Below, piece after piece: positions 1-64,000 of a stretch of 64,000 nt of DNA. Made by a program: the position numbers and the translations under genes. How positions within the stretch are numbered: the stretch's first letter is position 1; each line of letters starts with the position of its first letter. The notes under the pieces were generated by a model. The model was given only the letters and a program-made list of their open reading frames with translations. It was not told the DNA's origin and did no database searches. Source of the stretch: Ruditapes philippinarum (taxonomy: Eukaryota); assembly GCF_026571515.1 (NCBI RefSeq), contig NW_026859790.1:186001-250000 (forward strand), in the 5' to 3' direction.

Positions 1-1305
1 ATTGTGTTTTATTTATCAGTTTTTTCAAACAAAATGGTGCCCTTATTGTGAAAATAAACAGGGAGATAATAAGAACGGCGGGTGCATTGTTGTAGAATAA
101 TGCACGCTTCGGGCCTTCTTTGTTTATATAGAAAAAAATTCTAATAGTGTTAGAATTATATATAAAGCATTCTATGTAATCTTTAAATGTTTAAAGACAT
201 AGACAATCAGGGCTGTGAAGAATATCAATAAATCAGCACTTCACAATGTTCCATGTTTCAAATATTTAATCTCAAGGGAAAAACTCACAATAGGAGAGAA
301 GATCTACATGTTTCAGAATGTTTGACAAAGACTTTAATAAATTCTGTCTAATTTGAATATTGTCTGTCATGATACCACCATATATGGCCTGATTAAACTG
401 ACTATAGATCGACCCACTTTATACATTATTTTTTGTAAAAAGTCAGACAAGCACATATTTTCTTGATGCCTCTTCAATAAACAATAATAGAAATTGAGTT
501 TAAAAATACACATATAATGTACTCTTCACCATCAATACAATATGGCAAGGTATGAAATTTAGAAGTCATTGTACAAAAAAAATACACCATATAAAAAGGC
601 AGTTACTGTTACTGTCAGCACTAATTTTCGTTTCTATTTGCTGACAGATTTGGTTTGAAGCTTTGTTCTTTAAAAAGAAAAACATGTTGATTTGTGTTTA
701 CATTAAACGTGTTGTCAGTCAGCAGATAGCATACATCAGTAAAAAACTCCAAATTTATGTCCAATAATATTTATTTAACCTCTACTGGATCTAAATATAT
801 GAGGAAAGCAATTTTAGTTAGACAGGAGATGAGATTAGTGGGGTAAATTTGATCTCCTATACTGAGACTTGTGTCTGTAGTAACTGTTTACCTTTCTAAT
901 ATATCACTATTTAATGTTTCCTTCATCAAGCTTGATGACATTCTACAGTAGGGTTTTAAATGTCTGTTTGCAGCTTATATCAAAGACAAAAAGCTGATGA
1001 AGGCTTGAAGCTTATGTCATAGACAATAAGCTGATGTAGTAGAAATGAATTTCAGATTTATTTTTGAAATTGTCTGTTTCAAAACAGGACTGATGATGAT
1101 GAAGCTTAGTGATTCTATTTCATATTCAGAAAAAGGTTTTATTCCTAAATAAATTCTACTTTATATGTCGCTTTCCCGCGGATCTGATACATTAATGGTT
1201 AAAATGGCACATGCACAGTTTGTGTCAGTATATTTCGTGAGCAAATGAATATTTGTTTTGTGGCTAACTTTCATTTTATAGAATGTTATATATATATATT
1301 TTCAG

Positions 1306-1613
1306 GTAAAGATGATAAGGGTTGGTGTATGTATGTTGATAGTAAACGTAGCTGGTTCATGCATTCAGACATACACACAGACAGGACTGACGGAGGAATT
1401 AATCGTGCCAGTGTGATCGGAATTCTTCTAGATCTCGACCATAATACCCTCAGTTACTTTATCAACGGTGAACCACAAGGCCCCGTGGCGTTCACAGACC
1501 TGTGTGGCGTGTATTACCCAGCAGTCAGTATTAATCGTAACGTACAAGTAACGATCCATTCAGGACTCAACCCTCCTATAGAGTGCGAGGATAGCGAGGA
1601 CTCGGCAGCGTAA
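1306..1613 (+). CDS. TRIM9: Last coding exon of a TRIM9/TRIM67-type E3 ubiquitin ligase (C-terminal SPRY/B30.2 domain); upstream exons lie outside the window
   Basis: Acceptor ttcag|g at 1305/1306. Translation GKDDKGWCMYVDSKRSWFMH...IGILLDLD...QGPVAF...YPAVSINRNVQVTIHSGL matches my recollection of the TRIM9 SPRY C-terminus. TAA at 1611-1613. Confidence 0.9.
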
Positions 1614-2425
1614 ATCAATTTTGCTCGTCAGAATATTTCGAACTTTATTGTCGTTTCATCATATTAAATCATTTCTTAGCAGACTTTTCTTTTGCCTTAA
1701 TTAGTCTGGCTTTTATTCTTTACGATATTTAAGTCAAATATGATTCTATCAGGAAATCATAAAGATTTTATAGTTTGAATGATAATAGAAAAAACTTTGT
1801 TAGGTTTTCAGCTGATTTCCCCCTCTTATTTCCTCAACTTTACAATTAATACACAACAATGATTTGTAGTATCACTATTATTATTGTAGAATTTTTTATT
1901 TAGATTAAGGAGGGGAACATTTTTTTCCTGTTTGATTTTAAACATAAAATATTTTAAAGAATTTATTTACGAGTGGCAACATTCACTGAAGAATTCTTAA
2001 GTTTAAAAAGTAATTATGATGAAATATCGTAGATAAAAGAAATTGAGCTGATTTTATTGTTCTATTTTAGCTTATCATTATACATCATGTGCTTCATTTT
2101 TCATTATACCATTGTTACAAACATGTTTTATTCATAAATTTGTATATTTTGATAAATGTGATAGTTTTATGATATCTATTTCAGCAACAATACAAATGTA
2201 ATTGTACTTTATTGTATAATGCCGACACATGGTTTAGTTTTTTAGCTTATATCAATGATAAAATGTTTGCAATATCTTCTTGATTTTAAGGCAGTTATAT
2301 ATTTATACATTGTTTTCTCTTTTACTTTGGTCAAACCATAAATTTTTAAAATATCTTCTTCCAGTGCAGTTGTACTATACAATTTTATTAAAATTTAGAT
2401 TTCAAATTTTTCCTATTTTTGCTAG

Positions 2426-2495
2426 GATTGATTGAAATGTTGATGCAGAAAAGACACATGGATTGATTGAAATGTTGATGCAGAAAAGACACATG
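2426..2495. repeat. Exact 35-bp tandem duplication
   Basis: gattgattgaaatgttgatgcagaaaagacacatg occurs twice in tandem. Confidence 0.9.
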
Positions 2496-2924
2496 TCTTG
2501 TTATTTATTTACTATACTTGATGTATTTGTTAGAAACTTCTTAATCAAAATCCTGATTTTAATGACTGGGCCAATTGTCTTTACCGGGTATTCATAAAAC
2601 TTAAGGCAAATACCTCAAAAACATTTATGGATGTGTATCACCAACCATTGTAATTGCAGTTTATTTACTGGGTTGTTTTTTTGTTTTTTTTTCAGTATTT
2701 ATTTACAAATAGTCTCCTTTTATTATGTTTTGTGACACGTATTTTATTTATAGTGTCTCTTACATTGTTTTAAGCTACAGTGAATATAGGATATGGAATC
2801 AGTATTTTTAATATTTTGTGTTATTTACTTATTGCTGTAATTACAGTATATTTTCTGGCACTGGTTTGATGAAGTTAAGAAAGAATGTTAATGTCACTGA
2901 TAGTATCTATTTGTAAACTGCCTA

Positions 2925-3350
2925 TAACCAGTCTCTTCAATTGCTCCAGAACCAGTCTCTACAATTGCTGCAGAACCAGTCTCTACAATTGCTCCTGAAT
3001 CAGTCTCTATAATTGCTGCAGAACCAGTCTCTATAATTGCTGCAGAACCAGTCTCTATAATTGCTGCAGAACCAATCTCTATAATTGCTGCAGAACCAGT
3101 CTCTATAATTGCTGCAGCTACCAATTGTCTAGAACCAGTCTATAGTTGCTGCAGTTATGGATTGTATAGAATCAGTCTGTAATTGCTGCAGTTACCAATT
3201 GTTAATAGCTGTAGTAACTGATTATCTAGTACAAGTCTCTACAATTGCTGCAGTTACTGGATCCCTAGAACAAGTCTACAATAATTATTGCTGCAGTTAC
3301 TACTTGTCTAGAACCTTATCTAGAAGTAGTCTATTTAATTGCTGCAGTTA
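2925..3350. repeat. 24-bp minisatellite (gaaccagtctctataattgctgca), degenerating 3'
   Basis: About 8 near-perfect units at 2925-3118, followed by decayed units. Confidence 0.9.
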
Positions 3351-4649
3351 ATGGTATCTTATGTGCTCATCAAATGGAAATTTCAATCCAGAACAAACAG
3401 TCTATTGTCTTGCAGTATTGATAAAAAACCACTTACTGGTACTTTACCATCAGACAGCCATTTATCTACATAATTTATCAACTTCATGTTCTAAAACTGT
3501 TTTAGTGAAAATTTGTTCACATCAAGTAATATTGTTAATAAAATTTCATCAACATGAATTATGTGTCTATCCCCTTTCAATTAATGTTATGATAGTTTTA
3601 AATGGAGGCAAACAAGCAAATGTCTTTCAAGCACAAAATGATTAAGGAAACTAAAAATGTTCAGTTTTCCATTTGTCACATGTGACCAGTTTATAGAAAG
3701 AATACAGGGTAAATTAATTGGTTTACAAGTTAATTATTGTCTAACACGTCTTACATCAAGTTATTTTATACCTCATATACATAGAAACTTGTAATTTTCA
3801 TTTCACATATTTTGTTGATGCTATCATATTCTGAAAATGTTAAAACTTGCAGTATTGTTGAGAATTAGGAAACTTATATATGTCAAAGGCTAACAGATGA
3901 AAAGTGTGAAATTTATTTTGTGTTTTTTGGGGGTTTTTTTCTGACAATTAGAAATACTGTTCTATTAAAAAATACTGAATACTTAAATATTGTCTTGATG
4001 CTGATTAAATTAGTAAATTTAAATTTGTTTTCCTATCTAAACTCCACACATTGATAAAAGCAGTTATTTTATGTATATAAGGGAATTATGGTTTTGCTGT
4101 AGAATTTTATCTTCATATAAATTTTAAGCTTAAATTAATTTTTTTTGTTCTGCCATAGATTTAGACTGTTAATTGATGCTTAAAGTTGACTATATGTATA
4201 TAGCATATAAGATATTTTACAGTTATTACCTGTGTTCCTGGTGCTGAACATAAAATTCATCTTCAACATCGTCTTCACAGACATTACATTATATAGCTTG
4301 TACAGACATGATATAATTTGTATGAAGATTGCATGAGAACCGTCACGAACAATTTCAATATACAGACAGATAATAGCTCATCATCACATGATACATTGCA
4401 AACAGACTGCAGACATGATATAATACATAAAAAAACAACTCTACAATATCATATTATTCATCACAGATATTGTCTTCACAAACAATTTAATGTACAGATG
4501 TGACATTATTCATCACAACCACTGTTTGTACAAAATCATTCATTACAAACATTTTATGTACAGATGTGACAACATTTATGACAAATGATGTCGCAATGGG
4601 ACATGATTCATCGTAGCATATTCAAAACAGTTTGTAACATCAGCATATA

Positions 4650-5483
4650 TGTGACATAATGTGTGAAATCATTCATCACAACACATTAATCTGTACAGAT
4701 GTAACTTGATGTGTGATATAATTCATCACAGCACAAAACAGTGTGTGGCATCATTTATCATATCTGTGCAGATGTGACATACCTGTGACATCATTCATTA
4801 CATAACACATATCTGTACGGATGTGACATCATTCATTACAACACACATATCTGTAAAATATGACATCATTCATCACAACACACATATCTGTACAGATGTG
4901 ACATAATCTGTGACATCATTCATCACAACACACATATCTGTATGGATGTGACATCATTCATTACAACACACATATCTGTACAGATGTGACATCATTCATT
5001 ACAACACACATATCTGTACAGATATGACATAATCTGTGACATCATTCATTAGAACACACATATCTGTACAGATATGACATAATCTGTTACATCATTCATT
5101 ACAACACACATATCTGTACAGATGTGACATAATCTGTGACATCATTCATTAGAACACACATATCTGTACAGATATGACATAATCTGTGACATCATTCATT
5201 AGAACACACATATCTGTACAGATATGACATAATCTGTGACATCATTCATTACAACACACATATCTGTACAGATATGACATAATCTGTGACATCATTCATT
5301 ACAACACACATATCTGTACAGATGTGACATAATCTGTGACATCATTCATTAGAACACACATATCTGTACAGATATGACATAATCTGTGACATCATTCATT
5401 AGAACACACATATCTGTACAGATATGACATAATCTGTGACATCATTCATTAGAACACACATATCTGTACAGATATGAGATAAT
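4650..5483. repeat. 50-bp minisatellite with 39-bp variant units
   Basis: aatctgtgac recurs every 50 bp from 5031 onward. Older degenerate copies extend upstream to about 4270. Confidence 0.92.
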
Positions 5484-6763
5484 CCAGCACTGAGGTCCAG
5501 TATTATTATAATAGAGAAGCCTTGTTTTTAAGGTGTACATATCATAAAGACTGCCAGAATTTTTACATGTAGTCTCAATCAATCATTAACTCATCATTTT
5601 ACTTTAACATGTTGTTTTTTTTTCTTTCTAATTAGTGAAATAATCAGTTGTTAAAAGATATTAAGATAAGTGCTTGAAGCATTTATTTCACTTCAAACAT
5701 CTAATTTGTGATGCATCTCAAGCTGCAAACTAAATTAAGCAGACTAATTCATTTGATATTGTGATTTCTGAACAATTTTAAAAGTACGATTTTTTTTGTT
5801 AAACTGTTCTAACACTTTCAACATTTTTATATGAATATTGTTTTAAGACAAACTATAATTTTACCATCTGAGTTGCTGCCATGATAAACACTGCAACTAT
5901 AAATGGGAGTACAAAAGATTAAAGTCTGTATTTAAAGGTACATTAAGTCTCAGAAATGAAAATATATTTTTTGGGGAAGAAAAAACAAACCTGTGTGTCT
6001 TGTAATGTTTAAAAAATAGATTAAGAGCTGTAAGACAATTATCACACGACAAAAGCACCCTTCAATGTACATGTATAATAATTTGTTTTAAAAATAACAA
6101 AATTTAAACAAAGTGGTATTTTGTCTTCCAGAATACTAAATCACTGTTATTATACTTATGGCCTAGAGGTAAAAGATAGTTTAGATATATAACTCAGAAT
6201 ATTAAACAGAACGCCAAGAATAAAATGATTTTTAGAGATAAAAATTAAAGTATTTTTGGGCATACAGGAAGATACTTTTCTATAAATAAAAGTTACACCT
6301 TAATGTTACCTGTGCTGTCTTAGCAATAAATTATGTTAATCTTATAAAAGAAGTGCATTATTTAATTGTTATTTATGAATTCATTTTATTTGTTTTGCTA
6401 AAAACAAAATCACAGCTTTTAATTGATTAGTACTATGTGAATATCATTTATTTATTTATCATGTTTTTGTATTCGCAAAAAAGAGTCCATCATATAATAT
6501 TTATATATATTTGTGTCTAGATTTAGACTTTTGACCACATTTTGACCAAAAATAAAATTGCTGAACAAAGATGTTATTACTTTTGTTATTTCTTCCACAC
6601 AAAGTGATGTATGACAGAATTATACATAATGATGTATAGAAACCGATTGTTTTATTATGTGAAGAGACTAGCTGGCAATGTTGAGGAAGTCTCTCAATTG
6701 TCACAATCTGATTTGACATACAACACTGTTACAAGGATCATTGCCTTACCACCAAAGATAAAG

Positions 6764-6906
6764 GACCGAGTCTGAAGTTAAGTACTTAAAGACCAAATCT
6801 GAACTTAAACAACCAAGTCTGAACTTAAACAACCAAGTCTGAAGTTAAACAACCAAGTCTGAACTTAAACAACTAAGTCTGAAATTAAAGGTTCAGGTCT
6901 GAAGTA
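6764..6906. repeat. 20-bp tandem repeat (aaccaagtctgaacttaaac)
   Basis: About 7 units visible. Confidence 0.85.
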
Positions 6907-8463
6907 AGAATATCAAGATTTTAGATAGAGCACAGAGTTTGAAACTGTTAAAGTAAAAGTTAATGATAAAGCATTGTTTGCAAATAAATCTTCAATCTTA
7001 ATGTTCTTTTGTTGGGAGAAGGAGATAGACACATAACAATAGAGATTTCTATTCTGAAAGTTTCTATATTAAAATGTCAGTGTGACCTTCAAAACAAAAG
7101 ATATTGGCAAGCACATTGAGAAACTGAAGTATTGTACCTAATACACAGGTAATTTAAATAGAAAATGCAGGACTGTTCCATAGTACAAGTAGAAAATGAT
7201 TCTGACTTAAACAATAGTGTTTTCATCTTTTGATTGAAAACTTCATTCAACGTCAGTTGATTTGCAATAAGTAAGATGTGCTAAAAATGATCAGCAATTT
7301 AAACCTAAACACTTTACAATCATTCATAAATGATTTCCAAGTTTTTCAAGCCTAATCTTTTGTGTTACCTGTCAACACAACTTAGATGCTTGACAAGTCA
7401 GTTAGGTCTTATTGCAATCCCAGTAGTTCAAATTTACTGAAGTCTTCATCTTTCCCAAATCATTCAAGCCCAAAATCTCCACCAGTTACCCAGTCAAAAT
7501 GTTTCACTATTAAAACTATAGTTTGTGATAACCTTAAAAGTTTCACTAGTCATTTAGGCCAAAATACCCGTCAAGTCATTCTAGCCAAAAAGATTGTTAG
7601 TCAAATTTTGTTGGTCATTTAAGTCTACAGCTTTGCCAGGGTAAAAATGTCTTAAGTCTTTGGCTAAATGTTTCACCAGTTTTGAAAGTTCACCAGTGAC
7701 TCAATATTAAACAAGAGCTGCCAGTAGGACAGCACCCTAGAATATTCTCTGTGCTTCATAGTAAAACATGAGGGAGGATAAAGTAGGAGATAACAAAGAG
7801 GAAGATTTTGTTCAGAATACAGGAAAGATTAAGGAGTCATGGACAGTGACCTCTAAGTTATGACCACATAGGCAATGAAATACTTCACATGAATACTTTC
7901 AGTAGTTGTGACTACTGGTACTAATCCTGTATGCAATACTTTAACCAAAAGTTCACCTATCTATATATAATGACCTCTATGATCCCAAAGACATGACTGT
8001 GTGAAAGTTATAAGCAAAATTCTGTAGTGACTGATGAGATATGAAGTTGTACAAGAAATTTCACACAAAGCTTCAAATCTAATTTATGTACTGGTACAAG
8101 TCATGAAGACTTAAATTCTTTAAGGTTTATTAGCCATACAAGTTTAAATAATTCACCAGTAATTAAAACATCCCTCCAATGATAAATATAAAAGCAGAGA
8201 TACTCAAACCTGTATTCTTGCAAATCAGCCAAGACTTTCTACTGTAACACGGGTGCTAGAAAAAACTAGGCTTACATTCTCTGTACCTTTATGAATGAAT
8301 TGTGTTTATAGGATGTTATGAATGGACTTGTAAATGCATACACAACTATAGAAAGGTATAAATGAAAATATAAGTTTTCGATATTTCTTTCTGGAATATG
8401 ATTTAAATTTATTATGCAAGATCAAATACTGGCTATATTCATAGACAGGAATATTTTGCTCTT

Positions 8464-8525
8464 GGGTAACTGTTAAGCGGAAACTTGGCAGACCGGGAAA
8501 CTTGGCAGACCGTTAACAGTTACCC
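8464..8525. repeat. 62-bp mini inverted-repeat element enclosing a 17-bp tandem duplication
   Basis: gggtaactgttaa ... ttaacagttaccc (13-bp perfect IR) surrounds 2x ggaaacttggcagaccg. Confidence 0.75.
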
Positions 8526-9949
8526 TCCAGCTACATATATTCAGCTCTGTATAGGCAGCCAGTGTAAAATTCTTATTTGCCAACCTTGTAAGTAATAGCC
8601 TTGATCAGTATACTTTCACCTAAGATGTCACACTGGTCATTTCAATTAGACATGCTGGACCAGTCATTAAAATTTCCAGGTAAAATTTGTACAAAAATGA
8701 ATGTCTTATCATCTATGGTCAAAGAATTTCAAACAATGTTTATTCCATCAGACAGCTGGTCAAAGTTTGAGAGGAATAAGACCTGAATATGCCAGTTAGA
8801 CAGTATGTTTATAGCTTTGTACAAAATTGCATGATGTTGTTTTTTTTTCTGTAGGATATGTAATCTGTAATACATCAACTTTGAAAAAATCACCAAGTTC
8901 CTGTTTTTTATACAGTGATCTGGTAGGAATAGAAATCTTTTACAAAATAATAAAAAAGAAAAAGGAGTTTACATTTAAAAAAAATAGAAACATGTGTTTC
9001 CCATGTAGGTTGAGAGTCATTGTGGAGCTACCAAAAACTTTATCTTAAGGCTTATAAAGCAATCAAACTCACGAAACTGTTTCTAAAATCTGGACTACTT
9101 TCATAGAAAGACATGTAATAAAATACTACATATTTGTCAAGTTACTTGAAATTTGATTTCCAACAATGTAGCAATGGCAGACTGGTTTTAAGTGCAAAAA
9201 CGAGTGCACAGTCTGCTATGAGGAGGAAAAACAACTCGGCGTACAAATCAATCTATTACGTGCGTCTTATTGAACGACTTGTGTCATCTATTATTAAAAG
9301 TTAAGACAGTCTTAGATTGGTAACATTCATCAACAAGAGCAATACAGTATCTCCTCTAGTGTTAAAATACTTTCAATTTCCAGACAAAAAATTCATCCTC
9401 TTCATCAAGTAGTGGCCTAAGGTCTTACTTTATTTGATTTGGCTTCAAACAATCCACTGTTCTAGTTACATAATGATATCAACTTTTCACTTCATAAATA
9501 TCACACTTGTACAATCTGTTACTTTTCTTCAAGAAATTGACAATGTCCTGATGGAAGAAGAAACATGTGTTATGTCTGTGGTCAAAGGTCACAGTGAAAA
9601 TTCTTGAGCTGTTTATTCATTACACAGCTTTCTTAATTTTCTTCATTTGTTCTTTTGAATAAGAAGTAAGCAATCGATCAGTTCTCTTATTAATAAATGA
9701 GTACAGAGCACCTGTCATATTTGTGATAATTCTGAGATCATATAAAATACAATGTCTAGTTCATATACTAGAATAAATGTTCAGCAATGAACATCATGAA
9801 AATGTTTATTTTAAAATTAATAAAATCTTTTTTATTTATACATTTATTATTTTAAGTTTATATACCTACAAGTTTCCTGACAACAGTCATCTTCAAGGGA
9901 GAAATTATATACATCCAGCTCAAACTTCTTGGTATTTACACCAGTTTTG

Positions 9950-10220
9950 GGTGACTGTGGCAGAGTAGGTAAGGTTGCCAATATCAAAACACTTGCTCCT
10001 CACCACTGTAGGTTTGAATCCCATCAGCAACTTTTGATTCTTCCATGTAAGGGAGCTATCCAGCTAGCTTATGGAAGATGGGTGGTTCTACTCAGCTGCC
10101 TGTTCATGCTTGAAATAACGCATGGTGCTAGAGGTCTTATTCCACTTATAAAGCTGGAGAGTCACCTTATGGCTTATCTACTATCTACTGCATTAGTGCA
10201 ACATAAAACCCAACAAAAAC
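9950..10220 (+). mobile_element. tRNA-derived SINE (MetaSINE-like central domain), degenerate
   Basis: A/B-box-like head (gtggcagagtaggt...ggtttgaatccc), core gagctatccagctagcttatggaagatgggtggttctac, tail taaaacccaac. Homologous to 29150-29345 and 43652-43973. Confidence 0.8.
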
Positions 10221-11219
10221 ATTTCTACATTAGTTCTGTATGTTCTTCTGGAAGAATCTACTCAAGCTTTTCAACACATCTGAAAAGCAAACTCATGCAA
10301 AATTCCCAATATATTTTGTTATGTGTAAATAAATATATCTATGCTGTAAATGGTGATTCTTTATGATCAGTATTTTTTTTATTTTTTTGTTGGATTATTT
10401 CTTGTAATTGCTAATATTCAACATTCAAAAAAGTGAACAGTTGAATAAGGGGAATAACTGTTAAATAAAAATATATTTTCAATATGAATATTTCTCTCCC
10501 TTTGCTCATAAATGCTGGACATAGGAATATGGACAAACTATTTGCCCATTTTGATTGTGTTCTATTTGTTGTTGTTTTTTTAAAGCATGTATAGAAAAGC
10601 TCCTTTAACATTTTGCTTTACTGCTATATCTGTTGTGTTTAGTTCACATAAAATAACAAGGATAATTTTTCATTTTTTTTTATTTTAATTCAATATTTCC
10701 ATTCATAAATATATTATTTTAGCAACAATTGTCAGACTTGGAATGCTGGTACAAGAACGTATATATTTCCCTGCTCTACACTGAAGCAGTATTCTTTACA
10801 AGACTGAGGGAGGGAGAAAATAGTCTATCAACTTAAATAAACTTTTTAAACATTTACACAAATGTTACCGGACAAATAAACATCATAATATCACAGAAAT
10901 GCAATGCTCATTCTTACATTCAATTATAAATAAGAACATTATATATGAAGAAATGAATAAGAAAAGTATTAATGAATTGTTTCAGAGACAACATTGCAAA
11001 TTCCAACTCTGCAATCATCTCTTCTACCATTTCTAAGTCTGTTGGTTTATTTAATGGAGTATCTATCTAGTATTGCAGTCCTTATCATGGAATCTTACTC
11101 AATTTCATAAGGCACTTTACTCCGTCAAAATCAAGAAAAATGCACAGTATTTAAATCTCGTAATATTTTATTCAATACACAGAATATTCATTTTTCTTGT
11201 CTATGAAAACAAAATGTAT

Positions 11220-13460
11220 CTAGTCCTCATCGCTATTTTCTTCACCTTCCTCTTCCATGTCCTCAGCAGCTTCCTGTGCCTCCTGGCGTGCCGCTCTCAA
11301 TGCTGCCTCCTCCTCGGGAGTTGGATCCTCGGCCTCCGTGATCTCTGGTCCACTTGGGAACTCTTCAAGTATCGCAGGTGGTGCTGCTGGGCTGTAATTG
11401 TCTTGTGAGTACTTGTGTCCCCAACCAATGTAAACATTCTCAAATTTCCTAAAATAACAACAATAAATTATAATATAGTGAAATCCTCTCTTTGTGTTTG
11501 GAGTGCCAGTTTTATTAAAACTTTCCTTACATGTAATAGAATACTCTCACAAGTAACAGAATCCAAATTGTATCTAAGAGATAAATTTGTGGATTTTTTT
11601 ATTAGTGATGACCTCCAAGTTCAACTTTTTAGATAATTGTGAAACAAACAAACTTTGTGTACTTACTTTCCAGTGGCGAAAGCATGAGCACCTGGCCAGA
11701 GGTTAGAGTGTATGCAGGCAATGGCATATTGTGGAATGAGGTGGGAGGAGAGTTTGGCTGTCCATGGAGGCATGTTTCCTATCTCAGTATCCTCTGATAG
11801 AGGTGTCAACAATGGTGGACCAGTCTCGGGTTCAGGCTCGTCTGGTTCCTCTCTTTCCTCCTCCTCTTCCTCATCTTCAAATTCATCCTCGTTCTTCTGT
11901 ACCGGATTCCACCAGACACAACGACCCTAACAGGACAATATGACAGTGTTATCATTAGCACTTACAGCATCAGTTTCAACATGTTTGACAAAATACTATT
12001 GTACAACAATATTATAATATAATTTCAATTTATTATCAGCACTTCTTTCATGTCATAGAAATAATTCAGAAAATAACCATAACAATATTGGAAAAATCTT
12101 CTTTTTTTCATTTCTATGCATTTCAAAAGGCAGTTCAAGAAAAGGATTTTGGAATAGAGTGTATTTTACACAGCATAATAACAGACAATGATTTTGAAGA
12201 ATTATTTAGGTATAGCCTTACCTGTGGCAGTATATGTTGTACATGATGTACCCAGTTTGACAATGTTGGGTCTATGAGCTCTTTTACAGGGATTCCCTCA
12301 AAGTCAAGATTCTCTACAAAGTTGTCACGGCCTGAAAACAAACAGATCATAAATACAGTTGTCTATAAATATTTAAAGGAAACAATATGGCATATATCTA
12401 CATTACACAAGGATTCAGAAATTTTCTTGATAAAAAACAAACTTAGACAAATCAATTAAAAAGCACATGCCATATGGTAGAATGACTACAACAGTCTAAT
12501 ACACATGTATTATAGAATGACTAGAGAAATTTATGTCTAATCAAGTGTAATTAAATGAATGTAATATGATTAAATATCATAATCTTCACACTGAGTTAAC
12601 AACAGTGGAAGTTTTACCTTCTCCTTCTTCTTCTTCTTCCTCCTCCTCATCAAACTGATAGAAACCTAGAGGTGAGATGTGGGTACCAGCTGATATACGA
12701 GCAATCTGTGCCCTCAAATAGTTTGACTCATTGCCGGGAAACGGTGGGAAGCTTACAACCTTAAACAAAACAAGTTATAACTCTATAGGTAATATTCATC
12801 AAATGAAACTGAAAAATATCAATCTGATTTTGCAAAAAAAAATGAAATAAAATAATATTGGTACTAAAACTGATCATTAATAATTAGTTGTTTAAATACA
12901 ATTGCAAAACTTTCTAGTCTGCTTCCTGGAACTTATCAGTACTCAGGTGTTGTATAAGGAAATAGTGATTGTGACCGAAGTTTGGTTCGAACTCATGATT
13001 CTTGGGTTAAGAGGCAGACACCTTATCCACTAGGCCACTGCTCCCCTCTATCAATAATCTGTCAATAATTTATGAATGTAAACTATAAATAGACACTTAC
13101 AGGAGCATCAAGTCGTCCAGTAAGGAATTTCTTAATTTGTCTTCCTGATAGAAGTTGTGCTGGTGTACATGCAGGCAGTTTGTTCCATGGTTTACCAGCT
13201 GAAAAACATATCAATTAGCATGAAAACATGTAAATGGATCCAACAATGTTCAACATGAAATTGTTGTATAAGTATGTCCTAAAAACTAAGTTCAAATATC
13301 ATTACTTCAGTGATTTCAGCATATTTAGTTATTTACCGATGGATAAACTGACAGACAATTTGCATCATGCCTTTTGTTTAATCATGTTTGTAATCTCTAA
13401 ATCATGTACTCAGCATCTGCCTTATTCAATAAAATTTAATCAAACATAAACAGTGAAGAG

Positions 13461-13497
<37 letters not shown>

Positions 13498-16310
13498 AGG
13501 ACCAGCTTTATCCTCTTTAGGAACTACTGGTGGTGGTTTAAAGTCAGGTTTGGGAGTGTCATCTTCCTCTTGCTCCTCTTCACCTTCTTCTCCTTCTTCT
13601 TTCTCGGTCTGATCTTCATCTGCATTCTCCTCAGACTGGAATAATAGCAGATGAGGATATTAATATCTAATTACAAAAATAATAGATATAGGATGTATGT
13701 CCAGTTCAGTGTAAGATCAGATTATATTTCACTGACTGAGCACCAAAAGATATACTTCACTAGTGGTGCAGGCACAAGTGAAATATGAGCTTTTAGTGTT
13801 TGTGAGGTAAAATATATTTCGATCTTACACAAAATAAATTTTCTTTTTATTATATACAAAGAAATGTTTAAAAAGACATTTTAACCTTATACTAAATGAA
13901 AATTGTGCTAAATAATAATACAATGTGACATCATTTACGACGTCACATCATTAAGTTGGTTTCCAGTACTATGCACACTTGTATTTCACTGAAACAATGT
14001 AATCGGCTAGAATTCAAAACAGTGAAAAATATCAAATTGATAATTTCACTGTTTCAAACAGTGAAATATCCTCTATATATTTCACTGATATATTTCTAAA
14101 AATCACTTAAAAGCATGTAATAAATGGATTTCTATAGATTGATATGTGATCAGATATTCATTTCAAACTTTCAATTTAATAATTTCATAGGAAATTTAAT
14201 CAGACCCACCTCTTCTTCTTCTTCTTCCTGCTCCTCATCACCTTCTCTGTACTCTACCTCTGCTACATAATAATTTTGCTCTGTTCCAAAAAGTTTACCC
14301 CAGAACCTGACATGCTGAAGGTTATGTGTATCTACCAGAGTTTTTAGTGCCATCCAAACTCTGATGACCTCTTCTCTGTTCAGACCAACTCCAGCTTGTT
14401 CAAAGTAGAAGCAGAGTTCCATGAGATTTGGTAGTGGAGTTTCAGCATCTTCATCTTGTTCTTGGTCACCTTCTTCTCCCTCTCCTTTCTGTATATACAA
14501 GTAAAATACATTACAATTTGTATGATGTAGTGTAAAAAAAAATCATTTAATGATTTGAAATATGCTACAGACAATATGTTTCATCATTAAAGCAATGACA
14601 TAATGTCTGTGCGAATTAGAATATCTCATGAATGTAAATATATGCTAGCTGATAAATTAACATATTATATGAATTACAGGTACTTATATATACTTTTCAG
14701 ACATAAATATTATGTAAAAAACAATCTGAATAAAAGTGTTGGGCAAATGAAAATTTATGATCTAACACTTGACATGCTGTCTAGCTATATATTTAACCAT
14801 AGATATATAATGTGCTCCTAATCCTTTTGAGCTAGTTATTATTTAACAGAAATACAAACAATATGAAATATATTTAATATTAACTAAGCATTTTATTGAT
14901 TTATAGAGATTTCTCAGCAGGATGATATGTGATTGCATATATGTGAAACAGTCTTAAAACAGGGTTTTCATGATTAACCGATTGGCCATCCAAACCATCG
15001 GTTAAAATGCTGTTAAAATTGGTTGTATTTTCAGCCTGTATATTAAAGTATCACCCTTAACCCTTGGCAAAATCAGTTGTTTTCTTTTGAGCATCTGTTG
15101 CCTCAGATGAAAATGAAAAACCCTGTTTAAACTTGTCAGATATGATAATTGTGAAAAGAACAATATTTCACAATGGTCAATTCAAACTTTAATAGTGATC
15201 ACACTATTGTAGATATGGTTGTGATAAAGCTGAAATATGATTTTGCTTGATTTTATATGACAGAACAATGCAAAGTTTTTAAAAGAATATTACTATTTTG
15301 ATGTAAATAAAACTAATGAATCAAAGTTTTTATCCATGACAAAAATACTTACAAGTACTAGATTAATATAAATGTTTGTAAATCAAATAAAACACTAACA
15401 CTGATTAACCCTTATTTATCTTTTACAGCTTTAGAGATGGAAAAACATGGTCTTACAGCAAAAAGTTTCCTTTGAACTTGAGCTAGCGCAACTTCTGTTG
15501 ATTGATCTATTTTATCTTGCACAGTGTCTACATTTGAAGTGAACTTTGCTCTTTTAGTGTGGTTACTTATATCTTCAAAAACATCGACTACATTTTCTGG
15601 TCTTTCATCTAAAATCTTTGTTAAACATGTACTCAGATGGTCATATCTGAAAGCAGAAATAAAAATCATTGTAGACAACACAGAGCTCACTTTTCATTGA
15701 CAAATAACAAACCTGGTTTTGTTGTACCTTAACACATGTTAGTAATAGCAGGGTTTAGGCATGTCTAATGTAAACATGATGATGTTAAACAGTGAAATTA
15801 GTTTTCTAAATTTGTTTTGCTCTAATGAAAAAGTTACCATGTATTAGAATTTTTATTCATATAGATGTAAATCTTGATCCGGCAATCTTAAAACTAACAA
15901 TACCTTATCTGTATTGAATCACTAATTCACGAAAATCCGAGTAATTATTACAGCCCAGCCTTAGTTAATTTTTTAAAATAAATAGGACTGCTATAAAGAA
16001 ACAGATAGCCCAGAAAATGTTCATGGTGTGATGTTTAAGGGAGAGGGATCAAATTTTCCTGGTGTGGGATAGCAAATACACCAAGTTGAATCATGTAGAA
16101 AAAAATAATAATTAAATTCAATAAACAGTAGTCTACCTGCTGTGAAAATATATGAATTTAAGACGAGTAAATCTATTAACATGATATAAGTAAATATAAT
16201 TTAATTCAATAAACTTACAGATTGTATCCAGTTTCTGTACTTGTTTGTAATAAATATGCTTTTGCATTTGCATATTCTTGTTCTTTAGGATTTATGCTTG
16301 GCGTATCCAT
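11220..16310 (-). CDS. RSPH4A: Radial spoke head protein 4/6 homolog (RSPH4A/RSPH6A family), ~522 aa, 9 exons
   Basis: Exons 16310-16219, 15646-15457, 14488-14210, 13635-13467, 13198-13101, 12759-12618, 12331-12222, 11926-11667, 11448-11220, all GT-AG and phase-consistent. Motifs: [28 protein letters not shown]...[67 protein letters not shown]. Confidence 0.95.
12915..13048 (-). mobile_element. tRNA-derived SINE fragment in an RSPH4 intron
   Basis: Minus strand ggggagcagtggcctagtggataagg...gagttcgaacc (A and B boxes), then agtactg..ttccaggaagcagact. Confidence 0.65.
14960..15125. mobile_element. Short non-autonomous TIR element (hAT-like CAGGG ends)
   Basis: cagggtttt ... aaaaccctg termini; no clean TSD. 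Confidence 0.5.
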
Positions 16311-16439
16311 GGTTGATTTTTATATCACGATAATGTTCAGTGAATATTTTCTTTCGAGTTACTTTTTAACAATTTATTTATGCAATTCCATTAAAAGAAT
16401 GCAGACAATAATATCTGCCTGTGTAAATAATTAAAGAAT

Positions 16440-16630
16440 CCTTAGCTGCTTGTTTTCTCGCGTTGCCAAATGTGTAAAGAGCTGTTTCTATCCAAACCTT
16501 GTGAAGTTGCTAGGGTAAACATGGAGGTCGTTGGTACAAAACGTCACATCCGGCCAAAATACACAAATATCTATGACGTTTTGCGGAGGTCATATTCTTT
16601 TGTACACTTCCTGTATGTCAAGAATTTGGT
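16440..16630. promoter_or_regulatory. Putative bidirectional promoter for RSPH4 and SAV1, with an X-box (RFX)-like site overlapping a forkhead site
   Basis: Locally CpG-enriched. gttgctagggtaaac at 16506-16520 overlaps GTAAACA at 16515-16521, about 200 bp upstream of the RSPH4 ATG. The SAV1 ATG exon has an acceptor at 18947, so a non-coding exon must lie upstream. Confidence 0.55.
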
Positions 16631-17122
16631 ATTTTGTCAAAAATACCTTCTAACAAGGACTTACCGAAAGCGAATTATATTTATTAGAAATGCAGAAAGA
16701 AAACACCATTCGGTAATTATATTAATAAAGGAATAAATTGTAGATTTTGATTGGAATTCATTAGTCATGCTGAAAATGGGTGTTTCTCTGATAGCACAGA
16801 AGATTATGACCTCACTTCTATTTTTTCTATAATTTACTAAATATTATAGTACGATCTCTGATCGGTTCAGAGACATCAAAATGTACAAATATAATGTTAC
16901 TATTGAATGTTGATACTTAAGATCAGATTTGAATATATGCAAAAATATGGCATCTATAGATCTACACAGTAGGCTGTAACTGTTACAGTGGATGCTAAAG
17001 ATTTTGTCATTCAAAGTACATGTGGCTGTCAAAGTTATTGATTTATGTCAGTCTGCCAACTTTGTACGTTTCAATTTGAATGCAAACGTTTCGTATTGGT
17101 TAGACCACTGACTGTCACTCCT

Positions 17123-17493
17123 GAGCACAGGTGTTTGGTGCATTGATTGGTCTCTACCCCCCCCCCCCCATTACCCACTCTACAAACTTCCTACCTCTCC
17201 AAAATCATGTAAACTGCAGTATTTGTCATTTGTAATATGTTTTAATATTTGATATATGTTTTTAATTTCATTTCCGTCATTTAACACACAAAAAAATACA
17301 ATCCCTATATATTTACTAAATATATATGTTACTATGTATTGTTTTTTATTTTTGGTGAAAATAAAATATTGAATTAAAAACATATCAAATGAAAAATACT
17401 GCAGTTTTGGAGAGGAAGGATGGTTGTAGAGTGGGTAATGGGTTGGGGGGGGTGGGGGGTAGTGACCAATCAATGTACCAAACACCTGTGCTC
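17123..17493. mobile_element. Foldback/MITE-like element with ~110-bp inverted arms, inserted in a SINE tRNA head
   Basis: Arm 17123-17232 is an imperfect reverse complement of 17386-17493, with an AT-rich spacer. Confidence 0.75.
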
Positions 17494-18987
17494 CGAGGTC
17501 CAGGGTTCGATCCTGGGTAGCATCCTTGAAATTTTTCAGAGACACTTTGTGTTTCCCACATATTTTTAAGGTATACTTGTAAGAAATCTAGGTAATATAC
17601 ACTGGGCATGTAAAAGGACCAAGGGATCTATTCAATAACGAGCTAGGGACTGGTTCCCGGATTCCCTTGTATCTCATAGCTGTTTCTCAATTCCATGTAT
17701 ACAATGTATACCTGCTTAGTGTTATCGTTAACGATTTTGAGCCAGTATTATGTAGATGTAGCATATCAGAATTAAATTACTTTTAATTGTGGTGACACTT
17801 GGCTGCTGCCAAACCTGGGCTTAAATTCTGCAGCCCTTAGCTCTTCTAATAGATATTTGTATCCTAGCACATGTTCAGAATTCAATGATGTAAGTGTTGA
17901 CTTTGGAGGGTTGCCATTTCAAGCTGAAGAGAATCAGCGAGTTGCCGATTCGCCCCCAGCTCTGCCAAAAGATGTTTTTGAGCTTGGCTTATATATTTTA
18001 GTGTCAATGCACTTATCGGCCAACTGGCCATAGTGTACTCCCTTTACAAACACTGAATTGCTGTCACTTGGTTGTTAAATATCCTTTCTTTGGGCTTGGC
18101 AGAGATATTTATCTGTCAACATATTTGATAGTTGATAAAGTCTAAATTGCATAGAGTTATACAGTATAATGTCATTCAATGACAAATTATTTAAAAAAAA
18201 AACAAACATCACAAAAAGCGCATATATACAATGTGTCTTAAAGCTGAGTGCCTCCACATGAGCCAAACAAAATAATAAATCATCAAAACAGATACAATTT
18301 TTGGGAAAAGACCTTGCAACTCAGTAGGGGGGAAAAGGCGCGAAAAATAACATTTTTTTTTGGAAAAAATACTATACTTTTTGTACCGCCATAATCTGAT
18401 CTTAAAACTTTTTGACGTAGCCTCTGTTACTTTGTGGCATTGCGAATACTGTTTCATAAAAGATAGTTTAAAGTTTGGAATGAATCTTACAATGTCAGTC
18501 ATTTTAAATTTTGGTACATCTTTCAGATTTTTGATAATATCATAACCCTTACCCTAACTTACCATAAATATGACTAGACCTCTTCTGTTAATGATTTATA
18601 CTATCATTACCAGACTTTCCGTAAATAACTAAATATGTCTAAAAAATCCGAGACCTCTTCTGTTGATGAGACAGATGTGAAAATTAACCCCCCCCAACCA
18701 CCACCACACAAAAAAAAACCAACTTTAATATCAGTAAAGATATAGTCAGTACTTTTTCATTATTAATGGGTCAGGTTCTAGTCACTGTACTGGATGTGAA
18801 AGATGCAAACACATTCACTAACTTCATTCACTTGTTACTCTGCTTTACTTACAAAAAAAACTTTAAAACAGAAAATAATCAAAATAGGATAGAAAATGTC
18901 TTTTAATAAAAATTGTGTTTTTACATGTTTTTCTCTTTTATTTACAGTATTTTACATAAAGGATAATACAAAGCTACCGGTGCAGAT

Positions 18988-21900
18988 ATGCTTTCAAAGA
19001 AGAAAGATTCCTCAGGGTTGAATGATGGTATAGCTGGGAAGTATGTTAAAAGAGACACTCCCCCAATACTAAGATGTAAGTTGTGTTTTGTTAGCTTAAT
19101 CAAGAAAATAGTGATGCTTTCCTACATGTCTTTATGTCAATGTTTGCATTAGTATTTACACTACCCTTGCAATATTTTGTACAGCATTCAAATTACACCA
19201 AACACTAAAACATTTGCTTGTTACTTCAAACATAGCTGTAAGATCATAACTAGAGGTCACTTTCCAATCCCCATAATTTTAAAGTTTTACATGCATTATC
19301 AGTCTTCACATCTACTGAAGCCACACATGCCTTTGGAGTGAAATATAATTTAAGGTCACTGTAGAAGACTTGTAACTAAGGCATATATTATGTGCCCCAT
19401 ACTAAATTCCATCCTTTTGTGAACAAAAATTTCTTGTGAGCAAAAAGTTTTGTGTGAAAGATCAGTCAAAACTTCTTAAGTTATTCATTTGGATCTTCAC
19501 AAATGGCTTGCTCATTTCAAATGAAATTATACATTATCCAGGGCAGGGTCTTGTTTTATATCCAGCAGGATTATAGTTGAACATGCTGTTCTACTGACAA
19601 TTTTATTTAAATATAATGACAAACTAGACATGTATGTTCTTAAGCTAAGATAGAAAATGTGAGTATGAAGGTACTTTAAAATTTGCACAAACATGATATA
19701 GATGTAGAATATTGTCAAAACTCACTTTATCTGTTAGAAAATACAGTGAAATCTTACAAAATTGATATACTGATGAGGATTGGCCAGAATGGCTATACCA
19801 TGATTATGTTATAATTTTATAATTTATTGTTGTTGTTTTTTGTAATTTATACATTATTATTCTTCTCTTGTAGCCTACCATCAGCCAGTGAAACCTCCTA
19901 CAGGCCAAAGAAGATCTGGAGTTAAAGCTCCTGCCTCATATATACCACAACAGGCAGTCAGTTCAGCTGCCAGCTTCCCCTTCATTAGTAAACCAACAAG
20001 TACAAGACCTCAAAGTCAGATAGAAACTGTACCTAGGGAGTCTTTAGTGAAAGTCCAGCGGTCTGTGCCAAGTGCTTCATCTGTGATAAACCATGAGAGA
20101 CAAACTCAGTCACCTGTCTCTCAACAAGTTCTGTCTCAACCTAATTTGTCAAACCAACAATTAGTCACCTCTCACCCTGTTTCTAATCTTAATACAGATA
20201 TGCTATCAATAACTAAAGAAATGCATAGACTAAGTGTAGATTCTGCCTCCCTGGAGCAAGCTAGAGCAATGAAACAATTCTCATCACAGTCTAGCACATC
20301 ATCTGGAATATCTAGTGCTGGTTCCGGTATTACAAAGTCTGGGTCAGCAAGTTCTTTACAGGGAACAAGCAGTAGTAGAAATACTGGTTCCCAACATACA
20401 GGTGAAACAGCTTATGAAAGTGCTGGTGCCCCTGGTTCTGCACAGGGTTATCAGCCAGGGTACCAGCAAACTGATGTGCACAGTGGAAATTTCAATGTTG
20501 TTCAAGAAGGTAAAATGTTATCACAGCTTATCAAATTTGCTAGGAATATATATGGACATCACAAAACATTTAGTAATAATTCCAAAAATAAATTAGTAAT
20601 GCTGAAAATGTGAATTTTTTCTTTTAAGTGGTTTTACTTCATTAGTAAACATATCCTGGATAGATAAAATGCAGTGACACAACCAGTTGCTATGTGAAAT
20701 ATATTTTGATTGCTAGTATTAAACATATTTTTATACCCCTGCACAACAAAGTTGTAAGGGGGGTATACTGGAATCAGATTGTCCGTCCGGCGTCCGTCGG
20801 TTTTTTCTTGTCCGCCCAATAACTAAAGATTCCTTTGACCCACAGTCTTCATATTTGGCATGCAGGTTAGTCTTGATTAGTAGATGACCCCTATTGATTT
20901 TGAGGTCACAAGGTCAAAGGTCAAGGTCACAGGGGCCTTGACTTCAAAAAGCTTGTCCGCCCAATAACTTAAGATTCCTTTGACCCACAGTCTTCATATT
21001 TGGCATGGAGGTTAGTCATGATAAGTAGATGACCCCTATTGATTTTGAGGTCACCAGGTCAAAGGTCAAGGTCACAGGGGCTTTGACTTCAAAAAGCTTG
21101 TCTGCCCAATAACTTAAGATTCCTTTGACCCACAGTCTTCATATTTGGCATGGAGGTTAGTCATGATTAGTAGATGACCCCTATCGATTTTGAGGTCACA
21201 AGGTCAAAGGTCAAGGTCGCAGGGGCCTTGACTTCAAAAAGCTTGTCCGCCCAATAACTTAAGATTCCTTTGACCCACAGTCTTCATATTTGGCATGGAG
21301 GTTAGTCATGATTAGTAGATGACCCCTATTGATTTTGAGGTCACCAGGTCAAAGGTCAAGGTCACAGGGGCCTTGACTTCAAAAAGCTTGTCCGCCCAAT
21401 AACTTAAGGTTCCTTTGACCCACAGTCTTCATATTTGGCATGGAGGTTAGTCATGATTAGTAGATGACCCCTATTGATTTTGAGGTCACCAGGTCAAAGG
21501 TCAAGGTCACAGGGGCCTTGACTTCAAAAAGCTTGTCCGCCCAATAACTTAAGGTTCCTATGACCCACAGTCTTCATATTTGGCATGGAGGTTAGTCATG
21601 ATTAGTAAATGATCCTTAACCTCTGATTTGGCAGGGAGGTTGTCCTTGAGTTCTAAATGGCCACTGTTGATTCTGACAAAGTGGTATGCGGGGGTATTCA
21701 CGCCATGATAGTGGCAGTTCTAGTTTTATTTAATTTTCTTGTAACTTTGGCAATGTTGCAAATATGAATGTTTTCTTTGACTTTAATCTTTTATAAACTT
21801 AGATATTTACCAGACTAAATATTTGCAATACATCAGTAAAGGAAGATGAGTAAAATGTCCAGTATATTTGATATAATTAAATTTTGATTTTTTATATTGA

Positions 21901-24900
21901 AAATGGATGGTTTGACTGGTACTTCACTGAAATTGTAATCTACATGTATGTTTTAAGTATTGTATCATTTTACAGAACAAGATGAAGAGAGTCAGTATGG
22001 TGCAAGTTATGGTAACGAGGGCGGTCAGGTGTATGATGATAACTATGAGATACAACAATACCATCAAGATATCAGAAATCATTACGCCCAACAGAATATT
22101 TCTACTCAACAAACATTAGGTCAACCACAGAGTTCTGATGTACATACTGTTACAACTTCAGGTAATAATTCAACAACAAACAGTCATATATATGTTTCAG
22201 ACTCAACAACATACACATGTATATGTATGAATATAATAATTATACTGGGTTTAGACTTTGATTTACCCAACTTTTATACTAGATATTGAATGTTAATATT
22301 AAAGTGAAAAAGTAAAATATTGTTACATGGTCCCTATTGAAATCGCATAGTTCTGGTAAAGTTTAGGAAAACAAAATGAAAGGCATTCAAAAAACATGTA
22401 TTTAGCTCATGGTCAAGGTCACATTTGTGTAATATATTTCATCAACTGCTTGATTGTTAAATCAAGTCGGCGGTTCTGTCATTCCTAGATAGATTAACTT
22501 GGCATAAATGTGTTGGACATTATGACACCATGCCACATGTAAGCATCAAGGTCACTTTTGTTTGTTCAAAGTCTTGATATGAATAAATAGATGTGTTTTT
22601 ACTTTGTCATTCATGAATACTTCTTGAAATAATAATAAAAGAGCAGGTTTTCAGCTTAAAAGTCAAGGTCACGCTAAGACTTGGTAAAATATCATAAAAC
22701 AACCTTGATCGTTGTATCTGGTCAACAATTCTGTCATTTTATGGATAGATTTGAAAATGATAACTAGGCATAATTCTGTTGCACTTGTCACACAGGAATT
22801 CAAAGTTAACAGCTAGAAAGGTGAATGGATGTATTTGGGATGTCAACATTGATGGCTTTTTCTTTCATTCATAATTTTGCATACTGATAATGTTTTATGT
22901 TAAATGCTCAATATAGTAAACATGCAGTAAGTCAAAGGCTACCATTCAGCTTTGGGTGCATTTTTAGCTCGACTATTCGATAAGAATAAGTAGAGCTATT
23001 GTAGTCACCCGAGTGTCCGCGTCGGCGTAACCACTTATGTTAAAGTTTTGTTGTAATACCTCAAATATTTTCAAAGTCAAATGACATATGGCTTTGAAAC
23101 TTTGCACACTTGTTCACCATCATGACCCCAATCTGTAGACAGGAGGAGGTAACTGTAACAAGCATTTTGACAGAATTATGCCCCTTTTTTGACTTAGAAT
23201 TTATGTACATGTTTGCATACTATCTCATATTTTCATATTCTATTGACATCTGGCTTTGAAACAAGTTGAAATATTATACTCTTTTTTGAGAGCATAATAG
23301 GACTCTTTCCAAGGCCTATAACATGGATTTAAAGAAAAAATTTGCCCTTTTGTAAACTTAGAAAATTTTACATTATCAAGACTCTTTTACTATCAAGCAC
23401 TAAGATGTTGCTGTCCTACTGACAGCTCTTGTTCTGTTCCAATATGTGCATACTATAGTAAATTTCACCAAGACAAGGGACATTATAACTTGGAACACTT
23501 GATTATCATGACAAAGGGCAATACCCTAATAACAATATATAATAACATGAGTTAAGCCTCATTTAGAATATTTTGTCTAAAACTGGTTATTTAGGAAATC
23601 ATCAAAGATATTGTACACAATCTTGGCATACTTGGGGACGACTCACTAGGACAAATGACATTATTCAGTATTTCCAGATTTTTAAATTTATTTTAAGGTT
23701 GTCTGTTTTGGTGGTTGATTGCTGCAGCATCAGTCTTTGTAGACATGCAAAATATCAATGTGACACTTGGAATGCTTCCATATCAGACAAGACACAGTAG
23801 TTAGACAAGGGGCATTATTCTGAAAGCTGTATTTGAGTTATATCCCTCATATATACTTCAGATGAGCGTTGGGTGCTCTCATCTTTAACAAACAAGCACT
23901 GGCATTGTCTGTAGTGCTCTTGTATTGGGTTTGAGAGCTAGTTTAATGGGTCATAACAATATTCTTTCCCAACCTCACAAGACAAGACAAGCTTTATTTT
24001 GCCAAAACCATTCATACTAATTCAAACCTAGAGATTTGTATTAAACATCAATCAACAAAGATTTTATACAGTCTATACAGTTTATTATAAAAACATAATG
24101 CATGCAGAATAATAAGAGTAATTTAATGAAAGACAAGTGAAATACAATAAATATTATATACATTATTTACACAATAGCACAAATAATTAGCACATTTATC
24201 ATAAATAACAAATTTACATAACAAAACATTAACAATTATGACATATCATCATTGACACAAAATCTTGACACAAAATCTAGTATTAACTAGGAAATGCATT
24301 GCAATTAGCCAGTTTTTGTCAGATTTGTCTCGAAATTTACATACACTTTTGAAAGACATACAACATATATATTGCACATGTTACAGAAAAAATGGACTGA
24401 ATCATTTATCACAGAAAAAAAAATCACAGAAAAATATTTGATATGAAATAATGCCACTTGATTATCACTAATGTCATCATATCACAAATTCAACATTCTG
24501 ATGGTAGATACACCTAACATGTAAAAATGATCTTAGATATTGTGTCAGTAAATTTACTAATTTGCAAAATAACATAGCACAATTTTAGTTATTAGGTCAC
24601 ATAAATATATATCAACAATATTTGGTTGTATCTAAGATAGAGGAGAGTTGTTGGATATAGTAAGCGTTATCCTTGTCTGGTTTACTGGCATCTCGTGCTA
24701 GCTGGTGACATATGTCCATTAAACGACCTTCCATCTCTTTCTTCTGTTTCTTTGGCCTTGTGTTGTTGCTACGGTTACGTTTGTTGGCATACCATGATTT
24801 AACCTGTCCCAGGGTAATTCCTCCACGTTTAGCGAGATCTTCTTTTTCAGCTTTAGTAGGGTATGGGTTTTCTAAGTGTTGTTCATACCACTCATTCATG

Positions 24901-27900
24901 ACTTGTAGAGCTTTGTTACTGAGAGGTTCGTTGTGACGACGACGTTTACTATCTGAAGATATCTCACTTTCATTCTTACGTTTAGCAGCTTTTACTGCCT
25001 CAGCTTTTGTTTTCTTGGCAATTTGATAATCTGCCATGGTTTTGTATTTTGGACCATTTGTATCAACTAGAGGTTTATGAAGAGTAGATTTAAGATAGCC
25101 ACCAGGTTGCATTAATACGCTTTCTGATTGGATGTCACTGCACTGAGGTTTTGTTAAAAATCTTGGAGTTGGAATTGTAAATGTTTGAGGCACAAATTGT
25201 TGAGGCACATTTTCCTTGTTATTTTGGGGAATGTCCATCATTCTAAGAACTGGTGGAGGCTGAATTGGTTGATGTTGAGGGGTTGATGTTTGTTTTTGTC
25301 GGAGATGTTTGCCGTTCCCATCTTGTAGCTGGATTACCGGAGATGCGTTCAAGTCTGAATTATATCCACTATCATGTTTGATGTTATTTGTAGATTTATT
25401 TATTGACTCCTCAAATGATGTTGTACAGTTATAGTTCATTGCTAGAGAATGGTTTGGTCTCGGAGGAGAATCGAGTTGGTTGAGCGAGTTGAGAGCCATC
25501 AGGTACTCTGGTGTTGAACATCGTGTAAACTCTAGACCGGCTGTGTTCAGGTTAGCTAGTGGATCATGGTGATCTATAAGTTGTTGAGGAGTGTCTGGTC
25601 TGTCGAGGAATGGTGTCTGGCTGGGTACAGGTCGATCCCACACATATTCTGGTTTCCATACTGGTGCCCCAATACAGTAGTTCCCGACATAGTTATGAAT
25701 GTTAACACTTTGATGATATGTGATAGTATTGGGGTAAACAAAGTCACATGATGGGTTGTAATGTGGCTGGTTAGTTGGATATTGATGAGGCACTACAGCT
25801 GGTTGAACACATGTAGATACTGGTTTGATAGCTGATACTGGTTGAATAGTGGCTGATACTGGCTGGATAGTGGCTGATACTGGCTGAACAGCTAATTCTG
25901 GCTTCTGATGGGCTGAAATAATAATTAATTAATTAGATATGTCAGTTTTTTATTTAAAAAAATCAATGCAAAGTAATATATTATTAGACTGTAACTATGA
26001 TCAACATAATTAATCTGTGTATTGTTGACATTGACAGACTGATGAAAATGCCTGATCATATAAACAGGCTTATGACATATTTCTAGAAAAATAATAAAGA
26101 GATTTTGTTTGTTTATTGAGCATAATATACATGTATAACAGAAATAATCAAATAATTCTTTTTACAACATAGTTTGTGTCACTGTGTATTTTTTTTTTCA
26201 ACTTTATAAAAAATCAGATGTAGGATGTTCACAGATGGCAAAATTTTAAATTTGATTTTATTTCAACACATGGCTAATGTGCCTTGGTAGCTGTGGATTG
26301 GTGTTCAAAACCATATCATTGCACATTGTGATCATAGCATATAAATGTATTCTAAAGTAAATTAAATACAGTTGTCAGGAATCTAGATATGTAAAAATAT
26401 ATGAGTATAGGTGATCACAACTTACCTTTATTATCATCAAGATGATCAAGATCATTATTGTCCTCTGATATAGGAGAGAATGTCCATGAACTAAAGCTCA
26501 CTGTACTAGATGGTCGACTCATATCTGCCCCACAATCTGTCACATCATTGTCTATAGATGAATATAGATCCTCTAGTGCTACTGAACTCAATTTACAATC
26601 AAATGTTAAATCACTCAGGTCCTCCATCTTAGATTATTGTATCAATAAATGGTGATAATTTATCTCGATATTTATTCACAAGTTCCTTTTAATGCACTGT
26701 CTATAATCTTTTCCTGAGGTGTTGTTAACATGTACACTTTGTTCTTTGTGTAAAGATATTTTGAATTTTTTCAGTGTCAAAGTTCATATTTAACTAGAAT
26801 TGGTAATTGTTAAAGTTCTTTCTATTGGTCAATTGTCCACAGTTCAATATTTTGATTGGATAATGGAGTTAGCTTGTATGAAAATTGAGTGATGTATGCA
26901 GTGATTCAATGAGGTGTGAAATACAGAACTGTGCACCTTATGATTGTTTGTAGATTGGGCTTGCAAACAGATTAGGAAAGTGTTTACTTAACTGTCAATC
27001 AGAAATCAATCATCCATTGACAGATTATCAATTAACTGTTTGGCCATTCATTACTCAATAGTGGGACACAATTCTATCATTTATTACTGATAGAATTATT
27101 TTTCCAGGTTGTGAAATTAAAATATAGTAAATTATAATTTTTTAAAGAAAAACAAATATATTTAGATTATTATTTTTTTTACATTTCATTTAGAAGATAT
27201 TATTATGTTGATCTATTTTTTAATTCAAAATTAATAAATCAATTTTTTATTTTTCTTTACTCCCATTTCTGAAAAAAAAATAGCCTCAGAAAGTATATGA
27301 TATTTTCATTTGACTTTGGAAAAACATTTGAAAAGTTAAAGTTGCTATTTCAAGACATACATACATATTTAATGATGCAAGTTGTTGCAGGTTCCTACCA
27401 GATTTACAGTTATGACCTTACTGTTTATCTAGCTGTAAATTACTTTGAGCATTGTATTGTTATAGCTCTTTATTAATATAAATTCCAGAAGAAAATTTAT
27501 TCCAAGGAGGGGGTTATCTAATAAATTATCTAAGGCTCCAGATCTTCATCCTGATTGCTTGCTTAAAGGCCCATTATGTCTAGAAGTGCTATATTTTTGA
27601 TCTTTTAAAAACTTTATCTTTTTGGTGTCTTGTTACAGTTTCCGAAAACATACTCATCAAGACTCATTTGCTAGAAACACAAACTATCATTTGCATCTTT
27701 AGTTCTGTTGGTAATCATTATAACTGTAGTTTATTATTATTTTGTATGGAAATCAAAATACTACATTGTTTACATTTTGCTACCTTAAAGACATAACTGC
27801 ACATTCAGTGCCACTTTTTTCCGCTTTTAAACATGTAACATGCTCTAAATTTGTTATTAAAACATTATTGAACGCATGTTTGCCATTTCTAAAGAATTTT

Positions 27901-30900
27901 ATACATATCGATTTCTAAGGCATAATGTGCCTTTAAGACATATATAGCCTGTATACATGTATATATATTTATATTTTACAGCGAGTTCAAATTTTATGGG
28001 TCATGATGAAATGGCATTGCCGACAGGTTGGTCAGTGGACTGGACATTCCGAGGTCGCAAGTATTACATTGACCACAATACACAGACAACACATTGGAGT
28101 CATCCTCTAGAGAAGGAAAATCTACCAACAGGCTGGCATAGGATAGAATCAAAGGAGTATGGTGTTTATTATGTGAAGTAAGTATACAATATGCGCTTAT
28201 TTTCCAACTTTTCAGGATTTTAAAGTAGACTTTCAAATAAAAGTGAAGTACTTTCATGTACCTTTATTTTTCCCTTTTATTAGTAGCACTTTATAATCAT
28301 ATGTAGCATTTTAAAATGACCTATACTGTGTTGGTGTGCCGTAAAAACAATGAAACAGACAAGAGATCAGTTTTTAGACCAAGTAATTTTTAAAGTTCAA
28401 GAAAACTAGTGAGAGTAGAAATGTCAGTTAAGTAAATAATCCTTTTTCTGCTGCATTTCTTATATACCGTAGACTTTACGTAAACTGTCCATATCAGTTC
28501 CAGGAATATCAAGATGTTTAGAATAGCACTGCGTATTTGTAATTTTACTAATATACTATCTGTTAGATTGACCTTGGCAATTCTTATACCCATTCAATAT
28601 TTTTACAGTGTTTATCTGAAATAAAAATGTTTAGCTTTAATTTAATCTTACTTATTTGTAAAACAGTACAATGTACAAAATTTTGAGTTATTTTGTTTGT
28701 ATATAAAAGACGGATTTATTATAAGATATTTTGTAGAGGTTTGTGATATATAAATGTTTAAAATCATTACAGTCACTACACAAAGCAAGCACAATATGCT
28801 CATCCATGTTCTACTGTGATGTCATATCAATATGGTCACCATAGCAACCAGTTACCAGTTACATCACAAGCTCAGCCACGTGGGAACCTGGTACCTGCCA
28901 ACCCCTATCTCAATACAGGTTTGTATATATTAGTAATAAATCATGGTAACAGAAACTGTAAGTTATATTTCCAGTGTATATGTAGGGCTCAACACAACAT
29001 TCCTTAGTCATGATAGGTTTACAGTGAACCCTTTAATTGTGAATTAAGTTTACAGCATATATGTTATTCAAAACAGATCTTTAGATCCAGTAACACATGT
29101 AACTTGATTTGATATTCATTCAGTAGAATTTGGTTCAGTACAATTTGATGAGCCTTGCCCCCTCACTACTGTGGGTTCTAACAGGAACTTGGATGTGAGG
29201 AAGCTATCCAGGTAGCTTACAGAATGCTGGTGATTCTACTCAGGTATATTTATAATGCACAGATGAGCATCTGAGGTAAAGCTGGAAAGTTGACATATGA
29301 ACTATACTGTGTTGGTGGGACATAAAACCCAACAAACAAACAAAAATGTATCAATGAAACTGTATATTAAGATGCTTTATTTGATTATTATAAATATTAT
29401 GCCATATAAGTATATGCCACGAGGGTAAACCTCCTGACGACACCTTAGAAAATTACTGTTATCCATATGTTTGGTTTCTGGTAGGGAAGGGAAGTAATTC
29501 TTCATAGACTCTTATATACTAGAATATAGAGTTATACCCCTTGAAGAAAATTTTGATGTATTTTTCCTGTTATGTGATTCATCTGTTGTTTAAATTTATT
29601 GACAGAGATTCCAGAATGGTTAAGAGTTTACTCAAAAGCACCTCCAGAGCATGACCACAAGTTGAAGGTATATTGTTTATATGATTGATTAGTGTTTATA
29701 GAAGTTAAAATTCAGACACAATACAATTATATAAGTTATACTATCACAGAAAGTTTAGGAAAGAAGAGAAATATTTTATCAGCTCATTATTACCTCATCT
29801 TTTCAAAGACAAAGTAGAACTATTGTCATGACCAACTCAGCAGCATCCAGCACTGAGAAAAGTGGGGCCCACTGCTCCTTGGACAACTCTTGTTCATATG
29901 AAATGTAACTTCTTCTAAATAGTTATATTACTCTGTAACTCTGCTATTAATTGTTGGTGGTTGTAAGAAAGGCAAAGTTCATGCTAACAATAACTAATTG
30001 TGGTAAATACAATGTTCTCATTTCAGTGGGATTTGTTCCAGTTAAATCAGATGGAAACGTTTGATGCAATGTTGAATCGTTTATGTAAACAAGAACTAGA
30101 AAAGATTGTGATGAGTTATGAAAGATATCGAACTGCTTTAAATCGTGAACTTGAACGACGGAGACAAGAAATGCCAAAAGATGATGCTGATAATCAGTCC
30201 AGAACAAACAATGAAAAGGACAGACAGACACCTGTCACTAGTGGTGCAGTGCAAGTGTCAAGGTCAAATTCTTCAGCTAGTGTCAAAAGTCAAGGTCAGG
30301 CTTTACGTGATCAAACTGTGCAATCTAGTGAGAGTGGTCTGTTCCAACATGATCAAGGTACTATGTATGAGAATGAGAATATTTTACAGATGCAGAGACA
30401 ACTTCAACAACAACAACAAGAGTTAGCCAAGCAACGACTGTTGGCACAAATGCAAGAACAACAGCAGTTGCAACAGCAGCAACAACATTTACAACAACAG
30501 CAACAACAAATGCCTAGTCAGGAGCAGCAGCTGCACTATCAGTATATGTTGCTACGGCAACAACATTTACAACAGTTACAACAACAACAACAGCAGCAGC
30601 AACAACAACAACAGATTTCTCCTCTCCACCAGCAATATCAACAACAACAAGCAGCTTATCAGCACCTGCTGCAACAACATCACTATCAACAACTCCAACA
30701 GTTATATCAACAACAACAACAACAACAGCAGCCTAGTCAGGCCCAGTATGTTGTTTCTCATCCAAATATTTTGATGACACAAGGTCAAATGGTATCTAAA
30801 GCACCGGTTCTCGTCTCACAACAGTCTAACACACAAGTGTCTGGTAACCAGCAGATGTTTTATCAAATGTCAGGCCAACAACAAATGCAGTCCCAGCAAG

Positions 30901-31076
30901 TTGGTGCTCAACAACAATTACAAGGTCAAGGACTTTTGTCTCAACTACAAGGTCAGGGTCAGCAGATGTTACAGTTGTCAGGACAACAAGTTCAGTTAAC
31001 TCCTCAACAACAGCAACAACTTACACCAGAACAACAACAACAACTGTTAGCACAAAATATAGAAACAAAAGTTTAG
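18988..31076 (+). CDS. SAV1: Protein salvador homolog (Hippo pathway scaffold; 2 WW + SARAH) with long Q-rich C-terminal extension, ~787 aa
   Basis: Exons 18988-19075, 19874-20509, 21976-22161, 27982-28177, 28773-28918, 29606-29667, 30027-31076 are phase-consistent. N-terminus MLSKKK...[13 protein letters not shown]; WW1 [32 protein letters not shown]; WW2; [22 protein letters not shown]; SARAH KWDLFQL...[23 protein letters not shown]. Confidence 0.95.
20728..21725 (+). mobile_element. Helentron/HINE (DINE-1-like) non-autonomous element with ~5.6 internal 145-bp tandem repeats
   Basis: 5' tttt-atacccc...ggggtat hairpin, (gtcc)n microsatellite, units at 20951/21096/21241/21386/21531, 3' ggggtat plus gcca..tggc hairpin plus ctagtt. 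Confidence 0.85.
22961..23433 (+). mobile_element. HINE-like element, short copy of the 164-bp-repeat family
   Basis: Shares its 5' end (tttttagctcgactattcgataagaataagtagagctattgtagtcacccgag) and 3' hairpin (gctgtcctactgacagctcttgtt) with 40175-41460. Confidence 0.85.
24081..24171 (-). promoter_or_regulatory. Putative polyA signal with adjacent CPE and two Pumilio elements in the homeobox gene 3' UTR
   Basis: Minus strand: TGTAAATA (24171-24164), TGTATATA (24162-24155), then TTTTTAT-AATAAA (24093-24081). Confidence 0.5.
24612..26627 (-). CDS. TALE-class homeobox transcription factor, spiralian-specific (SPILE-like) type, 500 aa, 2 exons, nested antisense in SAV1 intron
   Basis: Exon 1 26627-26426 (donor gtaagt) and exon 2 25912-24612 (acceptor tttcag) join in frame (1503 nt). 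Homeodomain at ~24757-24945: [63 protein letters not shown], with the TALE loop and PYP. No MEIS/PBC/IRO-box motif recognised. Confidence 0.88.
26760..26960 (-). promoter_or_regulatory. Putative promoter of the nested homeobox gene with clustered CCAAT boxes
   Basis: ATTGG on + (CCAAT on -) at 26799, 26824, 26855 and 26954, 170-330 bp upstream of the ATG. Confidence 0.5.
29150..29345 (+). mobile_element. MetaSINE-like SINE, truncated and degenerate
   Basis: tgtgaggaagctatccaggtagcttac...ggtgattctactcagg...aaagctggaaagttgacatatga...taaaacccaacaaac. Confidence 0.75.
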
Positions 31077-31518
31077 CCAGTGTTTACTTTAAGTCATAAT
31101 ATTTATGATTTATGAGGATATTTTTCTTCAGATTGTTCTTATTATATTATTGTTTGTTTTCAAAATTATTTCAAATGGTGACTAAGTTTTTTTTAGAAAA
31201 AAAAAAAGAATTTATTTTTGTAAGGAGACACCTAAAAGAATCTACAATGTAAACTTGTAAAAAAACATTTAAATTGCATGTAAATCATCATCTAAACTCT
31301 AGAAATAAGTGCAATTAAAACAACAAAAAAGACATCCATAATCATGTTCAGATATTTAAGTCTTATGAAAGTCATATGTCATAGTCATTGTTTAATTTAT
31401 CTGGTAATTCACAGTGCACTTTACTTTGTAAGGAATTTAGGATATATTTTTCTATAACCATAATTTTTCATGTCATATTCAGCTATTCATGCACATTATT
31501 CTTAGTAATAAGGTTCTA

Positions 31519-31628
31519 AAACGATGTTTAAACAGCAACAACACATACAGTTTTTCAAAATATTATTATTTTGTTATCAACGCGTTTCGGTGAACAACAC
31601 CTTCATCGGGATAATAATGAATAATTTT
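31519..31628 (-). mobile_element. 110-bp Penelope-like (pseudo-LTR) fragment flanked by a 13-bp target-site duplication
   Basis: taataaggttcta at 31506-31518 and again at 31629-31641; the insert carries a minimal hammerhead motif. Confidence 0.7.
31571..31617 (-). ncRNA. Minimal type I hammerhead ribozyme-like motif (U4C variant)
   Basis: Minus strand: TTATTATC-CCGATGA-A-GGTG ttgtt CACC-GAAA-C GC G-TT^GATAACAA. Stem I 7/8 paired, stem II 4 bp, palindromic ACGCGT stem III. Confidence 0.7.
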
Positions 31629-31780
31629 TAATAAGGTTCTAGTAAAGAATAGTTTATAGTAAAACTTTTGATGTCTAAAGAAAGAACATTTTTGTCTTGT
31701 AGTTTTTGTGATTATTTGATATACTTTTTTTACTAGAAAGTAGTCTGGGATTTCTTTTGTGATTATGAACTATATATACA

Positions 31781-31981
31781 GTGCCTATACCACATGACAT
31801 TTTGTGATCTGCATGGGCCAGAAAACTGGTACAAAAATCAGTCCAGTGACACTCAAAACTTTATCTTATAAATCATAATAAAATTTTAACAAAAGTTATT
31901 GAGGGAAATAAATGCTGGACTAACTTTACTATTGGTTTTCGGCCCCACACAAATCATATAAAGTTATTTGGTATAGGTACC
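31781..31981. mobile_element. Degenerate MITE with long imperfect inverted arms
   Basis: gtgcctatacca...gggccagaaaac versus gttttcggcccc...tggtataggtac. Confidence 0.6.
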
Positions 31982-32315
31982 ATGTTTAATAAAGGGAGAC
32001 TACCTGTGTTGGCATATAAGCTTCCATTGACATATCTATAGGCTAGTACCTTGCTATATTGATTTATCTCCCTTTAGACATACCAGTTTTCATTCTAGGA
32101 ATTATTTGATAAAATCAACGTAATACATTCATCTATAAAACATGATTTAAAGTATGAAAATTAAATAAAACATCAACTGTATCCAGTCAATAGTTTATAA
32201 TTTACCTTTATGATGATTTTCTTCAAAACTTCAAGATGATGAATTTACTGATAATCCATTTCAACATTTCAAAGGTAATAAAAAAGAGAACAATTATGTA
32301 AATAATTAAAATGTT

Positions 32316-33810
32316 TTTTGCCGGCTCGCCACGGCGAGCCGGTATTACGGTAGGATTTTACTGAGAAACAACCTAAAACTCCGAAGCTATCCAAAAATTT
32401 AATCGAAGCTTGGCTTCCAGCTTTCTACAAAATTTATCTATCAGGGCTAGGACCCAAAATTATTTAGCCAATCAAATTTAATCTTACATAGCGTCAAAAA
32501 ACCTTCAATTTTCACGCCATTTTTAAAAATCAGCAAGTATTGTTTTGAGCGCAAAGATATAATGATGATTAAAATGTTTGTCTTTATGAATTCTTTTCAA
32601 TAAATCATATTTACACTGACTTCTGATTTAGCGATTTCACCTGTTTTCTCTGTAGTAAGTTTTCGTTTGGTTAATTAACATAAGAGTACATCTGGTTCTG
32701 TGCATTTTTTATTTTCCTTTTTTCCGGTCATTTTATCCTTTCCGGTATTTAGTGTATGTATTTACTGGCCGGGATCCGGGACGCCCGGGATCCGGGATCG
32801 TATAAGATATGGAGGAAAAACCTAATGAACTATATTTGTGTTGATTGTTGTCGTAATGAAAGGCCATTAAACGTTATTTTTTTTATTGTATATAATGAAC
32901 GTTAAATTTATTTAACTTAGAATATAGATATATTTAGAGCTATTTATTTACAAACTTAAAATGCGGGAATCACAATACTTATAATTATATGCCTAATTAA
33001 TTGGAAAAATCAAAGACTATTTTCTTGAATTGGTCAAATCCCGGGATCCCAATATGTTTTAAAACGATCCCAGCTTTTCTGAAAACTATATACTTGAACT
33101 GGCCACCGTGAGATCTATTTACATTTTAATACGATCCCGGCTTTTCTGAAAACTATATTCTTGAACTGGTCAATTCCCGGGATCCCTATATGTTTTAATA
33201 GGATCCCGGCTTATCTGAAAAACATCTTCTTAGACTGGTCAATTTCCGGGATCCCTATATTTTTTAATAGGATCCCGGCTTTTCTGGCTGAATTGATTGA
33301 CAACTTGTGTTTACTTTAGGACTTGTGCCTCTCATTCCAATACTAAATAACATACATGTATTACAACTTAATTTTGTATAAAGAGACATCTTTATGAAAT
33401 CTACCTATCTAACATTTTGTGGTCAAGGTCAACAGGCCATATAGTAAATGTGCATAGACATAGGTTCTTCATTCAATCTGTTTACATGCACCTTCATATA
33501 TACTCATACTCATCTTGGTTAAACTGAAAGAACTTTATATGTCACTTTCAGTCAATGAGTTTAAGATTTTGAATTTACTGGCCCGAATTCCAGTTTTGAA
33601 TTTATTCTACTAAATAATTAACAAAATTTTCTTAAATTTTTAAATTTACACTGGCCTGAACTTATATACACTGGCCATCGGGCACCGGGCCAGTGTTGAC
33701 GTCACTTTTATTTTGATGTTCGCTGAAGTCTCTTCAGCTAACAGAACTGTCATTTTTACATTTAAACACACCCCTTGAAAAAAATTACGAAGCGAGTCGC
33801 TACTAGCTTT
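32316..33810. mobile_element. CpG-rich DNA-transposon remnant(s) with a terminal hairpin and GGATCCCGG-rich internal repeats
   Basis: Hairpin ccggctcgcc-ac-ggcgagccgg at 32321-32342; degenerate tandem repeats at ~33025-33290; actggcc motif cluster at 33577-33695. Confidence 0.45.
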
Positions 33811-36586
33811 TTTAAAAGCTAACCTTGTTAACATTTTATTTTAATGAAATGAAAGATTTCTCAAGTTGAATAACACTTTGAGGTTTTCTGACAGGATGGG
33901 TTTTTAGTGGGTGGGGGGAGTGCTCAGCATAACGTTTACATGTAGTTATATTTTTGTGTACAGTAACTTAGATTAAGTTAGATATGTTGAAAGTTTGAAG
34001 AATGTTGGGAGAGAACCATTGATCTCATTTTGTATCTATTACTGATTATGTTATAACTGATGATGACATTTTATAATTATTATTATTATTATTTTAGTGC
34101 TTTTTTCAATTTGAATTTTTCTCTTTTGAATTTGTTCTTTTCACTGTGAAATGGTGTCTTCGTGTTGTGAGAATATATTATAACAGTATATAAATGAAGG
34201 GGATATTGTTAGATGAGATTCATACTAAGATGGCATGTACTTCTATAACTTTAGCTATCTTGGTAACATACATCAGCAGTGGGTTAATAGGCAATATTTA
34301 TAGGGTCAATAAACAGTTAATTAATTCTGTAGAATGTCAACTTGATGATACTTGGTTTTACATTATGATATGAAATTTGAATAATCTTATGTCAGGCTTT
34401 ACAAACAAATACAATTTTTACAGCCACCATTGTTACACATGGAACAAAATAATGGGAAAAAAGAGCTACACATCTAACACTTTGGGTAATATTCACTATT
34501 TTTACATGACATTTGTGATAAACCTAATTGTCATTTGTTTTTGTTTCTATATTAGATATATTCATCAAGTCAGAAGATTTGTTCTTATATTTCTTATGAC
34601 TGACAAGACTTTAAATAAGTATGGAAACAGGGTAGAATAAAATATTTAATCAAGGTGACAGTGAACTGGGAACATATTTCCAGCCTTGTATTTCGTTTCA
34701 ACAAGGTATGGGGACTATTTATTGTTGGTATATCCCAGATATGTAACTTATTATTGAACTCTCTGACAGCTTGTGGCAATACTTTCAGTGCTGTATCAAT
34801 AATATACTGTCATGCCAGCCTTTATATCTGTACAGTATATAAATATTGTATGATTGTAAGGTGAATATCAAAGTCTGTAAACTTGGCTAATATGATATTC
34901 ACCGAGGCTTGTAGACTGAAGCTGGCCATTTAAATGACTGTACACTTTTCTTCACTTGAGATACATGTATTTAGTATTTATGAAGAGAAAGTGAGTAGAC
35001 AGTCATGACTAACTTGGCAGTACAACATTAACTAGTGTTCACATTTCTATCTCCATGACAACTGTAGAATAATACATGTCATTTACCATTGTTACAGAGT
35101 TATTTAAATGAGTCTTTTTTGTCCACTAGCATACTTTTACAATATACATACATACATAATGTAGTCATGAACTAGGAAATTTTAAGAATTTGTCAGTTAA
35201 GTTTTTTTATTGTTAATATATATTTGTACTTTTACACTATGTTTGCATTAGATTATGATTAAATCAGAGACCTAATCATTTAATAAGTTAAAACCCTTAA
35301 AATTATTCATTTAACTACAATCCTTAGTTTCCTTAGTTACTACCTAACATATATATCTTTATTGACATGCCCAGTACATGTCATTTCACGTCTGCTGCAT
35401 GTTAAGTATGGCCTTTTTTTCCCTAATCAACAACCTCCTCAGTTTCATCCATTAAATCTTGTGATCAAGGTCATGGTATTAATCGATAGGTCAAGGTCAT
35501 TTCACTTAAAGACATATTTTTTTGTTGTGATACAAAGATTGTATTTAAAGGCAAGTCCTTATGTTAGATGAATCATCATGTTCATTTAAAATTGACATCA
35601 CTTTAGGAAAGCCATGTTATTGATATTTTCATTATGAATGACACAATGCCATCAGTGTTCAAATTGTGCCATTTTATTATATTTTACAGTATTCTCTTAT
35701 TTATATTTGTATCTGCCATATTATAGTATATACACTGCTGTTAGAACAGTTAACAACGAAAGTTTTTTATTATTTAAAAACGTCAATGGAAATAAGAATG
35801 AATATGAAAATAATGTTGACTATCAAAATATCAGAATATATTTTTATTGTTATTAGGTCTTAAGAAAATATGTAGACATTTTATATATTGAATATTCTGG
35901 ACATCATTGTTACAGATAAATTGTTGATTATTGTAGTATATTTGTCATAAATCTATGCAAGGTTTCGGTTAATCTGTGATAAAATATGTAACAGTATAAT
36001 GACAGTTCTAGACTTGACTTGGTTATGTCTGCAGATATTTTGTGATCACCATGGAAACAAAAAGACAGTATGGTATATATTAGATGTGTGATATAAGTGT
36101 AGAATTTAAACAAACATCTAGTATTAGTTACAAACATTTCATAGGATAAAATATTTTGTGTTTAAGAAACGCAAGGATTATCTGTTACGTATGTTATATT
36201 TTTAGACTCATGAATTTTTAGATACAGGATTTTTATGTTAATACCAAACCATAATATAACCTCAAAATTCAGTGTAACAAATTTATAGAACGGCACATTT
36301 TCTATAATAATATCAGAAATTGACAGCAGCTGTGTATATATATTATATGAACATTGTGATTATCCAATTAAAATTGATGTTACAAATGTACAGTATTATA
36401 AAAGTCTATGTACAATATAAATTGTTCTATAGTTTTACATAAAGGGCGGCTGAACTGTGCTCTGGTAAATTCTATGTCATTTGTGGCTTACTGATCCAGA
36501 GTGAAAATTACCAACACCACCTACATAAAGGTCATATGAAAGAAAATAATTCCTCTCATGAGGCACTTGGATTCAGAATTAGTTAA

Positions 36587-36825
36587 ATGAGCCACACCAT
36601 GACAAAACCAACATAATGGGTTTGCGACAAGCATGGATCCAGAACAGCCTGCGCATCTGCGCAGTCTGATCAGGATCCATGCTATTCGCTTACAAACCCT
36701 ATTACAAGTGGAGAAACTGATAGCGAACAGCATGGATCCTGATCAGACTGCGCAGATGCGCAGGCTGGTCTGAATCCATGCTGGTGGCAAACCCATTATG
36801 TTGGTTTTGTCATGGCGTGGCTCAA
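36587..36825. mobile_element. Palindromic MITE (ATGAGCC...GGCTCAT family), copy 1
   Basis: ~100-bp inverted arms atgagcc..catgacaaaaccaacataatg / cattatgttggttttgtcatggcgtggctca; 4 copies in the window. Confidence 0.9.
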
Positions 36826-37260
36826 ATATTCTTTTTTCTTTGGCATACCAAAGTTTAACATACTTATCTGATATAGTATTTCAACATGTTAGTGATACTA
36901 TTTCTATTGAGAAGTTTACAATATGGCAGATATGACACAAAAACATGAATTTAGATTTCGGTTATCTTCTGTGAAACATTTAGAAATTACGACATTTATT
37001 ATCTCATTTAAGATAAGTTGAAAGAAATATAGTCTTACATTGAAAACATCACATTTAAAGGTGTCCATTGCCAGATGATAAAATGAGATTTAAAAAAGAG
37101 AGAAAAAAATAAAACTTTACATTTAAATGTTTAAATATTCACAAACCTAATGACATTTTCAATGTTAAATTCAAAATTAATTTGATTTTCAAAAAAGAAT
37201 GTTCATTCTATAAGCTGAACATTCATACTTGGACAAACATATGGTACCTGTATACAAAAT

Positions 37261-38052
37261 TAGGGTTTCTTAATCGGACAAAAATTATAATCGATCATCG
37301 AAAATAATCGGACAACCCTTTTCGATCAATCATCGATTATATAATCGAAACATCTACAAAAACAAAGTAAATATGTACAATGCACAAATCATGTTTTAAT
37401 ATTTATAAGAATTCCATTAATATTCTATATTTTGTATAACTACCACTTTATCAACTGAAATAAACTAGTTACTCATGCTTCTGTTCATCCTTGAGTAAAA
37501 TATTTTAATCAAATAAATTCATTAAAACGTATCAAATTATATTTACTATGTCTCAATATCAATACAGGTATATGTATGTATGGGAACAAGTTAAGTTGGT
37601 CCTTTCTTAACAAAACTGCCAGGTTCTTTTAATTACACTATATATTGATATTGCAACCATCTTTAGTGTGTAGAACAATTTCATACTAAACATATCTTCT
37701 TTGTGGGAAGTAAAAACATGTTTATTTTATATGTACAAATAGACTATGTAGCAATTCTAAATATTTTTTTGTTGTCAAATTTGAGCATAGTATATCTTTA
37801 AACTAGAATGCCTCACTGTCAGCTTTTAACTCCATGGTCACCAGTATGCTTTCATATTGATTTGAGTGAAAATTATTGTTCCAACCAAAGCTGGCTTTAA
37901 TTTAGAGTGTTGTTATAATACAGTGAGTCACTTAAGTAACAGCAAGAAAATAAATAACCGATAATCGATTATTAATCTTTGTAATCGATCATCGCCGATC
38001 GGTTCTATAAACGATCAATTTTCGATTATACTCGATCATCGTTTAATCCCTA
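37261..38052. mobile_element. Non-autonomous hAT-like DNA transposon
   Basis: TAGGG...CCCTA termini, subterminal ATCGAT-rich repeats at both ends, and a perfect 8-bp TSD tacaaaat (37253-37260 and 38053-38060). Confidence 0.85.
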
Positions 38053-40174
38053 TACAAAATGCTTAATTTTTTGGCATGCAGAAATTATTTTTGAACTAGG
38101 GGCCTTTTTGTTTCTTTGGCAGACTTTAGTACAGAGGCCTTTGTCTTTTATTTAACACATTTTGTTGAATAAGTAATGTTGATTTTAGTTAATGAATTTT
38201 AAGATAAGGGCTGTACGCCTTAGGTTGATATATGTGTATTTAAACAATGTCTATTTGCAATGTCTATTAAACATTGCCTTATAAACAATATAATTAGGAT
38301 GTTACTAGTTATGAACTATCACATATTATACTGTCATGCATTAAGCATGTTGGACTGATGGGGAAATTATCTCAGTGACTATGTCATGATGTAGATGTGA
38401 GAATTGTCTGATTTTAGTCTGGTGTCATGTTAAATAAGGTGACTTATGTTGACCTATAATGTCTCCCAGGGGGCATGAGATATTGACCAGCTGGTTATTA
38501 CATGTAGTTGACATTGAGATGATGTGGGTCAGCACAGCTGATAAACATATACAAATATAGTTACATAGTCATCACCAGATCTAACATTCCTACAACCTGT
38601 CTTTTATATAGAGAATACAGTATTGTTAACTTAATTAACATGATGACTCCAATATTTTGAAAAAATGACATTGAAAGAATAAGGGGAATCTGACATAAAT
38701 TGATTTTAAAAAATGGGTTTATTTCATCAACTTTCTTTAGAATTATTATCATATCTTTTAAATGCCCTTTAAATAACCATAGAATGTTAAGATTTCTTAG
38801 TTTTCTCTAGATATGATATGATCATAAAGTTGTATGTAGGAAATTAGACCAGATGTTTTAGTAAAAATGGTTTTGATAAATGTTGCAGTTAGTTTTATTT
38901 CCATATTAGTTTCAAACCAACATTATTCATGGCATTTCAATGGAGCTTTAATACAAAACTGTCGCAAGCCAATAAACTAGAGGACAAGTAATAACTGTGT
39001 TGTACTGATACATCAGTGTTGACATTGACTTTCACTAAATATTCGATTTAAATCATGTACTACAGTGATTATAGAGTTGTGTTATTTATCTATGAAGGAT
39101 GTATATTTTGCATGTTCTATACATTCCCATTTTCATTATTGCCATAGAAACTTTAATAGTTTCTTCATGTTATAAGTGTTCATATCATACAAGCATACTT
39201 CTTAGACACTTGTGTGGTTGTGTGTCTATGATATAAGGGTCCCGCTCCCTGATTTGCCAAGGAGAAAGAGAGAATCTATGAATGTTTGATATGTAAGTTT
39301 GAGGACTAAGCCATAGTGTTTGTTTCATAATGATTTTGTTGTTGACAGATTAACATGACAATTACATCATGAAATAGTCTGCATTCTATAGATCATGAGA
39401 ATGATTCAAATGATGGATGTTGTGAACTGTTATTTGTGAGGAAAATACAAGTTAATTAGGCAAATGTCCTTTCAAATATAACTGAAAAACTGTGGAATTG
39501 GCAATAAACTATGCTAGGATGAACCAGGCATATTTATCCATTTTTGTGGTTGTTTAAACAAAATACAAATGTACACAGATGTCAAACAGACTAGTTTGTC
39601 TTTTATACATGTACGTCAGATGCTGATAATTTTAGCATGATGTTGAAATGTTTTTTGTGTGACATATTTATACAGAACTTAAGGATAAGATTTATTGTTG
39701 ATGAATAAGTTTGGGAAACAATGTGTTTTGTTTTTTTTGTATATGTGTCACTAAATATGTACTTTATACTACGATAATACTGAAAAATTGAAGATAATTC
39801 CATCCAGATATAAACCTTTACTCGATAGATTGTTGTAACATGTCATTAAAGCATGTCATTTGAAATGATTGTTACATTGGAGACATATATAGTCCATGTT
39901 TTACATTTCTACTGTATGTTATTTACCTGTTTTTTATGCTAGATATATCTTCAACTTGTCATATATTTTTTCATTGCAGTGCTAAATTATTGTGATTGTT
40001 GAAGTTAAAATTACAAGTTGAAATGAATAGGTGTTGTTATACTTAAATCAATTAAAAACTGATTTCCAGTTAGGAAATTCTAATTCCATGGAGATAGTCC
40101 CTGTGTAAAATAAAATTGTAGGGTGGGTATATTTGAATCAGCTTGTAGCTTGTATGTCTGTCAGCCTGCCATCC

Positions 40175-41460
40175 TTTTTAGCTCGACTATTCGATAAGAA
40201 TAAGTAGAGCTATTGTAGTCACCCGAGCGTCGGCGTCGGCGTAACCACTTATGTTAAAGTTTTTGTAATAGTTTAAATATTTTCAAAGTCCATTGACATA
40301 TGGCTTTGAAACTTTGCACACTTGTTCACCATCATTACCCAAACCTGTAAACAGGAGGAGGTAACTGTATCAAGCATTTTGACAGAATTATGCCCCTTTT
40401 TCGACTTAGAATTTACGTTAAAGTTTTTGTAATAGTTCAAATATTTTCAAAGTCCATTGACATATGGCTTTGAAACTTTGCACACTTGTTCACCATCATT
40501 ACCCCAACCTGTAAACAGGAGGAGGTAACTGTATCAAGCATTTTGACAGAATTATGCCCCTTTTTCGACTTAGAATTTACGTTAAAGTTTTTGTAATAGT
40601 TCAAATATTTTCAAAGTCCATTGACCTATGGCTTTTAAACTTTGCACACTTGTTCACCATCATTACCCCAACCTGTAAACAGGAGGAGGTAACTGTATCA
40701 ATCATTTTGACAGAATTATGCCCCTTTTTTCGACTTAGAATTTATGTTAAAGTTTTCGTAATACCTCAAATATTTTCAAAGTCCATTGACATATGGCTTT
40801 GAAACTTTGCACACTTGTTCACCATCATTACCCCAACCTGTAAACAGGAGGAGGTAACTGTATCAAGCATTTTTTTTACAATCAAGCACTAAGAATAGTC
40901 GAGCGTTGCTGTCCTACCGACAGCTCTTGTTCGACTTAGAATTTACGTTAAAGTTTTTGTTATAGTTCAAATATTTTCAAAGTCCATTGACATATGGCTT
41001 TGAAACTTTGCACACTTGTTCACCATCATTACCCCAATCTGTAAATAGGAGGAGGTAACTGTATCAAGCATTTTGACAGAATTATGCCCCTTTTTCGACT
41101 TAGAATTTATATGTTAAAGTTTTGTAATAGTTCAAATATTTTCAAAGTCCATTGACATATGGCTTTGAAACTTTGCACACTTGTTCACCATCATTACCCC
41201 AACCTGTAGACAGGAGGAGGTAACTGTATCAAGCATTTTGACAGAATTATGCCCCTTTTTCGACTTAGAATTTACGTTAAAGCTTTGTAATAGTTCAAAT
41301 ATTTTCAAAGTCCATTGACATATGGCTTTGAAACTTTGCACACTTGTTCACCATCATTACCCCAACCTGTAAACAGGAGGAGGTAATTGTATCAAGCATT
41401 TTTTTTTTACTATCAAGCACTAAGAATAGTCCAGCGTTGCTGTCCTACTGACAGCTCTGT
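40175..41460 (+). mobile_element. HINE/Helentron-like element with 164-bp tandem repeats and two 3' termini
   Basis: 5' agctcgactattc subterminal IR plus (gtcggc)n; units at 40253/40417/40581/40746; 3' end gaatagtcgagc..gctgtcctaccgacagctcttgtt at ~40893-40931; 3 more units; second 3' end at ~41424-41460. Confidence 0.88.
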
Positions 41461-41981
41461 TTTATCCAGGGCATAACTGAAAATTTGCTTAGAAGTATAA
41501 GTTGAAACTTTATGGATGGATAGATTTCATGAAGAAGTACAGTATCCAAGAGACCATAACTGGCTTTGCATGATGTTCAAGTTATTGTCCTTTGCAACTG
41601 GAATGATCTTATTATGTAAACCAGAGGTCTTGCTCTACAAGTAAAACTGGAAAGTTGATAACTATATCATCTCTATGTTGCCAATGTAACTAAAAATCAA
41701 ATAATAAAAAATATATGCGTAGATTGTAATATAACTTTACAGACATGATCCAATTAGTGGTGTATAATATAAAGGTAGTGTGTTCATTTCTGATATGTTT
41801 CCTTACCACCTGCACATATGTAAAGATGACTTAGCAAACAGGATATAAATGGTGGTTTTGTCTAAATTATAGACTGGAAAGTTAAACATTGGAACTCTTT
41901 TTTTCCTTTGATCCTTATAGACAGGAAGCATGTTAACAGAGGGTAATTTTACTACAGAAGTCAGTGGAACTTTTACTATAT

Positions 41982-42213
41982 ATGAGCCGCGTCATGACAA
42001 AACCAACGTAATGCGTTTGCGACTACCATGGACCTAGACCAGCCTGCACAGTCTGAACAGGATCCATGCTGTTCGCTATCAGTTTCTCTACTTGTTATAG
42101 GGTTTGTACGTGAACAGCATGGATCCTGTTCAGACTGTGCGGTAGCGCAGGCTGGTCTGGATCCATGCTGGTCGCAAAACGCATTATATTGGTTTTGTCA
42201 TGGCGCGGCTCAT
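41982..42213. mobile_element. Palindromic MITE, copy 2
   Basis: Same inverted arms as 36587-36825, opposite internal orientation, AT/TA flanks. Confidence 0.9.
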
Positions 42214-43520
42214 ATTAAGACATATTAACATTACTGTTTCTATACTTATACAACAATGTGTAAATAAATGACACAACAACTGTGATCATATTTCATGTTT
42301 ATTGAACTGCACTGCTGTAATTCATACATAAATATACAAACATTATCATGTAAAATATAATATAATGCTTCATGCAAAATGACATTGTAAGGCATAAATA
42401 ATTTCTTAACATATAACAATAATGAGCGATATAGAATATAAATTGGAATAAAAATGGCTTGTCTAAAATTTCAGAAGACTTTATAAAAATATGTTTAAGA
42501 GTAATTTTACAAAAAGTCACATATTAACATCATATTTTACTAACAGCAAAAAGAAATAAAACAATTTTTCACAAAAAAATAAATAATCCTAGCAACAAAA
42601 TTAATACAACAAAAAGTTAACTTGAAACAGCTTGTTAAGAAGTGGCTTCTATTTTCAGGCAGAAATTTTTATAAACACAATAAAGGCACAAGAAATGCAT
42701 GCTTCATTCTGTAGCATGAATAACCTTTAAGTGTCCATTTTGTTTAACTGATGATCCTAAATGTAAATGGTATTTTTAATTTTTCATATTATTGACATAT
42801 TTATATTAACCATTGATAATTTTCACCTTCCAGGAATGTTAACACTATGCACAGTTAGAATTCACAGGTAAGAGTCACTGTATCTAGCAAAACTATATGT
42901 GAACAATCTACAAAACTCTGTTACATCTACTCCTAAAAAACTTGTGCAAATAATAACAACAAATCATTTTTACTATGAACATTTAAACATCCAAATGGCA
43001 CTTCACCATTGTTCACAAAAATAAATGCTGGCAGTTTTACAAACAACTTCTTACAACAACAAAAAAAAGCAATCAGCAAGTGTTGGCTACACTAAATGCA
43101 ACACCTTACAAAAATATATACAGTGAGCAAGGAAGGTGTACTGTACCCTTAATGTCTAATAGTCACTCAAGATTTTATCATTAGAACAAAAAAAAACTAG
43201 GAAGTTATTTAAATCAAACGTCCTAAACTTATCTCTGTAAAATTGTGTGTTTTCATACTTCCAAAATATACTGTAGTATGATTGCAAGTGAATCTAACAT
43301 TAGTTAACCGGATTCTACTAATGGAACAGTTAAACTCTACCTACATAGTAGGATGTAAAGAATTAAAGCTAGGAGAACAGTTATATGTACAGAGGACAAG
43401 ACTATTGGCTATGTTGTGCTGACCTGATGATACTTTGTTTACTTTAGCTTTAGATACATGACCAAAACAATAATTTCCATGAAATAAGCACTTCTCTTTG
43501 TCAGTTTATGTAAACTACAT

Positions 43521-44017
43521 ATGAGCTGCGTCACGACAAAACCAACATAGTGCGTTTGCGACCACCATAGATCCAGACCAGCCTGCGCATCCGCGCAGTC
43601 TGATCAGGATCCATGCTGTTCACTATCAGTTTCTCTACTTGTAAAAGGATTGGTAAGGTCGTTTATTTAAGGTCGCCGCCGGAAAGCCCATATGGGCGAC
43701 CATACACTCAAGTCAGGCCATCCTAGAGCGTCCCCCCGAGATTTTTTCGTCGATTTTTTTCCAGCTTTATTGGTGGAGGAAGACCCCAGTTGCCCCATCG
43801 GGCATTATTTCAGGCACGAGCGGGCACCTGGGTAGAACCACCGACCTTCCGTAAGGCAGCTGGATGGCTTCCTCACATGAAAGATTTCGACCCGAGTGAG
43901 GATCGAACCTACAGCGGTGAGGGACCTGTGATCTCAAGTCAGTGACCTTAACCACTCAGCCACGGAGGCCCCCTCTGCGCAAACCCATTATGTTGATTTT
44001 GTCATGGCGCAGCTCAT
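43521..44017. mobile_element. Palindromic MITE, copy 3, interrupted by a SINE
   Basis: Left arm 43521-43650; right-arm remnant 43975-44017. Confidence 0.85.
43652..43973 (-). mobile_element. Young full-length tRNA-derived SINE (MetaSINE-like core, distinct 3' tail)
   Basis: Minus strand ggggcctccgtggctgagtggttaagg...ggttcgatcc head and tgtgaggaagccatccagctgccttacggaaggtcggtggttctacccaggtgcccg core; CpGs intact. Confidence 0.88.
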
Positions 44018-44045
44018 ATACTATGTATGTGAAACAATATCTCAG

Positions 44046-47000
44046 CTACCCGTTAAGTTTTACTTTCTTTTTGACTTTATTAGATTTTCTAGCATTGTCT
44101 ACACTGCCTCTCCGACTCCCTGCAGGTGACCCATCATCATCTGTTGGACGAGCCATCACTGCAACATCTGCTTGGTCGTTAACAAAATCCTGAAAGTATA
44201 ACATACATTATAGAATTCCTTGAACATTACCTTTAAGTATCCTTATTGTGTGATAAATGATGTATACATCAAGTACACAGCTATAACTATAACTTTATAT
44301 TACCAAGTCAAATACATGCATTAAGTAACCGGCACAAGATTTACTATTTGAGCATCATTATGAAGATGTTCTGGAGAAAATAAATAAATTTGTACTATCA
44401 CAATAATGTAAAGCCAGGATAATCTGTAAATCAGCACCTTATTTTGATACAGATATCCCTATCATTACTAAAAGGCAAATTTACGAACATTTTCTAAGCT
44501 TGTGACATAAAGGAGCAAATGCATCAAAAAGATCCCACCATGGATTGGATTTGAACTTGTGACCTCTCGCTTACAACCCTAAGAACAACACTCAAGGCCA
44601 CTGAGCCAACAGAATCAATTTCCTAACACAGTTGCAAGAGGTGGTACTTATAGTTGGACTCAACAGTAACAACAATTGCAAAATTCCGTTAGCAAACAGA
44701 CAATTATACACATACCCTGATTCTATGAAGTTTTGTGTCCAGTGACATTTCCTGTACTGGTATATCTAGTTGTTTATGACAAATCTCTGCTATATTATCT
44801 ATAGCCATCATAATAACACCCAGCTCCGTTCTCTAAAATATAATATAGTCACAGAAATATATTTAATTTAATATATCACATAATACACTGAATATGAAAA
44901 TCTAGGTAGACTGTTCCATTAGTAGAATCCGGTAATATTTAAGATAATTATGCTAATATATCACATAATACACTGAATATGAAAATCTAGCAAATTAAGA
45001 AAATGGAATTTTAAACTTTTTTTTAACTATTTGCAACAATTCTTTGCTTCTTTTTTTCACAGAATAATTTGACAAGGTGTAATCTTACTTCGTAACATAT
45101 TTTACAATTTTACTCTTTGGAACATTATTTGGATAAAAATAATTTGTTATAGATCATAAGCTGTAAAATAAATCTTACTTAAGGTTAAAATTGTGGTTCC
45201 TGTGTGCCAAACATTCCATAATAATTAAATAACAATTTTCATAGTAAAATGGGTAATATTTAAGATAATTATGCTGACCTTTTCTCTGAGACCACCTTTG
45301 TTAGCATTATATTTATTTTCAGTTTTCTGATTGGCATCATTTTCCATCTCATGTTGTTGTTGTAGTTTGGACAGTTGACTGTTGATTGATATAACTTGTT
45401 TATTATGGGCAGTTTTCATCTGATCTAGCTCAGCTTTCAATATCTCCAGCTATATTATACAACAAATACATGTACAATGTACAATTAAATGAATGAAATC
45501 CAGTCCAGAAACCAGTCTGGTTTTGACATAAAATCTTAGGCCATATTACAGCAGGTTCTACTTGACAAATTGTAAATTTTTATATGAACTTTCAGCTGTC
45601 CGGTCAGCTCAATAGGTAGAGTGTTAGACTCTGAATTGGGCAACCAGGGTTTGATTCCCAAACAGCGCAGGTCACTTTTGTTGTGATTGATCGTGAAATC
45701 CTTTCTACAGTCATTCGAATTGTACCTCTGCTCTTGCATTTACAGAAATAATCAGTCCCTTGTGAAAGTGAAGGCAACTAGTTCTGGTAAATTGCTTGAT
45801 AGCCTGCCCAGGAACAGCACGATGACTGAACTGTGCTCTGGTAAATTCAATGTGGCTTATTGCCTTGATCTAGAGTGAAAACTACCACCACCACTATATG
45901 AAAACTACCACCACCACTATATGAACTTTTCTTATTGCATACTAGTAAACTTAATCTATGCAAATGCTGGTATGTTGTTACAAGATTCCAACTTTTAATG
46001 GTTGTAGGTAGTTACCGGTAGTCATATTAAAAACATTTTTCATTTGTATCAGAACTTATATAGGCAAACTTTAAAAATACAACAAAGTTATATAGCCTTA
46101 CCTCATCTGACATAGATTCCAGTTTATTGACTAGATGGACATTGGAATCACTGAGTGTACGATGACGGGACATTAGACCTTTCATTTTATCGTCTGACGC
46201 AGCCAAATAATCTTCTGGCATTACATCAATTACTCGTAACAAATAATCTTCAAACTTTTTATAACGGTTTACTTTTTTTTCTAATCTCGATAACCTGAAA
46301 TGTAAGGAGTTTTTTATAACTGACAGATGATTTTGTTTGGTCAGTAAATTCAAAATGCATAAAATGTATATGAATTGAATGAAGGTGTCTAACATTCCAA
46401 CAATGTCATAATGAAATAACGAAAAATTTAACATTAGTACAATGAATATTTTGAATATTTTCTCAACATTTATATCAACATTAAAGGGATGTAGTGGCAT
46501 GGCCGATTGGTTAACATGTCGGGCTTTTAATCTAAAGATTTCTAGCCACAAGTTCAAATCCTGTCAGGGGCAAGTAATAAATGTTTCCTTGAGCAAGAAA
46601 CATTACAATTATTGCTCAACACTGGTTGTTCCATGAACAGATTCTGCAGCTAGTGTATCTATAAATTTACAACATCATACACACTCAAACTATAATAAAT
46701 TTTGTATGAACTTTTACAAATTTACATTAACAAGATAATCAGTCTATATATTGATAGCCTCAAACTTCTTCTTTCAATCTTGGTGACATTTAATTATCCT
46801 TACCAATTTCTCTTACATGACAGATGAACATACAAGTACAATGGGTTTTTTTATATTTTGTTAATAAAAAAATAAAATTGTAAAATACATACAAGTCCTT
46901 GACATTGTCAAGTTCGTCTTGAAGTTTTATCAGTTCTTCAGTTTTCTGTTCTTTTAACTTGACTTCAGTCTGATATTTCTGTATAGCTCTTCTTCTTTTT

Positions 47001-49205
47001 AATTCATTTTCTTTCAAAAATGTCTCAAACTTGGCAACCCTGTCTTTCATCTGACAAAAAAAGAAATAACATAAATTAGCTCACTTTTTATTATGGCGAA
47101 CAACAAGAAGAAGACTTTTTATTATAATTGATATTTAGATGATTGATTGTTTCCCTTTCAAGTATCAATACCACTTAAGCACTGCATCAACAACTTAAAA
47201 TTCATTTAACTTAATGCTTTTTGTTCTGCTTGTAAACTTTGTTTTAACCAATACAATTATAATATAGTGTAGCTGTAGACAATTGTATAAATTAAATGAC
47301 AGGTTTAGTTCTGTTTAATGCAAAATATGAGAATTTTATTAAAAACAAAACAAAAGAACCCTAACATTTCATAATTATTTGAAATACAGATGTATTAAAT
47401 GTTTTACTCTTACAAACTACGGTCTCATTTTTCACCAAACATTCTTCAAAATAGTGTTACAACTTACTCTGCATATAAATTAAATCATTTTTTTATAACA
47501 AACAGCAGCATACTATAGCACCTGGAGCAGAAAGTGGGCAAAAAATGAAGAGGACACAAAGCATTAATATTTACCCTTTGTTGTTTTTTCTGTATCTCAA
47601 TCTGCCGTTGAGCACACGCCTCCATCCTATGTTTGAACTCATATCTCTTAGCTTCAAGTTCTGCTTGGACCCTGTCCACTTCAACCTCTTTTTTGAGAAG
47701 CAATGTTCTTTGTAGTGTGTTAATGCCTGTCTCAATGAGTTTGTCTCCGGTTTCCTTGACAACGGGAAATGCTGTAATATCATCTTCATCATCTCTGCAA
47801 TTAAGTTAATAATTAACATAAAATACTAATAAAGACTATCTACAATGTATCTCTAGAATGTCCATCTCCGCAAGTTTTTTCTTCCATTTCAAGGAATTCA
47901 GTACTGTATCATATTGAAATGTTTGGGATATAAACATTAACAATATAAGAATTCGTTCACAAATAGGGTAAATGTTCATTTGTTCCGATGTCAAATTGAA
48001 ATATATTTCACAGAGTGAACACCAGATGCAATCTATTTAAGACATTCACAGGTGAAATATATAAATAAAAAAAGATTTTACATATTTTCTATTTTTAGTG
48101 GCCATACATAATTTTTACTGACTATATGATGCATAACACCATGTGCTCTCCTTCATAATGTTAACGAATGACTTAAAATAACAGGTTCTATAAAATACAT
48201 GACCCAATTATCGAAGTGTAAAAAAAACAACAAGTAACTACCTGGTAGAAATTTAACATGCAGAAATTAACATATGAAAAATAAGAAACTAATATGATTC
48301 CCTGGCAGTGTTAAACATTAAAGAATAACATTATGTCTCTGGTGGAATTTAACCTGTAAAAACAACACTTACAATGTCATCAGTGGACATGTTTGAGTTT
48401 AAAACATTCATTGTAAAAACAACGTTACAATATGTCCCATGTGTAGCTTGAGGCCCACACATAGTCAAAATATATTGACGTGCTAAAGCTTGATTCTTCT
48501 GTGATATTTTCGTTCTGGGTCAGAATCTCGCTTTTGTAGAGAAGAGATATTGCCCAGACATGAAATAGTACAATATCTTGTCGCGTAGTACAATATGTTG
48601 GACTAGCCGACACAATGCCGATTATGATAAGGCACCGATTATGATAAGGCAAAATATGATAAGTGATCAGACATTGTTAATCGCAATGTCACTGAGAACT
48701 ATATAAATTATGCCAAGTACACAGTGATCCCTTTTTGTAATTCTATTGTGAAATAATCAAATGTCGCAATGCTTTAATGAAGACATTAATTTGGTCTGTA
48801 TAATGTAAATAATTGAATTTTCTGCTACATGCAAAGTTTAATCCATTACTCAATGCATTCATGCCATGCACATGATTTTGATATTTTTTTAACAATTGCA
48901 AATATTTACATTACTAATTTACCATGTATATTTATTTGTTTGCCAGCTTATGAAGCAAAGCAGAGTGAATATTTAATGTCACTACGCTTCCATTTTCTAT
49001 GTGTTTGTACCCATTATTCTCCCGTTAATCTCATAACGTTACTTTATAAATAATGGATGAATGAGACACGATCTCTTAATTACCAATTACTGACACGCAA
49101 TCATAAAACAAACCTTTCATGTAATTGTGTCACGAAAACATTCTTTTTCTGATTATCTAAATCCAGCTCAAAAATCTTTTGGCGTGAATGAGCTGTGTCG
49201 GCCAT
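44046..49205 (-). CDS. CCDC42/CFAP73/CCDC197-family (DUF4200) coiled-coil protein, ~364 aa, 7 exons
   Basis: Exons 49205-49114, 47794-47575, 47050-46893, 46294-46102, 45449-45279, 44832-44716, 44189-44046 are in phase. Motifs: TLLLKKEVE, KFETFLKENELKRRRAIQK, YKKFEDYLLRV, ELGVIMMAIDNIAEIC. Confidence 0.85.
45595..45923 (+). mobile_element. tRNA-derived SINE (second family) with duplicated (cca)n tail
   Basis: Head ggtcagctcaataggtagag...gggtttgattccc. Tail ctgaactgtgctctggtaaattc...gagtgaaaactaccacc also appears alone at ~36450-36522. Confidence 0.7.
46487..46710 (+). mobile_element. tRNA-derived CORE-like SINE, degenerate
   Basis: gtggcatggccgattggttaa...agttcaaatcc head and tccttgagcaagaaacattac..attgctcaacactggtt core. 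Confidence 0.65.
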
Positions 49206-49249
49206 TTCTAGAGTCTGCAGTTATCTAATTCACGTTTTACTGCTTGTTT

Positions 49250-49365
49250 TCAACTGTCCGCCATTGTTAAACAATATTATGCAAATTAGGACACCTTGAC
49301 GACTGTCACGTGACCATGGTTTATCATGTGACCTAGGCTAACTTATTTGACATTTACGCGGGAAG
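49250..49365. promoter_or_regulatory. Divergent promoter region with CLEAR/E-box, M-box, octamer and E2F-like sites
   Basis: GTCACGTGAC 49305-49314, TCATGTGAC 49324-49332, ATGCAAAT 49279-49286, GCGGGAA 49358-49364. Confidence 0.6.
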
Positions 49366-50490
49366 TCCAATGCGATATTTATAAATGTGTGAAGCGCGTA
49401 TTTTAATTAAACGTAAATAATGATAATTGTGATATATGACTCTCACAATACATCAACTTTTTCATAACTACCAAACTAAAAAAGATTTATTGTATACATG
49501 TACATTAGCCTAATATTCAAGTATACATGTACCTTACTTTAATTTATTTCTGCAAAGATTGCCGATCAACAAATAATCGACGTTTCTTCGCAAATTTATT
49601 GCATTCAAGGAAAATATTCATGAATATTTCTAGTTGATATCAGTTAGACCATTAAAGCTCTGTTTTATGTCGCATTTCTCCCATTTCAAATTCGTTTTTT
49701 TTTCTCCAAGTTCGCTCATACCCACAGACGAAATTTACATGGATGTCCTGAAAAATCAGGTAAATATATTTCTCAAGGAAGATGATAACAATATAAAGAT
49801 AAGCCACGTAAGTTACCAGTGTAGGTCACAGACCGATAAGAGAGTAGATTTTGTTCTTTAACTAGACCTACAAGAAACCTAACAGTATACAGCAATGTTT
49901 GTAAGTAGCTTTTAATTTAACCAATTTAATGTTATTCAGTTTAATTTCAACACTGCAGCAAATGTTTAACAACGAATTTATTGAAAAGTACGCAAAACTA
50001 GTGATAGCTGGTCAACATAGAAGCTAAATCTAGCAAAATTTGTGTGATAGCATTTGTACTTTTAAGGCGACAATGATTTACAGATAAGATCTATATTAAG
50101 CCATCCCTTAGTTATTTAAGATGTTTAAAAGAATGCGCACTTTTAAAGGGACTCCCCAGGCCATTGAGGTTTTTTGACATGGCACGACTAGATTTTTTTC
50201 AGATCATTCCCTCATCCCGTTTTTGAATTTTCCAGAACTATATTTCTATTGTGCATTTAGACCCCAAAATGAAATGCGTTGTAACGCTTTTAACTCGAAT
50301 CAGGCAGAGAATCGCACATAAAATTCGATTTTCAATTTAATTCCAAGTATAATTCTTTATTATTTTTCGCAGATTTTTTTCATTTAAGTGTTTCAATCAT
50401 CTGTGTAAGAATTTCAAATTTTGTTTTGAATGCTTTTTGACGTCAGTGGAGACATTTTTGCAAGACACATTTCATATTTCGATTTAAGCT

Positions 50491-51319
50491 ATGAAATTTT
50501 TCCAGGTTTCCGGGGTTTTAATTTGCTTGCTAGTATCAGGCACATTAGGTGTACACGTACCAGCTGTAGCAAAGCAACAGCACAGCTATATCAGTGAGGT
50601 TTCGAGCGTGAGTGGCAAAGTAGGTGATGATGATAAATGCTCGTTGTGCATAGAGTTTGCCGGCCAGGCCATTAATGGTCTCCTTCAAATGGTACTACGT
50701 AAGTACAATGTACATATCATTCATGGATATCACTCAGTACCTGCATTCCTTACATATAATGCACTTCATTGACAGAACAGTGAAAGTTGATACACTATAT
50801 TTCACTATGTTCCAACATCTAAGTTGTTGTAATTTTACAGATGAATAAAATTTTCTTTGATGATTAAAAACCAATCCACTTGTATTCTGTCGTCATGGGC
50901 AGCCAATTAGACTTTGGGACGTGAACAAAATGTCATAGGCTCAATGACAGGTACGATGATACGATGAGAAGATTTTTGTAATGGTTATATTAACCAGTAA
51001 AGTTTAAAATGAAAGTATAACATTTTCAGAGGTTGGTGTTGTTGACACGTGCGGAGACCTTTGTCAAATCTTGGCTGACAAGAGCGGAAGTCAAGCTCTT
51101 GGTGCTGTTTGCTCAATTCTCTGTGACATAGTAGGAATAAAGGAATTCATCAATATCATAAACAAGTAAAATATTCTATACCTAAAACACGCCAGTTAAA
51201 GGGAGATAACTTGAAGTTGTTATTTTATGTTTAATAATGGATATAAAGAACAGACAACCTATTTCGTTTATCCATCATGACTTTTTAGGAACATCATTAT
51301 ATTGATACCTGTATAAAGA

Positions 51320-51399
<80 letters not shown>

Positions 51400-53492
51400 G
51401 TACTATGATATGATATGTACTATATAAATTAGTCGACATAGGAATTATTGAAATATTTTGTTATTTTAAGGGAAGATTTGGATCCGATATATTACTGTGA
51501 ACTGATCCCTGCTTGTCCAGTCAATGATAACGGGGATGCAAAGTTCACCACATTCGAAATAGATCCGAAATCTGGACCACAAGGTTTGTATTATCAATTC
51601 CACAATTCCAGTATATAGTCTTACCATGTATTACATTTAGTATGTTTTACTTATATAAAGTGGTCTCTATTATCTTCTGTACAAAAAAAATAGTACTATT
51701 AAAGAAAATGTTGAACATTTTGTAGACAAAAATGATTAGAAGTTAAAGAATATACATACCTGTAATTATGTAATATTAATATGTCTATTACTTAAATTAT
51801 CCTTATTTGACAATGTAAAAAATCAAGACAACAAAAATTTCACTAGTTCCGACTTTAATACGTCTTAATCAGAAATGAAAATCAATAGCATACAAAAATT
51901 TTAAGACGTAAAGTCCGTTTCTAAGGCTTATCATTTCCAATTGACATTACAAATTTTTTTATGAACCTTCGTTTATTGTCTAGGTATTTTCGACATCTCG
52001 TTTGAGTATGATTCTAAGAACGGTACAGGAACCGGACAGATCCTGCTGGAAGTTCTAACTGTTGATAAGATACCTATTGGTTAGTTTTCCGTTTATGTAT
52101 GATATGATATGGCTTAAGAATCTGCTGATATGTTCCCATCATTTAGCTCTTTTTGTCTTTATTGTACAGTTATTAGTCTGGAAATCAAATTACATTATAA
52201 CTATATGATATTACATGTATGTATTCAGATGTTGATATAATAAATATAAATCTTAGGAGTTTCATGTAAAAGAAACCTCTTAATTTGGAAATATCTAAAT
52301 AACGATTACCACAAAGAAAATGGAATATCACATTTAAAAAAAAAATCTTAATTTTGCATTCACTTTATCATTTTTTTAATCTTTTCAAATCGAACGTTTA
52401 TATCAAATGTAATAATGTCCAGTCCTGTTTGAAATTCAGAAATGCCCATTGATAAATTACATAATTTTACCATTGGTAAAGAACAATAGCTAACAATGTA
52501 AAGTCAAATAAGACAATATGGACTGGCAAGCTGGGATGGGGGTCTTCACTGCTGGTATAGGCTAATTATTATTCGACTTTTGCATTGAGTGAAGTAACTG
52601 TTGTTTATACATGTAGCCCAGGCTTTCCTTCACGAGCTGGCACCAGCTGGAACATACGACGGAACGTTTAAACTACAGGCCCAACCTGATCCAAACTGTG
52701 ACCCCACAGCTGGACCATGCGAACAGTGGTTACCTGGAGATTATACAGTGAAAATCGGTATAGTTTTCTAACTTGATATTCTTTAAGTCTAATGTAACAA
52801 TAGATATAGTAAACCAAACACTAGGTATAACATACCAATGATCAGAAACAAAGGCTAAAGCGAATAGTATCAAAAGGTTGATGAGCGAAGTTAAATTGAT
52901 ATATTTTAGTCTAATGTAACAATAGATATTGCAAACCAAGCAATAGACATAACATACCAACAGCAAGAAACAAGGCTCATAGTATCAACTGCTGGTTGAC
53001 TTGAAATGTTCTTTTATAGACAAATCACTGCTCTATGGTGATAGTTTGTTTAAATTTGTTCAACTGTGATAATTTTCAATATACATGTATACGGGTAGAA
53101 GCAATATTAGTAGTAGTGTGTGTTTGTTTCATATAACGCCTTTTCCCAACAGTATTTCAGTCATATAGGCGGGTAGTTTCCTAACCATCGTTCCTGGAGA
53201 GTTACACCAGTACTAGACTACCTTCCTCCGTGCTAAACTACCAAGCATCTACCGGAGATCGGACCCACGCCCGAGAGGCAGCTGGATTAGAAGTCATCGA
53301 CTCTAACCCCTCGACCACGTAGGCGGTCTCATAAGTAGTAGCTGATGTGTAGTTTAATCAAATATATCAGTCATTAGACTTCCGCAAATATTTTCAGCAC
53401 TTTGTAATGGTGAGTGCGGCAGCAAGCACCCTCACAGCGCCATTTATGACGAAACTTCCGCCACCTTCACTATCACAGACAATTCATCATAA
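50491..53492 (+). CDS. Countin-like secreted/lysosomal protein A (signal peptide, saposin-B-like domain, C-terminal beta-rich domain), 262 aa
   Basis: Exons 50491-50698, 51030-51165, 51471-51583, 51984-52079, 52617-52757, 53398-53492 are in phase. Motifs: CSLC, CGDLC, CSILCDIVGIKEFI, DLDPIYYCE, NGTGTG, CNGECGSKHPHS. AATAAA at 53531. Confidence 0.88.
51319..51398. repeat. (TAAA)n microsatellite
   Basis: About 20 perfect units. Confidence 0.97.
53120..53328 (-). mobile_element. tRNA-derived SINE, internally deleted
   Basis: Minus strand ccgcctacgtggtcgaggggttagagtcgatgacttctaatcc head; tail atatgactgaaatactgttgggaaaaggcgttat. Confidence 0.65.
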
Positions 53493-54076
53493 CTCTGTAG
53501 TTATGTAAATTGATAAAAAAGATACTTTCAAATAAAGATTCAAGTTTTACGTGGTATTCTTTTCTCTTTAATTCAGTCTGGGATCACCTTGTCCGATTTA
53601 CTGAATTAGCAAAGATGATTGGTAATGATACGGCCTTATTTTGATTCGTTTTCCTTTCTTGAAATACATACTCTGCTATAGAAGCTAAATGTAAATATCT
53701 CATGTAGTTATTTAGTAAGAATTAGTTCTTACGAAATGTGGAAGAGCATTTTTCACATTAATTAATGAAAAAAAAATCATATTTATTTTGTGATCATCAC
53801 CAATGGGCACGTACACATACTTTCTAGAAACATCGGAAATATGATGTGCCTACGTGTATTTTGGTAATTATGCTAAATGAATCAACGAAAATAGTATGTT
53901 TGTGTTCTATTTAATGAGAAACATTACTTATCAGTGTGACCCAACTTTAAGACAACATATTGTAGTAGTACATGACTACAATCTTAACAAGGTACAAGAT
54001 AAGAAACTTAGGGCAACTTAAAAAGGAAACACCGCTCAATACGGTCAGTTATAACGTTAGCAGAGATACGAACAAA

Positions 54077-57000
54077 ATGAAGGTAATCTTTTATACTTAC
54101 ATTCTTCCTCTAGTTCTTCTTCCACTCTTTATTAAATATTTTAATATGGTATGACATTTCCAAACATTCCATGTCATTAAAGAATCTTATGTTTTAATAT
54201 TGCAAATAGAAAAATAAAAAAAATATAAAAGAAGAAAAAGATTAAAATAGAACTAAAACGATAATGTTTTGGAATGCAATTAATTAGATGATGCTATTTA
54301 CAAATGAATAACCTAATTATGGTATAAGAGTTTCTGATCACAGAATGAAAATAATTTACGACTTAGGATCATCCATTCAGAGCGTTTATACATAAAATAA
54401 TAATGAAATATTTCCATTTTTTTAAATTTGTCAGTACAACCGTTTATTAAAAATCCTCATTAAAATATTTTACATTAAGTGTGTAGTTATGATTTCTTTT
54501 GAAGTATTACTGTTCGGTTATGGAAGCTTTGCGAATTTTATTAACTTTCTAATAGTGATGAAGGACATAATATTCTATAATAATTGCAGGGATTTTTGGT
54601 GATCACCGCCTCGGTAATATTGTTAGCTCACCCATTGGTTGGGTTGAAATTACCATCTTTAAAGGCGGATTTGAAGTTCGTAACAAAAGACATTTATAAG
54701 CCAATAGTTCAAGGGGAGAAAGTTGGGTTTGACAAATGTAAAACTTGCATCGACTTCGCAGGCCAAGCTTTAAACCAGCTCCTTAACATCAATTTTTAAA
54801 CGTAAGGGTGGGTTTAAATCCTAAGGATTATGTTATAAAGATTGCCAACCTTAACGCATTACGTTTTTTGTCTAGGGTAATGTGAAAAATTTGGGAATAA
54901 CTATAAACTGTTTTTTAAAAATTTAATTTTTATTCAAAGATTAGAATCTTTTTTGGTGGGAAAATTTAATATTTCTATTTAATTTTAAATTAAACCCAAC
55001 CCAGAAATGTTAAATATTGAAACTCTTAATCATTATAAATTAGCAATGTTTTAATATAAATACTTTAAATATTTATTATAATATAGAGGGCGGTGTTGTG
55101 GGTGGCTGTGCTGATCTTTGTGGTGCTCTCGCCTCAAAAACGTCGCCAGCGGTCGGAGAAGTTTGTAATTTACTGTGTGACATTGTCGGCATTGAAGAAT
55201 TCATCAAAATTATACAAAAGTACGTATTTTGTTATGTCTCCTGTGTTTTTAAATTTTATATCATTTGAAAATTAAATATATCTCAGAACTGACAGCTAGA
55301 ATATCAAAATTAAATGTAGACCTTTTCTTCGTTTTTAGCTATAAACGTTACCCAGAAAGTTATATACATTTAGCATGATAATAACTATTTGTTTGCTATT
55401 TATAATTTACGGTAACATGTGAAAAGGATAATGAAATAAAAAGAATTGACTTTGTTTATGAGATAATGGCAAATGCAAAGTTGTCCAAGCACCATAGGGT
55501 ACCGGTTGAAGCGCAATTCAATCCTCAAATCTAACGTATTGGAATTGCAGTGCCAATCATTTTTTATTGCTGATCATTATTTGATTGCTTTGTAGAGCTG
55601 ACCTTGACCCTATCTACTATTGTGAGTTAATTCCAGTCTGCCCAATAAATGACAATGGTGATGCATCATTCACCTCGTTCACATGTACACCAAAATCTGG
55701 ACCACAAGGTACAGTATCCATTATGTTAGTCTAAATCCGAACAATTTTCCCTATACTGTACTTTCAAACGCAGAGCTATACTAAATTGTGAATAGGTCAG
55801 TTAAATACCATCCGAGTTAAATACTGCTTTATATTACATTTAACATTTAAATTTATATATAAATATATAAAATTGGGTAACATGTTGGACATAATAAGTT
55901 GAACAACCAATTCTATACATTTCATAAAACTATTTACACTTAATTAATTGCATAATCCTAATAACTTCACGTACAAACGGAAATGATCATGTATTTGAAC
56001 TATTTACAACATCTGTCTTAAATAGATTATTATTATATTTGTTAGGTACATTTTCCATTGATTTTGCCTACACATCAAAGAATGGAACAGGTACAGGAGA
56101 AATTTCTCTAGAAGTTGTCACAGTCGATGGTGTCCCACTTGGTAAGACTATAGTTGAAATATTTTTCTGACATATCAAAATGTTTATAAGCTTTTAACCT
56201 TTACCAGAAAAATATGTGTTATTTATTAGTCTAGAGGTACATTTCGAATGGATTTATTGCATTTCAAAATGAAATTATTAAATTTAAGAAGCTATCAATT
56301 TATACATACATTTACAATCTGAGCAGGCCCTACTTGTTCCAGATCATAATTAAGAGGAATTCCAGGTTGCCACAGGTATTTGTACTATAAAATATGTTTT
56401 ATTATATAGGTCAAAGTTTCTACCATGCTCTAGCACAAGCTGGGGATTATACTGGCCAGTTCCAGCTGAATGCTAAACCAGATCCAAATTGTGATCCATC
56501 CCAAGGTCCATGTGAAGAATGGCTACCAGGAGACTACACTGTTAAAATGGGTAAATACAATATATCAATTGGAAGAATAATTTTACATTACTGTATTATC
56601 AAGGTTCTTACATCAGACAAATAAGATCCTGTCTCTTTAAATATAGTTTCACAGTAGGTTTCTTTACACATGTCATTGTAGAAACAAGACTACATTTCAT
56701 TAGGAAGACTTATTTTGAAAACAATGATTATCATTTACAAAGAATTTTGACACAATCATTAACTGTAAAACAAATGTTTGTTGACTTACTTAATAGCATA
56801 ACACCCATGACTTTATCAATATACATACTATATACTTAAATGACAGACTATTCATATCATCATCATTCTGAACAGTTAACAATTATCTACTACACAAACT
56901 TTTCTAGGGGTTAAACCCCTCTTTTTCAAGGAGTTTCTGTTTATTTTCATAAATCACATATTTACACTACGTTAACGTTATATCATATCTTAAAATATTT

Positions 57001-57105
57001 TGTATTGTTTTATCTTCAGCCATATGTAATGGTGAATGTGGCAGCAAACATCCACACAGCGCCATCTACGACGAGGATACAACAACTTTCACAATCACTC
57101 AGTAA
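54077..57105 (+). CDS. Countin-like protein B (tandem paralog); as assembled it has a stop/frameshift at the end of exon 2
   Basis: Proposed exons 54077-54082 (ATG AAG|gt, tentative), 54590-54801, 55087-55219, 55596-55708, 56046-56141, 56410-56550, 57020-57105. Internal exon sizes 113/96/141 are identical to paralog A. TAA at 54797-54799. Confidence 0.8.
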
Positions 57106-58296
57106 AAACACCAGTGTGTTAATGTGATAGACTAGTATTATGTAAAGTTACACACAAGATAATTATGTTTAGATGTGTAGAAAATAAATGAATTTTGATA
57201 CATTCTGTGTTAGATTTATGAATTATCATAGAAAGTACCGGTAATGACAGAGTGCTGATGTTTAATCTAACATGATTTAAATAAAATACATCTTTGTGTC
57301 TAAAATAATACAAAGTGTGCCATCCGAGGTCTAACTTCACCAGTAAAGCCGTATAGTAGCCATGTCAGTCATGACTTAAAGCATGAAGTCAAATTTTTCT
57401 ACATTAAGGCGCTGAGATTCAGAGTAATGTATGTATTACAAGTAATTGAAATAAACTGAGAGTTAATATTTATGTACCAATCAACTCCAATGAGTAAGAA
57501 CTATTAATGTCTACCATATAAAACTGATTCTTTCTTTCAACAATACTAGCTTTCAAACGCTTGCAAAAAATAGAAGTATGTGCAGTTTACCATTGAAAAA
57601 TAACGACATAACATCTATTTATACATAATTGGTTATTTAATTGGTCATATTCTCACAATTAATACACATCATTAGATAAAATAATCAACACTGGTTCTCC
57701 TTACACAAAAACATACCACATTTTACTGTTGTAATTTCCCATGGAACAGAACAGTTTTGATATTTATAACTTTTTTAATACAGCAGTTTCTTACTGTACA
57801 CAAAAGCAATTATACTTCTAACAATACATGTATACCTGAATAAACTCCTTCATATAAAAATATTACAAGTTTGTCATATCTTTACCTTCCATGTGCACAT
57901 TTAAATAACCATCTAGTTTTTATATCTTTTTATTTCTCATTTCTGGCAAAGTATTGGATTGTTTCAGCCATAAATTGTTTTGCTATGTAACCAGACTTTT
58001 AGGGACCTTTATTCACAAACTTCGCCCATTTATAACTTGCCACCATCATAACCACTGCCAAGAAAGTTGAAGATAAAACAGCATTCGAGATTTGGCCCCC
58101 TTCTATCATGAAAAAATTATGGGGGTGAACTAATAAAGGATGGGAGAAATCTGGCAATTGATATTTGAACACTGTCAATTGCCATGGAAGGCGGACCTCC
58201 CCATCCTGGGCAATTGACAATGTAGTAAACCTCCCTCTTCTCTTTCCTCCCAAAATTGTTTAATTGGAAACCAAAATTATGGTCAGCATAACACAC

Positions 58297-61200
58297 TCAT
58301 CTTTTTTTATTTACCATGGCTAAAATAAGTTCAAGTTTTGTTGCTAAATTTCTTCCCTCTATTTGGTCCATATCTATTTCTTTAAAAGTTCCACTTAGAT
58401 TCAGCCATTTTGGGTCAATGAGTGCAGCCATACTGGGGTCAAGGTTATCTTTATCATCTATTTTTAGAAACACATGTAGTCCTGTTGTTGGACCACTTCT
58501 TACTGACAGCATTCTGCAATGTAAACATTATTATAACATCTTATAACATTGACAGAGTGATATAATATGATTAATCAATTACATATCAGCTAAGCTTTTA
58601 TTGATGCTTTTGAAAAATGGATTACACAGAGTTCATGGCTGAAAGGACAAGATATTAACATAGAATGTTTGATATTCTATTATAAAATGTGGGTAAAGGG
58701 TATAACTGTTTTGTTAATTCTAAAAATAAAGTAAATTTATGAAAACTAGAACTATCACTAAATGTGATTAATACCCCCACAAGTCTGCTTCGGAAATGAG
58801 GATGTTACTAGTAACAGAATACCTTGTAAAAGAATTGAAACATACAGTTATGGTTGTGGGCAATTAAAGATAATTGTTGCATTTCCTTTCAATGTGGTTG
58901 GCCATTGATGAAGTTTAATTGAATTACTCTGTAATAAGTCCAGAGAGACTTCCCCTCATTGTGCTTGACCATTGTATGAAGTTGTTTTGAATTCCAACCA
59001 GTAGTTTTAAAGTCATGCTCTGGACAAGGCAAAGTAACAAAGGGCAATAACACTATAAATACTGAAGATAAAGTTATAGTTCTTATGCACTGCACTTCCT
59101 CTTATTGTGCTTGACCATTGTATGAAGTTGTTTTGAATTCCAACCAGTACGTTTTAAGTTATGCTCCGGACAAGGAAAGGTATCAAAGGGCAGTAACTCT
59201 GTATTTTGTCAAAATGGAGTAATGGCTCTTGTGCACTGCACTTCAGATGAATGTCCTTGACAACTGTATGAAGTTGTACTGAATTCCAAACAGTAGTTTT
59301 CAATTTATGCTCTGGACAAGATAAAGTAACAAAGGGCAATAACTCTGTAATTAGTCAAGATGGAGTTATGGTTCTTGTGCACTGCACTTCCCCTCATTGT
59401 GCTTGACCATTGTATGAAGTTGTTTTGAATTCCAACCAGTAGTTTTAAAGTCATGCTCTGGACAAGGCAAAGTAACAAAGGGCAGTTACTCTGTAATTAG
59501 TCAAGATGGAGTTATGGTTCTTATGCTCTGCACTTCCTCTCAATGTGCTTGACCATTGTATGAAGTTATAATGAATTCCAACAATTAGTCTTCAAGTTAT
59601 GGTCCGGACAAAAGAAAGCAATGGAAAAGTAACAAAGGGCAATAACTCTGTAATTACTTTAGACAGAGTTATGGTTCTTATGCACTGCACTTCCTCTCAA
59701 TGTGCTTGACCATTGTATGTAGTTATATTGAATTCCAACCATTAGTCTTCAAGTTATGCTCCGGACAAAAAAAGAAGGCAATTGAAAAGCAACAAAGGGC
59801 AATAACTCTGTAATTACCTTAGATAGAGTTATGGTTCTTGTGCACTGCACTTCCCCTTATTGTGTTTGACAATTGTATGAAGTTGTTTTGAATTCCAACC
59901 AGTAGTTTTCAAGTTATGCCACGGACAAGGAAAAGTAACAAAGGGCAATAACTCTGTAATTAGTCAAGATAGAGTTATGTTTCTTACGCACTGCACTTCC
60001 TCTCAATGTGCTTGACCATTGTATGTAGTTATATTGAATTCCAACCATTAGTCTTCAAGTTATGCTCCGGACAAAAAAAAGAAGGCAATTGAAAAGCAAC
60101 AAAGGGCAATAACTCTGTAATTACTTTAGATAGAGTTATGGTTCTTGTGCACTGCACTTCCCCTTATTGTGTTTGACAATTGTATGTAGTTGTTTTGAAT
60201 TCCAACCAGTAGTTTTCAAGTTATGCCCCGGACAAGGAAAAGTAACAAAGGGCAATAACTCTGTACTTAGTCAAGATAGAGTTATGGTTCTTGTGCACTG
60301 CACTTCCTCTCAATGTGCTTGACCATTGTATGTAGTTATATTGAATTCCAACCATTAGTCTTCAAGTTATGCTCCGGACAAGGAAAATGCAACGGACATC
60401 TGGACCGACCGACCGACCGCCCGACCAACCGACCGACCACCGGGTGACTCCTATATACCCCCCCAAACTTCGTTTTTGGGGGTATAATAAGATTAAAAGC
60501 TATTAATACAAAACACATATAGAAAGTTATACTTAGTCAAACATACATGAGTAACTTTAAAATAACTACATGTATATAATTAACAAATCATTCATATTAT
60601 TAGAAAAAGTTGACTTAAGAGATATGTAAGGTGGTAGACACCAACGTTTTTTATTCACGTATGAAAAAAGAAAATGATGAGCATGTTAAACTTATTAAAA
60701 CATGCTTGATATTTTGTAACTTCATAATTTACATTTGTTTCTTCCTTATTTTATGATTAACATCATTAAAACTTAATTGTGTTGATTTAAGTATCATTTT
60801 TCTTTAGTATTTTATGATTTCATTAAAATCTTTTATCACTGTTAGTGACAATAAAATATAACTTGTATTGTTGTAACTCACCTGTCATTGTTGGGAGCTA
60901 CAAGCTGTATAGATGAGGCTGTAGCAAAGTCTTCCATTTCTCCGACACCACTACAACCATTATAACTGAGTATTTGCCAACCCATCAGTCTAGCCAGATT
61001 CTGTGACAGCGAGATATGATGTTGTGATACCTATACGAAAACAATCAACTCATTTATATGTCACATATGAGCCTGCGTCATGACAAAACCAACATAATGC
61101 GTTTGCAACCAGCATGGATCCAGACCAGCTTCCGCATCCGCGCAGTCTGATCAGGATCCATGCTGTTCGCTTACAAGCCCTATTACAAGTAGAGAAACTG

Positions 61201-63666
61201 ATAGCGAACAGCATGGATCCTGATCAGACTGCGCGGATACGCAGGCTGGTCTGGATCCATGCTGGTCGCAAACACACTATGTTGGTTTTGTCCTGACGTG
61301 GCTCATTCCATTTAAATACATGTATCACATTTAATTCAATACAAGTGATTACCATCCTGGTCAGAAATAGTATCTAGCCATATATTATGTTGTATGATCA
61401 ATAATAGCACCTCATATTCCAAATATATATCATATAAAAATACAGTAAACAAAACCTTACATCATCCTTCAATGAAACATAGATTGTGTAATTCAACAAG
61501 TACATTAAAATAAATTATTTCTTTAATCATGATTTGCTTAACACCATAAAATTATTTATATATATATCTTTACTACACCTAAAAATAAAGGTAAATATTT
61601 AGATATAAGGCCAGTAAAGACATGTTAACTTACCTGCCATCTAATGAGATCTTCAACCTCTTTCTCCTGAAATGTTAGAGACAGTGTTCTTCTGTCCTTA
61701 GTTACCACCTTGATACCTTCTGTTCCTATTTCAAGGTCAAATGACTGCCATGTTAACCTGTCATTGTATGACATAAATTCATATAATTTCTCTTAAAATT
61801 CGTACACTACATGTTATTTCATTCATGTAACATAAAATATTAAACTAACAATTCCTACAATATCAATGTCCAGCTTAACTTTCAAAAACTTGACCATCAA
61901 AACTGAAAGTAGTCTTCCTCTAAATATTTATATAACAAGAGGTGTCCATTTTAGCAACATTCTTCAATTTTCTCAGAGATTGACATTAAAACAAGTGTAG
62001 GTAATTTCACAAAGAGGGATAACATGATAAATATCAGTGCTAAAATTGATGGATATAAGCCAGTGAAATCATGAAACTGAAGATGTGTGAAGTTTCAAAT
62101 GAATACAATCAAATGTTAACACAATATGAACAAGCAAAACTGTGATCAAGTGCTTCAAAAATGTCAAAATGGGAAGAGTTGCCCTACTTTCCTTTGAAAA
62201 GTCTAGGTTAACTCAGTCATATATATTGTAATAAAGAGTATTTACCTCAAGCCTTCATACCCATTTGATGTAATGATGATTTTAACATTAGATTGTAGAG
62301 GACTGTTGAGACAACTCCAGTGAGCCATGATCTGTGGATCTGCTATATTTGTCGCCAGTCTATCTATTGTTGCCATAGTTCTATAAAAACAATTATATCA
62401 TATAGTCATTAATCTATGCGTACAGTAAGTCTACTTGTACCATAAATTTAAACTAATAACACTTTTGCCCTTGTTATTTTGCTGCAAGTTTTATAGGGTA
62501 TATATATTTATGAAACAGTACTTTTTATAGAGTATAATTATATACACCTAAAGTCAAATTAATGCTGCCTACCTGGTGACACAAGTATAATACAATACAC
62601 ATATCTTAGTTTTATCAGTACACCTTTTGCAGTTGATATGTATTAAGATGCCATAGATGTGTAAATCATATATGTTTCAGAAAGTTTGTATGTTATTCAA
62701 AAAGTGATACAACTATGTTACCTTGCTCTTAACACTTCATGTCTTGCCTGTTTTATAATTTGTTCTAGAAGAGTTTCACTGAAAAATAAAATCAGCATTT
62801 CTATAACAGTCATTATACAATGTGTAAAAACTTGAATAAGAGAATTCTGAATTTAAACAAATTAATACAAAGCTCAGTTGCATATTAAAGTGACATTATG
62901 CTCATATTTTCATTGTCAAGTTGAGCTGAATTGACTTTATATTTCAAAAGATTGACTGTTTAAATGATGTTCGACTAACAGATTATATTGGAAAATGTTT
63001 GGAATAAAATTAAGAATCTGCCTAAAATATAAAAAGACTGCCCCACTCTTTTTATAAATTGAACATTACAGGTAAATTCTTAATGATATTTACTGAAATT
63101 TCGTTTGAATCCGGTGGTTATTGTTTATGCTAAGTAAATCATTAAAGCAAAAGGAATTATGGCAAAATGAAAATTTATTTTGACTCTCACCTGTTCACTC
63201 ACTATATACCTTTAGATGGGCATAATGTCACTTTAACATACTTATACCAATTAATAAATGCTGTACATTATCCATTACATTTGACAATTGTACAATTAGT
63301 AAAGCTAAATTTTATCAATTAAGTTCATTAAACATTTCTAGATTCACTACTATATTAATGTTCATGTGGTTAACTTGTAGCTTAAATGGTGCTTGAATGT
63401 TCAATGCAATTCTTCCTTATACCGATTACATATGATAACAAGTCTAATACAATCAGGCTGTTTTACCTGTCCGCCATTTCTTTAAGTTCTGAGCGAGACA
63501 TTGCCGATGGTCCAGCCAGGCGCCGTCTCTTACTCATACCAAAGCTTGCTGTAACAGGTTGTGGGGGATCTAGATGTAGTGTTTTATGATGTACCTCTCG
63601 TAATAATTGGTGTAATGAATGCTCTAATACATGATTATGTTCAACTTTACTAGGCTGGGCAGGAGA
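58297..63666 (-). CDS. MED17: Mediator of RNA polymerase II transcription subunit 17, last 6 coding exons (5' part outside the window)
   Basis: Exons 63666-63467, 62778-62722, 62380-62246, 61757-61634, 61030-60882, 58513-58297. Motifs [64 protein letters not shown] match my recollection of the MED17 C-terminal half. Confidence 0.93.
58744..60489 (-). mobile_element. HINE/Helentron-like element with ~10 internal 146/160-bp tandem repeats in the last MED17 intron
   Basis: aactag plus hairpin plus atacccc at the left end; (accg)n microsatellite and atacccc...ggggtat hairpin at the right end; same architecture as 20728-21725 but a different core repeat. Confidence 0.87.
61067..61306. mobile_element. 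Palindromic MITE, copy 4
   Basis: Near-identical to 36587-36825; ends 36 nt from a MED17 splice acceptor. Confidence 0.9.
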
Positions 63667-64000
63667 CTGAAATCATGGTAATAATCCTGATTATTCTCAC
63701 AGTATAACTTTGATATACCTATAAAGATTTCCAGGATTCCCATCTTATAAACAACATGTTTTTACAGAAACTGCGATTGATTTAAGCAAGAAGTACACAA
63801 AAAGAAATGGTGCTGAAATACACATTCACTTACAATTAAAAGTAATAATAGTATCTCAAAACCTGCTTCCCACTGCAGCAAAAAATCAACAAGAATCAAG
63901 TGAACCTGTGTTGTTTTTATATGCCTTATAACCTGCCTTGATCCTAAGATAATATTTAGCTGTAGAAGTTTCATTTACTATAATACATCATCCCATTGGG

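What the first reader, a model, noticed from the sequence alone, without database searches (positions are those of the whole stretch)
23990..26960. Complete spiralian-type TALE (SPILE-like) homeobox gene nested antisense inside a Salvador intron
Seen: an intact 500-aa two-exon ORF with canonical splice sites, upstream CCAAT cluster and polyA signal, lying wholly within the 5.8-kb SAV1 intron (22162-27981) on the opposite strand. The homeodomain has the TALE PYP loop and helix 3 [12 protein letters not shown] (A50, K52, and an unusual Y49 in place of F), with no flanking MEIS/PBX/IRX motif. Established: spiralians have fast-evolving lineage-specific TALE genes (SPILE) expressed maternally and in cleavage, which pattern blastomere fates. 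Inference: this is such a gene, moved into a broadly expressed Hippo-pathway host, possibly exploiting its open chromatin or causing transcriptional interference. It keeps an intron, so a DNA-level move is more likely than simple retroposition, and Helentron-like elements lie nearby in the same and the previous intron.
Basis: partly seen in the sequence, partly recalled or inferred. Interest (0 to 1): 0.85.

Follow-up and report, generated by a model that had tools for sequence, protein, structure and literature searches.

The report
Clam SPILE-E homeobox gene inside Salvador
This is the Manila clam's single copy of SPILE-E, a known maternal spiralian TALE homeobox gene; it does sit antisense inside an intron of the Hippo-pathway gene Salvador, whereas in two related animals it sits beside the unrelated gene BDP1.

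Summary
An intact two-exon, 500-aa minus-strand gene (26627-26426 and 25912-24612) lies wholly inside a 5.8-kb SAV1 intron. It matches NCBI model XP_060605402.1 ("uncharacterized", Ruditapes philippinarum) exactly.

It is not a fast-evolving, lineage-specific copy. It is the 1:1 orthologue of the SPILE-E / TALE-III clade (NfSPILE-E, CgTALE3, PfTALEHD11, MvSPILE-2). That clade is single-copy in molluscs and is maternally expressed in limpet and mussel.

New here:
- In two independent metagenome contigs from related animals the orthologue is intronless. It lies 1.5 kb from the Myb exon of BDP1, on the opposite strand.
- The clam's own BDP1 locus, on another contig, has no TALE gene. So the gene changed place between lineages. 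Which location is ancestral is unresolved.
- About 400 nt of CCAAT-box promoter and a 3'UTR block are conserved across the two contexts. That argues for a DNA-level move of a self-contained unit.
- The 513-nt intron looks specific to the closest relatives of Ruditapes, so it was not "kept".

Verdict: a new member of a known family with a modestly interesting relocation.

The parts
26628..27010 (-). Own promoter and 5' leader of the TALE gene. It holds four sense CCAAT boxes (26958, 26859, 26828, 26803) and blocks conserved with the orthologue's upstream region in L027.
   Evidence: CCAAT cluster unique in the window. (local alignment to L027:700-1187 gives z = 8.7 against shuffles; controls give z 1.1-1.5).
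26426..26627 (-). Coding exon 1 (residues 1-67 plus the first base of codon 68). It encodes the conserved N-terminal MEDL...DLY...SWTFSPIS motif.
25913..26425 (-). 513-nt GT-AG intron. Intron positions 269-405 are a piece of a dispersed repeat.
   Evidence: at least 46 other copies at 69-82% identity, often as inverted pairs. The intron is absent from the L027 orthologue.
24612..25912 (-). Coding exon 2 (residues 68-500 plus TGA). It encodes a disordered region with short conserved motifs (RCSTPEY 198, DSGYNS 248, NKEN 299), the homeodomain, and a conserved C-terminal helical extension.
24756..24944 (-). TALE homeodomain (residues 391-453) with the PYP loop and W48-Y49-A50-N51-K52-R53.
   Evidence: Pfam; PBX/Exd 1.7e-14; own-genome hit L013; Exd chains, TM 0.86-0.87, rmsd 1.1-1.3.
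23990..24611 (-). Probable 3'UTR. AATAAA signals at 24086 and 23998. Block 24133-24241 is conserved with L027 3262-3373 and holds TGTAAAT(A) motifs.
   Evidence: (z = 7.2). The transcript end was not verified with RNA.
22162..27981 (+). Host intron of SAV1 (5820 nt), donor CAG|GTAATA and acceptor TTTTACAG|.
21993..22161 (+). SAV1 exon immediately upstream of the host intron.
   Evidence: P0054 residues 253-311, 75% identity.
27982..28157 (+). SAV1 exon with the tandem WW domains, immediately downstream of the host intron. The 3' limit is approximate.
   Evidence: Single copy in the genome.
22961..23433 (.). High-copy interspersed repeat inside the host intron, about 560 nt beyond the TALE poly(A) signal.
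   Evidence: 85-93% identity, thousands of first-look candidates, tandem sub-units in some copies.
27563..27942 (.). Second high-copy repeat, between the TALE promoter and the SAV1 WW exon.
   Evidence: 74-84% identity, thousands of first-look candidates.

Best explanation
The locus is the Manila clam (Ruditapes philippinarum) orthologue of SPILE-E / TALE-III. This is the single-copy, PADRE-less member of the spiralian-specific TALE homeobox genes.

It is a compact, self-contained transcription unit of about 3 kb:
- a CCAAT-box promoter;
- two exons split by a 513-nt intron that appears specific to the closest relatives of Ruditapes;
- a 3'UTR of about 0.6 kb.

The protein is mostly disordered, with a few invariant short motifs. 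It has a Pbx/Exd-like TALE homeodomain whose recognition helix runs into a conserved C-terminal helical extension. It should therefore act as a sequence-specific DNA-binding transcription factor.

By analogy with limpet NfSPILE-E and mussel MvSPILE-2, I infer that it is transcribed in the oocyte from its own promoter and supplied maternally to all early blastomeres.

In this clam the unit sits antisense inside intron 3 of SAV1. In two related animals the intronless orthologue sits next to, and probably inside, BDP1. So promoter, ORF and 3'UTR changed place together as DNA in one of the lineages.

Shown: gene structure, family assignment, nesting, different neighbourhood, conserved promoter. 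Inferred: maternal expression in the clam, direction of the move, any interplay with SAV1.
For: Gene model: it equals NCBI XP_060605402.1 at 100%, with consensus splice sites.

Family:
- The homeodomain matches the named E-clade / TALE-III sequences printed in the supplements of PMC8524836 and PMC6118893, about 73% to PfTALEHD11 by my count.
- P0037 (Pinctada) starts with the same N-terminal sequence as the published PfTALEHD11 (as far as the supplement excerpt shows) and hits the clam gene at 3e-26. Mytilus, Saccostrea, Dreissena and Patella proteins align over the N-terminal, central and C-terminal motifs.
- The own genome holds one such gene among about 20 TALE-class homeodomain hits (26 Homeobox_KN matches in all, some SIX or other classes).
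- In the homeodomain tree it falls in a SPILE clade (95/85 support) apart from the clam's own Pbx, Meis, Tgif, Irx and TALE-I.
- There is only one homeodomain and no other Pfam domain.

Fold: Exd/Pbx homeodomain, TM 0.86-0.87.

Nesting: P0054 maps on both sides of the gene.

Relocation:
- L027 and L028 carry the orthologue 1.5 kb from a Myb_DNA-bind_7 exon on the other strand.
- Six L027 BDP1 exons are collinear with the clam BDP1 on contig C13962. There is no TALE match within 18 kb 3' of its Myb exon.
- There is no SAV1 match on L027-L032.

Conserved promoter and 3'UTR.

Maternal, ubiquitous expression of clade members: PMC8524836, section read.
Against: - No RNA evidence from the clam was obtained.
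- The homeodomain alone does not resolve the E clade as monophyletic (open polytomy). The assignment rests on full-length similarity.
- L027 and L028 are unnamed metagenome contigs.
- L027 has only 1187 nt upstream of the gene. Residence inside BDP1, rather than beside it, is inferred.
- The ingroup polytomy leaves the direction of the move open.
Confidence: 0.85

Rival explanations
1. It is a recent, fast-evolving, lineage-specific SPILE duplicate carried into the SAV1 intron by a Helentron or other transposon.
For: High-copy repeats lie on both sides inside the intron (22961-23433 and 27563-27942). A 145-nt satellite lies in the previous intron. Part of the gene's own intron is repeat-derived. 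The location does differ from L027 and L028.
Against: It is the only E-clade gene in the genome. It has 1:1 full-length orthologues from Patella to Dreissena. The two flanking repeats are different families with different ages, not the two ends of one element. No Rep or helicase ORF lies nearby. No BDP1 fragment travelled with it.
Confidence: 0.07
2. It is a divergent paralogue of a canonical TALE family (Pbx-like), since the nearest solved structures are PBX1 and Exd.
For: Best PDB sequence and fold matches are PBX1/Exd. Pbx is sister to the SPILE clade in the homeodomain tree.
Against: There is no PBC domain and no other Pfam domain. The clam has its own Pbx homeodomain exons elsewhere (L023/L024). 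The gene falls inside the SPILE clade at 95/85 support. It shares non-homeodomain motifs only with E-clade genes.
Confidence: 0.02
3. The nesting is an assembly artefact, or the gene is a silent relic that is not transcribed in this position.
For: No reads could be laid. The contig comes from a fragmented assembly of 15,874 contigs.
Against: There are no gaps in the window. The ORF is intact, with homeodomain plus C-terminus 96% identical to the closest relative against 84% overall. The promoter and 3'UTR are conserved. SAV1 and the TALE gene are each single copy.
Confidence: 0.05

Closest known systems
SPILE-E clade / TALE-III (NfSPILE-E of Nipponacmea fuscoviridis, LgTALEHD28, CgTALE3, PfTALEHD11, MvSPILE-2; Morino et al. 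2017 as cited in PMC8524836; Barton-Owen et al. 2018, PMC6118893)
   Same: The homeodomain signature is RHN(E/Q)PLN...NPYP.K..KE..A..GGI...QVKSW.ANKRNR.NNT. There is a single homeodomain and a single copy per genome. It shares the N-terminal W.FSPI motif, the RCSTP(E/D) and QDSG(Y/F).S motifs, and the C-terminal ...ICHQLA...IQQLS... extension. Length is about 460-600 aa.
   Different: F49 is replaced by Y (only here and in the closest relative). A 513-nt intron interrupts the ORF, which is uninterrupted on L027. There is a local 21-nt coding repeat. It resides inside SAV1. Expression in the clam is untested.
PBX1 / Extradenticle homeodomain
   Same: TALE three-residue loop, a small residue at position 50, K52-R53, and the same fold (rmsd 1.1-1.3 A over 55-57 residues, 42-44% identity). 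Helix 3 continues into a C-terminal helical extension.
   Different: No PBC-A/B domain. N54 in place of I54. Outside the homeodomain the proteins are unrelated. The clam has a separate Pbx gene.
Nested antisense genes in introns of animal genes
   Same: A complete gene with its own promoter and poly(A) signal lies within one intron of a host gene, on the opposite strand.
   Different: The orthologous unit is found next to a different gene (BDP1) in related animals, with the same opposite-strand orientation. So either the host or the guest changed.

Membership tests
TALE-class homeobox | Three extra residues between helix 1 and helix 2 (the P-Y-P loop) and a match to the Homeobox_KN profile | tested here: met
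   (PF05920 at 9.6e-14, 51.4 bits against a cut-off of 24). (PBX/Exd/Meis/TGIF are the top matches).
SPILE (spiralian TALE) clade | The homeodomain groups with non-canonical spiralian TALE genes, apart from Pbx, Meis/Pknox, Tgif, Irx, Mkx and TALE-I | tested here: met
   a clade of 24 rows at 95/85 support, sister to the clam's Pbx. Meis, Tgif, TALE-I and Irx fall on the other side. No Mkx was in the set.
SPILE-E / TALE-III | The homeodomain forms a clade with named E-clade members | tested here: inconclusive
   E-type rows fall in an open polytomy that also holds the D-like and A/C-like rows (63 columns only). By eye the homeodomain is closest to PfTALEHD11, CgTALE3, NfSPILE-E and Pv_TALE-III.
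SPILE-E / TALE-III | Similarity outside the homeodomain to named members (N-terminal, central and C-terminal motifs) | tested here: met
   P0037 starts with the N-terminal sequence of the published PfTALEHD11 (as far as the excerpt shows). Orthologues align at 57-98% coverage with E from 1e-26 to 1e-236. Invariant columns lie outside the homeodomain. All five anchors have L013 as their best single own-genome match.
SPILE-E / TALE-III | One homeodomain only and no PADRE domain | tested here: inconclusive
   One homeodomain hit in the ORF. No PADRE model was available, so its absence was not formally tested.
SPILE-E / TALE-III | Single copy per mollusc genome | tested here: met
   L013 is the only E-type homeodomain among 26 Homeobox_KN matches in the assembly.
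SPILE-E / TALE-III | Maternal transcript present in all blastomeres up to the 16-cell stage | not testable with these tools
   Reported for MvSPILE-2 and NfSPILE-E (PMC8524836).
Nested intronic gene | Host exons on both sides belong to one mRNA | tested here: met
   a single 786-aa SAV1 orthologue maps to 21993-22169 and 27978-28157 in order on the + strand. Host identity.

The most novel reading that the evidence does not exclude
The SPILE-E unit (conserved promoter, ORF and 3'UTR, about 3 kb) is a portable maternal gene cassette. In heterodont bivalves it moved as DNA from an intron of BDP1 into an intron of SAV1 and gained a partly transposon-derived intron in the lineage that holds Ruditapes. 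In both places it lies antisense to a broadly expressed housekeeping or signalling gene, which suggests that such a host setting is favoured for its oocyte expression.
Probability: 0.15. Interest if true: 0.55.

Novelty: new member of a known kind. Interest (0 to 1): 0.35.

Why it matters
- It gives a family name to an "uncharacterized" clam gene and supplies a heterodont representative of SPILE-E, a maternal factor in spiralian cleavage.
- It shows that this single-copy gene travels with a recognisable CCAAT promoter. That yields a short candidate regulatory sequence to test for oocyte expression.
- It documents one clear change of genomic neighbourhood (SAV1 against BDP1) and one intron presence/absence difference within bivalves. 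Both can be dated once chromosome-level assemblies are compared.
- It does not change the picture of SPILE biology.

Tried and rejected
The neighbourhoods of the Dreissena, Mytilus, Saccostrea, Pinctada and Patella orthologues could not be read.
- A scan of genome contigs found nothing.
- A second homologue search restricted to the homeodomain gave no named SPILE proteins. Cluster look-up gave no species names for the ENA/Logan hits.
- Searches for BDP1 fragments in the SAV1 intron, and for TALE remnants at the clam BDP1 locus, found only shared high-copy repeats.
- No SAV1 exon was found on L027-L032.
- Earlier-findings search by words was blank. Papers on clam or oyster homeobox genes hold nothing on this nesting.
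- dN/dS was not computed because no DNA from a close relative could be fetched.
- An AU test of L027 + L028 monophyly was considered and dropped, because neither outcome would fix the direction of the move.
- The spliced protein was never joined by me. Exons were searched apart by reference. The fold used the database protein P0001 as first row of alignment A1.
Full report
**1. The observation**

The window is G000:C8277:186001-250000 of Ruditapes philippinarum. On the minus strand there are two coding pieces.
- An ATG at 26627 opens a 67-codon piece that ends at AAG|GTAAGT (26426/26425).
- After a 513-nt, 26%-GC intron with a CTGAC branch-like site and the acceptor TTATTATTTCAG|, a 433-codon frame runs from 25912 to the TGA at 24614-24612.
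- 202 + 1301 nt give 500 codons plus stop.

The NCBI protein XP_060605402.1 ("uncharacterized protein LOC132757921", P0001) maps at 100% identity to exactly these two pieces. I searched the exons apart, by reference, and did not join them myself.

Pfam finds only Homeobox_KN (9.6e-14) and Homeodomain.

Four sense CCAAT boxes lie 176-331 nt upstream of the ATG. This is the only cluster of 4 or more in 200 nt on either strand of the window. AATAAA signals lie at 24086 and 23998.

**2. The host gene**

A 786-aa protein (P0054) was found with the upstream + strand exon as query. It maps collinearly on the + strand at 18988-19077, 19867-20508, 21993-22169, then 27978-28157, 28711-28923 and 29596-29667; residues 649-705 match 30693-30863, inside the last ORF 30000-31076.
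- The exon after the gap carries the tandem WW domains of Salvador (7bqf, 1.1e-29).
- The last exon carries the SARAH helix (6ao5_B 4e-10, Drosophila Salvador 6bn1_B 1e-8).
- The splice sites are CAG|GTAATA at 22161/22162 and TTTTACAG| at 27981/27982.

So the TALE gene lies wholly inside a 5820-nt SAV1 intron, on the opposite strand. The SAV1 WW exon is single copy in the assembly. The window has no gaps.

**3. What the gene is**

The nearest solved structures are PBX1 and Exd. The AlphaFold model superposes on Exd chains with TM 0.86-0.87 and rmsd 1.1-1.3 A. It is not Pbx, for these reasons.
- The supplements of PMC8524836 and PMC6118893 print named homeodomains. The clam sequence is closest to the E-clade / TALE-III set: NfSPILE-E, LgTALEHD28, CgTALE3, PfTALEHD11, MvSPILE-2, Pv_TALE-III.
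- The hit P0037 (Pinctada imbricata) begins with the same N-terminal sequence as the published PfTALEHD11. The Saccostrea, Mytilus and Patella hits resemble CgTALE3, MvSPILE-2 and the limpet genes.
- These proteins and the clam protein share motifs far from the homeodomain: an N-terminal W.FSPI, RCSTP(E/D), QDSG(Y/F).S, mostly NKEN, and a C-terminal extension ...ICHQLA...IQQLS....
- The clam genome holds 26 Homeobox_KN matches. By their homeodomains they are Meis, Pknox and Pbx exons, Tgif, seven Irx-type exons, TALE-I, a two-homeodomain SPILE-B type, a SPILE-D type, three A/C types, some non-TALE hits, and only one E type, which is this gene.
- In a homeodomain tree the gene falls in a SPILE clade (95/85 support), sister to Pbx and away from Meis, Tgif, TALE-I and Irx. 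With 63 columns the E clade itself is not resolved.
- For every named anchor the best single own-genome match is this gene.

The model predicts a largely disordered protein. It has the homeodomain, a recognition helix that continues to about residue 476, and a last helix at 484-495.

Y at homeodomain position 49 occurs only in the clam and its closest hit P0002. All 16 other orthologues aligned have F.

**4. What is known of the clade**

PMC8524836 reports one E-clade gene per mollusc and no PADRE domain. It reports maternal expression of MvSPILE-2 in all blastomeres to the 16-cell stage, as in the limpet. I infer the same for the clam.

**5. Other genomic contexts**

A metagenome scan gave two useful contigs.

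L027 (11.5 kb) is genomic DNA.
- It carries the orthologue P0009 (50% identity) as one uninterrupted 492-aa ORF at 1188-2666.
- On the other strand it carries six exons of a BDP1-like gene. The nearest is a Myb_DNA-bind_7 exon (4.3e-11), 1.5 kb beyond the TALE stop.

L028 (3 kb) comes from another data set and a clearly different animal. It shows the same Myb exon (9.5e-12) at the same distance and orientation.

The Myb exon covers only profile positions 14-46 of 88. No further conserved exon lies between it and the TALE gene. The TALE gene is therefore probably inside the next BDP1 intron, but this is an inference.

In the clam, BDP1 is on another contig (C13962). Its exons are collinear with those of L027. 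There is no TALE match in the 18 kb 3' of the Myb exon.

Conversely, no SAV1 exon is found on L027-L032, and no BDP1 fragment is found in the SAV1 intron.

So the gene changed neighbourhood between lineages. In a full-length tree the clam group, the L027 group, L028, Dreissena and P0007 form an unresolved polytomy. The direction of the move is therefore open.

**6. What moved**

The 400 nt upstream of the ATG align between the clam and L027. Conserved blocks include ATTGATT.CTG, AGTAAACACT, TTTCACACCTCA, CCAATCA, TGAAC.TTGACA.TG and CTTTACACA.AG. The local score is 8.7 sd above shuffles, against 1.1-1.5 for controls.

A 3'UTR block (24133-24241) is also conserved, at z = 7.2.

A retrocopy would not carry its promoter, so the move was at the DNA level.

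**7. The intron**

The intron is absent on L027.

The ORFs P0002-P0004 come from the clam's closest relatives, a 100/100 clade. They diverge from the orthologous N-terminus exactly at the junction, and there they read through codons that spell a pyrimidine tract plus CAG. This suggests that they share the intron.

The Lottia entry LgTALEHD28 spans 1800 nt, which is the size of a 599-aa ORF like that of Patella. This hints at an intronless state there too.

Part of the clam intron (positions 269-405) belongs to a dispersed repeat that is often found as inverted pairs.

I read the intron as a likely gain, with moderate confidence.

**8. Repeats**

Inside the host intron, 22961-23433 and 27563-27942 are two different high-copy repeats. 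The previous SAV1 intron holds a 145-nt satellite. I did not test whether these are Helentron-related. Nothing links them to the move.

**9. Verdict**

The family assignment is sharpened to SPILE-E / TALE-III, a known and conserved gene, so this is a new member of a known kind. The nesting is real. The change of neighbourhood, the conserved portable promoter and the intron difference are new but modest findings.

Expression, interplay with SAV1 and the polarity of the move remain untested.

Noticed in passing
G000:C4975:398075-398167 and 398696-398785 (L023/L024): The clam Pbx homeodomain exon occurs twice, about 620 nt apart. Both copies are open and very similar. They may be mutually exclusive alternative exons.
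   Followed up: no
window 20807-21612: A 145-nt satellite, 5.6 copies at 97% identity, lies in the SAV1 intron before the host intron.
   Followed up: partly
window 25831-25893: A 21-nt coding tandem repeat (three QPVSATI-like heptads) at the start of exon 2. It is not present in this form in the other orthologues.
   Followed up: partly
window 25120-25170 (residues 248-253) and about 25015 (residue 299): In the DSGYNS motif, D, S, G and the last S are invariant in all 18 aligned orthologues, including the limpet. NKEN is conserved in most. This bears on the separate note about a degron cassette.
   Followed up: partly
window 24133-24241: A 3'UTR block conserved with L027 3262-3373. It contains TGTAAAT(A) motifs that resemble Pumilio sites, which would fit a translationally controlled maternal mRNA.
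   Followed up: partly
window 30000-31076: The long Q-rich tail of SAV1 ending in ETKV is also present in the 786-aa orthologue P0054 from a related species, so it is not an artefact of this assembly.
   Followed up: partly
window 14171-15690 (minus strand): Two exons of a radial spoke head protein gene (Pfam Radial_spoke, 1e-33 and 9e-15) lie upstream of SAV1.
   Followed up: no
L027:1-120: The metagenome contig ends in a 25-nt tandem repeat, which is probably why the assembly stopped 1.2 kb upstream of the TALE gene.
   Followed up: no
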